Source: an uncultured Gammaproteobacteria bacterium
GTDB lineage: Bacteria; Pseudomonadota; Gammaproteobacteria; Steroidobacterales; Rariloculaceae
Assembly: GCA_963741255.1 (NCBI GenBank)
Contig: CAVUHM010000012.1
Span: 6,957 to 70,956 of the forward strand
Direction of reading: 5' to 3'
Length of the DNA stretch: 64,000 nt
Part shown: positions 1-64,000 of the stretch, piece after piece
How the letters are laid out: the number at the start of each line of letters is the position of its first letter
How positions within the stretch are numbered: the first letter of the stretch is position 1
Program-made: the position numbers and the translations under genes
Notes under the pieces: generated by a model
What the model was told of the DNA's origin: nothing
What the model saw: the letters and a program-made list of their open reading frames with translations, nothing else
Databases searched by the model: none

Positions 1-632
1 TAGCGCCTGAGGTTGCGCTCGATCACGCGACGAAAGACGCTTTCCATGGGCGCGTAGTCCTTACCGAAGGCCGCGTGAACGGCTGCTACGTAGCGGCGCC
101 TCTCGATCCCACGAATGCCACTGAGGTCGAGCGTGCGCAACCCGGCTTGCAGCCCCATCAGCGTCGACAGAAGGCGCGCGCAACGTCCGTTGCCATCGCG
201 AAACGGATGGACGAGAACCAGCTCGGCGTGGACAACGGCCAGCGCACGCACTTGCATCTCGACGCTCGAGAAGTTGCAGGGCGTGTACTCCCTCAATGGA
301 CCCGCCGAGAAATCCCTCATGAGACTGGGCACGCGGTTGGCCGCTGCGAACATGAAGCCGCCCTTGGCGACGTTCACGTGGCGATACTCGCCCGCCCATT
401 CGTAGATGTCACCGAGCCAGACTCTGTGCATCGCACGGATATCGTTTGCGCTGAAACGCTGATCCGGACGCGTGGCATCGATCATACGTTCCGTGGTGCG
501 CAACAGCGCCGCGGACTCACGACGCTCCATCTCGCGAATCGAGCGAATACCGAGTCGATTGCGAAGCACTCGACCACGTGAGCCGGGCTCGAATTCGGTC
601 TGGGGACCGGTGGGCTCGTACCGCGTAGTCAC
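1..632 (-). CDS. Fic/DOC family protein (partial; C-terminus lies beyond the window start)
   Basis: The minus-strand frame is open from the window edge to 692. The Fic motif HPFRDGNGR is encoded at 183-209. The N-terminus VTTRYEPTGPQTEFEPGSRGRVLRNRLGI is Fic-like. GTG at 630-632 is the only in-frame start upstream of the conserved region. It is absent from the ORF track because it runs off the edge. Confidence 0.8.
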   Translation of the reverse strand, partial: MTTRYEPTGPQTEFEPGSRGRVLRNRLGIRSIREMERRESAALLRTTERMIDATRPDQRFSANDIRAMHRVWLGDIYEWAGEYRHVNVAKGGFMFAAANRVPSLMRDFSAGPLREYTPCNFSSVEMQVRALAVVHAELVLVHPFRDGNGRCARLLSTLMGLQAGLRTLDLSGIRGIERRRYVAAVHAAFGKDYAPMESVFRRVIERNLRR

Positions 633-774
633 GGCCGCAGCGTGGCTCGCTGGCGTCGGCGGGCCGAGCCTCGAATCTCCGCGATTCGCGGACTAATTAG
701 TTCCGTAGTGGCTTGCTTGAACCGCGCGCGATGGGGCTATCATTCCTACCGACGCACCGACCAGGAGCCCCACG

Positions 775-1897
775 ATGGCAACCCGACTGCTCGGTTCCCT
801 CAGCACTCTCGCAGTGCTCATCAGCGCGGCCGTTCTCGTGCCGCATCCCGCCGCAAGTCAGGAGCAGGCGGCCGCTCCACCACTCGTGATCACCGCGTTC
901 GGCGACAAAGCCGCGCCTGCGTACGTCACGCCCCGCACATCATGGGGCGACCCCGACTTGCAGGGCGTCTGGTCCAGCGACGACAACGCAGGCATTCCGA
1001 TGTCGCGGCCGGACCAGTTCGGCGATCGGCTGTACCGAACCGAGCAGGAGCAGGCGGAGCGGGACGAACGAGTGGCACGCGGCGTCCAGCAGGCGGAGAA
1101 CGAGGCGACCAGCAGCTTCCGCGGTGACTTTGCGCGCCGCGCGCTTCCGCAGACGTCGTTGATCGTCGACCCGCCCGACGGCAAGCTGCCGGCATTCACC
1201 GAGGAGGGCGTGAAGCGGCCGATGCCGCGCGGCACGTACGGCAACGGGCCGCTCGATAGCTACACCGACTTCTCGGGCTACGAGCGCTGCATCACGCGCG
1301 GTATCGCCGGCTCGGCGCTGCGCGTGATCTACGGCAACGGCACGCGCATCGTGCAAGGCGCCCGGCGTGGTGGCGATCACGTACGAAATGATTCACGACA
1401 CTCGCCTCCTCTACACGGACGGTCGGCCGCACATCAACCAAGCGATACGCCAGTATCTCGGCGACTCGCGCGCGCATTGGGAAGGCGACGAGCTCGTGGT
1501 CGAGACCACGAACCTGACGGACCGGACCGCCATCGGCGTGAACGGCAACGGCAATCGTCACAGCGCGCAGATGAAACTCACCGAACGCTTCAAGCGCGTG
1601 GCCGACGACATGGTGCAGTACCAGATGACCGTGGACGATCCCGTCACCTACGCGCGGCCGTTCACGATGTCGTATCCGCTCACGCCGCTCGACGGAGGAG
1701 AGCTGCTGCCCTACGACTGCCACGAGGGCAACTACGCGCTCGCGCTGTCGCTCGGCGCAGAGCGCGCCGAGGACCGAGCGCTCGCGGCGGATCGAGCGAA
1801 GGGAATCATTCGCGAGCGCCGGCCCGTGCAGGGCGGCCTCGGTGTCGGCGGTCAGCCGGCGGCCCAAGGCGGCCCGGGAGCACCGCCGCCGCGATAG
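775..1897 (+). pseudogene. Secreted hypothetical protein, same family as 34225..35655 and the C-terminal half of 50525..51541 (one frameshift)
   Basis: ORFs 775..2220 (first ~195 aa) and 1367..1897 join as ...GNGTRIVQ|APGVVAITYEMIHDTR. An extra G near 1357 explains the shift. AGGAG lies 8 nt before ATG 775, and there is a signal peptide (LSTLAVLISAAVLVPHPAASQ). Confidence 0.7.
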
Positions 1898-1920
1898 CGC
1901 TCGGCGCGAAGCCGGCGGCC

Positions 1921-2493
1921 TCAGCCGAACAGGCGGTGCAGGTCGACGGCTACTCCGGAGAGCGCGGATACGTCGAGCTCTGCGCTGAGATCGGGCTCAT
2001 CGACGAGCGTGTACGAACCCTGCTGCGGAGCGCGATGACGGACGAGCCGCCGGCCACGAAGGTCCACGAGCCACATTTCTGGGATTCCGTGAAGTGCGTA
2101 GAGAGACACCTTCGTGTCCCGGTCGAACCGCAGCGACGTGTCGGCAACCTCGATGATGAGCAGGACATCGGCGGACCGCGGGTGGTGCTCGCTGTAGAAG
2201 TCTTCGCGACGCCGCAGTAGCGCGAGGTCGGGCTGCGGCTCGGAGATCTCGCTCAAGCGCACGGGATTCTGGACACGGACTGAGGCTCTTTCATCCACCA
2301 CGCGCGCGAGCGCATCGATCAGGCGATCCACGGTGGCGGCGTGCAAGCTCCCGGGCGGCGCCATGTCGATGATGTCGCCGTCGATCAGCTCGACGGGAGC
2401 ATCGGGCGCAAGGATGCCGACTTCCGCCATGCGGTAGTAATCGGCCACGGTGAGGCGATGGCGACGGGGCAGATCTGCAGCGGCGTGCGACAT
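1921..2493 (-). CDS. Uma2 family endonuclease (DUF820)
   Basis: 190-aa ORF. It has the typical Uma2 layout (LTVADYYRM...ELIDGDII...PDLALL...LLIIEVADTS...K..LYA..GIPE.WLVDL). Confidence 0.8.
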   Translation of the reverse strand: MSHAAADLPRRHRLTVADYYRMAEVGILAPDAPVELIDGDIIDMAPPGSLHAATVDRLIDALARVVDERASVRVQNPVRLSEISEPQPDLALLRRREDFYSEHHPRSADVLLIIEVADTSLRFDRDTKVSLYALHGIPEMWLVDLRGRRLVRHRAPQQGSYTLVDEPDLSAELDVSALSGVAVDLHRLFG

Positions 2494-2609
2494 GGTTTCA
2501 CTATAGGCCGTGGCGGAGTGCGAGTGAACGGGGATTCACCGTAACGGTCCGCCGCGCCCCGAAGGCGAGACGCGAAACTGGGCTCAATGCAGCGATTCCG
2601 CCGTCGCGC

Positions 2610-2963
2610 TTAGCTCGCCGGCTCGTACAAGCCGACGACGGCTTTGAAGCTGCGCTCGACCCGCTGCATCTCGTCCGCCGTGAGGCGAGTCAGCGGCCCC
2701 TTGATGAGCCGTTGCCGATCCAGCGTTCGCGGTTGCTCCGTCATGACCTGACACGGCTGCTCGAGGTCGTCCCGTTGCGGGATCGTCACGTGCAGCGGCT
2801 CCTTCGACGGCCGCACTTGAGTGGTGAGAGGCAGAACGACGATCGTCGGCTCTCGCTGTGCGATCAGGAAATCCGCCTGCATGATCAGCACGGGCCGCAC
2901 CTTGCCGATCTCCGCGCCGCGATTCGGGTTGAGATTGCCGAGCCAGATCTCGCCGCGTCTCAT
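2610..2963 (-). CDS. mazF: Type II toxin, MazF/PemK family endoribonuclease
   Basis: 117-aa ORF starting MRRGEIWLGNLNPNRGAEIGKVRPVLIMQ, a PemK/MazF N-terminal signature. It overlaps the upstream antitoxin gene by 4 nt. Confidence 0.85.
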   Translation of the reverse strand: MRRGEIWLGNLNPNRGAEIGKVRPVLIMQADFLIAQREPTIVVLPLTTQVRPSKEPLHVTIPQRDDLEQPCQVMTEQPRTLDRQRLIKGPLTRLTADEMQRVERSFKAVVGLYEPAS

Positions 2964-3271
2964 CGACGCGGCTTCCGCTTGCGCGTCGTCCGGTACGACG
3001 CCTTGCGTTCTTGGACGCCGAGATTTTCACCCAGCGCTAACGCCTCGTTGTCCGTGCTCAGGGCTTCCTTCGCGACGGCGAGCGCCTCCTCGTCGCCGCG
3101 CGCTCTCGCGGCCCTCGCGATCTCGCCGTGGAAGCGCTCGCGCTCGAGGCGCTCGAGGTAATCGATGATCGCGTCTCGCGCGAGCTCCGACTTGGGAAGC
3201 TCCAGGCGATCGGCCTCGCGGGCAAGTCGCGCCTCTACGTCGTCTGGCAAACGGATGCTTACAAGCGGCAT
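2960..3271 (-). CDS. Ribbon-helix-helix (CopG-like) antitoxin paired with MazF
   Basis: 103-aa ORF with an RHH-like N-terminus (VSIRLPDDVEARLAREADRLELPKSELARDAIIDYLERLE). It overlaps mazF in an ATGA-type junction. Confidence 0.75.
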   Translation of the reverse strand: MPLVSIRLPDDVEARLAREADRLELPKSELARDAIIDYLERLERERFHGEIARAARARGDEEALAVAKEALSTDNEALALGENLGVQERKASYRTTRKRKPRR

Positions 3272-3393
3272 GACGGTTCGTATGACGATTTGTGTGACAA
3301 ACTAGTATACGACCCCTCCCCTCGCCCTGGCCAGTCGGAACGGCGCCGATTCGCTCTTGACCTGCCAAAAGCACAGGGCGCTAGACTCGTGAC

Positions 3394-3951
3394 ATGAAAC
3401 CGCTGAAGAAGAACGCGACTTACGACGACCTGCGCGAAGTGCCGGACCATTTCGTCGCCGAAATGTTCAGCGGCGACTTGTACGCATTCCCACGGCCGGC
3501 GCTTCCGCACGCACGCGCCGCAAGCGTGCTCGGCGGAATGCTGATGGGTCCATTCGATCAGGGCCGCAACGGCCCCGGCGGCTGGGTGATCTTGGACGAG
3601 CCGGAGCTGCACTTCGGCGACGACGTGCTCGTGCCGGATCTCGCGGGCTGGCGCCGCACGCGCCTGCCGGCGGTGCCGGCGGATGCGTATCTCACGCTCG
3701 CGCCGGATTGGGTGTGCGAGGTGTTGTCGGCATCCACCGAGAAAATCGATCGAGGCGCGAAGCTCCGGATCTACGCGCGCGAAGGAGTCGCGTACGCGTG
3801 GCTCATCGACCCGTTGCGGCAAACGCTCGAGGTGCTCGCGCTCGACGAGCGCAAGCGATGGGCTCCGCTTGGCGTGCTCGAGGGTCGTGACAACGTCCGC
3901 GCGGCGCCATTCGACGCGATCGAGCTAGAGCTTGGGAGCCTTTGGATCTGA
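3394..3951 (+). CDS. Uma2 family endonuclease (DUF820)
   Basis: 185-aa ORF with Uma2 motifs (VPDLAGW...APDWVCEVLSAST...D...K..IYAREGVAYAWLIDP). Confidence 0.8.
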   Translation: MKPLKKNATYDDLREVPDHFVAEMFSGDLYAFPRPALPHARAASVLGGMLMGPFDQGRNGPGGWVILDEPELHFGDDVLVPDLAGWRRTRLPAVPADAYLTLAPDWVCEVLSASTEKIDRGAKLRIYAREGVAYAWLIDPLRQTLEVLALDERKRWAPLGVLEGRDNVRAAPFDAIELELGSLWI

Positions 3952-3957
3952 CGGCGC

Positions 3958-5256
3958 TCAGTTCGCGGGCTCGATCCGCAGCACCGCGCCCTCGACTTCC
4001 GCGGTCAGCACGTACAGCAAACCGTCGGGTCCCTCGCGCACGTCGCGGATGCGCTGATTCAGCTCGCGCAGCAGCGTCTCGCGGCGGATCTCTTCCCAAC
4101 GGTCGTTGAACTCGATGCGCTGCAGCTGGCCCGTGCGCGGCACCTCGCCTTCGCGGAGCCCGCCGACGAACGCATTGCGGCGCCAGCCCGTGAACACGTC
4201 GCCCTGATAGAACGTCATGCCCGTGACCGCGATCGACGGCACCCAAAACACGAGCGGCTGCACCGTGCCTTCGAGCGTCGGGTTCGGCGACACACGCGGT
4301 CCGTTGTACACGCGCCCGTAGCTGACGAGCGGCCAGCCGTAGTTGCCGCCCTTCTGCAAGATGTTGATCTCGTCGCCGCCGTTCGGGCCCTGCTCCGTCG
4401 CCCACAGCTCGCCGGTCCACGGATTCAGCACCATCGAATGACCGTTGCGATGCCCGAGCGTCCAGATCGCGGGCAAGTAGCGCGAGTCGTTCACGAACGG
4501 GTTGTCGTTCGGAACGGTGCCGTCGTCGCGCAAGCGAATTGTTTTTCCGGCGTAGTCCTTCGGATCCTGCGAGCGCACGACGTCGGGCCCGACACCCGGC
4601 GCGCTGATCGTCATGTGCAGCATGCCGTCCGCCGCGAAACCGATCCGCGAGCCTTCCGTGCCGGTCGTGCCGCTCGTGAAGATGTCGCGCACGTCGACGA
4701 GCGCATCGTTCTCCCAGCGACCGCGCGCGATCATCGTTTCGCCCATGTTCTCGCCGGCCGGCCGGTGATACGACAAATACACGAAGCTGTTGTCCGCGAA
4801 ACTCGGGTGCAGCACGACGTCCATGAGTCCCTGCAATCCGCCCGTGCGCACCGTCGGCACGCCTTGGACCGGATCCTGCTGGAACACGCCGTTCTTGATC
4901 AGCCGCAGCCGGCCGGGCCGCTCGGTGACGAGCATGTCGCCGCCCGGCAGAAACGCGATCGACCACGGTTGCTCGAGACCGCGCGCGACGACCACGACGC
5001 GCAGGTTGCGATGCTCCGGTCGCACGGACTCGACGAGGAACGGCCCGGCGCCGAGCGGCGGCGACGGCCAACCGGTGCCGGGCGGAATGCCGGTGATCGC
5101 ACCGGGCACCTTGGCGGGATCGAGCGGCCACACCGACGGCGGCTGCGCGTGCCCGACCGCGATCGTAAACGCGAGCACGGCGGCCGCGGCGGCGCAGCGA
5201 ATCAAAGAATGACGTACAGCGGCCGTACCTGCACAGCGGATCAGAGCGTGACGCAT
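3958..5256 (-). CDS. PQQ-dependent sugar dehydrogenase (soluble aldose/sorbosone dehydrogenase family)
   Basis: ORF 3958..5445. The internal ATG at 5254-5256 is preceded by GGGGGGAA and followed by a signal peptide. The body has typical YliI-family blocks (PWSIAFLPGG..LVTER.GRLR, LGHRN, GGDEIN....GGNYGWP). Confidence 0.85.
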   Translation of the reverse strand: MRHALIRCAGTAAVRHSLIRCAAAAAVLAFTIAVGHAQPPSVWPLDPAKVPGAITGIPPGTGWPSPPLGAGPFLVESVRPEHRNLRVVVVARGLEQPWSIAFLPGGDMLVTERPGRLRLIKNGVFQQDPVQGVPTVRTGGLQGLMDVVLHPSFADNSFVYLSYHRPAGENMGETMIARGRWENDALVDVRDIFTSGTTGTEGSRIGFAADGMLHMTISAPGVGPDVVRSQDPKDYAGKTIRLRDDGTVPNDNPFVNDSRYLPAIWTLGHRNGHSMVLNPWTGELWATEQGPNGGDEINILQKGGNYGWPLVSYGRVYNGPRVSPNPTLEGTVQPLVFWVPSIAVTGMTFYQGDVFTGWRRNAFVGGLREGEVPRTGQLQRIEFNDRWEEIRRETLLRELNQRIRDVREGPDGLLYVLTAEVEGAVLRIEPAN

Positions 5257-5486
5257 CGAGATTCCCCCCAACTCATCGGGTCGTGATCGTGGCTGCCCGC
5301 CGGCCCGACGCGGCGATGTCGAAGCGTAACCCGGAAGGACCCGCTGCTCGATATGTCCCTCGCGCAGGCGTGACAAGTAACTTGTCAGACCCGGCGGTTT
5401 TGACAAGTTGGTTGTCACGAGCCCCGGGGAGAGTCCTACACACACGGACCGTCCCGGAGCGGCGCTGGCACGAACGTTGCTCGTCG

Positions 5487-5948
5487 ATGGGGATGGAACC
5501 GTTCGATGACCTCCTGATTCAAGCCGTGAAAGCCGCGGGCTACTACGTCGCGCTGATCGTCCTCGTGCGCATGGCCGGCAAACGCCTGGCTGGACAGACG
5601 ACGACGTTCGACCTGCTGGTGCTGATCACGCTCGGCGTCGTGATGCAGGAAGCCGCACTCGCCGAAGGCGCCGGCAATGCCGCAGCCTTCGTCGTCACCG
5701 TGTTCGCGTTGCACCTGTTGAACGCATGGCTCTGCACGCGCTCGAGCGCAGTTCGTCACCTACTCCGGGGTAAGCCGCGCACACTCGTCCGCGATGGGCA
5801 GGTCGTCGAGCAAGCGCTCACGCTCGAAGGAATCACGCAGGCCGAGTTGCTGGCCGGCCTGCGCAAGCTTGGCTACGAGCGCGTCGACGACGTACGCCTC
5901 GCCGTGCTCGAGGAAACCGGCCACATCTCGGCCGTCGGGCGCGATTGA
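5487..5948 (+). CDS. DUF421 (YetF-like) membrane protein
   Basis: This is the tail of ORF 5283..5948 from ATG 5487. It has two or three N-terminal hydrophobic helices and a DUF421-type C-terminal domain (LVRDGQVVEQALTLEGITQAELLAGLRKLGYERVDDVRLAVLEETGHISAV). Confidence 0.75.
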   Translation: MGMEPFDDLLIQAVKAAGYYVALIVLVRMAGKRLAGQTTTFDLLVLITLGVVMQEAALAEGAGNAAAFVVTVFALHLLNAWLCTRSSAVRHLLRGKPRTLVRDGQVVEQALTLEGITQAELLAGLRKLGYERVDDVRLAVLEETGHISAVGRD

Positions 5949-5989
5949 TTGGTCAGCTATAGTCGGACTCAAACGCAGGAGGAAGGAAC

Positions 5990-6346
5990 ATGGCGGTCAA
6001 ACATTACAGCGGCGGATGTCAATGCGGCGCGGTTTCTTACGAAGTAGACGTCGATATCGACGGCGCGATCACGTGCAACTGCTCGCGATGTCAGAAGCTC
6101 GGCTCCGTGCTCGCGTTCACGCCGCGGAAGAATTTCTCGCTGAAATCCGGCGAGGGCGATGTGACCGAGTTTCTGTTCAACAAGAAGAAGATTCAGCATC
6201 TCTTCTGCAAGGTCTGCGGAATCGAGAGCTTCGCTTACGGAAAGATGCCGGACGGCACGCCGATCGCAGCCATCAACGTCAACTGTCTCGAGGGCGTCGA
6301 GCCGCGCACGCTGAAGGCCAAGCACGTCGACGGCCGGAGCTCCTGA
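5990..6346 (+). CDS. GFA family protein (CENP-V/glutathione-dependent formaldehyde-activating domain)
   Basis: 118-aa ORF with the Cys pattern GGCQCG...CNCSRC...CKVCG typical of the GFA fold. Confidence 0.85.
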   Translation: MAVKHYSGGCQCGAVSYEVDVDIDGAITCNCSRCQKLGSVLAFTPRKNFSLKSGEGDVTEFLFNKKKIQHLFCKVCGIESFAYGKMPDGTPIAAINVNCLEGVEPRTLKAKHVDGRSS

Positions 6347-6365
6347 TCCGTCGACGGGCCGATCG

Positions 6366-8795
6366 TTACTCCGTGCGCAGTGCGTCGACCGGGTCCAGCC
6401 GCGTCGCGCGGCGGGCCGGGACGTAACAGGCCAGCAACGTCACGAAGGTCAGCAAGAGACCAATCGAGATGAACGTCGTGGGGTCGGTCGCGGTCGTGTT
6501 CACGAGCACGGACACGAGCACGCGGCTCACGCCGAAAGCCGCGAGCAGGCCCAGCACGAGGCCAATACAGATCCGCGTGATGCCTTGCCGCAAGACGAGC
6601 CAAAGGATGTCGCGCCGTCCCGCGCCGAGCGCCATGCGCACGCCGAGCTCCTGCGTTCGCTGGCCGACGCCGTGCGCGGTCGAGGCGTAGATGCCGACCG
6701 ACGAGATCAGCAGCGCGATCACGGCGAACGTCGCGAACAACGTTCCGAAAATTCGATACGGCCAGTTTCGCTGGGCGAGGATCTCGTCCATCGTGCGAAT
6801 GTTGTACAGCGGCAGGTCCGCATCGAGCTGCCGCATCTCGTTGCGAATTCCGGTAACGACGGCGTCTCCGGCCATCCGCGTGCGTGCGAGCACCGTGAAG
6901 GCGACCGGCGGCTCCTGGCGGAATGGCGTATACACCGTCGGCTGGACGCTCAAGATCCTGGTTCTGGCTCTGCTGAAATACGGGCGGGCTCACGCCGATG
7001 ATCGTGAGCCACGGCGCGCGTGAGATCTTCGGCGCCGCGGTCCAGGTCGCCACCGAGGCGCAGGCGAGCCCCGAGCGGATCCGTGTCCGGAAAATACCGC
7101 GCGACGAACACCTCGTTCACGATCACGGTCTCGGCGCCCGCGGCGCCATCCGTTTCGGTGAACCCGCGACCAAGCCTCACGTTTAGATCGAGCGCCGCGA
7201 AATACTCCGGAACGACGGTGATCCGAGCGACGTTCGGCAGACGGTTGTTCGCGTCGACCATGTCGCGACCTTCGATCTTCAACGTCCGCATCTGGGCGCC
7301 GGCGGCCGGCGGAATCGACGCGATCGTCAACGAGTCGACGCCGGGCACGTTCTCGAGCCGCTCGGTCATACGCTCCTGAAATGCCAGACGATCCGCAGGT
7401 TGCGGATAACGGGTGTTCGGCAGCGTGACCTGCACGGTCACGAGGTTCTGCGTATCCACGCCGATGTCGAACTGCTGGGTGATCAGGAAACTTCGGATCA
7501 TCAAGCCGGCGCCGACCAAGCAGCACGATCGTCAGCGCGATCTGACCGACGAGCAGCGCATCCGTCATCCGCCCCGCGCGCCGGCCGGCGGTGCCGCTGC
7601 GGCCGCCTTCCTTCAAGTTCTCGGTGACGTTCGCCTTCGAGATCTGCAGCGCCGGCGCGAGGCCGAACAGGATGCCGGTGAGGATCGAGGCCGCCGCGAA
7701 GGCGCCGAATACACGGAAGTCCATCGTGAACTCGAGCCAGTACGGCCTGCCCGTGGGCTGCGTCGCGGCGTCGATCCAGGCCACTCCGAGCAGGCCTATA
7801 CCGAGCCCGAGAATTCCGCCGAGCACGCTCAGCATCACGCTCTCGACCAGCAGTTGCCGCACGACGCGCCAGCGGCTCGCGCCGAGCGCGCGCGCGGATC
7901 GACGTCTCGCGCGTGCGTTGAATCGCGCGCGACAGCAGCAGGTTCGCGACGTTCGCGCACGCGATCAGCAGGACGAAGCCGACGGCGCCGAGCAGCGAGT
8001 ACAGGATCACGCGGATCGGCCCGGTCGTCCCGCGGTCCGTGTACGGCGCGACGCGTGGCTTCGATCTCTTTGTTGGTCTCGGGATAACGCTTGCGCCAGC
8101 GCACCCGCCATCGTCGCCAGGTCCGCGCCCGCAGTCTCGAACGTGGCGCCGTCGGCGAGACGGCCGAACACGACGAGCCCGCGAGCGTCGCGACGTTCCG
8201 CGGCCTCGTCCGGAATGTACGGAACCCAGAGGCGCGTGTCGTTCGGAAAGCGCTTCGCCGGGCCGCATCACGCCGATCACGGTGTGCTCGACGAGGTTGA
8301 TCCGGATCGTCTTACCGAGGATGTCTGCCGTCGCCGTTGTAGCGCGCTTGCCATAGGCCGTAACTCAACAGCACCACCGGCGGTGGCGCCGCGCTGCTCG
8401 TCCTGCCGGCGAGAAGTCTCTGCCGATCAGCGGCGTGGCTCCTAGCAGCGAAAACGTGTTGGCGGTGATCCGATTGCCGGTCACGCGCTCGGCGGCGGCA
8501 TCCCCGTCGCTCAGGTCCGCGCCGCATGTCCCGTGAATGCGCCGAGCCCTTTGAACGACCGGCTCTGCTCGCGGAGGTCGATGAAGTCGGGATACGAGAT
8601 CGCGCCGCGATTCGACGAGACGAAGGCGAGCTCTTCAGGGTTGTCGAACGGCATGCCCTTGAACACGACGGCATTCACGATCGTGAAGATCGCCGTGTTC
8701 ACGCCGATGCCGAGCGCCATCGTGACCACGATGACCGCCGTGAACGCGCGGTTCTTCCACAGCACACGCAGCGCGAATCGCAGATCGTTGAGCAT
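6366..8795 (-). pseudogene. ADOP-type duplicated MacB/FtsX ABC transporter permease (at least 6 frame changes)
   Basis: The N-terminus MLNDLRFALRVLWKNRAFTAVIVVTMALGIGVNTAIF starts at ATG 8795. The conserved pieces are scattered over minus ORFs 8511..8861, 8312..8674, 7501..8280, 6990..7862, 6950..7519, 6235..7053 and 6366..6953. The C-terminus is ...YVPARRATRLDPVDALRTE. Confidence 0.8.
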
Positions 8796-8859
8796 GGTTG
8801 ATCCCTGCACCGTTACCGATAGGTCATGGGATACGGTCGGAGGGGGACGGTTGCAACGC

Positions 8860-8908
8860 AACCGAAGTGCCGGTGTTTCGGTTGAACCGAAACCGTAACA
8901 CCGGCACC
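8860..8908. repeat. REP-like nested palindrome, copy a
   Basis: The sequence is aaccgaaGTGCCGGTGTTTCGGTTGAACCGAAACCGTAACACCGGCAC. It lies between the VOC gene stop and the permease start, and shares arms with copies at 11978, 20649, 30338 and 31915. Confidence 0.85.
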
Positions 8909-8914
8909 TACGCG

Positions 8915-9397
8915 TTACGGGTGCTTGAGGGCTGCGAGCTCCTTCGGCAGCTCCATCAGCTCGATCACGTTGCCGTCCGGGTCGTTCAACATCGCGACCT
9001 TGACCGGAACGCCGCCGATCGGAACCTCGACGGTGTCGGCCGCGACCTTGGCGCCGGCTGCTTTGGCGGCCGCGACGCTCGCGGCGATGTCCGTCACGCG
9101 GAAGATCGCATGCGCCATTGCATCGCCATGCGCGCCCTCGCGTTTCTGGAGCAGAAACTCCGGCGAGGTGCCGGCCTTCGCTGCGGCGGCGGTGGCCCCG
9201 TATCGCATGATGATCTCCGTCGGCGGTGTTCCGACGGCGTCGATCTGCTTCAGGCCGAACACAGTGTCGTAGAACTTCGCGAGCGCCGTAACGTCCGTCG
9301 CGCCGATTCGAACCGCCATCACCGTGGTATCGGCCTGAGCCAGCGTGACGGAAGCCGCCGCGATGATCCCCAATGCCGCCGTTATCGCTCGTCGCAT
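8915..9397 (-). CDS. VOC (glyoxalase/bleomycin-resistance) family protein, exported
   Basis: 160-aa ORF with a signal peptide (AALGIIAAASVTLAQA). It has VOC-like blocks (FYDTVFGLK...HAIFRVTDIAA...VAMLNDPDGNVIELME). Confidence 0.75.
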   Translation of the reverse strand: MRRAITAALGIIAAASVTLAQADTTVMAVRIGATDVTALAKFYDTVFGLKQIDAVGTPPTEIIMRYGATAAAAKAGTSPEFLLQKREGAHGDAMAHAIFRVTDIAASVAAAKAAGAKVAADTVEVPIGGVPVKVAMLNDPDGNVIELMELPKELAALKHP

Positions 9398-9599
9398 GTG
9401 TTGTTCTCCTGGAAGGGTTCCGATTATGTCCCGGACGCCTTCGCCGGGCGCCGCAGGATCATACGCCGAAACGGGTCGGAAACGACCGGGCGCCTAAGTG
9501 TGAGATGCGTCGCGGTCGCTCGCACCGTGTGGCGCTCATGATTCCAAGTAACGCCGGCGAATGAATCCCGGCGCTCCTCACACATAGGAGTCCGTATTC

Positions 9600-10073
9600 A
9601 TGTTCAAGAAGTCGAACGAATCCTCGCCACCCGCGGCGTTCCGAATGGAGTCCGACACGCCGCGCGCTTCGAAAGGGGTTTCGGTGCTGGGCCCGACGCT
9701 GACTTTCAAAGGCGGCGAGCTCTCCTCGGACGAAGACCTCATCATCGAGGGCACGGTCGAGGGCAAGATCGCCCATCACAATCACCACCTGACCATCGGC
9801 AAGCAAGGCAAAGTCAAAGCCGACGTCCGGGCTCGGCTCATCACGGTGCACGGCAGCATCCAAGGCGACTTGCACGGTGACGAAGGCGTGCACATCAGCG
9901 CCTCCGCGCAAGTCATCGGTAACGTAACGTCGCCGCGGGTCTCGCTCGAGAACGGCGCGCGCTTTCAGGGCAGCATCTCGACGAAAGAAGCCGCGAACGT
10001 CGGCACTCGAGCCGCGCCGGCTGAAACACCTCCGGTCGAGCAGATCCTCTCAGGGGGCCTCGTCAGGCGCTGA
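9600..10073 (+). CDS. Bactofilin (polymer-forming cytoskeletal protein, DUF583)
   Basis: 157-aa ORF with the repetitive beta-helix pattern LTFKGGELSSDEDLIIEGTVEGKI...LTIGKQGKVKADVRARLITVHGSIQGDLHGDEGVHISASAQVIGNV. Confidence 0.85.
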   Translation: MFKKSNESSPPAAFRMESDTPRASKGVSVLGPTLTFKGGELSSDEDLIIEGTVEGKIAHHNHHLTIGKQGKVKADVRARLITVHGSIQGDLHGDEGVHISASAQVIGNVTSPRVSLENGARFQGSISTKEAANVGTRAAPAETPPVEQILSGGLVRR

Positions 10074-10231
10074 GCCCGACGACGCGGCCACATTAAGTTA
10101 CGCCGGCTTAGGGCCGGCGTCGGACGCGCTCGTGACCTGAATCACCGACTTCTGCGCGCCCGTCGCGTAACGTGCCTCCAACCTCGGCGTGCTCGGAAGC
10201 GCGGCCGTCTTTTCCACACGGAGGTTCGTTC

Positions 10232-10696
10232 ATGCGCCCCATCGCGCGCGTCCTCGCTCTGGCTTTCGCGTTCGCTTGCTCCTCGCCTTCGCTGGCACAA
10301 GAGCTCAGCGCAAGCGACGTGAAAGCATTCAGCATGACGATCGACGACGCGATCTCGCGGCGCGACATCGACACGATCGTCGGCCGCATCGCGGAGCACG
10401 CCGTGATTTCCGGCACCGTGCTCGTGCTCGGGCAGACGCACACGTTCCGCGTGAACAAGGCGCAATACCGCGAGATGCTGACGCAAGCGTGGGGCGCGGC
10501 CTCGAGCTACGAGTACCACCGGACCAACGAGAAGATCTCCGTCGACGGCCGTCAAGCCACGATCACGGCGGATATCGCCGAGAACGTGGTCATCCAAGGG
10601 CAGCAAATCGCGACGAAATCTCGCGAGCGAGCGACCGTCGAGAATTTCGACGGCCGGCTGATGCTGACCCAGGTCGTGATCAATCAAATCATGTGA
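10232..10696 (+). CDS. Exported NTF2/SnoaL-like hypothetical protein
   Basis: ATG 10232 is preceded by GGAGG. There is a signal peptide (ARVLALAFAFACSSPSLAQE). Fold assignment rests on size and pattern only. Confidence 0.55.
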   Translation: MRPIARVLALAFAFACSSPSLAQELSASDVKAFSMTIDDAISRRDIDTIVGRIAEHAVISGTVLVLGQTHTFRVNKAQYREMLTQAWGAASSYEYHRTNEKISVDGRQATITADIAENVVIQGQQIATKSRERATVENFDGRLMLTQVVINQIM

Positions 10697-10876
10697 CCGG
10701 CGCGTCCGACGTCGCCACCGCTCGCCGCCCGCGCACGGCAGGCGGTCCTGATCCAACTCGCCCTGTCCGTCCCTGAGCTCGCGATCGCGGCCGGCTTCGG
10801 CTTCGCCGCGTTCTGGGGCACGACCGCGTTCTCGTGCCGGCTCGCCCCCGCGATCTGCGATAGCGCGGGCGGGCTG

Positions 10877-11494
10877 GTGTTCGTGGTCACCGGGGTCGTC
10901 GTGGGGATACTCAGCGCCGCCGGGTACTGGGTGTTGGCGTTGACGCTCGGCCTCGCGGGCCGGACCCGCGTGCGGTACACGCTGGACGCGGTGGTTGCAG
11001 CGGTCGCGGCGGTCACTTATGGCTCGCTCGCGTGGCAAGAGCACCGTGCAGCGGCCACGCACGCTGCAGCGGCCGAAACAGCCGCGCGCAACGAAGCAGC
11101 CGCTCGCGAGCGGTGGATCGCGGCGCTGCAGCAGGATCCGAACGCGCACGGGCCTCCCGGCGTCATGCCGCCGATGCTCGAGGTCTCCGACGACGGGAGC
11201 AGCGTTCGGGTCATGAACACGACATCCGAGTGGCTGACCGTTGCGTTGGCGCGCGTGCTGCAAGACAACCAAGACGCCTGGCACGCGTGCCCGTTGCTCA
11301 CGGTCGGCGAGGTTTCGGACTACTACCGGTTCTCGATCGGCCCGGGCAGCACCGCGCAATACGCGCCGGTGCCGAGCTGCGCCGCTGGATTCGAGGGCGC
11401 ACCGCTCGAGTACCGCGTCGGCCATCCCTTGCTGGATAGGATTGGGTATTGGTCCGACACGGCATTTGCAGTGCCGAACGGACGCCTGCCCTAG
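10877..11494 (+). CDS. Hypothetical membrane protein
   Basis: 205-aa ORF with a GTG start. It has one or two N-terminal hydrophobic helices and no family I can name. The frame is open back to the stop of the preceding gene, so the start is uncertain. Confidence 0.45.
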   Translation: MFVVTGVVVGILSAAGYWVLALTLGLAGRTRVRYTLDAVVAAVAAVTYGSLAWQEHRAAATHAAAAETAARNEAAARERWIAALQQDPNAHGPPGVMPPMLEVSDDGSSVRVMNTTSEWLTVALARVLQDNQDAWHACPLLTVGEVSDYYRFSIGPGSTAQYAPVPSCAAGFEGAPLEYRVGHPLLDRIGYWSDTAFAVPNGRLP

Positions 11495-11886
11495 GCGGCG
11501 GCGGGCACTCCCGCGCACACGAGCGGATCGCTCTTCGCCGGTTCGGCCGGCGGCTCGTAGAGCTCGTAGATCTCGCACGTGCCCTGACCGGCGACGGTCA
11601 AGAACTTCTTCGTGAGCTCGATGATCTCGGCCTTCGAGGCGGCCTGCGTCAGCGCGTAGCCGCCGAGGACCTCCTTGGACTCCGTGAATGGGCCGTCGGT
11701 GACCGTGGGCTTACCGCCGGCCTTTTTCTGCACGCGGAAGCCGGTGGACCCGAAGCTCACGCCCTCGGTCGCGATGAGCCACCCGGCCTTCATCCCGTCC
11801 TCGATGAGCTTGCCCATCGCGGCCATCTCGGCCTCGGTCGGGGCGCGGTTGCTGGGCTCGTGCGTGAAAATACTGATGAAGCGCAT
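11491..11886 (-). CDS. YciI family protein
   Basis: 131-aa ORF with the DGPF motif (VTDGPFTESKEVLGGYALTQAAS) typical of YciI/DGPF-domain proteins. Confidence 0.8.
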   Translation of the reverse strand: MRFISIFTHEPSNRAPTEAEMAAMGKLIEDGMKAGWLIATEGVSFGSTGFRVQKKAGGKPTVTDGPFTESKEVLGGYALTQAASKAEIIELTKKFLTVAGQGTCEIYELYEPPAEPAKSDPLVCAGVPAAA

Positions 11887-11977
11887 GGTGACCCTCCTGG
11901 GTTTCTAGTGTCGTATCGAACCATAGTCGAACGACCCTGCGCCAAATCGACAACGAACGGTTCAGGGCGAGGCAAGA

Positions 11978-12049
11978 GGTGCCGGTGTTACGGTTCGGTT
12001 CAACCGAAGTGCCGGTGCTTCGGCTGAACCGAACCGTAACACCGGCACC
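11978..12049. repeat. REP-like nested palindrome, copy b (long form)
   Basis: The sequence is GGTGCCGGTGTTACGGTTCGGTTCAACCGAAGTGCCGGTGCTTCGGCTGAACCGAACCGTAACACCGGCACC. It has 24-bp outer arms plus an inner CCGAAG/CTTCGG stem, and lies in a divergent intergenic region. Confidence 0.85.
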
Positions 12050-12099
12050 GCTGGACGCTCGTCGGGCGCAAGGCAGCTGCGACGCAAAGGACCGCACCG

Positions 12100-12846
12100 A
12101 TGAGCACCACCCCCGCGAGCGAGACCAGTCCCCGCAAGCGTGTCGCAGTCACGGGCGCGGCCAGCGGCATCGGCGCGGCGACCGCGCACCTGCTTCAATC
12201 CCAGGGTTGGCACGTGGCGTGCCTCGATCGCAACCTCGCAGGCGCCGAGGCCGCGGCCGGCGCAACCGGCGTGGCGATTCAGCTCGACGTGGCCGACGAA
12301 GCGTCGGTCGTCCGCGCGTTCGCGCAGGCCGCCGAAGCCTTGGAAGGCCTCGATGCGCTCGTGACGGCCGCCGGCATCATCAACACGTCGGCGTTCTTCG
12401 ACACGACGGTCGCCGAGTTTCGCCAGCTGTTCGAGATCAACGTGATCGGCTCATTCTTGAGCGTGCGCGAGAGCGCGAAGTACATGCAGCGCGGCGGACG
12501 GATCTGCATGGTCGCGAGCATCTCGAGCTATACGGGCGGCGGCTACGTCGCGCGCGGCGCTTACGCGACGAGCAAAGGCGCCGTGCTGACGATGATGAAG
12601 AGCTGCGCACGCGAGCTCGCACCGCGCGGCATCGCCGTGAACGCGGTCGCGCCGGGGTTCATCGACACACCGTTCGTCGCGTCCGCGATGAGCGATCCGA
12701 AGCGCCGCCAAGAAGTCGTGTCGGCCGTCGGCAAGGTCGGCACGGCGGAGCAGATCGCGGAATGCTGTGCGTGGCTGATCTCGCCGGCCGCGGAGTTCGT
12801 GCACGGCGAAACGCTGATCGCCGACGGCGGGATCTTGATGCGCTAG
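12100..12846 (+). CDS. SDR family oxidoreductase
   Basis: 248-aa ORF with the cofactor motif TGAASGIG and the YxxxK region (YATSKGAV). Confidence 0.9.
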   Translation: MSTTPASETSPRKRVAVTGAASGIGAATAHLLQSQGWHVACLDRNLAGAEAAAGATGVAIQLDVADEASVVRAFAQAAEALEGLDALVTAAGIINTSAFFDTTVAEFRQLFEINVIGSFLSVRESAKYMQRGGRICMVASISSYTGGGYVARGAYATSKGAVLTMMKSCARELAPRGIAVNAVAPGFIDTPFVASAMSDPKRRQEVVSAVGKVGTAEQIAECCAWLISPAAEFVHGETLIADGGILMR

Positions 12847-12997
12847 GCGTCCACGGTCACGACAGGCCTTCGCCACCATCGCGCGTGACCTAATTCCGGC
12901 GGATCGGACAAGTTTCCTGGCGGGTCGGTCATGTGCGGCGCGAGCTCGCTTCGCTAAAGTTCGCCTCCTTCACACGATCGCCTACTGGAGAAATGCG

Positions 12998-14320
12998 ATG
13001 AAGGACTCGGTCGGATATGAAGTCAGCGGGGCGAGCGCGCAAAGCCTGGACGCCCTGGAACAGGGCCTGCACGAGCTGCGTTGTTACATCGGCGACCCGG
13101 TCGCCTCGGTCGAGCGCGCGTTGGCGGCGAGCCCGGAGCTGGCGATGGGGCACGTCCTGAAGGCGTACCTGCACCTGTTGGGAACGGAACCGGTAGCGCT
13201 GCCCGTTGCGCGCGCCGCGCATCGGGCGGCACAGGCGGTTGCCGCCAATGACCGCGAGCGCCGTCACCTCGAGGCGATCCGGCTCCTGACCGAGGGACAC
13301 TGGCGCGCGGCTGGTCGGGCGCTCGAGGACTTGAGCGTGGAGTATCCGCGCGATGCTCTCGCGCTGCAGGTCGGCCATCAGATCGACTTCTTCACTGGCG
13401 ACTCGCGCATGCTGCGCGACCGCATCGCGCGCGCGTTGCCGTCATGGGGGCGGGATGTCACTGGGTATCACGCGGTGCTCGGCATGTATGCGTTCGGCCT
13501 CGAGGAGACGGGCGACTACGCCCGCGCCGAAGCCGCGGGCCGGCTGAGCGTCGAGCTCGAGCCACGCGACGGTTGGGGCCAGCATGCCGTCGCGCATGTG
13601 ATGGAAATGCAGGACCGCCGCCGCGAGGGCATCTCTTGGATGCGCGACAATGTCGATGGGTGGTCACCCGGAAGCTTTTTTTCCGTGCACAACTGGTGGC
13701 ACGTTGCGCTGTTCCACCTCGGGCTCGGCGAGATCGACGAAGTCTTGTCGCTCTACGACGGCCCCCTCAACGGCCAGCGCTCGACCGTCATCCTCGAGAT
13801 GGTCGATGCCTCGGCGTTACTGTGGCGCCTGCACCTGCGTGGCATCGACGTGGGCAACCGCTGGGATGCGCTGGCTGACCGGTGGGCTCCGGTTGCGACC
13901 GCAGGCAACTACGCGTTCAACGACGTGCACGCCGTGATGGCATTCGTGGGTGCCGGCCGAACCCGCGCTGCCGAAGCGGTGCTGGAGGCCCAGCGCGCCG
14001 CCATGGAGGGCGCGGGCGACAACGTGGAGTTCACGCACGAGGTCGGCTATTCCGCCGCGCGGGCGATCAAGGCTTTCGGCGACGGGGATTACGCCCGTTC
14101 CGTCGAATTGCTGCGGCCGATCCGCAGCTACTCCCACCGCTACGGCGGCAGCCACGCGCAGCGCGATCTGATCGATCTCACGCTGATCGAGGCCGCGGCA
14201 CGCGCTGGCCAGGAGCGTTTCGCGGAGGCGCTGCGCGCCGAGCGCGCGGACCGCAGGCACGAAGTCCCAGCGACCCAGCCGATACGAGCGAACACGGTCA
14301 ATCTCGCGACAGCCGCCTGA
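12998..14320 (+). CDS. Tetratricopeptide repeat protein 38 (TTC38) family protein
   Basis: 440-aa intact ORF with characteristic TTC38 blocks (GHWRAAGRALEDLSVEYPRDALALQ, DGWGQHAVAHVMEMQ, HNWWHVALFHL). Confidence 0.8.
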   Translation: MKDSVGYEVSGASAQSLDALEQGLHELRCYIGDPVASVERALAASPELAMGHVLKAYLHLLGTEPVALPVARAAHRAAQAVAANDRERRHLEAIRLLTEGHWRAAGRALEDLSVEYPRDALALQVGHQIDFFTGDSRMLRDRIARALPSWGRDVTGYHAVLGMYAFGLEETGDYARAEAAGRLSVELEPRDGWGQHAVAHVMEMQDRRREGISWMRDNVDGWSPGSFFSVHNWWHVALFHLGLGEIDEVLSLYDGPLNGQRSTVILEMVDASALLWRLHLRGIDVGNRWDALADRWAPVATAGNYAFNDVHAVMAFVGAGRTRAAEAVLEAQRAAMEGAGDNVEFTHEVGYSAARAIKAFGDGDYARSVELLRPIRSYSHRYGGSHAQRDLIDLTLIEAAARAGQERFAEALRAERADRRHEVPATQPIRANTVNLATAA

Positions 14321-14379
14321 GGGAGCTACACCGGCAGCGGCTGTCGCGCGCGCCTACGCGACGAACAAGGACGCCGCCC

Positions 14380-16651
14380 CTAGAATCTGAATGTGTAGCT
14401 GAATTTCAGCGACACGTCGGCGAAGGTCGGTTCGAAGTGGTTGTCCTTGTCCGCGTCGCTCAAGCCTTTGTTCAACACGAGGAAGGCTTGCCGCCCGGCC
14501 CTGGGGATCCAGTGCAGCCGGCTGTTGAACCCCGCAAATTCCGAGACGTTGTCGTATTGGATCAGGTTGCTCCAGGAAAGCGTCGACGAAAAAGCATACT
14601 GAACATTCAATCCGTACAAGCGCAAAGTGAAGCTGCCGTCCGGCAGCTCGATGCGATTCGACAAGCTCGTCAACGTGAACGCGAAGTGCTCGTTCGGGCG
14701 CCAGGTTAGATTGCCGTTGGCCTGGAAGTGCTCTCCGTCGTAGTAATCGCCGCTCCAGAAATTGAGCCCACCGGAAATCCGGCGTTGCCCACCCCAACTC
14801 ATTCCGACGAAACCTTCGCTCCAGGAATAGGCGCCGGCAGGAATCGTGATCGTCCTTGAACCGTCGGATGCCCTGTAGATCGTGAACGGCTCTGTCAGAA
14901 CCTCCTTGTAGTTGACGTAGCGTGTCCAGTACGAGTCGTTGGTATTCGTGAAGGACGTCAGGCGCAGGCCCACGTTTTGATTGTTGAGGGTCCCGTCACC
15001 TAGGTTCTCGGCCCTGTAACCTTCGAGAATCAGCGCAGCGGAGCGAAAGAAGTCGTCGGGTGCCATGAAGTGGCGGTACCCGACGTTCATGTGATGGTCT
15101 TCTATGTCATTGACGTTGACATAGCCCAAGGCCGGAAAAAAGTTCTCCTCCACGCGCTTGTACTGGTATAGGGCCTGCCACCGCTGGGAGTTGGGCAGAA
15201 AGAAGTTGACGCCGTAGGACGCGTTTTGCTCGTCGGCGAGGCCCTCGGTCTCCGTTTCTTCGTAGTACCCGGAGAGCTCGACGGTGTTGCCGTGAAAGGC
15301 CGTGTTGCGATAACGGATGTCGGCACCGACCAGGCTGTTGTCGAGATCGCCCTGCGGGTTGCCGTCGGTCACGATGGCGCCGACCTGCGTGCGCGAGCCG
15401 ACATTCCGTACCGTTCGGCCCACGAAGACATCCTGGGCGTCGAGGTTGTCAGTTTCGCCCTGTCGGATCGCCAGCGTGCCCAGATTCCAGTTCCCGACCC
15501 TGCCGCTAACCTTGGCGCCACCGTCGAGGTCGATGGTCTCACCGTCTGCGGCCAGGCCGATGCTGCGTGAAAAAAACGGCCGCGCATTCTGCCGGGCGGG
15601 GGTCGTGATTGCCGCCGATCCGGTGCCGGACTGGTTGTTGAACCCGCCCGAACCGATTTGTCCGAACTCGAAGATGTCGACGTCGCGCAGGAAGAAGTCG
15701 CGTTTCTCAGGAAAGAACAGATTGAACCGGGTCAAGTTGACCTGACGGTCATCGACTTCGGTGGCCGAGAAGTCCGTGTTCAAGGTCAACGACGCATTGA
15801 GCTGCGGCGTGATCTTGTAGAACACATCGAGCTGCGGGTCGTTGTCATTCTCGGTGAGAGCCGTCAGGACCGTACGTGCGATTGCGACGCAGCGTCATCG
15901 ACGGTACGACGTCGAGCCCGAGACCCTGGCGAAGCCCCTCGAAGCCGGTACCGGTGCCGGCGGTGCTGGGGTTGAGCTCCCGATTGTTGGACGTCCAGGC
16001 GATGTTCTCGTTGTTGATGCGCCGGATGCGGTTGAAGTTGACTCCCCAGGATGCGGAATCGGGATTGAACGACAAGGTTTGGAAGGGAATACGGATCTCC
16101 GCTACCCAACCGTCTGCGTTCTTCTGGGCCTTGGCTTCCCAGATGCCGTCCCAGTTGCTCTCGACTTCGATGATGTTCTGAAACAACCCCTCCCAGCGCA
16201 CACCGTTCGGATTGACTTCGAATCGGTAGCCGTTGCGGCGATCCAGATACGGATCGAGGATCACGGCGAACACGTCGTCGGCGTCGAGCGATTGCCCTTG
16301 TCGTAAGACTCTGCCGGTTATTTGTTCGGCGTCGGCCTCGACCATCCGAGCCCCTACGTACAGCGCATCCTGTGTGTAGAAGACGCTCACGCGGGTTGGC
16401 TGGGTTGGGGTTGCGTATTCCTCAGGGAATACCTGGTGAAGGTCCTCGATGAGGGCCGCCTGTGACCACAGAGCTTCGTCCAGCACGCCGTCGATGGTGG
16501 GTCGATCCGCCAACTGTGGGATCTGCACCGACTTCACGACCCTGGCCTCGCCGGGCGGCTGGGCAACAGCGGTACACGACAACAGCCACAGGCCTGCGAA
16601 TGCGATGAAGGTGAAACTCTCGACGTACCGGTTTTCGAGCCCTGCGGACAC
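14380..16651 (-). pseudogene. CBM9-like/DUF5916 domain outer-membrane protein (one frameshift near 15830-15850)
   Basis: The N-terminal part comes from the tail of ORF 15845..17245 (signal peptide, PTIDGVLDEALWSQAA..., NWDGIWEAKA). The C-terminal beta-barrel part is ORF 14380..15825, ending ...SLKFSYTFRF. The start (GTG at 16649-16651) is tentative. Confidence 0.7.
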
Positions 16652-16722
16652 ACCGCACCCGAGATTTGGAGGTGCGGGGAGTCTACATGCGAACTCGTCT
16701 TCGCCGCGGGATCTTGATAGCG

Positions 16723-17471
16723 CTAGGCGTCGACCGTCACGACGGCTTTCGCCGTGACGCCGCCGCGCGGTCGTACTTCTCGACCTCGCAGAACAATCCG
16801 TCGATGCGGCCGTCGTTGTCGCGGTCGAGGAACGTATCGTTGTTGTTGAACGACGTGCGCTTGCGCGACGTGCTCGCGATACGGATCCCAGTTGTTGAAG
16901 ATCTCGGCGTTGACCTCGTCGTCGAAGAAGATCTGGCGTCGCGATCACTTCCTTCGCAGTCGACGAACACCTTGAAGTGCAGGTGCGGCGTGCGGCCGCC
17001 GTACCAGCTCGGGTACACGGTCTTGAAGCGGACCCAGCCGTCCCTGTCGGTGAGCTGCGTGCCGCGCAGGAACGTGGCGCCGGCGGTGCGCCGCGGCGTC
17101 GACGCCGCCGACGCCGGGCTGGTCGCGATAGCCCGAGTAGAGGCCGAGCGCGTCGGCCTGCCAGAGATCGAAGCGCACGCCGGCGCAGCGGCGCGCAGTC
17201 GCGCACGCGCGTGATCTGCACGGCGACGTCGAGCGGCGCGCCCATGCCGCCCGCTCGTGACGTCGGAGCGCACGAGGCTGGGATCGAAATAGAACGGGCC
17301 TTCGCCGGAGTCCGGCGTGACGACGCAGCTTAAGGCCTGCGCAAACGCATCGGGCAGCACGAGTGCCGCGGCGGATGCGGTCCCCGCTGCGAGCAAGCGG
17401 CGCCGACCGACGTCGATGTCGAGCCGCGGCGCGCGCCGCGGCATCGAGAAAACGAAACGCTTCGATGTCAT
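16723..17471 (-). pseudogene. TAT-signal intradiol ring-cleavage dioxygenase-like protein (several frame changes)
   Basis: The TAT signal is MTSKRFVFSMPRRAPRLDIDVGRRRLLAAGTASAAALVL. Fragments lie in three frames: GEGPFYFD, RFDLWQADALGLYSGY, and TDRDGWVRFKTVYPSWYGGRTPHLHFKV. ATG 17471 overlaps the upstream stop in an ATGA junction. Confidence 0.7.
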
Positions 17472-19651
17472 GCGTCGCCTCCTCCGCCGACGCCGCGCGC
17501 AGCGGACGCGCGCAGCGGCGCCACTTCGACCAAGCAATCGTAAAAGCTCGGCGCTCGCCCGATGTCGGTCAGGCGCTGGTGCGTGAGCTCGTTCGCGTTC
17601 TTGCCGTCGCGCGCGAGCTTCTTCCACCAGACCGAGAGCGCCACGACGACGCCGGGCCGCGCGCGGTCCGTCACGCACACGGCGAGCTCGAGGCTGCCGC
17701 GGTCGTTGAACACGCGCACGCGGCCGCCGTCCGCGATGCCGCGTGGGGCCGCATCCGTCGGATGGATCTCGAGCGTCGGCTCGCCTTCGACCGGGCGCAG
17801 GCTCGCGACGTTCACGAACGTGCTGTTCAAGAAATTCCGCGCCGGCGGCGAAATCATCGCGAGCGGATACCGCTGCGCCAGCGTGGAGCCGTCGAGCGGG
17901 CTCTCGTAGGGCGGGATGAAATCCGGCAATGGATTCAGGCCCATGCCTTTCAGCGTCTCGCTGTAGAGCTCGCACTTGCCGGACGGCGTCGGGAAACCGC
18001 CGTTCGCGAACGGCGCGTACGGCGTCGGCAAGTCGAGCCGCTGCCAGCCTTTTGTCTTCAGGCTCGACCATTCGACGGCAGCCGTCGTGCCACTTTTCTT
18101 GAACGCGACGGCCGCGATGTCGTCGTCGCTGTCGCGAAAGCAGTCTTCCGTGAAGCCCATCCGCGCCGCGAGGCGCCGGAAAATCTCGGTGTTCGGCAGC
18201 GCGTCGCCCTGCGGCGCGATCGACGGGTTGTTCGCGAGCACGTACAGGTGCCCGTAGGTCGAGTGCACGTCGACGTGCTCGAGCTGCGTCGTCGCGGGCA
18301 GCACGTAGTCGGCATAGTCGGCCGTGTCGGTCTGAAATTGCTCGAGCACGACCGTGAACAGATCCTCGCGCGCGAAGCCCGCCGCGACGCTCCTCGAGTC
18401 CGGCGCAACGGCCACGGGGTTGCTGTTGTAGACGATCAGCGCCTCGATCGGCGGATCGGCCTCGTGCAGGTCGCGACCGATCGTGCTCATGTTGATCGTG
18501 CGCGGATCGCGGCCCGCGAGCAGGTCCGGCCGCTGCAGCGCATCGTTGTCCTTGTTGAACATGCCGCTCGTCGAGAGCAGCACGCCGCCGGCATGGCTGC
18601 GCCAGTGGCCCGCGAGCGCTGGCAGGCAGTTGATCGCGCGAACCGCATTGCCGCCGCCGTGCGCGCGCTGCATGCCGTAGTTCAGGCGAATCGCGGCCGG
18701 GCGTATATGCCAATAGTCGTGCGCGAGGCGTTCGATCTCACCCGCGTCGAGGCCCGTCAGCGCGGCCGCGCGCTCCGGCGAGTATTTTTCCGTCGCGAGC
18801 GCGGCGAGCCCGTCGAACCCGACCGTGTATTTCTCGATGTAGTCGCGATCGAGCCACCCCTCGCGGATCAACACGTGCATGAGGCCGAGCGCGAGCGCGC
18901 CGTCCGTGCCGGGCAAGAGCGCGATGTGCTCGTGGCATTTCTCGGCCGTGAGCGAGCGGTACGGATCGATCGCGATCAGCTTCGCGCCGTTGCGCTTCGC
19001 AGCTTGAGCGAACGTCCACAGATGCAGGTTCGAGGCGATCGCGTTCGTGCCCCAGAACACGATCAGCTTCGAATCGGCGAACGCCTCCATCGCGGGACCG
19101 GTGCGAGTGCCGATCGTGTAGTTCGTGGCTTCGGCGCCCGCTTGCGCGCAGATCGTACGATCGAGCCGGCTCGCGCCGAGCTTGTGAAAGAATCGGCCCG
19201 CCATCGACTCGCCCTGCACGAGACCCATCGTGCCCGCGTACGAGTACGGTACGATGCGCTGCGGGTCCTTCGCGGCTACGCCCTCGAGGCGCCGCGCGAT
19301 GTCGTCGAGCGCTTCGTCCCACCCGACTTGCTCGAACTGTCCCTTGCCCTTCCGTCCGACGCGCTTGAGCGGATGCCGCAGGCGATCTTTGTGGTACACG
19401 CGCTCGAGATAGCGCGCGACTTTCGTGCACAGCGCGCCGTGCGTGGTCGGATGGTCGGGGTCGCCGGCAATCTTCGTCGCGACGCGCTTGCCCGCGCGCT
19501 CCTCGACCGTCACGAGCATCGCGCAGGTGTCGGGGCAGTCGTGCGGGCACGCGCCGCGGACCGTGGTCGTGCGACCGGGCACGGTGCTCGTCGCGGGCGC
19601 CGATGCAGTGCTCGGCGACCTGCCGGTATCGCTATCGAGGTCCTCTGCCAT
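17468..19651 (-). CDS. Molybdopterin (bis-MGD) oxidoreductase, cytoplasmic type with N-terminal 4Fe-4S motif
   Basis: ORF 17468..19729, with ATG 19651 preceded by AGGAA. It has the Cys cluster CPHDCPDTC....C and blocks typical of the DMSO-reductase superfamily. No TAT signal is present. Confidence 0.85.
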   Translation of the reverse strand: MAEDLDSDTGRSPSTASAPATSTVPGRTTTVRGACPHDCPDTCAMLVTVEERAGKRVATKIAGDPDHPTTHGALCTKVARYLERVYHKDRLRHPLKRVGRKGKGQFEQVGWDEALDDIARRLEGVAAKDPQRIVPYSYAGTMGLVQGESMAGRFFHKLGASRLDRTICAQAGAEATNYTIGTRTGPAMEAFADSKLIVFWGTNAIASNLHLWTFAQAAKRNGAKLIAIDPYRSLTAEKCHEHIALLPGTDGALALGLMHVLIREGWLDRDYIEKYTVGFDGLAALATEKYSPERAAALTGLDAGEIERLAHDYWHIRPAAIRLNYGMQRAHGGGNAVRAINCLPALAGHWRSHAGGVLLSTSGMFNKDNDALQRPDLLAGRDPRTINMSTIGRDLHEADPPIEALIVYNSNPVAVAPDSRSVAAGFAREDLFTVVLEQFQTDTADYADYVLPATTQLEHVDVHSTYGHLYVLANNPSIAPQGDALPNTEIFRRLAARMGFTEDCFRDSDDDIAAVAFKKSGTTAAVEWSSLKTKGWQRLDLPTPYAPFANGGFPTPSGKCELYSETLKGMGLNPLPDFIPPYESPLDGSTLAQRYPLAMISPPARNFLNSTFVNVASLRPVEGEPTLEIHPTDAAPRGIADGGRVRVFNDRGSLELAVCVTDRARPGVVVALSVWWKKLARDGKNANELTHQRLTDIGRAPSFYDCLVEVAPLRASAARGVGGGGDA

Positions 19652-19763
19652 GGCGTTCCTAAGACGCGGAGGGGCAGCGTAAGCCCGCGCTGCGGGCCGG
19701 ACAAGGGCGCCGGCCGGCTTGGCTGGCACGGGATTGAACAGTATTCTCGAACTAGATCAAGAC

Positions 19764-20646
19764 ATGCCTCAGAAACCCCAGAAACCAGTTCCGAAGTCCG
19801 TCGCCCCCGATGCGCTGCGCGTGGACCCCGGCGATGCGCGTCTTTACGCGCGCCGCCAACAGGAGGCGAAGCGCGTCGGGCCGTTCGCGAAGTTCTTGCG
19901 CTACGCCGCGATCCTGCTGGTGGTCGCAGGTGTTTTCGCCGCGGTTTGGAATTACGAGACGTTGATGCAGATCCGGCTCGATTTCTCGGAGCTGACGGGC
20001 TTGTTCAAGGGCGCGCCGGCCGCGCCGGGCAGCCCCGCTGCCGACGGCGAGCTCGAAACCGAGGTCGTCGAGGGGGCCGGCGTCGCCGGCGTCGGGCTGC
20101 CTTCGAGTATCGACGGCGAACCGAACGAGCCCGAGACCGCGGCCGCAGCGCCAACCACAGTCGAATCGGCCGCAACCGGATCCGCTGCAGCGTGAGACGG
20201 TCGCCGCGGCAACGCCGCCGCCCGCGCCCTCGGGCGAGACGCCGGAGCGCGCAGCGCCTGAACCGCCGCCGCCCCCGGTCGAAGAGCCGCCGGCCGGACC
20301 CGAGCTCTTCGGCTTCGGCCTGCTGACTCGAATGAACGTCTCCGAGGCCGACGCGAGCGCGGCCGTGCTCGTCGTGCGCGAAGGCGGCCGGCGCGGCGTA
20401 TCGGCTATCACTTGGTGGACGACCGACGACACCGCGAGAGCCGGCAGTGACTACGTCAGCTTCGACCGGCGCGTGGAGCGCTTCGCGGTCGGCGAGCAGA
20501 ACCGCACGCTGCGCGTCCCGATCGTCGGCGACCGCAACGTCGAAGGGCCGGAGACGTTCTACGTGCACATCGCGCCCGGCGACGACACGAGCTCCGGCCG
20601 CGAGTCGGTCGCGCGGATCGAGGTCGTGATCAACGACGACGACTGA
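19764..20646 (+). pseudogene. Membrane-anchored Calx-beta domain protein (frameshift near 20150-20195)
   Basis: ATG 19764 gives a TM helix (FLRYAAILLVVAGVFAAVW) and a Pro/Ala linker. The frame of ORF 20332..20646 is open upstream through PPPPPVEEPPAGPELFGFG. That ORF carries a Calx-beta pattern (VSAITWWTTDDTARAGSDYV...RTLRVPIVGDRNVEGPETFYVHI). Confidence 0.65.
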
Positions 20647-20648
20647 TT

Positions 20649-20697
20649 GGTGCCGGTGTTTCGGTTTCGGTTGAACCGTAACACCGGCACTTCGGTT
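20649..20697. repeat. REP-like nested palindrome, copy c
   Basis: The sequence is GGTGCCGGTGTTTCGGTTTCGGTTGAACCGTAACACCGGCACTTCGGTT. It starts 3 nt after the Calx-beta gene stop. Confidence 0.85.
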
Positions 20698-20920
20698 ACT
20701 TGAGCCCAGCCTCTCGTGGGGGGCCGCCCTTCGCCGGCGGACGCCCTTCCCGCCTCCACGCCCCGCAAACCCGCGCCAATCCTTGGCCCTACCTAAGTAG
20801 TGTTTTGCAGGTAGGGGCGGAAATCACTACGAAAGTTGGACGCTGGCCCGTGCTCCGAGGCCTAGATTGCAATCGTCCCCACAACATTTTTTGGACGATT
20901 ACTCGGAGACGAAAAAGACT

Positions 20921-21593
20921 ATGAAGACCCCCAAGGCAACGGCTTTCGGCAGCTACGGCTACGGCTGGCAGCAGCTCTGGAAGTACTTCCTGCACCTGTT
21001 CCTGATCTTCCTCGTGTGCGCGGTGGCCAACGCGCCGGCACAGGGCATGTACGGCGGTCCGGCGTTCGACTCGGCGGGCTTCGTCATGTTGAACGTGCTG
21101 ATCGCGGCCTACTGGATCCTGGTTCTGCCCGTGATCAACTACGGCGGAAACTGGATGTACCTGAGGTTCATGCGCGATGAGCGGGCGAACGTCGCGGACC
21201 TGTTCAGTGGCTTCAAGACGAAGTACCTGAACATCATCCTGGCGAACTTGCTCGTGTTCGCGATCTGCGGCATCGGCTTCTTGCTGCTGATCATCCCCGG
21301 GATCATCTTCGCGTGCCGCCTCGCGTTCGTGCCGTATCTCGTCATGGACAAGGGTCTCGACCCGGTCGCGGCGATCGAGAAGAGCTGGTTCATGACGCGC
21401 GGTCACGGCTGGCGGATCTTCGGCATGTACGTGCTGGCGTTCGTGTTCCTGCGTGGTCGGCTTCTGCCTGCTGATCGTCGGCCTCGTGTTCGCAATCATG
21501 TGGGTCAGCAGCGCGTTCGCGTCGCTGTACCACGCGATCGACGCCGCCGAGCAGGCGCAGTTGAACCAAAACGGTAATCACGGCGCGACCTAA
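20921..21593 (+). pseudogene. DUF975-like polytopic membrane protein (frameshift near 21450)
   Basis: ATG 20921 follows a low-GC leader. The body comes from ORF 20867..21577. After ...GMYVLAFVFL the conserved reading continues in another frame (CVVGFCLLIVGLVFAIMWVSSAFASLYHAI...) to TAA at 21591-21593. Confidence 0.6.
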
Positions 21594-21652
21594 ACCCTCC
21601 CCCGCCGTGGGCATCCCCGGGGGGCCGCGCACGCGGTCCCTCGGGGCATGCT

Positions 21653-22804
21653 TCAAGACTCGTCGATGTCGAGCGCGGTGTCGGTCTCGACACCCGCGTA
21701 GAACACCCAAACGTTTTCGTCGCCGGTGAGCAGCTCGATGTACTTCGGGTGCACGAACAGCGACTCGCGACCCGCGTTGATTTCGCGCAGCACCCCGATC
21801 TCGACGAGCGACTTCAAGTACACCGATGCCGTTTGCCGCTTCACGAGCCCCGCATCGACGATGTTCGAGATTCGGCAATACGGCTGCTTGAACAACAGCT
21901 CGACGAGCTCCCACGTGTAAATCTTCGGCAAGCGGCGATGGATGAACTCGCCGGTGTGGCGCATCAGGTCGCGGATCGCTTTGATCTTTTCCGTCGTCCA
22001 CCACGATGTGTTCTCGATGCTGTCGAGCATATACGTGATCCACGGCGCCCACGCCTGCTTCGTCGTGACCTCGAGCAGCAAGCGGTAGTAGTCGGCCTTG
22101 TTGCGGATGATGTAGCGGCTCAAATACAGGATCGGCGTATCGAGCAGCCCTTGTTGCACGAGATACAGAATGTTCAGCACGCGACCGGTACGGCCGTTGC
22201 CGTCCGCGAACGGATGGATCGCTTCGAATTGGTAGTGCTGCACCGCGCAACGGATCAACGGATCCAAGTCACCGTGCGCAGTCAGGAAATGCTCCCAGTT
22301 CGCGAGCTTGTCGCGAATCACGTCCTTGCCGACCGGCGGCGTGTAGATCACGCCGCCGGTCGCCGTGCTGCGTAACGTCGTGCCGGGCTTCGCGCGCAGA
22401 TCGAGCTTCTCGTCCTTGATCGTGCGGCACACGTCGATCGCGACGTCGACCGTGAGCTTGCCGTGCTGCACCTTGCGCACGCCTTCGAATAATGCGCGGC
22501 GATAACGCAGCGCTTCCTTCGTCGCGGGATCCGCCGCGCGCGCCTCCGGGGCATCGACGTACTCGAGCAGCTTGTCCGTGGTCGTGACGATGTTTTCGAT
22601 CTCGGAGCTCGCCTGCGCTTCGAGCAGCGGCAGCGCATTCGCGAGCACGGCCGCGTTCGGGATCAGCTCCGCGGCTTGCTTCAGCTCCGCGAGCGCAACC
22701 CGCGCGCTGATGCACTTCTTCAGGATCGGCGCCGTCTCGATCCGGTCGAGCGACGGCGGCAGTGGCGGGAGGTCGTTGAAAGGAATCGACGCGTCGAAGG
22801 CCAT
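21653..22804 (-). CDS. Fic family protein with N-terminal inhibitory motif and C-terminal winged-helix-like domain
   Basis: 383-aa intact ORF with the Fic motif HPFADGNGRTGR and the [S/T]xxxE[G/N]-type motif SSEIEN N-terminal of the core. GAGGAG lies before ATG 22804. GC is visibly lower (about 55-60%) than in the neighbours. Confidence 0.9.
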   Translation of the reverse strand: MAFDASIPFNDLPPLPPSLDRIETAPILKKCISARVALAELKQAAELIPNAAVLANALPLLEAQASSEIENIVTTTDKLLEYVDAPEARAADPATKEALRYRRALFEGVRKVQHGKLTVDVAIDVCRTIKDEKLDLRAKPGTTLRSTATGGVIYTPPVGKDVIRDKLANWEHFLTAHGDLDPLIRCAVQHYQFEAIHPFADGNGRTGRVLNILYLVQQGLLDTPILYLSRYIIRNKADYYRLLLEVTTKQAWAPWITYMLDSIENTSWWTTEKIKAIRDLMRHTGEFIHRRLPKIYTWELVELLFKQPYCRISNIVDAGLVKRQTASVYLKSLVEIGVLREINAGRESLFVHPKYIELLTGDENVWVFYAGVETDTALDIDES

Positions 22805-22826
22805 AGGTACGAAACTCCTCGGTTCT

Positions 22827-22979
22827 TCGACACATCGAGGGGATGTGTCGAGGCAATCGACAGATAGATGCTACATGTCGAAAATCTGCGTGATTTTTCG
22901 ACATGTCTGGCCTGTCGGGTCGATCGAATCGACACGTCGCCGCTATATGTCGAAAAACACGCTGATTTTCGACAAGTAT
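22827..22979. promoter_or_regulatory. Array of TGTCGA/TCGACA sites (three palindromes plus half-sites) upstream of fic
   Basis: Three palindromes are present: TCGACACATCgagggGATGTGTCGA (22827-22851), ACATGTCGAAAATCtgcgtGATTTTTCGACATGT (22873-22906), and ATATGTCGAAAAacacgctgaTTTTCGACAAGTAT (22945-22979). Half-sites lie at 22857 and 22929. That makes 8 perfect hexamers in about 150 bp of low-GC DNA. Confidence 0.7.
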
Positions 22980-23037
22980 AGGCCGGCGGCCGCGCCAAAA
23001 GCCGTGAACCAGTTCTCACCGGGCTCGCGGGGGGCTT

Positions 23038-23060
23038 TATTACACAGGCCCAGTGTAATA
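23038..23060. promoter_or_regulatory. Candidate VapB operator palindrome
   Basis: TATTACACaggcccaGTGTAATA ends 8 nt before the vapB ATG at 23068. Confidence 0.5.
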
Positions 23061-23067
23061 TCCGGCC

Positions 23068-23310
23068 ATGCGAAACATCACGATCACGCTCGACGAGAAG
23101 ATCGCGGCTTGGGCTCGTCACCGCGCAGCCGAGCGCGACGTGAGCCTGTCCCGTTTCATCGGTGAGTTGCTCGAGACCACGATGCGCGAGTCTCGTGAGT
23201 ACCGCACGGCGATGCAGTCTTTCCTCGCGCGCCAACCGACCGTTCTGAACGAGCAAGGCGCGCAATATCCGCGTCGCGAAGAGCTGCATGACCGCGACGA
23301 TCTTCGTTGA
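23068..23310 (+). CDS. vapB: Type II antitoxin (RHH/VapB-like)
   Basis: 80-aa ORF starting MRNITITLDEKIAAWARHRAAERDVSLSRFIGELL, which is RHH-like. It overlaps the PIN gene by 23 nt. Confidence 0.75.
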   Translation: MRNITITLDEKIAAWARHRAAERDVSLSRFIGELLETTMRESREYRTAMQSFLARQPTVLNEQGAQYPRREELHDRDDLR

Positions 23311-23800
23311 CACGAACGTGCTGGTGTATGCACGTGACGCCGGCGAGCCGGTGAAGCAACGCATCGCTGCGGAATGGCTTCAAGAGCTCTGGGTCGAGCA
23401 GCGCGGCCGCACGAGCATTCAGGTGCTGACGGAGTACTACACGACCGTCACTCGCAAGCTGCGGCCGGGCCTCGCGGCCGACGCTGCGTGGGACGACGTC
23501 AACGCGTTGTTCGCATGGGAACCGCAGGCGACCGATCGTGCCGTGATCGTGCGTGCACGGGAGATCGAGCGGCTCCACTCGCTGTCGTGGTGGGACTCGA
23601 TGATCGTTGCGGCCGCGCAGATCCAGGACTGCGCGGTATTGCTGTCGGAAGATCTGCAACACGGCTGGACGTGCGGCTCCGTCACGGTACGCAACCCGTT
23701 CGCGGAACGCATCGAGGAAACTCGCGCGAGCTACGCGGCGCGGCACGTTCCGGTGTCGCGGCACCGACGGCGCGGCAGGCCCAAGGCAGCCGCCGGTTAG
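23288..23800 (+). CDS. vapC: PIN-domain toxin (VapC family)
   Basis: 170-aa ORF. The N-terminus IFVDTNVLVYARD has the first acidic PIN residue, and later acidic positions follow (LTEYY, WWDSMIVAAAQ, LLSEDLQHG). Confidence 0.8.
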   Translation: MTATIFVDTNVLVYARDAGEPVKQRIAAEWLQELWVEQRGRTSIQVLTEYYTTVTRKLRPGLAADAAWDDVNALFAWEPQATDRAVIVRAREIERLHSLSWWDSMIVAAAQIQDCAVLLSEDLQHGWTCGSVTVRNPFAERIEETRASYAARHVPVSRHRRRGRPKAAAG

Positions 23801-23811
23801 GATCCGCGGCG

Positions 23812-24732
23812 CTACGCCGCGTCGATGAACGCCCGCATGCGTCTGCGCGCGGTCCTATCCGGCACCGGCGCGAACGCGGCAAGCGCGTTTTCGGCCATGT
23901 GCTCCGCGCTCGTGGTCTCGGTCAGCACGCACGTGATGCTTAAGTTCGTGAAGATGTACTGCAGCGAGAATTGAGCCCAGCTCGTGCACTCGAATTCCGC
24001 TGCCCAGTCCGGCAGCGGCACGTTCTCGAGGCGCTCGAAGTACGCGCCGTTCATGAATGGCCGGCTGATCAGCACTGCGATGCCACGGTCGGCGCAGAGC
24101 GGCAGCAAGCGTCGCTCCGCCTCGCGCTCCGTGACCGAGTAGTTGATCTCGACGAAATCCGGTCGCTCGCGCTGCACGAACGCCTCGAGTCTGTCGTACA
24201 GCGCGGCCTGCGCTGCCGTCACGCCGATATAGCGCGCGCGCCCGTCGTCCTTGAACGCGCGCAGATTCGGCCACTGCGCATCGAGGTCGATCAGGCTGCC
24301 GACGTTCACGAGATCGATCGTCTCGCGTCGATACAGGCGCAGCGTGCGCTCGAAATGCGCGCGCCCGGCCTCCGCGCCTTGCTGCTCCAAGTTGATCGTG
24401 ACGAACAAGCGTTCGCGCAGGTTCGGCGCGCTGATGATCTCGCCGAACGCGGCATCGTTCGTATCGCTGCGCGGCCACGTGTCGATCACGCGGCCGCCGT
24501 GCTCGACGAGCGTGCGGATCACGGCAGCGACGGGCTCCGGCCCACGCTCCGCGATCGCGGTGACGGGGCGCGTCGAGCCCAAGCCCACGATCGGCAGCGT
24601 CTCGCTCGTGCCGGGGATCGTGCGCACCGGCATTGCGCGCGGTTGGGCGACGCTGCCGCGCGTGGCTGTCGTCGCCAGGGTCGCCAGAGCTGTAAGCGCG
24701 AGGAAATCGCGGCGGGTCTGTGTCGATTGCAT
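23812..24732 (-). CDS. Aldo/keto reductase with TAT signal
   Basis: This is the tail of ORF 23812..25068 from ATG 24732. It has the TAT signal MQSTQTRRDFLALTALATLA and an AKR-like body. It is a paralogue of 30387..31313. Confidence 0.8.
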   Translation of the reverse strand: MQSTQTRRDFLALTALATLATTATRGSVAQPRAMPVRTIPGTSETLPIVGLGSTRPVTAIAERGPEPVAAVIRTLVEHGGRVIDTWPRSDTNDAAFGEIISAPNLRERLFVTINLEQQGAEAGRAHFERTLRLYRRETIDLVNVGSLIDLDAQWPNLRAFKDDGRARYIGVTAAQAALYDRLEAFVQRERPDFVEINYSVTEREAERRLLPLCADRGIAVLISRPFMNGAYFERLENVPLPDWAAEFECTSWAQFSLQYIFTNLSITCVLTETTSAEHMAENALAAFAPVPDRTARRRMRAFIDAA

Positions 24733-24770
24733 AGGCCAAGGATACCGTGCCGGTCCGCTCGCGGCAGCGG

Positions 24771-27429
24771 TCAGGTTCGAGATAGATAGTCCCAGAGCGC
24801 GCGGCCGGCGCCGTCGTGGACATCCGTGTTCTCGCCGAACACGCGCCGCGCGACGGCCAATCCCAAGCTGCGATAGCTTTCCCACTGGGCCTGATCGAAA
24901 AACTGATCCGTGGTCGGCTCCTGCGGAAATGCCGGATGCGTCGCGGCGTACTCGTGCACGTCGGCCGGTGCGGACGCGATCACGCGCGGCTTCAAGACGA
25001 CGATGCGACAAAGGCGCGTCGCATGCTCGACGTCGCCTGCGGCGTACACGTTCAGCAGCACTGCGCACTTGTCGTCGCGGCGCATTGGATCACCGCTCGC
25101 GGCCCTCGCGGCGAGCAGCTCCGGCGTCGCGAAAACTTTGCCGAGCTCCGTGTCCTTCACGATGTCGTCGTCGACCTCGACCTCGACGTCGTGGTCGATC
25201 CGCGCCAAGCGCACGAGGTTCGCGAGGTCCTCGAACTTGTACTCGAGGTCGCAGCCGTCATCGCAGACGACGATCAACTTGATGTTCCGGCCGCGCCGAA
25301 GCAGCTCGTAGAGCCCTGTGTTCTCGAAGTGCCCGCCGTCGGACAAGTACTGCCACTCGCGATACAAGCCGTGGAATTTCGCCATGAGCTCGTAGAACAG
25401 GAATACCTGCGTCTTGAACAAGCCCTTGAGCGCCCGCTCGAACCAGCCCGAGCCGTCGTTGCCATAGCCCGACGACCACCACGTGCCGAGCCGCACGTTC
25501 GCGAGGCCGAGCGCGATCGAGACCCCGAGGCTCGTGCTGCGCCCCAAACCCGTCGTGAACGCGGCGCCCGAGGTGCCGATCCATTGGCCGATCGAGAGTT
25601 TTTGGCTGCCGAGCCCGCCGCCGATGCCCTTGTCCAGCTGGTCACGAAAGTCGTAGTGCCAGCGGTCGATCGAGAACCCCGTCGGCAAGATCGCCATCGG
25701 CCGGCCCTTGCGGTCACGCTGTACGAGCTGCTCGGCCGGATCGATGGTTTGGTTCACGGTGACGTTGACGATGTGCAACGGCGCGAGCGTGGCGTAGTAC
25801 TTGTCGCGCGTGAGCTGATCGCCGCTAACCGGCTCCGCGGCGCTCAAGCGCTTGCGATCGCTTTCTTTCTCGATCGGCTTGAAGCGTTCACCGTTCGTGG
25901 CTCCCAGGTACGCGCGCGTCAAACGCGCGCTGTACAGCGATTGCAGGCTCGACAGATTCAGGAATCCCGAGAACCGGCCGGACACGAACGCGAGCAGCAG
26001 CATGGCTGCGAGTGCGATCGCGAGCAGCTCCACCTGAGGGCCGAGCCACGTCGAACAGCTCTGGCCGAGGCACCTCGCCGAACCAGATCAACGCGTGAAA
26101 GCCGAGGCCCCACAGCGTGGCGATCACGAGGAACAACAAGAAGCCCGCGATGCCGGCGATCAGGCCGATCGGAATCTTCGCGAGCAGGCTCGGCACCGCA
26201 TCGCGGTCCGCGAGCCGCGCCAGCGAGCGGAATAGCCAGACACCGCCGCCGGCCAACGCCGCCGGGGACACGATCGTGGAAAGATCCGGGTCGCGCGACC
26301 ACGCGAGATACAGCGACTGGCTCGACGTGTCGACGAGCGCGAGCACGGAGAGGGCAATCAGCAGCTGCAGGCCCGTCGCGAGATGGCGCGTCAGGACCAC
26401 GCGGTGATACGACACGGTCCGTCCCGACGAGCACGTCAGCACGTGCCACGCGAAACCGAGCGCGGTCAGCGCGGCGGCCGCGAACGGCACGACGACGTGC
26501 GGCAGCGGCGCCGTGCGAGCGGCCGCGGCGAGGCCGACGCCGACGGAGATCGCGACGATCGCGAGCGCGGCGAGCGCGGCCTCCGAGAAAATGCGCGCCG
26601 GGCTCGAGTCGTCCTTGCTTCGCTTGGGATGCGTGAGCCAATACGCGATGCTGAGCGGCGCGAGCCAGACCACGAGCACGAGCAATGGCGCGGCGAAGAT
26701 GGGGCTCCACCACACGGTCACGCCACCGGCGGCGGTCGCGTCGCCGAGCAACCATTGCTCGAAACCCGCGTACCCGGGCCACGTAGCTGCGACCGCGAAG
26801 CGCAGGAACAGGATCAACGCGAACGCGGCCGCGATGAACGTTCCGAGCACGTATTGCAGCGAGAACCAATTCCGGATCGCGAGCGCGATCGCGTAGTTCA
26901 TGTCGCCGGCGCTCGTGGGCGCCAGATAGCGGCCGTTCTCGCGCAACCACGCAAGCGCGGATCTCCGCACATGCGGGCGGTCGAGCACGTCCGGCATGCG
27001 GATGCGCCCTGGCGGATCCTGCTGCAGCACGCGATACGCGTCCTCGGCTGCCGCACGCTCGTCGGTGCCCTTCCAAAGCCGGCTCGGCACGAACAAGCTG
27101 CACAGAAACGCGCCGATGTAGCCGCCGCCGCTCACGGTGGACAAGTAATCGAATCGACCGAGCAGCGACTTGTGCGGTTCTCTGCGTATCTCATCGGGAG
27201 TCGCGGCACCGGTGTCGGGTGCCGCTGCGTTCGCCATGCCTTGCAACGCGCCGAGCGCGAACGTCGCGCTGCGAATGCCGCCACCCGACAGTGCGAGACC
27301 GAACGTGGGCGCTACGTCGTCGACGGTGTCGAGCGTCTCGCGCCGCTTCGCGACGCGCGCGGCTTCGTCCTTGAACGTCTTGGTCAGATCGCGGTTCGTC
27401 GTTTCGTCGGCCATGGCGGAGCGATTCAC
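24771..27429 (-). pseudogene. Patatin-like phospholipase split by a large polytopic membrane insertion (one frameshift near 26040-26050)
   Basis: ORF 25888..27429 carries SGGGIRS (oxyanion hole) and STVSGGGY (Ser motif), followed by 7-9 hydrophobic helices. ORF 24771..26033 carries SDGGHFENTG (Asp motif). The pieces join at ...FDVA|GPQVELLAIALAAM. The start is GTG 27429 or ATG 27414. Confidence 0.75.
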
Positions 27430-27430
27430 C

Positions 27431-28189
27431 TCACAGCGTCGCGGCGCCGCGGCGCGGCTTCACGAAAAAGCGCTCCGCGAGATAGCGGCGATCGTAGTTG
27501 CGTACGTCCATGTGAATCCAGGTCGGCGCGATGTCCTTGGGCTCGAGCGCCTTGCGATTGCTCGCGGTCCAGCCGATCTGGAAATTCGCGAGCTCGACGA
27601 GCACGCCGCGCGCCCTCTCGCAGCGAAGCGCATCGTCGCGCTTATCCTCTCCCGCCGCCAGCGGAAAATCGGCGTCGATGGCCTTGCCCATGTGGTTCGT
27701 GGACGTGCGGCCCTTCTGCTCGTTGCTCGTTGAGCAGCGGTAGCCGCTCGAAACCAGCGGCGCCGGAAAACCGGCGCGCTGTAGATGAAAGGCCGCCGCT
27801 CGAAAGCTGTGCAAGATCGCCTTGTGCATGCCGGGATACTCGTACCGGTAGTTCTGCTCGGTCTCGTTACCGGGCATGTACTGGCCTTTGAAACGCTTGC
27901 GGCCGAACCCTTCGCAGCTGCCGCACGGGCAGCGCAGTTTGTCGACCGCGATCGGAAACTCCGCCTCGAACCGCAGCAGCGCGTCGAGCGTCGGTCGGTC
28001 GACCCGACCGGTGGGACTCGGCAAGCGCATGTAGTCGCGCTGAAAGCAGACGACTTGGAGCTCGGTGCCGGGACCGAACTTTCCGTCCCACAGCGTGCCG
28101 CGGAATCCGGCCAGCCGCAGTTGCAGCTCGACGACCGCCGCGCCTTTGTCTCCACGCTGTAGAGGAACCTTGCCGAAGGCCATGGGCAT
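27431..28189 (-). CDS. Peptidoglycan-binding domain + peptidase M15A (endolysin-like zinc D-Ala-D-Ala peptidase), no signal peptide
   Basis: 252-aa ORF with a PG_binding_1-like N-terminus (LQRGDKGAAVVELQLRLAGF...FGPGTELQVVCFQ) and M15A motifs (SGYRC...NHMGKAIDADF...WIHMDVR). Its stop at 27431-27433 abuts the patatin start. Confidence 0.8.
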   Translation of the reverse strand: MPMAFGKVPLQRGDKGAAVVELQLRLAGFRGTLWDGKFGPGTELQVVCFQRDYMRLPSPTGRVDRPTLDALLRFEAEFPIAVDKLRCPCGSCEGFGRKRFKGQYMPGNETEQNYRYEYPGMHKAILHSFRAAAFHLQRAGFPAPLVSSGYRCSTSNEQKGRTSTNHMGKAIDADFPLAAGEDKRDDALRCERARGVLVELANFQIGWTASNRKALEPKDIAPTWIHMDVRNYDRRYLAERFFVKPRRGAATL

Positions 28190-28336
28190 CTCCCATCGCT
28201 TGGGCGCAGGCGCCGGAGTCGTCGTTGTTGTAGATCCGGCGCCTGTTCGTCGATCAACCTAACAGAGCTCGCGGCGCCAATCTGTCAACCACCGGACACT
28301 TACGCGTAGACTCCCTGCATCGACGCTGGGGGGCGT

Positions 28337-30325
28337 ATGCAAACGACGATTCGAACAATCGCGCTGGCGCGAGCGCTGGTGTTTTGCGCCGGGCTCGGCG
28401 TTGCAGCGGCGAATCAAGCCGGTGCGCAGCCGAGCGGACCCGAGCGTCCGTACACGACCTGGCGCAGCTACGGCGGCGGCCCTCACTCCTCGCAGTACTC
28501 GGCGCTCGATCAGGTCGACAAGTCGAATGTCGCGAAGCTTACGGTCGTGTGGGAGTTCCCGGTCGGCGAGCGCAGCTTCGTGTTCAATCCGATCGTCGTC
28601 GACGACACGATGTACGTGCTGGCGCGCGAGAACGAGATCGTGGCGCTCGACGCCGCGACCGGCGCCGAGAAATGGTCGCACCCTCACGAGGGCGGCGTGA
28701 ACGGACGCGGCATCAACTACTGGCAGAGCCGCGACGGCAGCGATCGCCGGCTCGTGTACCTGAATTCCGGCTTCGTGACGGCCCTGAATGCGCGCACGGG
28801 CGAAACGATCGCGAGCTTCGGCGACAACGGCCGCGTCGATCTTCGCACCGCACTCGCCGCGAGCGGCTGGGACATCACGAACGTGCGGCCGCTCGGCAAC
28901 AGCAACCCGGGCCGCATCTACGACAACCTGATGATCGTGTCGTTGCCGGCGCAAGGCGCCGGATACGCGTCGACGCCCGGCAACGTGCAGGCCTACGACG
29001 TCGTCACGGGCAAGCACGTCTGGACGTTCCACGTGATTCCGCACCCCGGCGAGTTCGGCTACGACACGTGGCCGAAGGACGCGTACAAGACTGCCGGCGG
29101 CGTGCACAACTGGGCCGAGTTCACGGTCGACGAGGCGAACGGCATCGCATTCATTCCGTTCGGCACCGCGCGTTACGACTTCTACGGCGGCGATCGCGCC
29201 GGCAACAACCTCTATCGCGAACTCGCTCGTCGCGCTCGACGCGCGGACCGGCAAGCGGCTCTGGCATCAGCAGCTCGTGCACCACGACCTGTGGGACTAC
29301 GATCTACCGCAGGCGCCGAAGCTGCTGACGATTAGGCAGGACGGCCGCGCGCGCGACGTCGTCGCACAAGCGACGAAGCACGGCTTCGTGTTCGTGTTCG
29401 ATCGCAAGACCGGCGAGCCGATCTGGCCGATCGAGGAGCGTCCCGTGCCGCAATCGGACGTGCCCGGTGAGCACACCTCGCCGACGCAGCCGTACCCGAC
29501 GAAACCGGCGCCGTTCGCGACGCAGACGTTCACGGAGCGCGACATCAATCCGCACCTGCCCGCGGCCGAGCAGGAGATCCTCCGGCAGAAGCTCCGCACC
29601 TCGCGCAACGACGGGCTTGTTCACGCCGCCGAGCTTCGAGGGCTCGATCGGCATGCCGGGTCACAACGGCGGAGCGAACTGGGCCGGCTCGGCCGTCGAT
29701 CCGATCAACGGCGAGTTCTATATCGTGTCGAAGAACCTGCCCGTGATGCTGCGCATGGAGCTCACGAACGAGGAGCCGTCGGCGCGCACGGTCCAGGGGC
29801 CCGTCGTCTCGCGCGAGGAAGCCGCCGCGGCGCGCGCGGCCGCGCAGGCCGCCGCCGCGCAAGGCCCGGTGCGCTACCAGGCGCCGTACGACTTCATGCT
29901 GAGCCCGACGAACGGAATGAGTCCGATGGGGCCGCCGTTCTCGCATCTGACCGCCTACGACTTGAACACCGGCGAGATCAAGTGGCGCGTGCCGAACGGC
30001 GGCACGGCGGGCATCGGTGCCGACGTCGGCGCGCATTTCCCGCGCGGCGCACCGCTCGTGACGGCCGGCGGCCTGCTGTTCGTCGCCACTGCGCAAGACC
30101 GCCAGCTGCGCGCTTACGATCGCGACAACGGCAAAGTGCTGTGGTCGTACACGCTGCCGGGCGGGTCGGAAGGCATTCCCGACCACCTACGAGCTTGGCG
30201 GCCGGCAGTACCTCGCGGTACCGGTGGCAGCCGGCGCGGGCTTGTTCGCGCCGCGCCTGAACCCGGCGCCGAGCTACCGCCGCTCGACGCGCTCGTACGT
30301 CGTGTTCGCGCTACCCAGCGGCTAG
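28337..30325 (+). pseudogene. PQQ-dependent dehydrogenase (quinoprotein, 8-bladed propeller), exported (3 frame changes)
   Basis: The pieces come from ORFs 28337..29335, 29277..30260 and 29467..30390 plus a terminal frame ending ...VVFALPSG* at TAG 30323-30325. The junctions at about 29216, 29618 and 30181 each fit a 1-nt insertion. Confidence 0.8.
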
Positions 30326-30337
30326 GCACAAGCCTTG

Positions 30338-30384
30338 GTGCCGGTGTTACGGTTTCGGTTCAACCGAACCGTAACGCCGGCACC
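30338..30384. repeat. REP-like nested palindrome, copy d
   Basis: The sequence is GGTGCCGGTGTTACGGTTTCGGTTCAACCGAACCGTAACGCCGGCACC. It lies between two convergent gene ends. Confidence 0.85.
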
Positions 30385-30386
30385 TC

Positions 30387-31313
30387 TTAGGTGATGCTGT
30401 CGAAGAACTCTTCCTGACGCCGCCGCTGCGCGGCGTCGGGTAATCGCCCGAGCGCGGCACCGAAGTTGTCGTCCACGTACTGGACGCGCCGCGTGCCGGG
30501 AATCGCACACGTGACGCCCGGGTGCGAAATGATGTACTTCAAGAAGAACTGCGGCCAGCTCGTGGCATCGAACTCGGCAGCCCATTCCGGCAACGGACGA
30601 TCGCCGACCACGTCGATGTGCGACGACTGTCCACCGCCGAACGGCACGTTGATCATGACCGCGATGCCGCGATCGATCGCGGTCGGTAGCAACCGCTCCG
30701 CGGCGAGGCGGTCGCCGAGCGAGTAGTTGAACTGCACGATCTCGACGTCGTTGTTCCGCATGAACGCTTCCATCTGGTCGAACTGGTTGTGCGTCGAGAT
30801 CGAGGCGCCGAGGTATCGAAACTTCCCTTGCCGCTGCCACTCGCGCATCACCGGCAGCTCAGTCTCCGCGTTCACGAGGTTGTGCACGAGCATCGCGTCG
30901 ATCACGTCGGTCTTGAGACGCGTCAACGCGTTCTGCAGGCCGGTCTCGCCCGCACTTGGCCGCGGATGTCGGTCTTCGTCGCGAGGAACAATTGGTCGCG
31001 AATGCCGAGGCTCTGTGCGAGATCGCCGATCACGACTTCCGACGTGCCGTAGATCATCGCCGTGTCCATGACCTTGCCGCCGACCTCGACGAACCGCGCC
31101 ATCGTGTCGCGCAACGGTGCGCGCTCTTCCTCGCCCGTGCCGACGCCATAGCGATTCGTGCCGATGCCGATCGGCGGTAGCTTCTCGCCGCTCTTCGGAA
31201 TCGTTTTCTGAATCAGCTCGCGTGATTGCGCGAAGCCCAGCGCCCGTGCCGAAGACTGTTGCCGCACCGAGCACCGCTCCGGCCTCGAGTGCCTGTCGTC
31301 GCGTAATCGTCAT
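30387..31313 (-). pseudogene. Aldo/keto reductase with TAT signal (2 frame changes)
   Basis: The TAT N-terminus is MTITRRQALEAGAVLGAATVF. The middle part lies in ORF 30923..31267 (IGIGTNRYGVG...) and the C-terminal part in ORF 30387..31313 (DVIDAMLVHNL...). It is a paralogue of 23812..24732. Confidence 0.75.
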
Positions 31314-31574
31314 CTGCCGAAATCTCCCGATCGTGGTCCGATGCTTCGGAGCCTACGGGGCACCGCTTCGAGGTGGCAACTTCGCTAGCTCAAGATTCTT
31401 GGGTTTTCGCCAAGACTTGCGCCGCGCCACCACGGCTTGGTGAAACGGCGCAACACGCATCGCGCACACCTGCGCCGCGTAGGCAGGAAATCCGCGCGTC
31501 GCAGAGCGGCGGCCACCTTGGCACGCAAGCTGCAACGTGGGGGCGTTCTTAGGGCGACGGGAGGGTTTTCGATC

Positions 31575-31907
31575 ATGACTACTGCGGAGACGAGCGCACA
31601 AGCGGACCGGACGCTAGTGTTCTTGGCGTACGTGCTGCACCTCGTCGGCGCGATCGCCGGCGTCACCAGCATCGTCGGCCTGATCTTGAACTACGCGCAG
31701 CGCGGTCACACGGATGACATCATCGATAGCCATCACCGCTGGATGATCGCGTCGTTCTGGTGGGGCCTGCTGTGGATCGTGATCGGCCTGATCACGATCG
31801 TGCTCGTGATCGGTTGGGTGATCCTGTTCCTCGCGTGGCTCTGGTACATCTATCGCCACGTGCGCGGCTTGATCGCGTTGGTCAACGGCGAGCCGCTACC
31901 GGCCTAA
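31575..31907 (+). CDS. Small integral membrane protein (DUF4870/COG3671-like)
   Basis: ATG 31575 is preceded by GGGAGGG. The 110-aa product has 3 hydrophobic helices. Confidence 0.6.
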   Translation: MTTAETSAQADRTLVFLAYVLHLVGAIAGVTSIVGLILNYAQRGHTDDIIDSHHRWMIASFWWGLLWIVIGLITIVLVIGWVILFLAWLWYIYRHVRGLIALVNGEPLPA

Positions 31908-31914
31908 CGTAACA

Positions 31915-31986
31915 GGTGCCGGTGTTGCGGTTCGGTCGAACCGAAGTGCCGGTGTTTCGGTTCAACCGAACCGTAACACCGGCACC
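31915..31986. repeat. REP-like nested palindrome, copy e (long form)
   Basis: The sequence is GGTGCCGGTGTTGCGGTTCGGTCGAACCGAAGTGCCGGTGTTTCGGTTCAACCGAACCGTAACACCGGCACC. It lies between convergent gene ends. Confidence 0.85.
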
Positions 31987-31993
31987 ATCTGGA

Positions 31994-32506
31994 TCAGCAG
32001 CGCTCGGGAGTCGGGGGCGGAGCGATCGTCGCCGGATCCCAGTGCTCGTCGGCCTTGCCGTTCACGAAGCGCCAGGTGTCGAACCACGTCGTGCTATAGC
32101 ACTTACCCGGATTGCGCGGGTCCTTGTAGCTGCGCGGCCAGAGCACCGTCACGAGGTCGTCCTCGGCCGTCACGGCCACGATCTCGGTCGTGAGCTTGTC
32201 GCAACTCGCAATGCGGGGCTGTTTCATGACCTGCGTAAAGAAGACCACGACGCCCTCTCGCCCCGAGGCGGCATTCGGGTTGTGCTGGTGGTACGCATCC
32301 GTGAGCCATTCGCCGGAGCGATCCCACTGACCGCACTGCAACAGCTCGCGCATGATGTGCAGCGTCGCCTGCTTGTTGCGATGCAGCACGGGATCGGTGT
32401 CGGTGAACAGCGATTCGTCGGGCTTGCCGACGACGGGCTCTTGCGCGATCGATCCGCCGAGCGGTAGCGCAGCACCCAAGGCCAAAAGTGTCATACGAAG
32501 CTTCAT
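31994..32506 (-). CDS. Exported SnoaL/NTF2-like protein
   Basis: 170-aa ORF with a signal peptide. It is a close paralogue of 36785..37273, sharing HIMRELLQCGQWDR / HFMRELLQCNHWER and W....VNGKADEHW / W....VDGKLDEHW. Confidence 0.7.
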   Translation of the reverse strand: MKLRMTLLALGAALPLGGSIAQEPVVGKPDESLFTDTDPVLHRNKQATLHIMRELLQCGQWDRSGEWLTDAYHQHNPNAASGREGVVVFFTQVMKQPRIASCDKLTTEIVAVTAEDDLVTVLWPRSYKDPRNPGKCYSTTWFDTWRFVNGKADEHWDPATIAPPPTPERC

Positions 32507-32587
32507 ACGGGAGTCCCCTCGTTGTTATCGGAGAAAGTGGAATGATCGGCCGTTGCTGACTCGCGAGTCAATTATCCTGCGGACGCC

Positions 32588-33131
32588 TCAGGGGGCCGAG
32601 AAATCGAACTGCACGTCCTCGGGAATCGAGAAGTCGTAGCCCTTCGTGAAGCCGATCCAGCGGCCGAGGAAAATCACGGTGATCCACAGCAACAGCGACA
32701 AGGCGCCGGCTAAGCGCGCGGCGCTCGGCGGCTTCACGCCTTTGTCCCAGGCCGGAGCGGTCTTCGCCGTGACGAGCTCGAACACGAGCATGTTGATGCC
32801 GGCCAGCACGATCACGCCCATCTTCAGCCAGAACGCCGTGTTGCGGTAATACGTGACCGCATTGACGATCAACAGCAGCACGCCCGTGATCACGGAGGCG
32901 CCGAAGGCGATCCACGTCCAGCGCAACAGATCGTGGTGCAGCTTGCGTGAACGAGCGCTGCACGTTCGGCCAACCCAGCAACCGCAGGTCGACCAGCGCG
33001 ATCGTGCCGAATACGGTCGCGATCGCCATCACGTGGATCGCTTCGACGATCGGCATGGCCTTCAAGGACAGTCGCAAGTACTCGCTCACTGACGAGTTCT
33101 GCATCGCCTCGAAGATCGCGCTCAGATCCAT
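32588..33131 (-). pseudogene. Polytopic membrane protein, module partner B (one frameshift near 32930)
   Basis: The N-terminus comes from ORF 32568..33131 (MDLSAIFEAMQNSSVSEYL...LVDLRLLG). The C-terminus comes from ORF 32588..32926 (...LLGRWIGFTKGYDFSIP). It is a homologue of 55654..56184. Confidence 0.7.
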
Positions 33132-33159
33132 CTTTTTCCTTTATTCGGACCGCGCTCGG

Positions 33160-33666
33160 CTAGCCGAGATGCCACGAGCCCCACACTTCGACGTCGTACG
33201 CGATCGCGCGCCCCAGAAAGATGATGAACAACCACATGCACACGGTGCCGACCGCGAATGCGCGTGCGCGCGACGAGTACACCTCACCGCCCGCGACCGC
33301 GGCGGCACGCATGCGGCGGGTGAAAGTCAACGAGATCACGACGCCGACCACGATCAGGCTCATCTTGATCCAGAACGACAGCGCACGCGTCTCGCGAACC
33401 GGCTCAGCGATCGCGAGCACGATGCCCGTCACGAGCATCACGACGAGCGCGGACCAGAACCACGGCCGGAATCGATCGTGAATCTCGGCGAGCGAGTCAT
33501 CCGCGCACACGCGGCCGAGCACGCGCAGCGCGAGCACGAGCACGATCGTGAACACCACGCCGATCATCAGGATGTGGATCGACTGCAGCAGCGGCGTCAG
33601 CCACAAGGTGGACTGAATCGCCACGCTGAATGGCGTTGTGCCGAGCCACTCCGCGAACTCGAACAC
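33160..33666 (-). CDS. Polytopic membrane protein, module partner A
   Basis: This is the tail of ORF 33160..33807 from GTG 33666 (MFEFAEWLGTTPFSVAIQSTLW...EPVRE...GRAIAYDVEVWG). It is a homologue of 55157..55657. Confidence 0.7.
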   Translation of the reverse strand: MFEFAEWLGTTPFSVAIQSTLWLTPLLQSIHILMIGVVFTIVLVLALRVLGRVCADDSLAEIHDRFRPWFWSALVVMLVTGIVLAIAEPVRETRALSFWIKMSLIVVGVVISLTFTRRMRAAAVAGGEVYSSRARAFAVGTVCMWLFIIFLGRAIAYDVEVWGSWHLG

Positions 33667-33686
33667 GGCGTGTTCCCGGTTAGAGG

Positions 33687-34187
33687 CTAGTTCGAGCCAG
33701 CGGGCCTTTGCTGCTGAGCAGGGTCGATGAAGCCGGCGCCGATCGCCACGTTGCCTTCGACGGTGTCGCAGTGCTTGCCGGCAGCCGGCGGCGTCTTCAC
33801 CGGGCACTTGTACAACGCGCCTTCGCGGGCGCCCGCGGGCTCACCACTGCGCAACGGGTGCAGCGAGACCGTGAAGATCGTTCCAGCCGGGAACGCGCTG
33901 ACCGAGATGCCGGCCTGAGCGGACGCGGCCGAGCCGGCCATTTCGACGGCCCACACGATCGGCTTGCCGTCAGCGCCGCGCTCGACGTTCTTGCGCTCTT
34001 CGTTCATCGGCGCAAAGAAGATCTGCAGGTGATTCGCGTCCGGATTCACGCGCGTCACGACACCCGTGAAGGTCTTCGTCTGCGACGCGTCGAAAATGGA
34101 GAACGAGTGGTGCGCGTAAACGGGCACGGCGGCAGCCGCCGTGAGCGTAGCGGCTGCGAGGCCGCCGAGGATGCGCTTGTTGGTCAT
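33687..34187 (-). CDS. DUF6152-like exported protein (predicted mature N-terminus HHSF)
   Basis: 166-aa ORF. The signal peptide ends ...AVPVYA followed by HHSFSIFD. It is a homologue of the N-terminal part of 50525..51541. Confidence 0.7.
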   Translation of the reverse strand: MTNKRILGGLAAATLTAAAAVPVYAHHSFSIFDASQTKTFTGVVTRVNPDANHLQIFFAPMNEERKNVERGADGKPIVWAVEMAGSAASAQAGISVSAFPAGTIFTVSLHPLRSGEPAGAREGALYKCPVKTPPAAGKHCDTVEGNVAIGAGFIDPAQQQRPAGSN

Positions 34188-34224
34188 CGAGAGACTCCTT
34201 TGTCTCTAATTATCCGGAATTCTA

Positions 34225-35655
34225 CTAGGTGTAGCTTAATCGAAGCTGAAGATGTCTTCTGCCTTCGGGTTTCTCCATCCCCTGCTCGAAGTACTTCTCC
34301 CATAGATGGGCCCAGGGCCGGCCATACATATCGGGAACTTCGTATTGAATCTCCGCGCCCGGTGAGATCGGCGTCGAGTGGCCTTCGACCGGGAAAATCG
34401 TCTGGACACAGTCGATGAAGACGTAGGGGTCGCCTTCTTCGTATCCGCTGGTCTTGACGTAGTTGCGAACGATTCGCACGGGCTCCACGAGCGCCTCGGG
34501 ATCGTAAAAGATCGCCTCGTGGTTCAGCCCCATGAACTTGCCGGACGGGTCGCGGTTCGGCGTGTAGATCTCGATCGTCTGCATCTTGTTCGAATACTCG
34601 AACGAGCTATGCACCTTCCAACCCTGGATGTTCGACGTCCACGTGATCATCGTGTCGCCGTCCCAGAAACCGATCGTCTCGCCGTACCAACGCGGCACGT
34701 CCTGACCGAGCCGCGGCGCCGAGCCGTCCATCTTGAACTCGCGACCGACGTGGATCGTGGTGATGAAATTCCGCGCGACGCCCGTGACGATCTGAACGAC
34801 CGACGGCGCCGCGATCACGTGCCATTCCCAGGTCGCGAACTCGTGCCAGCGGCGCATGAAGCCCTCGGGCCAGCAGTACTGCGACGGCCACTGCGGCGCA
34901 TTCGTGTTGCCGGCGTGGTACGCCTCCTGGACCATTCGCGTCTGATACTCGGGCGTCAACAGCGACAGCAGCGTCGTCATCTGGTTGTGCCGCGAGCGAT
35001 ACCAGTACGACTGCGGCGTGCTGTCTTTGTCCTTGCCGGTCCAATCCGCGAGCGAGTCGGGCGTGTTGCCGGGATGCATGTAGCGGCCGGTCCATTCGCC
35101 GAGCTGCTCCGCGCTCGGCGTCTTCGCGCCGCGCGACTTCGTCTCGGCCAGCAATGCCGCGTAGTGCTCTTGCGCGGTCTTGAACGGATACGGGCTCACG
35201 ATCGCTTCGCGCGGATAGTCGCGGTCGCAATGACCCCAGGCCGCCGACGTCGGCCCGTTGTCGCCGATCGTGGCCGTGGTGTTCGCGCCCCACTGCTCCT
35301 CGATGCCGGCCGGGCTGTTGCAGCGGAAGTAACGTGGATCGGTCCAGAGCTCGCGGTCTTGGTAGAAGTCCTTCGAGGTGAACATGTCGACGGGCAGCGG
35401 CTCGATGCCTTTCGGCTTCGCGCCGTGGTGGGCCGCGCCGATGAACTGGTCCCAGCTGCCGCGCGACACGGCGCCATTCGCGAAGCTGATCGGGATCGCC
35501 GGACCCGTGATCTCGTAGTCGCGCAGATCGGCGGCGAGCGGCCACGCGCGGCCGACGCTCTTGAAGCCAGGCTCCGCGACCTGCTGGGCAGCGATGGAGC
35601 CTGCCACGAGCGTCGCAGCCGCGAGCGCGACCCAGTGCCGAACGCGAAACCTCAT
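34225..35655 (-). CDS. Exported conserved hypothetical protein (476 aa)
   Basis: Intact ORF with a signal peptide. Its C-terminal third shares the pattern IVQ...G.S.G.W.GD.LVVET with 775..1897 and 50525..51541. Confidence 0.7.
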
Positions 35656-35805
35656 GATTCCCCCAAAACCGACTGGCGAGTCAGTTTAGTTTGAAAGCCC
35701 CACGGCACGCGAGTTGGTTCGACTTAAGAATCCCTTGCGGTATTCCGAAGCGTGCCGCGGGTTCTGTAAAGTATCGTGGCTTCTCGAAAAACCGGAAACC
35801 CCATC

Positions 35806-36753
35806 ATGCACAACCTCTTGCAAGCCTCGTTTTTGCGCCGGGCCGCCCGGACTATGTTCGCAGTGGCGGGCGCGCTGGTGCTGGCACTGCCTGCCATCTC
35901 CGCGCGCGCCCAAAGCGCCGAGGAAAGGATCGTCGTTTCCGGCGCCTCGGGTAACTTGGGCGGGCTCACGGTCGAGGCCCTATTGGCGCGCGGCGTTCCG
36001 GCCAGCCGCTTGATTCTCGTGAGCCGCACGCCGGACGAGCTGAAGCAGTATGCGGACCGCGGCGCGAGCGTGCGCTTCGGCGATTTCACCAAACCCGAGT
36101 CGTTGCCCACCGCGTATGCCGGCGGCAGCCGGATGCTGCTGATCAGTGTCGGCGGCAGCGGCGAGGTCACTGCGGCTGCGTTGCTGACGCGCGCGATCGA
36201 CGCGGCCAAGGCGGCCGGCGTCAAGCACATCGCCTACACGTCGTACGTCGGTCTCACGCGCGGGGATACGGCCGGCCGCGCCGCCGATCATCAGGCGACC
36301 GAGGACGCGCTGAAAGCGAGCGGCGTGGCTTGGACGATGCTCCGGAACTCGATCTACATGCACGGCCAAATCGCTCAGGCCGCGCGCTGGGTCGCGGACG
36401 GCCGCGCGGTGATCCCGCCGAACGAGAGCCCGATCGGTTACATCTCGCGCGAGGACTGCGCGCTCGCGGCCGCGGCCGTGCTCAGCACGCCGGGCCACGA
36501 AGGTAAGGCTTACGACATCACGGGGCCCGAGCTGATCGGCGTGCGCGACGCCGCCGCGATCGCGTCCGCGGTGACGGGCAAGCCGATCGAGGTCGTGCAG
36601 GGTGGCGCCGACGCGCGGCCCGGTTTCGGCCGGCCCGCGATGGCGTTCACGACGGATCATTTCGAGCAGGTCACGGGCCGCAAACCGACGAGCTTGAAGC
36701 AGCTGTTCGAGGCGAACAAAGCCGCTTTGCTGACGCCGCCCGCGCCGCGCTAG
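35806..36753 (+). CDS. NmrA/SDR-like NAD(P)-binding protein, exported
   Basis: ORF 35776..36753. ATG 35806 gives a signal peptide, and the GASGNLG Rossmann motif is present. The start choice is tentative. Confidence 0.75.
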   Translation: MHNLLQASFLRRAARTMFAVAGALVLALPAISARAQSAEERIVVSGASGNLGGLTVEALLARGVPASRLILVSRTPDELKQYADRGASVRFGDFTKPESLPTAYAGGSRMLLISVGGSGEVTAAALLTRAIDAAKAAGVKHIAYTSYVGLTRGDTAGRAADHQATEDALKASGVAWTMLRNSIYMHGQIAQAARWVADGRAVIPPNESPIGYISREDCALAAAAVLSTPGHEGKAYDITGPELIGVRDAAAIASAVTGKPIEVVQGGADARPGFGRPAMAFTTDHFEQVTGRKPTSLKQLFEANKAALLTPPAPR

Positions 36754-36784
36754 TTCTCGCGCAACGCGACCGACACGAGCACGC

Positions 36785-37273
36785 TCAGGGCGCCGCGATC
36801 GTCGCGGGCGCCCAGTGCTCGTCGAGCTTGCCGTCGACGACGCGCCACAGATAGAACCACGTGCTCGTGTATTTCTCGCCCGCTCGCACCGGATGGTCGT
36901 ACTCGCGTTGCAGCACGACCGTGACGAGATCACCGTCGGCGAGCACGGCCACGAGCGGCGTCGTGAGCTTGCCGCAAACTTCCGTGCGCGGGCGCGTGCG
37001 CGTGAAGAACGCGATGATGCCGTCGCGGCCGGAGCGACCGTTCGGGTTGTGCTGGATGTAGCGCTCGCTCAACCACTCGGGCGCGCGTTCCCAGTGGTTG
37101 CATTGCAAGAGCTCGCGCATGAAGTGCAGCGCGAGCTGCTTGTTCGCGCGCAGCGCCGGATCCTCGTCGGCGAACAACGCCTCGGGATCCGCGACCGCCG
37201 CGACGGGCTCCTGCGCGAGCCCCGGCAAAGCAAACACTGCAGCGAGCACGAACCAGACACCGCAACGCTTCAT
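36785..37273 (-). CDS. Exported SnoaL/NTF2-like protein
   Basis: 162-aa ORF and a paralogue of 31994..32506. Confidence 0.7.
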   Translation of the reverse strand: MKRCGVWFVLAAVFALPGLAQEPVAAVADPEALFADEDPALRANKQLALHFMRELLQCNHWERAPEWLSERYIQHNPNGRSGRDGIIAFFTRTRPRTEVCGKLTTPLVAVLADGDLVTVVLQREYDHPVRAGEKYTSTWFYLWRVVDGKLDEHWAPATIAAP

Positions 37274-37277
37274 CGCC

Positions 37278-38760
37278 CTACTCCGCTGACAGCCGTTCGA
37301 TCAGGGCCGCCGTCTCGGGGTTCCCTTCCGCGAGCGCGACGTCGCGCGGCGTCGCGCCGTCCTTGCTCGTTTGTTTCGAGTCGAGCGGCGCGCCTTGGTC
37401 GTGCAAGTACTCGATGACTTCGTTCCAGCCTTGAAACGCCGCGCCGTGCGCGGGCGTGAGGCCGGCCACGCGCGCGCGCTGGAAACCGATCGAAAGCTCG
37501 GTCGTGCGGCCGTCGATGCTTGCACCGGCGGCAACCAGCAGCTTCATCGTCGCGACGGCGTCCGCGCCGGTCTTGTAGCGGCCGATGGTCGGGAACTCGC
37601 GGAACACCCCGTACCAGTGCCCCACTCCCGCCGCCGCCATGAACGGCGTGATGCCGAACACGTTCGCGGCATTGACGTTCGCGCCGTGCTCGAGCAAGAG
37701 CGTCACGGCCTCGTCGTCGCTGGCCTTCGCGGCCACGTGCAGCGCCGTCGCGCCAGGGCTCACGACGAGCACGTCGGGGCTGCCGTCCGTGAAGCCGCGG
37801 TCGCCGGGATCGTTCCGCAGCAGCGGCTGGTGCTTCAAGCGCATGTTCACGTTCGCGCCCCGCTCGATCAGTTGCCGCGCGACGTCGAGCCCCGTGTTCG
37901 AGTCGAGCGATGGCAGATCGCCGCGCCGGCTGTCCGGAATCCGGTTCAGCTCGATCGCGAGGTACAGCGGGCTCCTGCCCCACCAGTCCCACTGGTTCAC
38001 GTCGGCACCGTGCTCGATCAACGTTGCGGCCGTGTCGAACTGGCGGTTGTACAGCGCGAGCACGAGCGGCGTCATGCCGAACGGATCGGACAAGATCGAC
38101 GTCGGCACCGCCCGCGACGAGCGGCTCGACGCACGCGGCGCAGCCCTCGCGCGCGGCGTACAGCAGCGGCGTGAAGCCGCCGGTCTGCATGATCTTGATG
38201 CGCGGCTCGGCCGTCACGCGCCGCTCCCAGTCGTGCGTCGAGCCCGCGCGCGTCGACCTCGGCGCCGTGCGCGATCAGCAAGCGAATCATCGCGGGATGT
38301 TTCTGCGCCGCGGCCCACATCAGCGCGGTCTGGCCGCCGAAAGTCTCGCGCGCGTTCACGTTCGCGCCGCGCTCGAGCAGCAGCTTCGCGGTGTCGACGC
38401 GGCCCGTTCGCGCGACGACCATCAGCGCGGTCTGGCCTTCCGGGTTCGGCGACTCGACGTCGGCGCCGGCCTCGAGCAGCGCCTTCACGATCGCGGGGTC
38501 CGCCTCGACCGCCGCGGCCGCGAGCGCCGTCACGCCGTAGTCGTTGACGGCGTTCGTATCGGCCCCGCGCGCAATCAGCGCTTGCGACGAGCTCGACGTC
38601 GCCGCTGATGCGCCGCCCAAATCAACGCGGTCGCGCCATCCGCCCCGCGCGCATCGACCTCCGCGCCCTGCTCGATCAGCGCGATCGCCGCGTCGCGCTT
38701 CCCGAGCTCGACGAGCTCCGGCAGTGATTCCGCACCAAGAGCCGCTGCGCTGAGCATCAT
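37278..38760 (-). pseudogene. Ankyrin repeat protein (at least 3 frame changes)
   Basis: Ankyrin units (G.TPL..A......V..LL..GA.VN) are spread over minus ORFs 38575..39102 (tail), 38072..39061, 37270..38217 and 37278..38108. The start ATGATG at 38755-38760 is tentative. Confidence 0.7.
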
Positions 38761-38776
38761 CGCGAGTGCGGCGAGC

Positions 38777-38879
38777 GCACCGCGAATACTGCTCCCGAGA
38801 CACGCCGGAAGACCGTCCCTGGGGCTCGTGTGCGCACATCCCTGTGCGCACACGGTCTCGGGAGCAGTATTCGCGATGC
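38777..38879. repeat. Bulged long hairpin element, copy 1
   Basis: The outer arms are 38781-38801 and 38855-38875 (21 bp, perfect). A 25-nt bulge spans 38802-38826. The inner 12-bp stem is 38827-38838 / 38843-38854 with loop TCCC. Confidence 0.8.
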
Positions 38880-38952
38880 ACTCGCCGCCCGAGCCGGAGG
38901 TGGAACCTACCGCCCGAGCGGCGGAGAATCGCTGCGGGTGATGGCGGTGGCT

Positions 38953-39055
38953 GCATCTCGAGGGCCCTTCGCGAGACCGTCGGCGCACAGGGATGTGCGC
39001 CGACGAGCCCCAGGGATGGTCTTCCGGCGTGTCTCGCGAAGGGCCCTCGAGGTGC
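38953..39055. repeat. Bulged long hairpin element, copy 2 (inverted relative to copy 1)
   Basis: The outer arms are 38957-38977 and 39031-39051 (21 bp, perfect, plus 4 more pairs including one T-G). The inner stem is 38978-38989 / 38994-39005. The 25-nt bulge at 39006-39030 is the reverse complement of the copy 1 bulge (24/25). Confidence 0.8.
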
Positions 39056-39082
39056 GGCCACCGCCCGCGATGCACGGCCAAA

Positions 39083-40414
39083 TCAAACGGCCGCGAGATC
39101 ACCGGTGCTGTTGCCGAGCGATTCGACCGGCACGCCCGCGCGCGCGAGCAGCGTGAGGATCAGGTTCGCGTGCGGCGTGTCGGCTGCAAACTCGAGGTGC
39201 TGGCCACCGGCCAATGCGCCGTAGCCGCGCCCGAACACGACCGACGGCAGCGGATTCGCGTTGTGCAGGTTCGAGTCGCTCATGTTGCTGCCGTAGAGCA
39301 GGATCGCGTGATCGAGCAGCGAGCCGTCGCCGTCGGGCGTGCGTTGAAGCTTCTCGAGGAACCGCGCGAACACCGTCGAGTGATACGTCTGCACGACCGC
39401 GAGCCGCGCCAGCTTGTCCGGATTGTTCTGGTGGTGCGACAGCGGATGGAACGCCTCCGAGATCCCCACCTGGTTGTACGTGAGCATGCTGATCTCGGCC
39501 GCCATCATGAACGTGACACGATCCGCGTGAGCCCGGCCTGATACGCGAGCGCGGCGAGATCGAACATCAGGTTGATGTGCTCGTCGAATTCCTGCGGCAC
39601 GCCGGCCGGCGCGTCGGGCAGATCGAGCTTCGAGAAATCCTGGTCCGCCATCTTCAGCGCCTGACGCTCGATCTCGCGGACCGAGTCCAAGATACTCGGC
39701 CATCCGCGCTTGATCGGCGGGGCCGAGCTTGCCGCGCAACGACGACGCTTCGTCGTTCACGAGGTCGAGCAAGCTGTCGGTTTGCGCGGCGATCGCTTCG
39801 CGCTCGGCGGCCGTGTCGCCTTGGCCGAACAAGCGATAGAACAGCTTGCGCGGGTTGTGCTCCATCGGCAGCGGCTGACGCGCCGCGCGGAACGAGATCG
39901 TCGAGCCGAAGCCGCAGCCGAACTCGGGGCTGCACGCCTGGCCGCTGCCGGGCTTCACCTCGGTGCAGAGCTCGAGCGACGGGAACGGCGCGTCGGCGCC
40001 GATCGTGCGCGCCGCGATTTGATCGGCCGAGATGCCGCGCTCGGGGTCGTCGGTCTTCGGCCACAGCGGCGACGAGCACGACAGCCACGTGCCGGGATTC
40101 ACGCTGTGCACGCCGGCGCCCTCGGCCGCCTGGTTGCGCAGGCCGCTCACGATCGTCATGTCGGCTTTGAACGGCGCGAACGGCTCAAGAATCTGCGGCA
40201 GGTCGAACGCGCGGCCGGTCGCCACGGGACGCCAACGATCCATGACCGCGCCGTGCGGCAGGTAGAAAAAGCCGAGCTTCGGTTTCGGCGCGGCGGCCGT
40301 CTGCGCGAGCGCCGTACCCGCCGGAATCATCGCGTCGAGCAACGGCAGCGACATGGACACGCCGAGCCCGCGAAGCACGGTACGACGCGACAGGTGTTTC
40401 TTGCTGACGAACAT
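39083..40414 (-). pseudogene. DUF1552 domain protein with TAT-like signal (compensating frame changes around 39505-39700)
   Basis: ORF 39083..40465 from ATG 40414 (MFVSKKHLSRRTVLRGLGVSMSL). The conserved middle segment reads in ORF 39505..39690 (DSVREIERQ...EFDEHINLMFDLAALAYQAGLTRI), while the main frame is Arg/Ala junk there. Confidence 0.75.
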
Positions 40415-40433
40415 GCGCGATGCCCCCGGCAAC

Positions 40434-42922
40434 TCAGTCGCCGACCGCAACGGCCGTGAGCTCATCGGCCGGTTGCGAGGCGCCTTTCATCTGAAACTGC
40501 GCGCTCTCGACGATACCCCAAACCAGCGCCGAAAACCGGTAGTCGTCCTCCGCGGCCGCGCGCACGATGCCGCGCACCGTCGGCATGTCGGCGGGCCCAA
40601 GCGTGCGGCCGAGCGCGTAAGTCATTAATTTTTCGGTCAATGTCTGAACGAACTGGTCGGGCCGCGCGAGCAGCGCGCGCCGCAGCTCGACGGGACCGGT
40701 CACGACCGTGCCGTCGATCAGCACGCCCGACGCGTCGATCGGGGCGCGGGCCTCGCGGTCGACGACTCGCCAACGGCCGACCGCATCGAAGTTTTCGAGC
40801 GCGAAGCCGAGCGGATCGATGACGCCGTGGCACGCGTTGCACGACGGATTCGTGCGGTGCGCCTCGAGCCGCGCGCGCACCGTGCTCGCGGCCTGGCCTT
40901 CGACGGTCTCGACGAGCGCCTCGACGTTCGGCGGCGGCGACTCCGGCGGGACCCCAAGCACGTTCTCGAGCAGCCACTGGCCGCGCAGCACGGGCGACGT
41001 GCGGTTCGGATACGACGACGCGAGCAGCACGCCGCCCTTGCCGAGCAGCCCGAAGCGGTTCTGCGTCGGCGAGCTCGACGCGGCGGAAGCGCGTGCCGCG
41101 CACGTCGTCGACGCCGTAGTGGCGCGCGAGCGTCTCGTTCGCGAACGTGTAGCTCGCCGTCAAGAGATCGAGCACGGACTGCGTCGGAGCGAAAGACGCT
41201 GTCGACGAACAGCGTGAGCTCCGTGACGAAGTGCTGCGCGGATCTGCCGGTCGACGTCGGCGAACACGGACGGATCGGGCGCGAGGCCGTCGAGCTCGCC
41301 CAAGTTCAGCCACTGGTACGCGAAGTTCGTCGCGAGCGTCTCGGCACGCGGGTCGGCGAGCATGCGCTCGACTTGGCGCAAGAGCACGGTCGGGTCCTGC
41401 AGCTCGCCGCGCGGCCGCGAGCTCGAGCAGCTCGGCGTCCGGGATCGAGCTCCATAAGAAGAATGAGAGCCGCGACGCGAGCTCGACGCCGCTCAGGGAG
41501 TAGCGTCGCACCGGGCGCCGTGCCTTCCGGGCGCCGGCTCGAAGCGATACAGGAACTTCGGGTGCGCGAGCACGCCCGACGAGCGCGTACTTGACGCCCT
41601 CCTCGAAACCGCCGGCCTCGTGACCCGAGTCGTACAGCCGCATCAGGCGCGGCAGATCGTCGGCCGTGAATGCGCCGCGGAACGCCTCGCTCGCGAGCGC
41701 GGCGACGATCCGCTCCGCGCAGGGTCGTTCGGCAACGCTCCTGCGTTGCTCTACCGCGGGCATCCCTGCCCGCGTCCTCTGCGGCGACCTCGGGGCGGCA
41801 CGCGAAGATCTTCGTGCGGCTCGGCGTCTCGCTCAAACCCGTGGCGCGCGACGGGACCGAACACCTCGACCGAGTTCAGCGTGAGCACGGTGTCCTGGCC
41901 GCCGCCGGGCACGAGCGCGTAGAGCTGCCGATCGGATTCCGCGAACGAGCGGTGCAGGAACGTCACGCCGAGCCGGTGCACGCCCGCGGTCGCGGTGAAC
42001 GGAATGTTCTTCAGGCGCGCGTTGATCTTGTCGACGGCCGGCGCGCCGATCTGATCGAGCTCCTTCAAATCTTCACCGCCGCCGATGTCGAGCTCGAAGA
42101 ATCTGCGGCCGTCGAGCACCGCGATCACGGTGGCCTTGTGCTCTTGGTTGAAGCCCCAGAGTCCCGTCACGAGATCGCCGATGTTGAGCCGGTACTCGCC
42201 GTCGGCCGGAAAGTGGTGCTCGATCAGCGCGCCGCCGCGCGTGCCGAGCGGCAGACCCTCGACGTGAAACTGCTGCGCGCGCGCGTTGCCGATCGTGTAC
42301 GGCACGCCGACCGCGCGCGGTGCAGCGTTGCCGACCGCTTGCGCGCTCAGATTGCGGGCGGCGCTCAAGAACTGATCGATGAACGACGGGCGATACCGTG
42401 AGCGCGCTCGCGATGTTGTCGAAGCCTGCGGCCGAGCCGTCGACCGGCAACAGCGTCGCGGGATCGACCTCGAGCGCCAGCAGATCGCGAATCGCATTCG
42501 CGTACTCCGTGCGATTCATGCTGTGCGGCGTGACGTAGCCGGGCTCCGGCGTCGGCGCTGCCGCGTCGAGGCTCGCCTCGAGCCACGCGACGAACGCATC
42601 GACCTCCGCGTTGTCGGGCTTCACTCCGCCCGGCGGCGGCATCATGCGGCCGCGCAGCTTGCGCACGGCGCGCTCCCAGACTTCCGCGTGCGCGCCGATC
42701 GTCGTCGCGGCTTCAAGCGCGTCGAAGTCGATGTCGGCCGTGAGATCGGTGTCGTTGTGGCACTCGTAGCAGTAGTTGCTCGACGAACGGCCAACGCTCG
42801 CCGGTTTCGGCGCGCAGATCCTCGGGCGACGGCGCGCCGCCGCAACCCGCGAGCGCGAGCGCGACGGCGCACGCGGCCGCAGCGCGCCGCGCGCTAAGCG
42901 ATGTTGCGCAACCGCGTGTCAT
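40434..42922 (-). pseudogene. DUF1592/DUF1588/DUF1585-type protein with N-terminal haem-c-like CxxCH motif (many frame changes)
   Basis: The lipoprotein-like start MTRGCATSLSARRAAAACAVALALAGC is at ATG 42922. YCYECH is encoded near 42760. Conserved pieces lie in minus ORFs 42073..42666, 41751..42497, 41306..41836, 40462..41763 and 40434..41030. Confidence 0.7.
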
Positions 42923-43863
42923 GCGCGTCCCGCAGGTGTGCCCCAGGTGCTCTGCGAACGCCAGCGTCACGAACTGCGTCGGATCGCCGAACTTCGCGTC
43001 GAACTCGGCCGTCGGCTTCGCGGCCAGCACCTCGTCGACCGCGAGCGCCTTGATCAGCATCGCGTGGATCCGCTCGAACACCGTGAGGTACATCGTGTGC
43101 TGCGCGTTCAGCTCCGCGAACGACATGATCGGGCCCGACGGCCGGCACGATCCGCGTGCGTTCGTTCGCGACCTCGAGCAAGCGATCGAAGCCGTTCAGC
43201 ATCCCCACCGTCCACCCACCGGTCCACCAGTCGATGATCGGCCAGGTCGTGTTCGAGACGAAACCGCCGGCGACGAGCACGTTCTCGTCGGGGAAGAACA
43301 CGAACAGGTCGCCGTCCGTGTGCGCATCGCGCGCCCAGCCGTAGTCGATGCGCCGGCCGCCGATCGTGCGCGTGCCGGGGTCGTAGACGGTCGTTGTCGG
43401 CCGTGCCGTCGGCGGGCAACGCGGGTGTTTCTCGATCGGACCAGCGCACCCAAACGTCGGTGCCGAGCCACAGCGCCGTGTTTTCGTGCGCGACGATCTC
43501 GACGCCGCGCCCGCCGAGCGCGGCATTCGAGCCCGTCTGCTCCTCGTGCCAATGCGTGTTGAACAGCGCGCGCATCGGCCTGCCGGGAAAAATCTGCTCG
43601 ACGGTGTCGCGCATCTCGGCGGCCCACGCGTGGTCTCCGCCGTCGACCATCACGACGCCGTCGCTGCTGTCCGCGCACAGCACGTTCGCATTCGGGCCCA
43701 TCACGAGCGCCATCGCGTCGGAAAGCCGCAAGACGCCGAGCTCCGCGAACTGTGCACGCGCGGGTCGCGGCCACGCGAGCGTGCCGCCAAGCGCCACGCA
43801 CGCGAGCGCCGCGGCCTGACGCAGCAGCTCGCGGCGCGCGGGATTGGCGACGACCTGCGTCAT
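42894..43863 (-). pseudogene. MBL-fold metallo-hydrolase with TAT signal (at least 2 frame changes; 3' end uncertain)
   Basis: ATG 43863 overlaps the MAPEG stop in an ATGA junction. The TAT-like N-terminus is MTQVVANPARRELLRQAAALA. HWHEEQTG lies in ORF 43108..44382, and later blocks lie in ORFs 42894..43526 and 42713..43126. Confidence 0.65.
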
Positions 43864-44279
43864 GAGCGCTCGAGCAACAACCACGTCGTGTTCGCGAGCA
43901 GCAGCAACAGCACGAGCGACGCCGCCGCGAACACGCAGAACCGAATCATGATCACGTTGCGCGTCGCCTGAACGAGCGAATGAACCACGCGCAGCCCGAC
44001 GTAGGTCCACGCGAGCACGACGGCACAGATGTCGACCGCGTTCGCGAGCTGCGTCGCGAGCGCCAGCGCATAGAAAATCGTCGGCTGCTCGTGCAGATGA
44101 TTGTAGTTGTCGGCGACGCGCGAGACTTCGGGCGGCAGCTCGAGCTTCGCGCCCGTGCGCGACACCTGGACGAGATCGACACGCGCAGCCTTCATCGCCG
44201 GGATCCGCGTTGCGTACAGCCACACCCACATCACGAACGTCCAGCCGATCAACGCCAGAACGGGCGGGATGAGGCTCAT
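43860..44279 (-). CDS. MAPEG family membrane protein
   Basis: 139-aa ORF with 4 hydrophobic helices. It has the motif R..DNY.HL.EQP.IFY typical of bacterial MAPEG proteins. Confidence 0.75.
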   Translation of the reverse strand: MSLIPPVLALIGWTFVMWVWLYATRIPAMKAARVDLVQVSRTGAKLELPPEVSRVADNYNHLHEQPTIFYALALATQLANAVDICAVVLAWTYVGLRVVHSLVQATRNVIMIRFCVFAAASLVLLLLLANTTWLLLERS

Positions 44280-44291
44280 GGTCGCACGCCG

Positions 44292-45280
44292 TCAGCGGCG
44301 CGGCTGGCTCGCGTTCTGCCGCGACAACGCCGCGTAGCCGCGATTGACCATGCGAGTCGGGTCGCCGTAGCGCGCGTCCCACTCGGCCGTCGGCTTCGCT
44401 GCGATTGCCTGCTCGAGCGTCGCGCCGCTGCGAATCAGATCCGAAAGCTTCGCGCGCACGCCTTTCAGCATCGCGATGTAGGCTTCGAGGTCTGCGTACT
44501 TCGCGACGGCTCCGTGACCTGGGATCACGATCGCGCCGGGTTGCAGCTCCTTCAGCACGGCCTCGCAGAACGCGATCGTGCCGTCGAGGTCGCCGCCGTT
44601 GTCGGTGTCGATGAACGGATAGCCCGCGTTGTTGAACACGTCGCCGAGATGCACGGCGTTGTGGTTGCGGAAGATCACGGCCGCGTCACCGGTCGTGTGC
44701 GCCGGCCCGATGTGGATCAAATCGATGGTCTCACCGTTGAAATGGAGCTGCATCCGGTCCGTGAACGTCGCCATCGGCAGTGCGCCGGCGGGATATGTCT
44801 TCTGCGGGAAAGGCGGCCGCACGACGGTGTTGATCACGTTGTCGTGCAGCAGCATCGCGCGCGAGTTCGCGTGTGCAACGATCCACGTGCCCGTCGGGCC
44901 GAGCACCAGGTTTCCGTCGGCGTGGTCGTAGTGCCAGTGCGTGTTGATCGCGAAGTCGACGTCGCCGCCGCCGACCTCGCGGATCGCCGCGAGGTAGCGC
45001 GGCACGAGCTCGGGGAACTGTGTGTCGACGGCCAGTACGCCGTCGGTGCCTATGGAGACGGCGATATTGCCGCCGAGGCCGAACAGCACGTAGAGATTCT
45101 CACCGACTTTCTCGGTGCGGATCTCGGCGGCCGCGAGCTGCTCCGCCGTGACTTGCGCGGCGGTCGGCAGCGCGAACGCCGCAAGGACGCCAAAATTGCG
45201 GTCGGCGCGCGAACGTCGTCAACGACGGGCGTTGGCAAAAAGAACAACGCCGAACCGATTGCCAAAAATCGAAACTTCAT
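44292..45280 (-). pseudogene. MBL-fold metallo-hydrolase, exported (frameshift in the signal-peptide region)
   Basis: ATG 45280 is preceded by GAGGAGG. The body is ORF 44292..45089 with HWHYDHADG. The N-terminal ~60 aa need another frame (FGVLAAFALPTAAQVTAEQL...). Confidence 0.75.
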
Positions 45281-45334
45281 CGTCGCCTCCTCAAAGATCG
45301 GCGCCTTGCTTACCGTGCACGACGGGCCGTCAAT

Positions 45335-46025
45335 TCACTTGCCGCGGCCACCGATCGCGCGATAGATCAGAGCGCCGAGAGCTCCGCCCACGAGCGGCGC
45401 CAGCCAAAACAGCCAGAGCTGGGTGACCGCCCAGCCACCGACGTACACGGCGACGCCCGTGCTGCGCGCGGGATTCACGGACGTGTTGGTCACGGGAATG
45501 CTGATCAGGTGGATCAGCGTCAAGCGCCAAACCGATCGCGATCGGCGCGAAGCCTGCCGGAGCGCGCCCATCCGTCGCGCCGAGAATGATCACGAGAAAC
45601 ATCGCGGTCATCACGATCTCGGTCACGAGCGCCGCGAGCAGTGAGTATTGCCCCGGCGAGTGCTCGCCGAAGCCGTTCGACGCGAAGCCCGCGGCGACGT
45701 CGAAGCCGGCCTGGCCGCTCGCAATGACGTACAGCACGCCACCCGCCACGATGCCGCCGAGCACCTGAGCCACGATGTACGGCGCAAGATCCTTTGCCGC
45801 GAACCGGCCCGCGACCGTCAAGCCGAGCGACACGGCCGGATTGAAATGACCGCCCGACACGTGCCCGACGGCGTACGCCATCGTGAGCACCGTGAGGCCG
45901 AACGCGAGCGAGACGCCGACGAGCCCGATGCCGACGTCGGGGAAAGCCGCAGCTAACACCGCACTGCCGCACCCGCCGAGGACCAACCAAAACGTGCCGA
46001 AAAATTCCGCGAGCAACTTATTCAT
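45335..46025 (-). pseudogene. aqpZ: Aquaporin Z (one frameshift near 45520)
   Basis: The N-terminus is [23 protein letters not shown], with the first NPA in HFNPAVS and the second in VNPARS. The junction ...IAIGLAL|TLIHLISIP is explained by one inserted base. Confidence 0.85.
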
Positions 46026-46129
46026 TGTTGTTCTCCGCTCAGCCGATCCCCAGCGCGCGTCGAAGCGCCGCGCCCCCGGGGGCGTATCTTAGCCCTCGTG
46101 CAGCGGGGCCGTACATGCGCGCACGGGCC

Positions 46130-48192
46130 TCAGCGGCGCGGCAACTTGAACGCCAGCAACTCACCGGCGTATTGCGCACCGCTGACCGCGACGACGAGAT
46201 ACTGCTCGCCGTTCAGCAGGTACGTCATCGGCGAGCCGCTCTGCGGCGCCGGCATGTAGACCGCGCCGACCTCGCGGCCCGTCGCCTTGTCGTACGCGCG
46301 CAGCATCGCGCCGACGCCTTCGGGCGTCGTCGTATTCAAGCGTTCGCCGGCAATCAGCAGCGTCTTCGTCACGAGCGTGCCCGGTGAGCCGGCTTGCCCG
46401 GTGCGTGGAATCGAGAGCCCTTGCAGCAGCGGATGGCTCTTGATGTCGTCGGGCGTCTCGCCGTGCGCGACTTGCCAGAGCATCTCGCCGCGCGTCATGT
46501 CGATCGCACTGATGCGGCCGTACGGCGGCTTCAAGAGCGGCAAGCCCTGCACGCGCGAGCGCGAGCTTCGGCGGCCCGCGCGATGGATCGCTCGGCGTCG
46601 CGGCTCGCCGTTCCGTCGGTTGGAACTCGCTGCGCCCTCCACCCGCGGCCGAGCCCGAGCCGCCCGTCGTGCGCGGCCCCGTGACGGCATTGCCTTCGAT
46701 ATACGCCATCTCGGACTGGCCCGGATACGGCGGCACGACGGCCTTGCTGATGACCGTGGTGCCGGAAGCCACGTAGAGGATGTTCGTCTCGGGATCGAAC
46801 GAGCCGCCCTGCCAGTTCGTGCCGCCGTCTTGGCTCGGCACCATCAGCGTGCCGAGCGGCCCGTCGATGTGGCTGACGACCGGCGGCGTGAACAGCGGAC
46901 CCATCTTGTGCCACGCGACGACGTCGAGCGCCTCGCGCCGCAGCGCCGGCGTGAAGTCGATCAGGTCGTTCTCGGTGATGCCCTGGCGGTCGTACGCCGG
47001 CGGCTTGGTCGGGATGCGGCTGCGTCGGCGAATACCATTCGCCCGGCACGTCGCCCTGCGGCACGGGCCGCTCCTCGATCGGCCACAGCGGCCGACCCGT
47101 CACGCGATCGAACACGTACAGGAACGCCTGCTTCGTCGGCTGCGCGACGGCTTTCACGGTCCTGCCGTCGATCACGGTGTCGAACAGGATCGGCGCGCAC
47201 GGGATATCCATGTCCCAGATGCCGTGGTGCACGAGCTGGAAGTGCCACTTGCGCTCGCCCGTGTTCAGATCGACTGCGAGCAGCGTCTCGCTATAGAGGT
47301 TGTCGCCGGGCCGCTCGCCGCCGTAGTAGTCGCCGGTCGCTTCCTCGACGGGCAGATACACGGTCTCGAGCTCGGGGTCGACCGAGATCTGGCCCCACAC
47401 GCCCGTGTTGCCGGTGTACTCGTTCGACGCCTTGAGCCAGCTCTCGGTGCCGAACTCGCCGCGCATCGGCACGGTGTGAAAGATCCACAGGCGCTCGCCG
47501 GTTCGCGCGTCGTAGCCGCGCACGTAGCCCTTCGTCATGCGCGCGCTCGTGGGGTTCGCGCCGGTCGGGTGCGCGGCGCCGACGACGATCACGTTCTTCG
47601 CGACGATCGGCGTCGCGTGCAGGCCGATCTCGCCGTTCAACGCGTCGATCGTTTGGTCGTCGTTGAGCTTGAGATCGACGATGCCGTCGACGCCGAACCC
47701 GGCGACGCGGTCGCCGGTGCGCGCGTCGAGCGCGATCATTTGATAGCCCGGCGTTACGTAGACGATGCGCTTGTCGTCACCGCTCTCCCAATACGCGAGC
47801 CCGCGGCCCGAGAGCTGGCGCGGCGCGACTTGGCCGCGCTGCCCTTCGTCCAAACGATGGATCCACAGGAGCTCGCCGGTCGCGGCGTCGAGCGCGACGA
47901 CGGCGCGGCGTGAACCGGCCGTCGAGTAGATCACGCCGTCGATCATGAGCGGCGTGGATTGGAAATTGAACTCGCGGTTCGGCCCGAGGCTATCCGTCTT
48001 GAAGCGCCATGCGATCTCGAGCCGATTGAAATTGCTCGCGTCGATTTGCTCGAGCGGCGCGTAGCGCGTGTGGCCGAGATCGCCGCCGTAGGTGGTCCAC
48101 TCGCCGCCCACGGCGCCGCGCTGGGCGTGCGCGCTGACCGCCACCACCATGCCGGCAACGCCGGCCAAGACAAGGGTTCCCCGTCGGATCAT
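46130..48192 (-). pseudogene. PQQ-dependent dehydrogenase, exported (2-3 frame changes)
   Basis: ATG 48192 gives a signal peptide. The pieces come from minus ORFs 46531..48285, 46161..46904 and 46130..46690. It is a paralogue of 28337..30325, sharing WHFQLVHHGIWDMD / [14 protein letters not shown]. Confidence 0.8.
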
Positions 48193-48375
48193 GCTCGGCC
48201 TCTTCGGCTCTTGGATTATCCGCGGAGTATAGGCCGACTCGCGGCTCGCGCAGCAGCCCAGCTGAATCCGCAGCGCACTGTGCATTTCCGACGTAGGGGT
48301 GCCGTTGGAACCGGACTGCGCGTTTCGAACTGCGCCGTTACGATGCCTTTAACGGGTATGTATAGGGGTTAGAGA

Positions 48376-48771
48376 ATGCGTATTCCGTCTGGCACGCGTG
48401 CAGGTGTGGAGTCGCACGGCATCGATCTCGCACCGATGCTCGATTTTGTGGTCAATCTCCTGATCTTTTTCATCATCACGGCCGTCTTCGTGAAACAGGC
48501 CGGCGTTACGGTCAGCCGTCCCGACGTCTCGTCGGGAATCGAAAAGATTTCGAAGTCCATCCTCATCGACGAACGAGGCGAGATTTCGGTCGACGCAAAA
48601 GCCGTCGACATTCGCGCACTGCGTGCTCACGTCGAGCAGCATCGCGCCACGAGCGAGGGTGGCGTCGTGGTGGTCGCGCACGAGCGTGCACCGACCGGTG
48701 TGCTCGTCGATGTCGTCGACGAGGTTCGCCTCGGTGGAATCGTGGACATCACATTTACCACAGCGCGGTAG
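48376..48771 (+). CDS. exbD: ExbD/TolR family biopolymer transport protein (orphan)
   Basis: 131-aa ORF with a single TM (IDLAPMLDFVVNLLIFFIITAVF) and an ExbD-like periplasmic domain. No exbB or tonB gene is adjacent. Confidence 0.75.
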   Translation: MRIPSGTRAGVESHGIDLAPMLDFVVNLLIFFIITAVFVKQAGVTVSRPDVSSGIEKISKSILIDERGEISVDAKAVDIRALRAHVEQHRATSEGGVVVVAHERAPTGVLVDVVDEVRLGGIVDITFTTAR

Positions 48772-48823
48772 GACCGCCCCTCAGTGCGCCCCTCGGTCGC
48801 CGAGATCATCGCGACGAGCCGGA

Positions 48824-50464
48824 TCAGAGGTGGCGCGAGTGCCGGAGCACGCGCCATTTCTCGCGCCAGGTCACGCGTTGGTCCGAAAGCGCATCGAGGA
48901 AGTCGGCCAGCACTTTCGATTTCACGACCGTGTAGATCGTGATCGCGCCGGTCGTCACGAGGACCACCAGGAACAGGAACACGCGCCAGAGCAGCGGCGT
49001 GTCGGCTTCCGCGAGCACATTCATGCCGAGGAAACCGGTCGCGACTGTGCCGATCAAGCCGCAGATCGTGACGACCGTGAGGCGCAGAATCGTTTGCGCC
49101 TGGCGTCGCGCGCTGTCGGTGTCGAGGTACTCGTTCATATCGGCGACCTCGCTCCGAACCTCGTTGTAGAGAGCGTCGTTGCCGAGATGCCGGCTCAGTC
49201 GACTGAAGATCGTGCGCGCCAGGTCCTGGTTCGAGACCTCGTGGAACCAGTAGCGATGCGTGAAGCGCAGAAACACCTCCATCGATTGCCGAATCGTGCG
49301 TTTGAAATGGCGCACGGACTCGGTCTCGCCGACGTCGAGGCGATTCATCGCGACCGCGAGCTCGTCGGACATCGAGAGCAGCGCAGCCTTGTGAAAGTGT
49401 GCGATCAGGAACAATAGGAAGTACTGATGCTTGAACTGCCCGAGCATGCCCGTCTCGCGGCCATCGAAGAACATGTCGCCGTGCCGCCCGACCACGGCCA
49501 GCAAGAGGCCGGTGCAGATCAAGCGCGCATCGCCGGAGAAGTGCTCGCCGTCGCGCCCCCAGAAGCGGTCGTCGCAGAACTCGTTCTCGAATTGCTCGAG
49601 AGAGCGAGTCGAGTACGGCAACGACTCGCTCGTGCCGGGCCGCGTCAAGAGGCCGAGGCGCACGAAGTCCGCGCGCGAGAGCACGGTCGGATCGTCGAGC
49701 GCCATGTACACCATCAACGGCATTCGGTAGTGCTCGAGCTGGCGATAGCGCAACGCGGCAGTTTGCCCCGGGTGCTCGAGGCCCAAAGGCTTCAGCAGGA
49801 ACTGCCAATGCGAAGCCAAGTAGGGCGTCCGGTGCTTGGCCACATAGCTCAGGAAACTCGGCTTCTGCTCGTAGTCGGACGTCGCGAGCACGGTGCCCGC
49901 GGCGTCTAGCCATTCCACGAGGCGCGGGCAATTGCCGCCCTCGCCCGTGCTCGTCCACCACGCCGGGTACGCTCGACCGAAGCGGAACACCATGTCCTGA
50001 GCCCGATCGAGCGGAATATTGTTGGCGCAGAGCTCCACCGTCAGGATCGCGACGTCGGCATCCAGGAAGAAATAGAGCGCGACCTCTTCGACGTCGAACG
50101 ACACCGCATCGCCCTCGGCGAACGTGACGCGAACGCGAACGACGTCGTCGCGCCGAAACACTCGCAGGCTGCGTTCCTCGGCGCGGCCCGCGGCCTCTTG
50201 GCCCGCGCTGGAGCCGTAGATGAACCGCTGCACGTACGGCAGAAAGGTCACGAACTCCTTGTAGTACCGCTCGCGGATCTCGCGAGATTCGGCATTCAGC
50301 TCATCGCGCAGCTCGCGCCACGGGTGGCCCGCACCTGCTTGGTCGAGCGCCTGCCAATGCCGCTGCACGGGTGCGCCCGGCTTCAGCGGCATCAACTGCA
50401 GCGGCCAGAACACGACTTGGCGAAAGTGGCGGATCGTTGTCATCTCAAGGGGAAGCACGAGCAT
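48824..50464 (-). CDS. CorA-like GMN-motif membrane protein with a ~430-aa uncharacterised N-terminal domain
   Basis: 546-aa intact ORF. The C-terminus has two TM helices with GFLGMNV between a coiled region and the second helix. I do not recognise the N-terminal domain. Confidence 0.7.
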   Translation of the reverse strand: MLVLPLEMTTIRHFRQVVFWPLQLMPLKPGAPVQRHWQALDQAGAGHPWRELRDELNAESREIRERYYKEFVTFLPYVQRFIYGSSAGQEAAGRAEERSLRVFRRDDVVRVRVTFAEGDAVSFDVEEVALYFFLDADVAILTVELCANNIPLDRAQDMVFRFGRAYPAWWTSTGEGGNCPRLVEWLDAAGTVLATSDYEQKPSFLSYVAKHRTPYLASHWQFLLKPLGLEHPGQTAALRYRQLEHYRMPLMVYMALDDPTVLSRADFVRLGLLTRPGTSESLPYSTRSLEQFENEFCDDRFWGRDGEHFSGDARLICTGLLLAVVGRHGDMFFDGRETGMLGQFKHQYFLLFLIAHFHKAALLSMSDELAVAMNRLDVGETESVRHFKRTIRQSMEVFLRFTHRYWFHEVSNQDLARTIFSRLSRHLGNDALYNEVRSEVADMNEYLDTDSARRQAQTILRLTVVTICGLIGTVATGFLGMNVLAEADTPLLWRVFLFLVVLVTTGAITIYTVVKSKVLADFLDALSDQRVTWREKWRVLRHSRHL

Positions 50465-50524
50465 GGAAGCGGCGCGTTATTGTACTCGTTGCCGCGCCCG
50501 TCGCCTTGGATCACACTTTCGACG

Positions 50525-51541
50525 ATGAACATGCTGCGACTCGCTTCGGCCGCCTTGGCCCTAGTTGGACTCTCGTTGGTTTCCACCGCCGCGGCGCACC
50601 ATTCGTTTGCCGCAGTGTTTCAGATGGACACGGTGGCCGAGGTCGAGGGACGGGTGACCGAGGTCCGATGGATCAATCCGCACATCTTCATCTACGTCAC
50701 GGACAGCGCCGGGCAGAGATGGGAAGTCGAAGCCGGCCCCGTGAATCTGCTGTCGCGGATGGGCATCGAGAAGGACATGATCAAGGTCGGCGAAGCGATT
50801 CGCGTGCGCGGCAATCCCGGCAGACGCGACCCGCACGCGCTCTGGGTCTCGAACATCCTGCTGGCAAATAACACCGAGCTGCTGGCTGCGCCGGGCGCTC
50901 GGCAACACTGGACGTCGACGACGATCGGCGACGCGTCGTCGTTCTTCGTGGCGGGCGACCTCAAGCTGCCGGACGGCAGCCCACGCTCGTTCTTCCGCAC
51001 CTGGTCGCCGCTGATTTCCGCGTTTCCGCGGCCGCGCGGAGCTCCGGCGCTGACCGACGAAGGCCAGCGTGCACAGGCGCGCTACAAAAGTGGCGAGCAA
51101 GCCGTCGGCGACTGCGAGGTCCCCGGTATGCCGTACGCGATGATGAGCCCGTATCCGATCGAGATCGTCGAGCAAGGCGAGCGGCTTTTGATTCGGGGCG
51201 AGGCGTACGACCTCACGCGCACCGTCCTGCGCGCGACGCCGGCGACCGCGCCACCACCGTCGCCGCTCGGTATGTCGGTCGCGCGGTTCTCGGGCGACGA
51301 GCTCATCGTCGAGACCAGCGGCATCGACTACCACAGCTATGGCGACCTCGGCCCCGCGCAAAGCAACCAGAGTCACGTCGTCGAACGTTTCAGGTTGTCC
51401 GCCGACGGCCTCGCGCTCGATTACGAGATCACGGTCACCGACCCCGTGATGCTGCGTGAGCCTTGGGCTTGGGGCGGCTCGTTCATCTACCGCGAGGGCG
51501 CCGAGATCCGGCCCTGGGACTGCGGCGCCGAACGCGGCTGA
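50525..51541 (+). CDS. Exported fusion protein: DUF6152-like N-terminus + lipocalin-like domain of the 775/34225 family
   Basis: This is the tail of ORF 50198..51541 from ATG 50525. The signal peptide ends ...STAAA followed by HHSFAAVF. The C-terminal part is ...RFSGDELIVETSGIDYH...VERFRLS...ITVTDPVMLREPW. Confidence 0.75.
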   Translation: MNMLRLASAALALVGLSLVSTAAAHHSFAAVFQMDTVAEVEGRVTEVRWINPHIFIYVTDSAGQRWEVEAGPVNLLSRMGIEKDMIKVGEAIRVRGNPGRRDPHALWVSNILLANNTELLAAPGARQHWTSTTIGDASSFFVAGDLKLPDGSPRSFFRTWSPLISAFPRPRGAPALTDEGQRAQARYKSGEQAVGDCEVPGMPYAMMSPYPIEIVEQGERLLIRGEAYDLTRTVLRATPATAPPPSPLGMSVARFSGDELIVETSGIDYHSYGDLGPAQSNQSHVVERFRLSADGLALDYEITVTDPVMLREPWAWGGSFIYREGAEIRPWDCGAERG

Positions 51542-51690
51542 GCCCGGTCCCGAAACGGCCAGTCCTACAAGTCCTACAAGCCACGGAAGCGCTTTCTGTG
51601 ATGCGCGCACTGAGGCGTGCAAAGCCCGTCTGCTAGTTTTTCTGCTACCGCGAATCAGTGGGGGGGACCCGCAGCTCGCGGTTTTTATTC

Positions 51691-53421
51691 ATGAAAATCC
51701 TGCTCGTCGAAGACGACGCCGACGATGCCGATTTCCTGCGCGTCTCCCTGGCGCAGCACAACGGCTCCGTCTACATCACGCGCACGGCACGCGTCAGCGA
51801 TGCCGTGGCGAAGCTCGACAGCGACGAGTTCGACGTCGTGCTGTTGGATCTGCACCTGCCGGATGCGTCGGGAGCCGAGTGCGTCGAGAAGATCCAGGCG
51901 GCCGACAACCTGATGCCGATCGTCGTGCTCAGCGGCCACGGCGACGAAGATTACGCCGTCGAGATTCTGAACCGCGGCGTCCAAGACTACCTCGTGAAGT
52001 GGGAAGGCGACGGCCGCATCATCCTGCGCGCGATCCGCTACGCGATCGAGCGCAAGCGCGCGGAGCTCAAGCTCAACTATCTCGCGCGTTACGACTCGCT
52101 GACCGCGATTCCGAACCGGCAATATCTCCGCGACCAGCTCGACCAAGCGACGACGCGCGCGGTTCGCCGCGGCCGAACGATGGCGCTGCTGCTGCTCGAT
52201 CTCGATCGCTTCAAGACCGTGAACGAGACTCTCGGCCACGAAGCTGGGGACATGCTGCTGAAGGAGACCGTGCAACGTCTCGGCAAGAGCATTCGTGAGG
52301 GCGACGTGCTGGCTCGACTCGGCGGCGACGAGTTCGCCGTGCTGCTCGAAGACATCGAGGACCTACGCGAGGTCGAGGCGGTGGCGCGCAGCATCAACGA
52401 CTGTCTCCAAGAGCCGTTCTACGTAGCGGGACGACAGATCTCCGTGACCGTGAGCGTCGGCATCACGGTATGCCCGGCCGACGGCACCGACTCGGTTGCA
52501 TTGCTGAACAACGCCGACATCGCGATGTATCAGGCGAAGGAAGAGGGACGCAACACGTTCAAGTTCTTCACGCCGAGCATGCACGAGCAGATTCTGGCCC
52601 ACCATCGCCTGGAAGCGGATCTCAAGAATGCGATCACACGTGGCCAGTTCGAGCTGCTGTATCAGCCGCAGCTGCGTCTCGCCGATCACCGCATCGATGC
52701 CGTGGAGGCGTTGTTGCGCTGGAAGCACCCGGAGCGGGGACGCCTGAACCCCAGCGAGTTCATCTCCGTAGCCGAGGAAAGCGGACACATCGTCCCCTTG
52801 GGCCTCTGGGTCATCGAGGAAGTCTGCCGGCAGCTGCAGCGCTGGGACAGCGCGGGCGTGCCGCTGCCGCGAGTCGCGATCAACGTCTCCGCGGTGCAAT
52901 TCCGCCAGCCCGGATTTCATGACGTGGTCCGCGCCGTCCTCGAGTCGCATTCGGTCGACCCCGGGCTCATCGAGCTCGAGTTGACCGAAAACTCATTGAT
53001 GGAAGACACCGACGGCACGCGCGCGTGCCTGAAAGCGTTGAAGCACATCGGGGTGCGGCTCGCGATCGACGACTTCGGCGCCGGCTACTCGTGCTTGAGC
53101 TACCTGCGCCAGTTCCCGCTCGACGTGCTGAAAATCGACCGTTCATTCGTTTCCGACCTGGACACGAGCATCGATTCGCAGGTCATCTGCAGCGCGATCC
53201 TGTCGCTCGCCCACCGCTTGTCGCTCGACGCGATTGCAGAGGGCATCGAGACGGAGAAGCAGCTTTCGTTCTTGACGAGAAACGACTGCCAATACGGTCA
53301 AGGGCACTACTTCAGCTTGGCCGTAGAAGCCGACAAGATCGCCGCGCTGATGGTCCAAAGCGGCGGGCAATCCACTCGGCGACGCCGAGTGACGCGCCGG
53401 CACGTCGCGAAGACCGGTTGA
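51691..53421 (+). CDS. Response-regulator receiver + GGDEF + EAL protein
   Basis: ORF 51658..53421 from ATG 51691 (MKILLVEDD). It has the GGDEF motif in LARLGGDEFAVLL and the EAL motif in VEALLRW. Confidence 0.9.
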   Translation: MKILLVEDDADDADFLRVSLAQHNGSVYITRTARVSDAVAKLDSDEFDVVLLDLHLPDASGAECVEKIQAADNLMPIVVLSGHGDEDYAVEILNRGVQDYLVKWEGDGRIILRAIRYAIERKRAELKLNYLARYDSLTAIPNRQYLRDQLDQATTRAVRRGRTMALLLLDLDRFKTVNETLGHEAGDMLLKETVQRLGKSIREGDVLARLGGDEFAVLLEDIEDLREVEAVARSINDCLQEPFYVAGRQISVTVSVGITVCPADGTDSVALLNNADIAMYQAKEEGRNTFKFFTPSMHEQILAHHRLEADLKNAITRGQFELLYQPQLRLADHRIDAVEALLRWKHPERGRLNPSEFISVAEESGHIVPLGLWVIEEVCRQLQRWDSAGVPLPRVAINVSAVQFRQPGFHDVVRAVLESHSVDPGLIELELTENSLMEDTDGTRACLKALKHIGVRLAIDDFGAGYSCLSYLRQFPLDVLKIDRSFVSDLDTSIDSQVICSAILSLAHRLSLDAIAEGIETEKQLSFLTRNDCQYGQGHYFSLAVEADKIAALMVQSGGQSTRRRRVTRRHVAKTG

Positions 53422-53430
53422 GAGGTACGC

Positions 53431-54678
53431 ATGGCCGACGCCGCTCCGACCCGACCGAAAACGCTCGACGCCGCATTGCGAGCCTTGGACGAAGCCGAAG
53501 CCAAGCTGCGCGCAACCCAAGCCGACGACACCGGTATCAGACGCCTCAGCGAAAGCGTGCAACGCAGCGAGGAGCGCTTTCGCATGCTCGCCGAGGGCGT
53601 GCCGAACCATCTGCTGTTCCTGGATCGCGACTTGCGGATTCTGTTCGCGAACGACGTGTTTCTGGAGGCCGCCGGCTGGTCCGTGGAGAAAGCCGTCGGC
53701 CGCCACATCTCCGAAATCGTCGGGGTCGAGCGCTTCATCGAGCGACAGCCCAACTACGAGCGTGCGCTGGCCGGCGAAACGGTCAGCTACGAGTCGACGG
53801 GCGCGGCCGGAAACGAGAGCGGCTACTTCCGCTTCTCCTATCGCCCGAGCCTGGACGCCGAGGGCAAGGTACGCGGCATCTTCTCGATGGCCACGGACAT
53901 CTCGGAGCGGCGGAAGGTCGAGCTCGAGCTCGAAGCCAAGCAGGCCGAGCTGCTGCGCTCGAACAAGGACCTCGAGCAGTTTGCATACGTCGCGTCGCAC
54001 GACCTGAAAGCCCCGCTGCGCGCGGTCGAGTTGCTAGTGCAGTGGATCACAGAAGGCTTGGCCGGGTACGACGCGAACAACGTCCAAGAGAATCTCGGGC
54101 TGCTCAGGAAACGCACGCAACGCCTGAACCGGCTGCTCGACGACTTGCTCGCGTACTCGCGAGCGGGACGCAAGGTCGGCGCCCATCGCGACACCGACAG
54201 CCACGCGATCGTGCTCGACATCGCACAGATGTTGAATCCGCCTCCGGGCTTCACGGTCACGGTCGAAGGCCAGCTGCCGAAATTCAAGACACATCCGATA
54301 CCGCTCGAGCAGGTGATGCGCAATCTGATCAGCAACGCGGTCAAGCATCACCCGGGCCCGGAGGGGCGCGTCGTCATCTCGTGCGCGGACCAGGGCGAGT
54401 TCTACGTCTTCGCCGTCACGGACGACGGCGAAGGCATACCGATGCAGTACGCGCAGCGTGTGTTCGAGATGTTCCAGACGCTGAAGCCGCGCGATCAGGT
54501 CGAAGGCAGCGGCATGGGGCTCGCGATCGTGAGCCGAATCGTGCAATGGCAAGGCGGCCGGGTGTGGTTCGAGCCGGCGCCGGGCGGCCGAGGCACCGTG
54601 TTCAAGTTCCAGTGGAAGAAACAACAACCGGTGGCCGTGAAGGTGGAGACGCAAGCATGCGAAGCAGCAAGATCGTAA
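53431..54678 (+). CDS. PAS-domain sensor histidine kinase
   Basis: 415-aa ORF with a PAS region (ERFRMLAEGVPNHLLFLD), an H-box (FAYVASHDLKAPLR), and N/G boxes (NLISNAVKH, DDGEGIP, GSGMGLAI). Confidence 0.9.
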   Translation: MADAAPTRPKTLDAALRALDEAEAKLRATQADDTGIRRLSESVQRSEERFRMLAEGVPNHLLFLDRDLRILFANDVFLEAAGWSVEKAVGRHISEIVGVERFIERQPNYERALAGETVSYESTGAAGNESGYFRFSYRPSLDAEGKVRGIFSMATDISERRKVELELEAKQAELLRSNKDLEQFAYVASHDLKAPLRAVELLVQWITEGLAGYDANNVQENLGLLRKRTQRLNRLLDDLLAYSRAGRKVGAHRDTDSHAIVLDIAQMLNPPPGFTVTVEGQLPKFKTHPIPLEQVMRNLISNAVKHHPGPEGRVVISCADQGEFYVFAVTDDGEGIPMQYAQRVFEMFQTLKPRDQVEGSGMGLAIVSRIVQWQGGRVWFEPAPGGRGTVFKFQWKKQQPVAVKVETQACEAARS

Positions 54679-55076
54679 CGATCCTGCTCGTCGAAGATGA
54701 CGAGATCGACTGCAAAGCGCTGAAATGGGCGTTCGACAAGCTGAAGATCGCGAACCCACTCGTGATTGCGCGCGACGGCGTCGAAGCCTATGACATGCTG
54801 GCGACTCTGCCGCGGCCGTACCTGATCATCTCCGACATCAACATGCCGCGCATGAACGGCATCGAGCTGCTGCGCAAGATCCGGCAGAGCCCGGAGTACC
54901 GCGACTCGATCGTGTTCATGCTGACGACGTCGAACGACGAGCAAGACAAGATCGACGCGTACAACTTGAACGTCGCCGGATACATGCTGAAGTCCGACAT
55001 GGGCACGAGCTTCACGCGCGCGATCTCGCTCGTCGAGAACTACTGGAAGGTCGTGGAGTTCCCGGGCCAAGACTGA
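54657..55076 (+). CDS. Single-domain response regulator
   Basis: This is the tail of ORF 53025..55076 from ATG 54657, preceded by AGGTGGAG. The sequence is ILLVEDDEIDCKAL...IISDINMPRMNGIELL...MLTTS. It overlaps the kinase gene end. Confidence 0.85.
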   Translation: MRSSKIVTILLVEDDEIDCKALKWAFDKLKIANPLVIARDGVEAYDMLATLPRPYLIISDINMPRMNGIELLRKIRQSPEYRDSIVFMLTTSNDEQDKIDAYNLNVAGYMLKSDMGTSFTRAISLVENYWKVVEFPGQD

Positions 55077-55156
55077 GGCGCGTCCGCGCCGGGACTCGCG
55101 TTAGCAGGCGCGAAACAGCGGCGCCGACCGTCGCCATCCATTAGGATCGCACTCGC

Positions 55157-55657
55157 GTGCGCGCCTTCGCCGAATGGCTGTCCGGAACCTACGTGAGCGT
55201 CGCGATCCAATCGACGTTCTGGTTCATTCGCCTGCTCCAGGCGACGCACCTCGTGACGGCCGGCGTCGCGTGCGTTTCCGGGATCATGATCGCGCTTCGC
55301 GCGCTCGAGTGGCACCGCGCGGATCAGCCATTCGCCGTGGTGTGGCAACGCTTCGCGCCGTGGCTCAAGTGGAGCATGGCCGTGATGGTTGCGACCGGAA
55401 TCGCGCAGACACTCGGCGACCCGGTCCGCGAATTCACGGCAACCTCCTACTGGGTCAAGCTGGCTCTCGTGCTGATCTCGATTGCGGGCACGTTGTGGCT
55501 CGCGCGTTCGCTGCGTGCGTCGCCGACGGCCGGTTTGCGTTCGTCCGCGAAGCTGTTTGCAGCCGCGCTGATCGTGTTCTGGCTCGCGATCGTGCTGCTC
55601 GGCCGCATGATCGGCTACGACCTCGCGATTTGGGGCGATCTGTCGCTGCGCACATGA
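55157..55657 (+). CDS. Polytopic membrane protein, module partner A'
   Basis: 166-aa ORF (MRAFAEWLSGTYVSVAIQSTFW...DPVRE...GRMIGYDLAIWG). It is a homologue of 33160..33666. Confidence 0.7.
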   Translation: MRAFAEWLSGTYVSVAIQSTFWFIRLLQATHLVTAGVACVSGIMIALRALEWHRADQPFAVVWQRFAPWLKWSMAVMVATGIAQTLGDPVREFTATSYWVKLALVLISIAGTLWLARSLRASPTAGLRSSAKLFAAALIVFWLAIVLLGRMIGYDLAIWGDLSLRT

Positions 55658-56184
55658 GCATCGCATCCGTTCTCGATGGCATTCAGACATCCGCGCTCGC
55701 CGAGTGGATGCGCGACACTCTGCCTGCGATGCAAGTCGTCGAGGCGACGCACGTGCTCGCGGCCGTCGTCGTGCTCGGCACGGTGCTGATCGTGGATCTG
55801 CGCCTGCTCGGGCTCGCCGACTCATCGCGCGGCTTCACAAGGATCAGCCGCGAGACGCTGCCGCTCACCTGGGTAGCGTTCGCGATCGCCGTGGTCACGG
55901 GCTCGCTGATGTTCACGACCAGCGCGGAAACGTATTTCGCGAATCCCGCGTTTCGGCTCAAAGCTCTCGCGCTGCTTGCCGCAGGCCTGAACATGGCGCT
56001 GTTTCAGCTCACGACCGGGCGGGGCATCGCCGCCTGGGATTTAGGCTCGGCGACTCCGCACGCGGCCCGAATCGCGGGATTGCTCTCGATACTGCTCTGG
56101 GCGGCCGTCGTTCTGCTCGGCCGCTGGATCGGTTTCACGAAGGGCTACGATTTCACGATTCCACCCGGCGTGGACTTGTTGTAA
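55654..56184 (+). CDS. Polytopic membrane protein, module partner B'
   Basis: ATG 55654 overlaps the upstream stop in an ATGA junction. The sequence is ...LIVDLRLLG...LLGRWIGFTKGYDFTIP. It is a homologue of 32588..33131. Confidence 0.7.
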   Translation: MSIASVLDGIQTSALAEWMRDTLPAMQVVEATHVLAAVVVLGTVLIVDLRLLGLADSSRGFTRISRETLPLTWVAFAIAVVTGSLMFTTSAETYFANPAFRLKALALLAAGLNMALFQLTTGRGIAAWDLGSATPHAARIAGLLSILLWAAVVLLGRWIGFTKGYDFTIPPGVDLL

Positions 56185-56290
56185 AGCGCAGGTAAACCCG
56201 CACCGCCAGATTTTACGACCGCGTGTCTTAAGTCTCGGCCCAGACGCGGGCAGCATCTCCTCCATCGTCAACCGGACCAGGAGACTTGAG

Positions 56291-57427
56291 ATGCTTACCG
56301 CCATCCGCCCGCTTCGTATCGCCGTGCTCGCTGCGCTCGGCGCGACCGCCACGAACGCCGCAGCAGACACCTTCGCGCCCGTCGACTCACGCCGCGACGT
56401 CGACCTCGTGATCGCTCTCGATGTGAGCGGCTCGATGGAGGGCTTGATCGATTCCGCGAAACAACGCCTCTGGGACATCACGAACGAGCTCGCGCAGGCG
56501 CGGCCAACGCCGAACTTGCGCGTCGCGATCTTGAGCTACGGTAGCCCGAGCTACGGAGAGCAAACCGGCTTCGTGCATCTCGACCTGCCGTTCACGGCGG
56601 ACCTCGACGCCGTCAGCGCGACGCTGTTCGCGTTCCAGACGGATGGCGGCGACGAGTACGTGTCGCGCGCGATCCAAACGTCGCTCGACAGGCTCCAGTG
56701 GAGCCAAGACACCGACGCGCTGAAGATCGTGTTCGTCGCCGGCAACGAATCCGCCGAGCAAGATCCGCGGATCACGATCGCGAGCGCAACGGGCGCCGCC
56801 GCACGCCGCGGCGTCGTCGTCAACGCGATCTACTGCGGCACCGACGGCGATGCCGACTCACGCGCGTGGCAGAAACTCGCGACGAACACGAACGGCCTGT
56901 ATGCGAGCATCGACCAGAACGCGGCCGCCGTCGCGAACGTGGCGACGCCGTTCGACGCGCCGCTCGCGGCATTGAACGACAAGCTCAACGAAACCTATAT
57001 CGCGCTCGGCAGCGAAGGCGAGCGCGCACGAGAGAACCTCGTGCAGCAGGACCGCAACGCGGCCTCGATGAGCCCGGCGGCAGCTGCGAGCCGCACCGTC
57101 GCGAAGGGCGGTGCGCTGTATCGCTCGGAGTGGGACCTCGTCGAAGCGGTGCAATCGGGCAAAGCACTCGCGGAAATTCCGGTCGATGAGCTTCCGGCGG
57201 AGCTTCAAGCGCTGCCCGCAGTGGAGCGCGAAACCTACGTGCGCGAGAAAACCGAGCAGCGCGCGGATCTGCAGCGGCAGATCGGCGAGTTGGCCGCCGA
57301 GCGCGGCCAGTACATCGAGGAGCAAAAGCGCGCCGCAGGCGGCGCGGACCAAGGCCTCGATGCTGCGATCCTCGATGGCATCCGCGACGTGGCCGCCACG
57401 AAGGGTTTCACGTTCGAGAGCCAATGA
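56291..57427 (+). CDS. Exported von Willebrand factor type A (VWA) domain protein
   Basis: 378-aa ORF with a signal peptide and the MIDAS motif DVSGSM in VIALDVSGSMEG. The C-terminal half is coiled-coil-like. Confidence 0.8.
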   Translation: MLTAIRPLRIAVLAALGATATNAAADTFAPVDSRRDVDLVIALDVSGSMEGLIDSAKQRLWDITNELAQARPTPNLRVAILSYGSPSYGEQTGFVHLDLPFTADLDAVSATLFAFQTDGGDEYVSRAIQTSLDRLQWSQDTDALKIVFVAGNESAEQDPRITIASATGAAARRGVVVNAIYCGTDGDADSRAWQKLATNTNGLYASIDQNAAAVANVATPFDAPLAALNDKLNETYIALGSEGERARENLVQQDRNAASMSPAAAASRTVAKGGALYRSEWDLVEAVQSGKALAEIPVDELPAELQALPAVERETYVREKTEQRADLQRQIGELAAERGQYIEEQKRAAGGADQGLDAAILDGIRDVAATKGFTFESQ

Positions 57428-57476
57428 TCATCGGCCCGTAACAAACCGGGCGGCGCGGCGACCCCGCGCCGCCCGC

Positions 57477-57836
57477 ATGACCCCCTCCAGCAAATGGATT
57501 TCTTCCTTGGCGGCGATGGCTGCCGTCTCCCTGATTTCGTTACCGAGCGCCGCTGCAGAGAGCGACGCCGCCGGCGCCTCCACGATCGTGCGGGCATGGG
57601 ATCTCGATCTCACCAAGCCTCAAGACGTGCAAACGCTGTACGACCGCATGCACAGCGCGGCACAGCGGGTATGCGAGCGAGAAGCGCGCGACCACTATCG
57701 GTCGACGCGTCGCTGGGCTCCGGTCGGTTGGGTCGAGGGCTGCGTGACGAACGCCGTGGATTCGGCGGTCCGCAGCACGCGCGATCCGCTACTCGCGGCG
57801 CTGCACATCCGCAGCGGAGTCGCGCGCAGCGACTGA
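57477..57836 (+). CDS. UrcA family protein
   Basis: This is the tail of ORF 57111..57836 from ATG 57477. It has a signal peptide and the typical UrcA pattern (DLDLTKPQDVQTLYDRMHSAAQRVC...C...A). Confidence 0.7.
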   Translation: MTPSSKWISSLAAMAAVSLISLPSAAAESDAAGASTIVRAWDLDLTKPQDVQTLYDRMHSAAQRVCEREARDHYRSTRRWAPVGWVEGCVTNAVDSAVRSTRDPLLAALHIRSGVARSD

Positions 57837-57997
57837 CGTACCGGCCCCTCGTTCGATCGAGCGGGCTGCCGACGCGCGGCATGTTGGGCCGCGGGCTACT
57901 CGACGAACTTAGGCCCTCATCCTGTCGCAGCGCGGGATCGAGTTACGTAACGTCGGCGAGCTTGCTCGGCGCGCGTTGCGGGATGGGCTCGTGCTCT

Positions 57998-60392
57998 TTA
58001 GGCGGTGCTGACCTGAAGCGGCTTGTGCGACTGCTCGCGCCCGGCGGCCGCGTTCACGATCATGTCCGGCAGCACGGGCGTGCGGTTGAAGTAATGACCG
58101 CCGAGCGCATCGGAGACCGCCGCGAGCACGGCGGCCGTCGCGCAGCCTTGCACGGGCTCGCCGATGCCCTTCGAGCCGACGGGGTTCTGCGGATCCTGAA
58201 TGTCGACGGCGAGCGTCTGCATGTGCGACGGCACGTCGAGGTACGACGGCGGCTTCGCTTGAATCAACCCGACGTTGCCGGGCAGGCCGTTTTGCGGGTC
58301 GTAGATGTGCCGCTCGCTCATGCCCATGCCGAAGCCCATCACGGCGCCGCTACGGATCTGCGCGCTCAAGCCCATCGGATGCAGAACCGTGCCGCAATCC
58401 GCTACGCCGAGATAGTCGACGATATCGACTCTACCGGTCTCCCTGTCGAGCTCGATCTCGACGAAGCCGATCGCGATCGCCGGCACCATGCCCGTGACCG
58501 CGATGTTGTCCTTCGCGACGCCGATCAAGCCCGGTGCCCGCGATCGCGGTTACGCCGGATTTCGTCACGGCGTTGATGTCCTCCGGCACCTCTTGGCCGC
58601 TGAAACGCCCACCGAGCTCGACGGCGCGTTGCGCAGCCGCGGCATACGTCATGCTCTTGGTGCGATCGGCTTTCGCGAACACGGTCTCATCGCCGACGTC
58701 GTAGTCGTCGGCGGCTCCGCCGAGCGTCTGCGCCGCGATTTCCTTGAGCTTCGCGAGCGCGTCCATCGCGCCGGCATACGTCGCGCGCGTCATCGTGAAC
58801 GACGTGTTGCTGCCCGACTGCGGCGACGAGAACGGCAATCCCAACCGCGAATCGCCGCGCACGATCACGCAATTGTCCCAGCTCATCTTCAGCACCTCGG
58901 CCGCGACGCGCGACGTCGCCGCGTACGAGAACGTGCCCAGGTTGCCGACGCCGCAATGGATGTGCAGCTTGCCCTCGGTCGTCAGACGCACGATGCCGTC
59001 TAGGCCTCCGCGGCCCGCGGCGTGAAACGCCTGCCCGATTCCGATGCCGGTAACCTTCGAGCCGCGCGCCTGGCCGCTGCGCTGCTTGCGGTTCTCCCAG
59101 TCGAAGGCGGCCGCGCCTCGCTCGAGCGCTTCGCGTTGATACGCGCTCGTGACCGGGCCTTGCTGCGAGTCGTACTTCGCGTCGTTGCCCGCGGCGTTGA
59201 TGCGGCGGATCGCGAGTCGATCCAGGCTCAGCGCTTTTGCCGCCTTGTCGATCAACGGCTCGAGCGCCGCCGCGATTTGGTTCTGGCCCGGGCCGCGTTG
59301 CGCGCCGGTCGGCGTCGTATTCGTGCTGACCTGGACGCCGCGATAGCGCATCGCAATCGGCTGGTACACGAGCGACACGGCGCCGGCCGCGCCGCCGAGA
59401 TCGCCGCCGCCGTTGTACGGGCCGTTTTGCTGAACGATGTAAAGATCGACGGCCGTGACGCGGCCGTCCGCGCGAAAGCCCATCTTGATTCGGCCTTGGA
59501 ACGCGGGCCGCGACGACCCGAACAACGCCTCCTCGGCGCGGCTCACGCGCATCAGCACAGGCATGCCGGTTTTCTTCGCCATGTAGATCGGCACGCCCAT
59601 CGACGGATACGGATTGATCTTCGAGCCGAAGCCGCCGCCGCAAAATTCCGCGATGTAGACGAGGTTGTCGGGCTCGACGCCGGCCAGGCGCGCGAGATTC
59701 GGCATCACGGCGGTTTGGCTCTGCGTCGAGCCGTAGATGAACACCTTTTCGCCTTGCCAGTACGCCATGCAGCTGCGCGGCTCGAGGCAGTGATGCGACA
59801 ACGCGGCCGTCACGAACGACTCGTCGAGCACGTACTTCGCCGCCGCGAAGCCGGCATCGATGTCGCCGAACGACCACTCGACGCCCGGCGCACCCGCCGG
59901 CAGCGCGTCGCCGGCCGACGCAAAGTCGGCGGCCGTCCACTTGATCGACTTGACGCCCTGCTGCGTGACGACGTTGCCGTCACTGCGCGCATCGGGGCCG
60001 GCCGGGAACAAGCTCGAGAGCGGATCGATCACGTACGGCAACGGCTCGTACTCGACCTTGATGCGATCGATGGCCTCCTGCGCGAGCTCCTCGCTGCGCG
60101 CCGCGACCGCGCAAATGCGATCGCCGACGTAGAGCGGCTCGTTCGTGAGGATCGGCTCCGCCGGCGCGGTCGCGGGCGGGACGTCATCGGCCGTGAGCAC
60201 GGCGACGACGCCTTCCATTGCGAGCGCCTCGGTCGCGTCGATGCGCACGCGCGCGTGCGGCATCGTGCTCGTGAGCAGGCGGCAGAACAGCATGCCCTCG
60301 GCGCGGAAATCCTCGGCGTACTTGGCCTTGCCGGTAACCTTCGCCGCGAGATCGGGCGGCGTGAAATCGTGACCGATCAGCGTGTAGGCCAT
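57998..60392 (-). pseudogene. Xanthine dehydrogenase/CoxL family molybdopterin-binding subunit (one frameshift near 58525)
   Basis: ORFs 58431..60392 and 57998..58528 join as ...AIAGTGL|IGVAKDNIAVTGM, which fits a 1-nt insertion. The N-terminus is typical (VTGKAKYAEDF) and the GGGFG motif is present. Confidence 0.8.
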
Positions 60393-60543
60393 GGGCTCTC
60401 CCGGCGGTGGCGGCGCGTTGCGCGCTCAGGTTTGTCGGCCGATTCTGCGACCGATGGCCTACCGCTTCAAGGTGCCCCGGCCTCGCCGATCGATGGTGTA
60501 GTCTGGCCGGCATGAGTACGGCACGCACGACGGGTCGGCCAGC

Positions 60544-60909
60544 TTGATGCTGCACCACAAACGTAAACTTACCAGCGACCGAGCAAAGCCCCTCTCCGAG
60601 GCGGCGGGTGCCGGTCATCGCAACATTCAGTCGGAAAAGACGGGTGCACACGCAACCGGGGCGTCGGCCACCGGGGCGGAAGCTATAGGGACCCTGGTAC
60701 TTGGCGCACTCGCAATCGGAGCGTTGGCGATTGGCGCCGTGGCAATCGGCCGGCTCGTGATCGGTCGCGCGCGAATTCGTAGAATCGAAATCGACGAGCT
60801 CGTGGTCCGACGGCTGCGCATTACCGAGCAGCTGCAGACCCCGGAAACGTCCACCGCGGAGAGCCCGCAGTCCACGAGCCTCGTGAAGCGCGACGACGAA
60901 GCGGGCTGA
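60544..60909 (+). CDS. Small conserved hypothetical protein with (A/G)xAIG repeats and a basic amphipathic tail
   Basis: 121-aa ORF with a TTG 60544 or ATG 60547 start. The core is GAEAIGTLVLGALAIGALAIGAVAIGRLVIGRARIRRIEIDELVVRRLRI. Confidence 0.55.
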   Translation: MMLHHKRKLTSDRAKPLSEAAGAGHRNIQSEKTGAHATGASATGAEAIGTLVLGALAIGALAIGAVAIGRLVIGRARIRRIEIDELVVRRLRITEQLQTPETSTAESPQSTSLVKRDDEAG

Positions 60910-60916
60910 CTCGACG

Positions 60917-61408
60917 CTACGGCGGTTGCTTCTCGTACACGACGCGCCAGGCCTCGACCCAGCGTCCGTCGCGCTGCTCCTCGGTCACCGCGGCGTAGCG
61001 ATCGTCGCCGTCGAAACGCCAGGTCGTGCGCAGCACGCGGACCTGGTTGCCGTCTTGGTAACGTTCGTCGGGGAACTTCAGCTCGCCGTCCGCCGGCTCG
61101 ACCGATCCCTCGCTATAGCCGCCGGTCGCATCGAAGTAGTGATAGACGATCCGCTGCTTCGCCGCATCGAAACGGTACAGCGTCTCTCCGCCGTACGGCC
61201 CACGCTTGCCGGTGACGACGTGAGTGTCGCGTAGAAACTGGCCGTCGTAGGCCCACGCGAAGCAGTGCTCGTCCCAGCTGCCGCCCTCCGCGAACTCGCC
61301 CTTCCAGCAATGACCTTCGAGACGCGCCAACGGCGCGAGCGGCGCATCGGCACCGAGCACGACGCCGCTCAGCAACAGAGCGGGCAGTCCTGCGAGAACG
61401 GTCTTCAT
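60917..61408 (-). CDS. Exported hypothetical protein (lipocalin/DUF1579-like by size and pattern)
   Basis: 163-aa ORF with a signal peptide. The family assignment is weak. Confidence 0.5.
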   Translation of the reverse strand: MKTVLAGLPALLLSGVVLGADAPLAPLARLEGHCWKGEFAEGGSWDEHCFAWAYDGQFLRDTHVVTGKRGPYGGETLYRFDAAKQRIVYHYFDATGGYSEGSVEPADGELKFPDERYQDGNQVRVLRTTWRFDGDDRYAAVTEEQRDGRWVEAWRVVYEKQPP

Positions 61409-61424
61409 GCTCGAACCTCGACGC

Positions 61425-61823
61425 TCAGGGCCACAGTCCCAGGATCAGGCCGATCAACGTGTACTGCAATGTGTGGTACCCGCCATTGATGAGAAACAGC
61501 TTCAGCGAGCGCTGCTCGAACAGATAATTGATACCGAACGAGCCGGCGACCCAGCAGAGTCCCGCGGACAAACCGGTTGCCGCGCCGAATGCCGGCGCCG
61601 GGTTCGGCCCGAGAAATAGCGCGAACACGGCCGCGCCGATCACTGCGAGCACGAACGTGAGGCCGAGCGTCTTCGCCGGGTTTGCGGCTTTTGCCTTTTC
61701 TTCGCTGACGCCCGACTCGCGCATCCACGCGCGCGCGAACAGCGCCGAGTACCACACGGCGCCGAGCACCAGACTCGACGCACCGGCCGCGAGCACGGCC
61801 CAAATGTTGATTTGCTCGAGCAT
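61425..61823 (-). CDS. DUF1761 domain membrane protein
   Basis: 132-aa ORF with 4 hydrophobic helices. The N-terminus INIWAVLAAGASSLVLGAVWYS is typical of DUF1761. Confidence 0.7.
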   Translation of the reverse strand: MLEQINIWAVLAAGASSLVLGAVWYSALFARAWMRESGVSEEKAKAANPAKTLGLTFVLAVIGAAVFALFLGPNPAPAFGAATGLSAGLCWVAGSFGINYLFEQRSLKLFLINGGYHTLQYTLIGLILGLWP

Positions 61824-61911
61824 CGTGCAAGCTCCCCTGTCGCTGTCGATCGCAGCGTCGGAAAGATGCTATCTCAGCCGCTGGCGCGGCTCTTGTACAA
61901 ACGTTACCGAC

Positions 61912-62793
61912 TCAACCGCCGACGACGACGGAGAGCCCGTCGTTGCAGTTCGCGTTCGCGAACTCGCCGGGGCTCATGCCCGCGAACTCGCGGAACTCGC
62001 GGTTGAAGTGCGCCTGGTCGTAATAGCCGCAGGCCATCGCGAGGCGCGCCCAATCGGGCCGCCTCCCCTTTTGCACGAGGTCGACGGCACGTCGAAAACG
62101 GAACATCCGCGCATGGACCTTCGGCGTGAGCCCGACGTGCGCATGGAACAAGCTCGCAAGGTGTTTGCGGCTGACACCGAGCCCGCGGCAGAGGTCTTCG
62201 ATCCGCGCTGCGCCATGCGACTGCGCCAACGCATCGATCGCAATGCGCGCGTCCGCGTGCAGTCGCGTGCCGCTGCGCGCGAGCCGCTGTCTCACGAAGT
62301 CGCACAAGATCGCGAACTGCAATCCCGCGTCCCAAGTGTTGCCGATGCGCTCGTGCACGCGGTTGACCTCGTCGCCGAACGCAGCATCGAGCTCGATGAC
62401 TGCGTGCGCGATCTCACCGAGCGGCAGATCGAGCACTCGATACGCGCCCAACGGGGGCATACGGACGCTGAGCAGATAGGAGGGCTCGGTTGGCTCGTAC
62501 TGCGGCGTCACGAGCAGCCATTCCTGCTGCATGCCGGCGAGCCAAGCGCGGCGGAACGAGCCGTTCCCGGGACGATTCGGCACACCGAACGGCCGCTCGA
62601 GATTGAACATCAGCTCGATGTTGTTCTGCGGCAGGATCTTTTCGTACAGCATCGCGATCCGGCCGCGCGAGATCCAAAACGCCTCGACGATGCCGACGAG
62701 GTCGGGCGGCGGCGGCGCGAGCAGGAACTCCCATGAGCCGAGCTCGCTCGTGTAAGCGAACCGCTGATAGGGCAACGGGGCCAGGGGCGCCAT
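61912..62793 (-). CDS. AraC family transcriptional regulator
   Basis: 293-aa ORF. The C-terminus has the HTH_18 pattern (IEDLCRGLGVSRKHLASLF...GYYDQAHFNREFREFAGMSP). Confidence 0.85.
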   Translation of the reverse strand: MAPLAPLPYQRFAYTSELGSWEFLLAPPPPDLVGIVEAFWISRGRIAMLYEKILPQNNIELMFNLERPFGVPNRPGNGSFRRAWLAGMQQEWLLVTPQYEPTEPSYLLSVRMPPLGAYRVLDLPLGEIAHAVIELDAAFGDEVNRVHERIGNTWDAGLQFAILCDFVRQRLARSGTRLHADARIAIDALAQSHGAARIEDLCRGLGVSRKHLASLFHAHVGLTPKVHARMFRFRRAVDLVQKGRRPDWARLAMACGYYDQAHFNREFREFAGMSPGEFANANCNDGLSVVVGG

Positions 62794-62815
62794 GCCGCCG
62801 ATCTTCGCGCCGCGC

Positions 62816-63992
62816 TCAGCGCTTGTCGACGACGATCTTGCCTTGCTTGATCGTGACCTTCGTCTTGAGCCAGTTCCAATAGCCCTCGAGCGGATCGCCG
62901 TCGAGCAGAAGGATGTCGGCGATCTTGCCGGCCTCGAGCGTGCCCAAGTCCTTTTCCATGCCGAGATACGAAGCCGTGTTCGGGCCCATGATCTTGACCA
63001 TGTCGGCCGGTGAGAAAACCACGTTCATGGACTTCAGCTCGTGCTCGAGCCCCGCCAGCGCGTCGTACTGCGTGTCCGTGCAGTAGCCGAGGATGCCGCC
63101 CGCGTCGAAGATCGTGCGCGCGTTGACCATCGCGTAACCGGCCTCGACGCCGCCGCCGACACCGTTGACGATGCCGTCCGGCCACGGCTTGCCGTCGCGG
63201 AAGCGCGGCGTGTTGTCCTTCGCGAACACGTCGATCGTCGGCGCGCCGAAACCAATCGTCATCAGGATCTTCGTGCCCGCGGCGGCGAGCTTCTCGGCGT
63301 CGGCCTTGCTGACCCAGTCCTTATTCGGCAAGTGGACGAGCAACGGGATGCCCATCTCGACGGCCGCGTTCATCGCCGGCGAGCTGACCGCGTGCACCTG
63401 CACGTTGCACACCGACCTTCTTGCCTTCGTCGAGCACGGCGCGCAGCGTCTCGAGCTCTTGTGCGCTCGGGCCGGGCACTGGCGTCAACGAGATCTCACC
63501 CGTGTAGTCGATGCCCATCGCTTTCATCTTGCGCACGGCTTCGCGGCCGGCTTCAGGCGTAAGCCCGTCGAGCCGCAGCCGCTCCGACGGAATGATGCGC
63601 GGCCCGTTGATCGTGCCGTTCTCGATGTGCTCGCGCAGCGTGAGATTGCCGTCGCCGGGGCCGCCGCCCGACAGAATCGTCGTGTATCCGGCCTCGAGCT
63701 GGCGCTGCATCTGCGCCTTCTCCTCGGGCCCCGTGTTCACGTGCCGATGCGCGTCGATGAAGCCCGCCATCGCGCTCATGCCGCCCGCGTCGATGACCTG
63801 GCCGCTCGTGCTGGCCGGAGCACCCGCCGCGACCGATACGATCCTGCCGCCGCGCACGACGATCGAGCCGCGCTCGATCACGGTGCCGTTGCCGACGACG
63901 ATGTGCGCGTTCGTGATCGTGAGGTCTTGCGCCGCGAGTGGCGCCGCGAACGAGAGCCCAAGCGCGATCAGACACAGCGGTTTGTTCTTCAT
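62816..63992 (-). pseudogene. Amidohydrolase family protein, exported (one frameshift near 63410)
   Basis: ORFs 63321..63992 (signal peptide, GFIDAHRH metal motif) and 62816..63412 join as ...EGKKV|VCNVQVHAVS, which fits a 1-nt insertion. Confidence 0.8.
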
Positions 63993-64000
63993 TTGAGGGT

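Follow-up and report, generated by a model that had tools for sequence, protein, structure and literature searches.

A signal-less M15-like wall hydrolase gene adjoining a gene for a membrane-split patatin/cPLA2-like lipase, probably a lineage-specific operon

The window, a stretch of 64,000 nucleotides from an uncultured Gammaproteobacteria bacterium, carries on its minus strand a gene for a predicted endolysin-type wall hydrolase and, immediately downstream, a gene for a putative phospholipase whose catalytic domain is split by a bundle of membrane helices. On balance we incline to the view that the genes are independent of each other and make up an operon in a narrow lineage only; a novel lysis or defence system of two genes is the less likely reading. 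The features on which this view is built are the following, all on the minus strand.

27431 to 28183: M15-like gene, encoding a signal-less, endolysin-type protein of 250 aa with a PG_binding_1 domain and an M15-like zinc peptidase domain
27977 to 28144: PG_binding_1 domain, residues 16-71 of the 252-aa open reading frame (Pfam E 2.7e-7)
27434 to 27967: M15-like catalytic domain with a Cys cluster and the motifs YEYPGMH, SGYRC, NHMGKAID and WIHMD
27415 to 27433: gene junction with the M15 stop codon TGA (27431-27433), a GAGGTG Shine-Dalgarno sequence over the stop and the lipase start ATG at 27414
24771 to 27414: patatin/cPLA2-like lipase gene as a whole, about 880 aa when two frames are joined
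26045 to 27414: first frame of the lipase, with the cytoplasmic N-terminal half-domain and most of the membrane insertion
24771 to 26036: second frame of the lipase, covering the final membrane helix and the C-terminal half-domain; stop codon at 24771-24773
25959 to 26907: membrane insertion of about 315 aa with about 8 helices, residues ~175-490
26037 to 26044: extra base and frame change, not found in the related contig L083 nor in the contigs of runs X1, X3 and X4

The upstream gene encodes a divergent M15-like hydrolase

The longest open reading frame (27431-28189, 252 aa) ends at the stop codon named in an earlier sequence-only reading of this DNA, and translation likely starts at ATG 28183, which is preceded by GGGAG and yields the sequence MAFG that begins every homologue. 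The N-terminus is not hydrophobic, and the longest frame has neither an upstream extension nor a hydrophobic segment, in agreement with the earlier statement that a signal peptide is lacking. The PG_binding_1-like N-terminus that the same reading had recognized is found by Pfam as well, and its profile matches in the PDB are the N-terminal domains of phiKZ gp144 and of the carboxypeptidase 1LBU. In the catalytic domain the motifs SGYRC and NHMGKAID lie within 27674-27748 and WIHMD at 27506-27520. Residues R151, H166, D172, H226 and D228 are invariant in the homologues, and the zinc-ligand pattern R151, H166-x5-D172 and H226 is kept in 8 of 8 and in 11 of 11 aligned homologues, as is, in the family as a whole, a cluster of invariant cysteines (C87-x-C89-xx-C92, plus C152). 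The Pfam model Peptidase_M15_3 (PF08291) gives the window copy only 14.5-15.4 bits (E 0.02-0.04) and does not reach its gathering threshold of 23.2 bits; it matches seven of the eleven homologues (best E 4.5e-5) and is the only family to recur among them. Of the M15A assignment proposed earlier, the motifs with their invariant ligands thus stand while the family score is weak, and since this score lies below the Pfam threshold we call the protein M15-like and divergent. The endolysin profile phrog_894 matches it as well (E 3e-4). A PDB profile search with the catalytic domain matched no sequence, and the single-sequence AF2 model is of low confidence (pLDDT 30). Altogether, its sequence marks the upstream protein as a signal-less wall hydrolase of the endolysin type, with predicted activity.

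The zinc D-Ala-D-Ala carboxypeptidase of Streptomyces albus G (PDB 1LBU; MEROPS M15A), a secreted enzyme, is built from the same two domains, PG_binding_1 at the N-terminus and a zinc peptidase at the C-terminus. The arginine of the (G/S)G(F/Y)R motif and the His...Asp zinc ligands align between the two proteins, R151, H166 and D172 with R138, H154 and D161 of 1LBU, the conserved arginine and two zinc ligands of the Streptomyces enzyme. However, the significant match is confined to the N-terminal domain, the ligands are spaced H-x5-D instead of H-x6-D, the M15-like family has in addition the invariant Cys cluster and the YEYPGMH motif, and the window protein has no signal peptide, unlike the secreted enzyme.

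Where are the relatives of this protein encoded? The closest ones of the same length (L091 and L092, 252 aa, 53-54% identity) are found in phage tail/lysis regions, each overlapped at its upstream end by a gene for a membrane protein of 173-176 aa and followed about 1.6 kb further on by a tail-sheath gene. At 31-36% identity the relatives are domains inside larger proteins, in three places: in a VgrG-linked effector of Acinetobacter with VgrG adjacent (L090), in a protein with a DUF4280 N-terminus downstream of Hcp-like and VgrG-like genes (L095), and next to DUF4280-NlpC/P60 and M23 proteins (L089). An identification of the Acinetobacter relative as Tae17 was rejected, as the Tae17 effector has different domains. 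Among 72,556 records of a plasmid collection there was a single match, in an entry that resembles an Acinetobacter chromosome. The independent contexts seen for the M15-like gene number only about five.

It could be imagined from the three domain-type loci that the window protein is an antibacterial cargo effector of a type VI secretion system (T6SS) or another contractile injection system and the lipase an unrelated neighbor, which would also explain the missing signal peptide. The window protein, however, stands alone at 250 aa and has at its N-terminus no domain of the PAAR, DUF4280 or MIX type, no VgrG, Hcp, PAAR or immunity-like gene was found around the pair, and the closer relatives of the same length (50-54% identity) are on phage contigs. 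We regard such an effector role as very unlikely.

The downstream gene encodes a lipase split by membrane helices

The patatin oxyanion and serine motifs noted earlier are present and conserved across the family. The GGGIR oxyanion loop is encoded at 27271-27285, the nucleophile elbow TVSGG, a variant of G-x-S-x-G with Thr in place of the first Gly, at 27124-27138 (codon of Ser100 at 27130-27132), and the Asp motif LSDGG at 25332-25346 (codon of the catalytic Asp697 at 25338-25340); G49-G51 and R53, S100, G101 and G102, and D697, G698 and G699 are all invariant in 31 members. Ser100 and Asp697 are separated by about 600 residues and not by the ~330 given before, the membrane insertion alone accounting for about 315. 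The proposal that the lipase fold is split by a polytopic insertion is borne out: helices are predicted from hydropathy, the AF2 model has helices from 174 to 485, and all full-length intact homologues (875-920 aa) carry the hydrophobic insertion. As these homologues are intact and the AF2 model is confident (pLDDT 84.6, pTM 0.84), the insertion is no artefact of the joined frames, an explanation that we rejected.

Foldseek searches of the PDB with this model gave, at probability 1.0, human cPLA2 delta and alpha (5IZ5, 1CJY) as top matches, and next patatin, CapV, CapE and PlpD; the modest E-values (8e-3) are attributable to the membrane insertion. Similarly, the Patatin family of Pfam (PF01734, gathering threshold 27.7) matches the N-terminal open reading frame with 28.2 bits and the repaired protein with 27.4 bits, in both cases only at model positions 1-50 of 191 because the insertion splits the domain. 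Nothing relevant was found by Foldseek among viral structures. A family search with the C-terminal half yielded 10,024 representative clusters, defined at 50% identity, with E<=1e-3 and 1,837 with E<=1e-30. Members are typically 860-930 aa long, match the C-terminal half at about 480-900, and occur in Pseudomonas, Cupriavidus and many other genera; no experimental paper on the membrane-split family was found. By its sequence the lipase is an ordinary member of this very large uncharacterised family of putative inner-membrane phospholipases of about 900 aa.

With cPLA2 (GIVA/GIVD; 1CJY, 5IZ5) and the patatin superfamily the lipase shares the SGGGxR loop, the serine elbow, which in cPLA2 is GLSGS, and the Asp in a DGG motif, and cPLA2 likewise has a large insertion between Ser and Asp. 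In cPLA2, however, this insertion is a soluble cap or lid instead of about 8 membrane helices, and the lipase has no C2 domain. Other relatives of the fold differ more: ExoU is a secreted effector, CapV a defence effector activated by cyclic nucleotides and PlpD carries an Omp85 barrel, none of which applies to the lipase, which also has no PADLOC match. PlaF of Pseudomonas aeruginosa has only one membrane helix and is an alpha/beta-hydrolase by fold, and its resemblance to the lipase would be restricted to the proposed function, for which it may serve as an analogue, being an intracellular membrane-anchored phospholipase A that acts on the cell's own glycerophospholipids. This inner-membrane phospholipase A1 remodels membrane lipids (PMC9132575).

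The frame change most likely is an assembly error

The frame change seen earlier at about 26040-26050 is real in the given sequence and is due to one extra base at about 26037-26044. Does the gene decay in this strain, leaving the pair a remnant? The frame change itself and the fact that neighboring genes are frameshifted too would be in accord with decay. Nevertheless, the extra base is missing from L083, a contig of 88% identity, and from all contigs that span the site in three independent metagenomes, and the same metagenomes lack the seven further 1-nt indels of the neighboring genes, none of which is found in L083 either. Moreover, GC3 codon bias is still strong in both halves of the lipase gene, and no catalytic residue has been lost. 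At least eight 1-nt indels crowded into about 5 kb of coding sequence that is conserved in other respects are what one typically sees with assembly errors. Since the window carries so many 1-nt indels, the frameshift most likely is a sequence error of the assembly, and a truly frameshifted, decaying gene appears highly improbable.

Gene junction and neighborhood

The two genes abut on the same strand as described before, with a gap of 16 nt that is identical in L083. Of the two lipase starts that had been offered, GTG 27429 does not lie in the reading frame of L083, and ATG 27414 is the likely one. No terminator was found between the genes, and together with the short gap and the Shine-Dalgarno sequence over the stop codon this makes co-transcription likely. 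Metatranscriptome contigs cover the lipase gene thinly and in part, and none clearly covers the M15-like gene.

The GC content had been described as somewhat lower than in the surroundings. It is 0.663 for the pair and 0.659 for the window, and as both GC and GC3 equal the host background a compositionally foreign island was rejected. The neighbors in the window are genes for a PQQ dehydrogenase, aldo/keto reductases, Fic and VapBC. Around the pair no phage genes and no cyclase, protease or NTPase genes were found; Rfam and tRNA scans of the window and a megablast of the region against plasmids returned nothing.

The pairing appears confined to close relatives

The sequence-only reading had proposed the two genes as a candidate lysis, abortive-infection or effector module and had named synteny in other genomes and location in defence islands as checks. 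Among the loci compared, adjacency is kept only where the M15-like protein is at least 80% identical, in L083 (M15 90%, lipase 89% identical), where it survives about 12% nucleotide divergence, and in L084 (M15 80% identical) at larger divergence. In contrast, among the matches listed in a genome scan, which are patatin homologues of 32-52% identity so that closer genomes with the pair may be missed, none of 82 loci has an M15 homologue within 10 kb, and the module proposal fails on this point. Nor is there an M15 gene on the contigs of three closer representatives of the patatin family (P0001, P0003, P0005). In P0001, whose lipase is 77% identical, the synteny with DUF4870 and PQQ-dehydrogenase genes is common to the window and a 71-aa open reading frame occupies the position expected for the M15-like gene. 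Conversely, M15 homologues of at most 72% identity have partners other than patatin. The second check gave no better outcome: the patatin homologues are surrounded by metabolic and transport genes (MFS, TauE, DAO, LysE, serine dehydratase and similar), with no partner conserved across genera and few PADLOC matches, and no PADLOC v2 model matches either window protein in a relevant way at E<=1. On sequence grounds the pairing appears to be confined to a narrow clade, and because only very close relatives have it, it is probably a lineage-specific operon.

One of the closer representatives, P0003, has a gene for a Peptidase_S13 DD-carboxypeptidase directly upstream of the patatin homologue, which might suggest that the M15-like protein is a cytoplasmic housekeeping peptidase that, like VanX or DdpX, acts on precursors of the wall or on muropeptides that are being recycled, with the lipase taking part in envelope turnover. 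The missing export signal and the chromosomal, metabolic context would suit such a role. On the other hand, PG_binding_1 targets polymeric wall material, all informative relatives of the M15-like protein are in phage or T6SS-effector contexts, and its distribution is patchy, with the one plasmid-collection match mentioned above and absence from the syntenic relative P0001. This role, too, seems to us improbable to a high degree.

Could the pair be a lysis cassette?

As in phage holin-endolysin cassettes, a gene for a signal-less wall hydrolase adjoins a gene for a membrane protein, and the pair might be a programmed-lysis or abortive-infection cassette, in which the cytoplasmic hydrolase would reach the wall once a membrane partner damages the membrane. 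This partner would be the lipase in the window, the lipase plus a gasdermin-like protein in L084, and a giant membrane protein in L085 and L086. The endolysin-type hydrolase with its relatives in phage regions and the tight junction are consistent with such a device. In L084 a 226-aa open reading frame separates the M15 gene from the lipase gene, 24 nt after the one and 13 nt before the other, and its product matches the bGSDM model of PADLOC (E 2.8e-8, model positions 8-211 of 257). In L085 and L086 a gene for a polytopic, multi-helix membrane protein of 1534 aa begins 19 bp after the M15 gene. A patatin-based lytic cassette was furthermore hypothesised for phage WO, with patatin proposed as lytic enzyme next to a holin-like protein and without an endolysin (PMC9203015).

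Several observations speak against this proposal. The 82 listed patatin loci lack the pairing, and so does the closest relative with synteny; the lipases form a huge family and are encoded alone, with metabolic genes around them; neither a PADLOC match nor a sensor gene nor a defence island accompanies the pair; and the contexts of the M15-like gene are few. Compared with phage cassettes, a lysis setting with phage genes is found only for the homologues L091 and L092, the phage WO cassette has no endolysin, and the lipase family has no viral structural relatives by Foldseek. The gasdermin assignment is a single HMM match: the open reading frame of L084 has no Pfam or PDB support, a PDB sequence search and a scan of viral contigs with it found nothing, and the window, in contrast to bacterial gasdermin systems, has no gasdermin-like gene. 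In the known bacterial gasdermin systems the partner is a caspase-like or subtilase-type protease and not an M15 wall hydrolase. We therefore consider a lysis cassette unlikely. A broader idea is that bacterial chromosomes have domesticated signal-less M15-type endolysin genes for suicide or lysis cassettes, in which the endolysin would cut the wall and the membrane-breaching part would be interchangeable; the window pair would then be a holin-free lysis device. We consider this unlikely as well.

A probable lineage-specific operon of two independent genes

In the operon reading that we prefer, the lipase gene would have been at this locus for longer than the M15-like gene. The cytoplasmic N-terminal half of its product, carrying the GGGxR oxyanion loop and Ser100, and the cytoplasmic C-terminal half, carrying Asp697, would assemble into a Ser-Asp active site of the cPLA2 type, which the bundle of about 8 helices between them would hold against the cytoplasmic leaflet. 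From the genomic context we infer that such an enzyme, given this predicted topology, would deacylate or turn over the cell's own membrane phospholipids. The M15-like gene would be an orphan endolysin-type hydrolase gene, related to those of phage endolysins, that was either inserted or retained between the PQQ dehydrogenase and lipase genes in this clade. Given the tight coupling and the persisting adjacency, the two proteins may be functionally linked within the clade. Counting against full independence, M15 homologues outside phages are repeatedly followed by membrane-protein genes (L084, L085, L086), which would fit the need for a membrane-breaching partner.

If true, the lineage-specific operon would have little wider consequence by itself. 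Only L084, with its gasdermin-like gene between the other two, could justify taking the lysis-cassette idea to the bench. Two families met on the way deserve mention: the M15-like hydrolases, which are found in phage regions, T6SS effectors and orphan chromosomal genes and share an invariant, as yet unexplained Cys cluster, and the membrane-split lipases, which are candidates for turning over the membrane lipids of their own cell in a controlled way.

Organization and integrity of the gene pair

ORF calling finds two abutting genes on the minus strand, an M15 gene followed by a lipase gene of the patatin/cPLA2-like kind, an anatomy that is largely as the sequence-only reading had described it, with corrections in detail.

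27431-28189, minus strand: upstream (M15) ORF, 252 aa as longest ORF
25888-27429, minus strand: lipase ORF, first frame, 513 aa
24771-26033, minus strand: lipase ORF, second frame, 420 aa

Since all homologues of the M15 protein start with MAFG and a GGGAG is found 6 nt ahead of ATG 28183, the product probably comprises 250 aa. Two starts had been considered for the lipase, of which ATG 27414 is conserved in the nearest relative, the metagenome contig L083, but GTG 27429 is out of frame there; the GAGGTG before the ATG overlaps the M15 stop codon. Minus-strand positions 23700-28450 contain no terminator-like site, so that a single transcript probably covers the M15 and lipase genes and may extend into the aldo/keto reductase gene, which lies 30 nt beyond the lipase gene. 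The GC content of the pair (0.663) equals that of the window (0.659) and is not lower than its surroundings, as had been thought.

In the GC3 frame plot the coding signal of the lipase gene is about 0.9 in both frames, with the switch at about 26040. L083 is collinear with window positions 36251-20761 at about 88% nucleotide identity and contains both genes (M15 protein 90%, lipase 89% identical), the lipase being encoded by one uninterrupted ORF of 875 aa. The window exceeds L083 by a single base at about 26037 (GGCCC[T]CAGG), and all site-covering contigs from three independent metagenome runs, of soil, estuary and bog origin, are one base shorter at 26041-26044. Further 1-nt indels at 29215, 29613-29616, 30178, 30270, 30285, 30951 and 31232 break the genes for PQQ dehydrogenase and an aldo/keto reductase (28337-31313), several in each. 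All of these are missing from L083, in which both genes are intact, and from the same three metagenome runs (X1, X3 and X4), suggesting that the window assembly contains scattered indel errors. The frame change noticed earlier at 26040-26050 is thus present in the window sequence, but in the simplest reading it is an assembly error, and the organism itself has an unbroken lipase gene.

The same comparison revealed that a VapB-like/PIN toxin-antitoxin pair (22993-23820, genes at 23068-23800) is absent from the otherwise collinear L083, where 79 bp (12329-12408) occupy its position; this difference is a recent insertion or deletion. Elsewhere in the window, an intergenic palindromic repeat (about 72 nt; consensus GGTGCCGGTGTTACGGTTCGGTTCAACCGAAG...CTTCGGTTGAACCGAACCGTAACACCGGCACC) occurs at no fewer than five sites (8859-8914, 11977-12050, 20596-20697, 30337-30384 and 31915-31986), and there is a spike in metagenome depth at 30328-30411. 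Inspection by eye of ORF translations in 1921-3951 yielded a candidate MazF/PemK-like toxin (2610-2963) with a ribbon-helix-helix antitoxin (2960-3271), flanked on either side by an ORF resembling Uma2-family endonucleases.

The lipase

The start of the Pfam Patatin model is matched at residues 45-115. With the C-terminal half as sole query, 10,024 representative clusters were retrieved at E<=1e-3 and 1,837 at E<=1e-30; the matched proteins are mostly 860-930 aa long and align at positions of about 480-900, which indicates that the two window ORFs belong to a single gene, whose family is very large. Across 31 aligned members S48-G51, R53, S100-G102 and D697-G699 are invariant, and their codons were confirmed in the window. 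The catalytic Asp had been placed about 330 aa after the Ser; this is the length of the insertion, and the Asp follows about 600 aa past the Ser. The hydrophobic insertion itself is real and typical of this huge family; according to hydropathy and a confident AlphaFold model (pLDDT 84.6, pTM 0.84), residues 174-485 contain about eight long helices. With helices even in number and no signal peptide, both catalytic halves would lie in the cytoplasm. The best structural matches were human cPLA2 delta and alpha (probability 1.0), followed by patatin, CapV, CapE and PlpD, and a search of viral structures with the lipase model gave no match. In cPLA2 a large insertion also parts Ser from Asp, whereas the window lipase putatively has a membrane bundle in that place.

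The wall hydrolase

The proposed PG_binding_1-like N-terminus of the M15 protein is borne out by a clear Pfam match (E 2.7e-7) and by PDB profile matches to this domain in phiKZ gp144 and in the zinc DD-carboxypeptidase of Streptomyces albus (1LBU). The proposal of an M15A peptidase holds in part: R151, H166, D172, H226 and D228 are invariant and align with Arg, His and Asp of 1LBU, but the catalytic domain of the window copy scores only 14.5-15.4 bits against Peptidase_M15_3 (threshold 23.2). This family is matched by seven of 11 homologues (best E 4.5e-5) and no other family recurs; an endolysin family is matched in PHROGs (E 3e-4). The catalytic domain therefore appears divergent and M15-like, not a proven M15 member. 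A hydrophobic N-terminus was looked for in the protein and not found, nor is there room for one, consistent with the reported lack of a signal peptide. C87, C89, C92, C152 and a YEYPGMH motif (window 27434-27967) are invariant in all 11 homologues, phage- and T6SS-linked ones included, and we know of no M15 peptidases with such a feature. The four cysteines and the His-containing motif might constitute a second metal-binding site or disulfides.

Two viral contigs of 28% GC (L093, 3602-4336; L094, 8001-8735) encode an M15 homologue with an in-frame TGA where all others have Trp (QIGW), which suggests that the phage concerned, or its host, decodes TGA as Trp.

Conservation of the pairing and origin of the hydrolase

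Is the pairing maintained outside the window? Among the loci compared it is not, apart from close relatives. Lipase homologues were located at at least 80 genome loci (32-52% identity; those listed include Cupriavidus, Pseudomonas, Roseateles, Polaromonas and many MAGs) and two plasmid-collection loci. None of the 82 loci listed (80 genome, 2 plasmid-collection) has an M15 homologue within 10 kb, and no neighbour conserved across genera was found among them. On the contig of the closest representative (P0001, 77%) the DUF4870 and PQQ-dehydrogenase synteny of the window is kept, and a 71-aa ORF stands where the M15 gene would be; the contigs of two other close representatives (P0003, P0005) also lack the M15 gene. 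Among 136 flanking proteins sampled from 58 diverse loci, transporters and metabolic enzymes predominate, with only a handful of generic PADLOC matches. In a single case (L097, 4415-5884) another wall enzyme adjoins a member of the lipase family: a 59%-identical patatin homologue is preceded, at a distance of 117 bp and on the same strand, by a gene for a Peptidase_S13 (PBP4-type DD-carboxypeptidase). Homologues of the M15 protein in metagenome contigs have varied neighbours.

Metagenome contigs with M15 homologues (identity to the window protein and gene context)
L083: 90%; lipase kept
L084: 80%; order M15, 226-aa ORF, lipase
L085 and L086: 72%; 1534-aa polytopic membrane protein in place of lipase
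L087: 67%; other genes
L088: 61%; N-terminal extension, recombinase, lipoprotein
L089: 33%; beside DUF4280-NlpC/P60 and M23 proteins

Because synteny is kept without the M15 gene and the neighbours of the latter vary, we infer that the lipase is the resident gene and the M15 gene a clade-specific arrival or loss.

In the plasmid and phage collections the M15 family is rare, with one and two records respectively. On two IMG/VR contigs (L091, L092) the homologue is 252 aa long and 53-54% identical; its gene overlaps an upstream one, whose product of 173-176 aa has hydrophobic segments at its termini, and is followed by two unannotated ORFs and, about 1.6 kb downstream, a tail-sheath gene (phrog_279); by gene content this is a phage tail/lysis region. 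In Acinetobacter (L090) and L095 the M15 domain is found within large proteins following VgrG or with a DUF4280 N-terminus, a layout matching T6SS cargo effectors. No phage or T6SS genes were found around the window pair, whose neighbours are genes for a molybdopterin oxidoreductase, Calx-beta protein, DUF975 protein, Fic, VapBC, aldo/keto reductases, PQQ dehydrogenase and a DUF4870 protein. Neither protein matched a PADLOC model, and the metabolic and transport genes flanking the lipase homologues do not make a defence island of the kind envisaged.

Possible roles of the two enzymes

The proposed two-gene lysis, abortive-infection or effector module is thus not supported by synteny or defence context, and the comparative evidence gives no sign of mutual dependence of the two proteins. 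A residual reading is that orphan M15 endolysins pair with interchangeable membrane-breaching partners in lysis or suicide cassettes, the lipase being the breacher in the window. In L084 the 226-aa ORF (1454-2134; gaps of 24 and 13 nt to the M15 and patatin homologues) matches the PADLOC bacterial-gasdermin model at E 2.8e-8 over nearly its full length, falling C-terminally short of the 257 model positions, and searches of Pfam and PDB lend it no support. In L085 (1560-6164) and L086 (942-4049) the gene of the 1534-aa protein, whose sequence is rich in hydrophobic segments and gave no informative match in Pfam, begins 19 bp after that of the M15 homologue. With a sample of only about five independent M15 contexts we consider such cassettes unlikely. 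L085 also contains a divergent class-3 lipase gene (1-570) upstream of the M15 homologue. For phage WO, a lytic cassette built on a patatin has been hypothesised (PMC9203015).

We favor instead two separate roles. The M15 hydrolase would be an orphan endolysin-type enzyme, in this clade probably co-transcribed with the lipase, for which the wall is out of reach unless the membrane is breached. The lipase is predicted to be an inner-membrane cPLA2-type acyl hydrolase, in which two cytoplasmic halves would together make up the active site and the protein's helix bundle would keep this site at the inner leaflet. Its solitary, widespread and chromosomal occurrence among ordinary genes suggests a part in turning over or remodelling the phospholipids of the cell itself, with PlaF of Pseudomonas aeruginosa as functional analogue (PMC9132575).

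Follow-up and report, generated by a model that had tools for sequence, protein, structure and literature searches.

REP and REPIN elements are lineage-restricted, extragenic palindromic units that occur in many copies per genome, form inverted doublets in a single fixed orientation, and are kept at orthologous sites. They combine a conserved, sequence-specific part with a varying hairpin part. The REP unit measures 20-40 nt and carries a GT(A/G)G tetranucleotide, and REPs and REPINs are moved by RAYT (Y1 HUH) transposases. Compensatory changes are reported to be frequent in the hairpin-forming part of REPINs (PMC3116915), and insertion sequences (ISs) target REPs (PMC1525189). The attC sites of integrons are read by their fold as single-stranded DNA hairpins, in which extrahelical bases set the active strand and the palindrome is variable yet paired; they keep the R and L boxes at the stem base, vary at the apex, and lie in cassette arrays beside intI. 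ERIC (IRU) elements, which belong to Enterobacteriaceae and Vibrionaceae, are imperfect palindromes of ~125 nt that are intergenic and often co-transcribed, with longer variants that arise from insertions at fixed internal sites. A relevant process is template switching, which reportedly homogenises the arms of inverted repeats and makes perfect stems in one event (PMC8604942, PMC8794818). Its short-range form is quasipalindrome correction, in which one arm is copied from the other, giving compensated substitutions and indels, with inversion of the spacer being possible (PMC8794818, PMC8604942).

Here we describe two large hairpins located between a DUF1552 gene and an ankyrin gene in a stretch of DNA of 64 kb (the window, meaning the whole stretch that was analysed). 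They are two copies of a palindromic repeat, apparently undescribed so far, that is dispersed across genomes of uncultured Gammaproteobacteria from soil and that resembles, by analogy, the REP/REPIN, ERIC and MITE elements. The family shares with REPs and REPINs the copy number, the extragenic placement, the palindromic units, the fixed orientation of inverted doublets, the division into a conserved and a compensated varying part, the use as IS target, the restriction to a lineage and the persistence at orthologous sites. In contrast to REPs, its unit is 125-180 nt long, it has neither the tetranucleotide nor a GTAG at the hairpin foot, and its conserved part is an apical 53-nt bulge and hairpin set inside a stem of ~35 bp of free sequence. 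Unlike in REPINs, each copy pairs with itself and not with its doublet partner, and no RAYT was found among 113 genome loci and the window.

The likeness to ERIC is limited to size, palindromic form and loop-insertion variants. The ERIC, Correia, RUP, BOX and RPE repeats belong to other host clades, and the arms of the window family are far more variable; to our knowledge, none of the repeats of this type has anything equivalent to the family's large, asymmetric and invariant bulge. Like MITEs, the family is polymorphic for insertion at orthologous sites, whereas the terminal inverted repeat and target duplication of Correia and MITE elements are absent. The window family reverses the layout of attC sites, and its copies are scattered among housekeeping genes. 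The matched indels and the compensation between near-identical copies that we report below are in keeping with quasipalindrome correction, but as a process it explains the paired stems and not the conserved core or the spread of copies.

Structure of the hairpin doublet

The doublet lies between the start of the ankyrin gene (ATG ATG, 38760, minus strand), which is beside copy 1, and the stop codon of the DUF1552 gene (39083-40465, minus strand), which adjoins the flank of copy 2. In copy 1, on the plus strand, the 5' arm of the outer stem (38768..38801) pairs with the 3' arm (38855..38888) over 34 nt with 94% complementarity, extending the perfect 21-bp arms (38781-38801 / 38855-38875) of the original prediction, which we confirmed. 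The core-proximal segment CCCGAGAC of the 5' arm is kept family-wide, and per-position conservation marks the remaining arm as copy-specific. The 5' arm is followed by the unpaired 25-nt bulge ACGCCGGAAGACCGTCCCTGGGGCT (38802..38826), the near-invariant signature of the family, and by the inner hairpin (38827..38854), which consists of a 12-bp stem (38827-38838 / 38843-38854) and the loop TCCC (38839-38842). Immediately outside the stem base, a CATCGCG motif (38758..38764, plus strand) overlaps the ankyrin start.

Copy 2 is on the minus strand, beyond a spacer (38889..38942) whose sequence is not conserved among doublets. It comprises an outer-stem arm (38943..38977, the 3' arm on the minus strand; 35 nt, 94% complementary to its partner), the inner hairpin (38978..39005, with the loop reading GGGA on the plus strand), the 25-nt bulge (39006..39030, ACGCCGGAAGACCATCCCTGGGGCT on the minus strand) and the second outer-stem arm (39031..39065, the 5' arm on the minus strand), whose sequence GGCGGTGGCCGCACCTCGA matches the 'subfamily 1' type. 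Its flank (39066..39082), which reads TTTGGCCGTGCATCGCG on the minus strand and starts right after the DUF1552 stop codon, equals the left part of the outer layer of subfamily-1 copies (GTCGTGTCTCACTTTGGCCG ... CGGCCAAAGTGAGACACGAC). The mirror image of the CATCGCG motif of copy 1 is found at 39066-39072, and CATCGC(G) adjoins the stem base in many copies of the family. The covariance model places copy 1 at 38764-38892 (135 bits) and copy 2 at 38940-39068 on the minus strand (138 bits).

All coordinates and counts of the first description were borne out on re-examination. The bulges of the two copies are identical at 24 of 25 positions. Differences affect 8 of 21 positions in the outer stem and 2 of 12 in the inner stem, and each of these stem differences is compensated, as checked by hand. 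The interval 38763-39069 as a whole is an imperfect palindrome centred at 38916, with 127-nt arms of 77% complementarity. With up to three mismatches allowed, the 64 kb contain no third match to the bulge, and 100 shuffles yielded no match at all. Both strands of the window doublet are predicted to fold with an energy of approximately -242 kcal/mol (z-scores relative to shuffled sequences, -14.6 and -15.7); in the predicted folding each copy folds on itself, and the arms differ between the doublet partners. Copies 1 and 2 represent different arm lineages.

In two loci with homologous DUF1552-ankyrin pairs (L037 and L016), the gap between the genes is 0-14 nt compared with 320 nt in the window, and the window doublet is therefore an insertion. 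It is probably without host function and keeps apart two genes that in relatives abut or overlap. If the interpretation of the doublet as mobile DNA holds, annotation of the window should enter the 320-nt interval as a pair of repeat copies and not as an sRNA gene.

Distribution of the repeat family

The original prediction had foreseen that the element might have to be reclassified, and had proposed a search by bulge motif and covariance model. That search showed the element to be no unique local feature but one doublet of a large dispersed repeat family, with more than 230 loci elsewhere that carry the bulge motif. The motif CCGGAAGACCNTCCCTGGGG is present at more than 113 loci in genome contigs, nearly all from 13 soil Gammaproteobacteria MAG species; altogether the hosts include at least 13 such species, one of them labelled Steroidobacteraceae. 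A slightly longer motif is present at more than 120 loci in metagenome contigs from many soil, bog and sediment samples. The covariance model R1 detected 108 copies in the genome set and 105 in the metagenome set, and one fragmented MAG supplies at least 26 of the analysed copies. No match to the element was found in the plasmid and phage collections searched.

Nearly all copies are intergenic. Their gene contexts are convergent in 24 cases, tandem in 38 and divergent in 10, with an excess at gene 3' ends, and there is no preference for orientation relative to genes (17 same, 12 opposite). Relative to the local GC skew, orientation is weakly biased (62 vs 36, p about 0.01-0.04). Intact singlets outnumber doublets. 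Where two copies are close, with spacers of 20-151 nt, all 28 of the 28 doublets are arranged '+ then -' with the bulges outward, the same as in the window.

Conserved core and variable stem

Each copy consists of a variable outer stem of ~35 bp, the near-invariant 25-nt bulge, a 12-bp inner stem and a TCCC loop. Sequence is fixed only in the 53-nt asymmetric core (bulge and inner hairpin) and ~9 bp adjoining it, although this conservation arises partly by construction because the loci were retrieved by exact match to the bulge; copies detected solely by the covariance model have diverged bulges. What remains of the ~35-bp stem can have almost any sequence, provided that the arms pair. Despite this high variability, the outer stem is ~95% Watson-Crick paired: stem positions 10-34 have entropies of 1.0-1.8 bits and all four types of Watson-Crick pair, and are 87-100% paired except in one conserved mismatch zone. 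The same pattern of stem variability and pairing was observed in 69 independent metagenome copies. The stem keeps a constant length of about 34-46 bp. A long variant of the repeat has 48-51 extra nt in the loop, which form two additional, covarying hairpins. Nothing outside the hairpin is conserved family-wide.

The unpaired 25-nt segment, proposed earlier as a binding site, is the most conserved part of the element, in keeping with a site of sequence-specific binding.

Compensatory changes and strand asymmetry

Across more than 170 copies, two-sided changes occupy 717 alignment cells, compared with about 197 in shuffles. The fully matched differences between the window copies had been read as selection on structure; it holds over this larger set that pairing is kept while sequence changes, but such compensation need not imply selection on an RNA fold. 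Changes from G-C to G-U number about a dozen against the 717 two-sided cells, G·U being rare on the strand in which the bulge is 5' of the inner hairpin (the bulge-5' strand), and one-sided changes of this type amount to less than 10% of the two-sided changes. On the minus strand, G·U makes up about 3% of the stem pairs, a share that would not be unusual in an RNA.

Compensation extends to copies that have hardly diverged. Among copy pairs with no more than three stem differences, compensated differences number 59 and those confined to a single arm 37. Insertions of 1 bp are matched in the opposite arm in all three copies that have them (3/3). In the orthologous copies L044 and L047, 10 stem pairs differ and all are compensated, and the core is nearly unchanged.

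The mismatches that do occur are distributed unequally between the strands. On the bulge-5' strand, A·C and C·A mismatches exceed G·T and T·G mismatches both in a hand tally of positions 1-21 and 28-34 (about 44 to 10) and in the 69 metagenome copies (59 to 13). Pairing reaches 95.3% on the opposite strand versus 93.0% on the bulge-5' strand, because the mismatches of the latter are mostly A·C or C·A. Taken together, the compensation between near-identical copies, the matched insertions, the rarity of G·U and the absence of an orientation preference lead us to favour a DNA-level palindrome over an RNA fold. On this view the arms would stay paired either through templated correction from one arm to the other or through a filter that the propagation of the element itself imposes.

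Gain and loss of copies and insertions into the loop

Hairpins are gained or lost whole at orthologous sites. Orthologous empty sites lacking both arms were identified in the comparisons of L014 with L100, L005 with L091, L028 with L057 and L072, and L093 with L107. Other orthologous copies persist between species with 80-90% identity. Two copies that differ at only 2 stem positions (L008 and L053) have unrelated flanks. At the base of the stem, direct repeats indicative of target-site duplication are at chance level (0 of 89 for k=4, 3 of 89 for k=3), and no target duplication was seen in the comparisons of empty and filled sites. A conserved terminal inverted repeat is likewise absent, the outer ends being the most variable part of the element. 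A classical DDE-type MITE mechanism is therefore unlikely.

The apical loop is itself a site of insertion. It has been entered by an IS30-family IS in six loci (L003, L060, L080, L097, L208 and L225), by an IS110-family IS in one (L117) and by a separate REP-like two-hairpin unit. We rejected the idea that the IS30-like transposase is linked to the arms of the hairpin, since the ends of the IS are unrelated to them; the ends of the IS110-like element are unrelated to the arms as well. When the 113 genome loci and the window were searched by tblastn for relatives of E. coli RayT, only chance hits resulted; weak ones in L110 and L047 lie within what we take, from its translation, to be a haem O synthase gene. 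A composite or autonomous element was also considered and rejected, since the genes between distant '+ ... -' pairs in L064, L030 and L135 are housekeeping genes; judging from their translations, these are presumably lepA, rseA and sdhB in L064, nrdR, glyA and ettA in L030, and, by eye, a gene for a DUF72-like protein in L135. The variable arms might have been derived from the target, whether from hairpins already present there or by copying of its flanks, but we rejected this as a general rule because the orthologous empty sites lack both arms.

Alternative interpretations

A structured non-coding RNA family offers an unlikely account of the repeat. Its RNA would be the minus-orientation sequence, with the bulge 3' of the inner hairpin, the conserved bulge, loop and internal loops would serve as the binding site of a protein or ligand, selection on the fold would maintain the stems, and the family would have spread by riding on, or by being, a mobile element, in the manner of HEARO/omega RNAs. 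Unpaired regions that are conserved next to stems that all covary, those of the two additional hairpins of the long variant among them, are the classic signature of functional RNA, and the very stable predicted folding and the mainly G·U nature of transition-type mismatches on the minus strand point the same way. Contigs bearing the core also occur in at least 6 metatranscriptome assemblies, although these contigs are unstranded and of low depth, and DNA carry-over is possible. No public run contained the window's own locus. The repeat has no match to an Rfam family, in agreement with the earlier view that it is neither a known RNA family nor an attC site: a scan of Rfam 15 with E-values up to 10 retrieved only sub-threshold plant miRNA long-hairpin models (e.g. 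42 bits versus a cutoff of 268). Copies occur either way round with respect to the genes beside them, and the orientation that would favour minus-strand read-through is not in excess, a scan for sigma-70 promoters and intrinsic terminators found none, and neither these signals nor any other sequence beyond the hairpin is conserved family-wide. The low share of one-sided G-C to G-U changes speaks against RNA, and the matched indels and the compensation between near-identical copies are more easily explained by DNA templating. If the copies were instead DNA sites maintained by the host, as cruciform or palindrome sites for a nucleoid, topology or recombination protein or as IS 'landing pads' in harmless intergenic DNA, then their intergenic placement with an excess at gene 3' ends, their retention at orthologous sites between species with 80-90% identity, and the repeated, exact entry of IS30-like and IS110-like ISs and of the REP-like unit into the apical loop would be understandable. 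Near-exclusive Watson-Crick pairing would also follow from a role for both strands or for the duplex, and comparable host roles have been proposed for REP/BIME elements. We nevertheless consider such a role improbable: presence and absence at orthologous sites and bursts of near-identical copies in one genome look like selfish spread, the strand asymmetry of mismatches is unexpected for pure duplex recognition, targeting by ISs does not require selection for a landing-pad role, and we know of no candidate binding protein for the repeat.

Membership in a known class of recombination sites or hairpins (integron attC, retron msd or an IS200/IS605 end) is very improbable. The combination of variable sequence and conserved fold recalls attC sites, and a long hairpin of ~125 nt recalls some msDNAs. 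But attC sites conserve the stem base, where the repeat is variable, and the repeat conserves the apex; there is no GTTRRRY core site, cassette array or nearby intI gene, and no reverse transcriptase or TnpA/TnpB gene is located beside any examined copy. The presence of only two copies in the 64-kb window might suggest that a single hairpin was recently duplicated in place, in inverted orientation, and has no relatives elsewhere. We give this practically no credence, as the window copies belong to different arm lineages with 8 of 21 stem positions differing, and it is refuted by the more than 230 motif loci and the covariance-model copies elsewhere.

A proposed model of mobile palindromic DNA

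Rather than a single, isolated regulatory RNA, the repeat probably represents selfish mobile DNA. On balance, we lean towards the interpretation of the interval as two copies, with bulges outward, of a non-autonomous REPIN/MITE-like mobile DNA, in which an extruded hairpin presents the fixed core. According to this model, the doublet would have been inserted between the DUF1552 and ankyrin genes and the element would work as DNA and not as RNA. The extruded hairpin would show the bulge and the apical hairpin as single strand, and the displayed core could be read by a putative trans-acting, sequence-specific recombinase or transposase, with the strand carrying the bulge 3' of the inner hairpin presumably mattering more. 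Arm pairing may be kept by two processes. Propagation might be limited to well-paired copies, and arm-to-arm templated correction, via template switching or hairpin mismatch repair, might turn a one-arm change into a compensated pair in a single step.

A bolder version of this model, which we regard as doubtful, is a mobile DNA specified by structure. The 53-nt core alone would be read by sequence, and the free stem of ~35 bp would serve as a 'clamp' that extrudes the core as single-stranded DNA, with an arm re-copied during propagation; the mover would be an enzyme family new to bacterial repeats, and the loop a preferred docking site for IS30-family and IS110-family elements. Such re-copying would explain both the matched indels and the instant compensation.

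If the model is true, bacterial palindromic repeats extend beyond short REPs, and a large element with a nearly free stem and a fixed apical core would provide a natural system for the recognition and copying of hairpin DNA. The family would also offer unusually clean data for telling templated, DNA-level 'compensation' from selection on RNA structure, and thus a warning for covariation-based RNA discovery. Finally, its loop would constitute a precise, reused insertion site of IS30-family and IS110-family elements in uncultured soil Gammaproteobacteria.

Rearrangements at individual sites

One entire doublet of the family lies in opposite orientations in the related genomes represented by L029 and L108. 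Outward growth of the palindrome is hinted at by L093 and by the distal arm of window copy 1. At the orthologous sites L027 and L063, which were compared for an in-place flip of the core, the arms are very different.

Structure and recurrence of the bulged hairpin

The interval at 38750-39080, between the DUF1552 and ankyrin genes of the window, contains two mirrored copies of a bulged hairpin. Copy 1 (plus strand) consists of outer arms at 38768-38801 and 38855-38888 with 21 bp of perfect pairing, a 25-nt bulge (38802-38826), and an inner hairpin (38827-38854) with a 12-bp stem and a TCCC loop; copy 2 (38943-39065, minus strand) has the same architecture. The sequence features of the original prediction all hold, including the coordinates, the identity of the two bulges at 24 of 25 positions, and the full compensation of differences between the copies in the outer (8 of 8) and inner (2 of 2) stems. 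The folding energy of the interval is about -242 kcal/mol on either strand, approximately 15 standard deviations below shuffled sequence. An Rfam 15 scan of 38750-39080 returned no family, in line with the earlier statement that the element was not recognised; all matches were far below threshold and to plant miRNA models with long hairpins. No promoter-like or terminator-like site was found in this interval.

The element is not a local singleton. An exact search with CCGGAAGACCNTCCCTGGGG against one genome per species yielded at least 113 loci; among the matches listed, nearly all were in MAGs of uncultured soil Gammaproteobacteria (13 MAGs, including one labelled Steroidobacteraceae). A few matches in other phyla were rejected as coincidences in coding sequence that lack the hairpin. 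A slightly longer motif gave at least 120 loci in JGI metagenomes, and short-word indexing located the ~70-nt core in runs from soil, bog, wetland, and sediment, where its flanks are unrelated. The element was absent from plasmid and phage collections. A covariance model built from 66 copies detected 108 in the genome loci together with the window, and 105 in the first 100 metagenome loci.

Anatomy of the copies

Outer-stem positions were numbered from the core outward. Positions 1-9 are conserved (TYCCGAGAC / GTCTCGGRA). Positions 10-34 have entropies of 1.0-1.8 bits with all four Watson-Crick pair types, and are paired in 87-100% of copies except in zone 22-27, which has fixed mismatches in one abundant lineage. 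Beyond approximately position 36 arm pairing is at background, and therefore the stem length is constrained to 34-46 bp. In the 66-copy alignment, 93% of cells are paired versus 68% in shuffles, and 717 versus 197 cells are changed on both sides; sliding the partner column by 1-3 positions left a pairing of only 32-46%. Almost no variation is seen in the bulge or at the top of the inner hairpin, the inner stem covaries in its lower half, and the 8-mer CATCCCTG is present both in the bulge and in the loop. All these features recurred in 69 non-redundant metagenome copies analysed as an independent set. The element is structure-constrained, and its conserved unpaired core is probably a protein-binding site.

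Several genomes have a core sub-lineage with the bulge ACGCCAAGACGCCATCCCTGGGGCT, in which the adjoining CCGGGGG/CCCCCGG replaces CGAGAC/GTCTCG. Three such copies (L010 351-479, L113 1068-1195, and L017 1430-1558) each belong to a doublet in which the second hairpin has the standard core, while L005 7564-7694 stands alone. The copies in L042 and L092 combine arms from two different arm lineages, do not pair past ~14-16 bp, and look like recombinants between copies.

Genomic context and mobility

The copies are intergenic, in convergent (24), tandem (38), and divergent (10) gene contexts; in tandem contexts the element is oriented along the genes in 17 cases and against them in 12. Close pairs are always in the plus-then-minus order (16 of 16 in the genome loci and the window, 12 of 12 in the metagenome loci), which places the bulges on the outside of the doublet, and two more doublets of this order, each with one partner interrupted by an insertion sequence (IS), were found in L060 and L117. 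Doublet spacers (20-151 nt) are mutually unrelated, and the arms of the partners are related in some doublets and unrelated in others. Between L029 (1500-1880) and L108 (400-760), from two species, a whole doublet with ~20 nt of flank is inverted within 6.9 kb of collinear sequence at ~88% identity. At 98 singlet-bearing loci, element orientation showed a weak association with the sign of local GC skew (62 versus 36; sign test p ~0.01), which hints at a bias in orientation relative to replication.

All-against-all BLAST of the loci identified orthologous regions in different genomes, several of which have the element in one genome and an empty site without either arm in the other: L014 vs L100 (140 nt vs 9 nt), L005 vs L091, L028 vs L057 and L072, and L093 vs L107. 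For the L028 copy, which belongs to the arm lineage termed subfamily 1, the empty sites also lack the outer inverted repeat described below. No target-site duplication was detectable at the copies. One MAG contains copies that differ at 2-3 stem positions and have unrelated flanks. The window doublet is itself an insertion, since the junction of homologous DUF1552-ankyrin gene pairs is tight in L037 (0 nt) and L016 (14 nt) compared with 320 nt in the window. We conclude that the element is a dispersed mobile repeat.

Genes between widely spaced plus-minus pairs are housekeeping only, with no mobilising enzyme among them, and tblastn with E. coli RayT as query gave no genuine match in the window or the 113 genome loci. 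Downstream of the doublet, the ankyrin gene (37920-38760, minus strand) aligns to its L016 homologue through three reading frames, with shifts near 38580-38615, 38245, and 38090. The signal-peptide region is truncated, and what is left of it (IRGALAALA...) overlaps copy 1 in the distal arm. There are two explanations for this, a pseudogene that may have decayed once the doublet had inserted or indel errors in the assembly.

DNA palindrome versus RNA

The original prediction attributed the compensated stem changes to selection on structure and the unpaired segment to ligand or protein binding. The structural constraint and the conserved unpaired core stand, but the compensation is best explained at the DNA level, and we favour a DNA palindrome over an RNA reading. 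On the bulge-5' strand (the plus orientation of the element), hundreds of two-sided changes stand beside hardly any one-sided G-C to G-U changes, and the only three one-arm insertions are each matched in the other arm. Copy pairs with at most three stem differences show 59 compensated versus 37 single-arm changes; independent second mutations could not produce this majority of compensated changes at such short divergence. Between the orthologues L044 and L047, compensated differences account for all 10 divergent stem pairs, while hardly any change is seen in the core. Templated arm-to-arm correction, which is well established, yields compensated stem changes and matched indels (PMC8794818, PMC8604942), and compensatory changes have been described as common in REPIN hairpins (PMC3116915). 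The lack of a gene-relative orientation bias and of a transcription signal was also counted for the DNA reading.

Transition-type mismatches on the bulge-5' strand are skewed to A·C/C·A over G·T/T·G, with ~44 versus ~10 in the genome set (a hand tally leaving out positions 22-27 and 35-36) and 59 versus 13 in the independent set. Pairing is consequently better on the opposite strand (95.3% vs 93.0% overall, 95.8% vs 92.3% in the outer helix), which points to a special role of one of the two strands. Such an asymmetry would be expected from a single-stranded DNA intermediate of one specific strand, and likewise from an RNA carrying the minus-orientation sequence. Several metatranscriptome assemblies contain contigs with the core at low depth; however, these are unstranded and may stem from read-through transcription or DNA carry-over. 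Overall, such an RNA is the less likely reading.

The element belongs to no known family. It differs from REP/REPIN sequences in unit size, tetranucleotide, and pairing between doublet partners, from MITEs in terminal repeats and target duplication, and from attC sites in their defining features. Because of these differences, we placed it among the non-autonomous palindromic intergenic repeats in the broad sense.

Insertions in the apical loop and further palindromes

The apical loop is an insertion hotspot for other mobile elements. A 1.2-kb IS is inserted exactly at TCC^C of this loop in at least six junctions (L060 483-1693, and also L003, L080, L097, L208, and L225), in either orientation and with a 2-bp GG/CC duplication. 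Found in one MAG and in metagenome contigs, it has ~25-bp inverted ends (TGCGATCTCAAC...) and an HTH_38 + rve transposase with a GHWEGD motif, an IS30-family architecture. In L117 (64-1185), the same loop carries an IS110-family IS (DEDD_Tnp_IS110 + Transposase_20) whose two junctions each show the dinucleotide CT (CACATCC-CT-TGTATC ... CAGTTG-CT-GTGCGC); its 170-nt non-coding left end could hold a bridge RNA directed at this loop. ISs are known to target REPs (PMC1525189). The ends of the inserted ISs are unrelated to the arms, and a link between the two was rejected.

About a quarter of the copies are long variants with 48-51 extra nt at this loop position. The insert is a ~50-nt REP-like unit (CGACCGCCATGGATGGCGGGAGTGCCGCAAATGCAGGACGCAATTTGCGGC) that folds into two additional hairpins, again with covarying stems. 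It is a separate unit, because it also occurs free-standing in tandem arrays in L039 (minus strand, ~3918-4020 in reverse-complement coordinates), L070 (2753-2860), and L073 (4171-4280). Many subfamily-1 copies, to which window copy 2 belongs, are surrounded by a further inverted repeat, GTCGTGTCTCACTTTGGCCG ... CGGCCAAAGTGAGACACGAC, and some have yet another palindromic layer outside it. A CATCGC motif recurs on both flanks of copies (in the window at 38758-38764 and, mirrored, at 39066-39072).

A third palindromic family (GAAAATAGGGACATGNTACTTTTC and relatives) forms a further outer layer on some copies (flanks in L012, L065, L022, L037, and L135), and in L135 it replaces the inner hairpin, which suggests that palindromic elements insert, nested, into one another's centres. 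The window also contains a second palindromic repeat family, unrelated to the element, GGTGCCGGTGTTACGGTTCGGTTCAACCGAAG...CTTCGGCTGAACCGAACCGTAACACCGGCACC, with near-perfect ~25-bp stems at 11977-12050, 31915-31987, and 30337-30385 (one of the three is shortened). At 22870-22980 there is a pair of related hairpins on CATGTCGAAAA..TTTTCGACATG, AT-rich (47% GC) compared with ~68% GC elsewhere.
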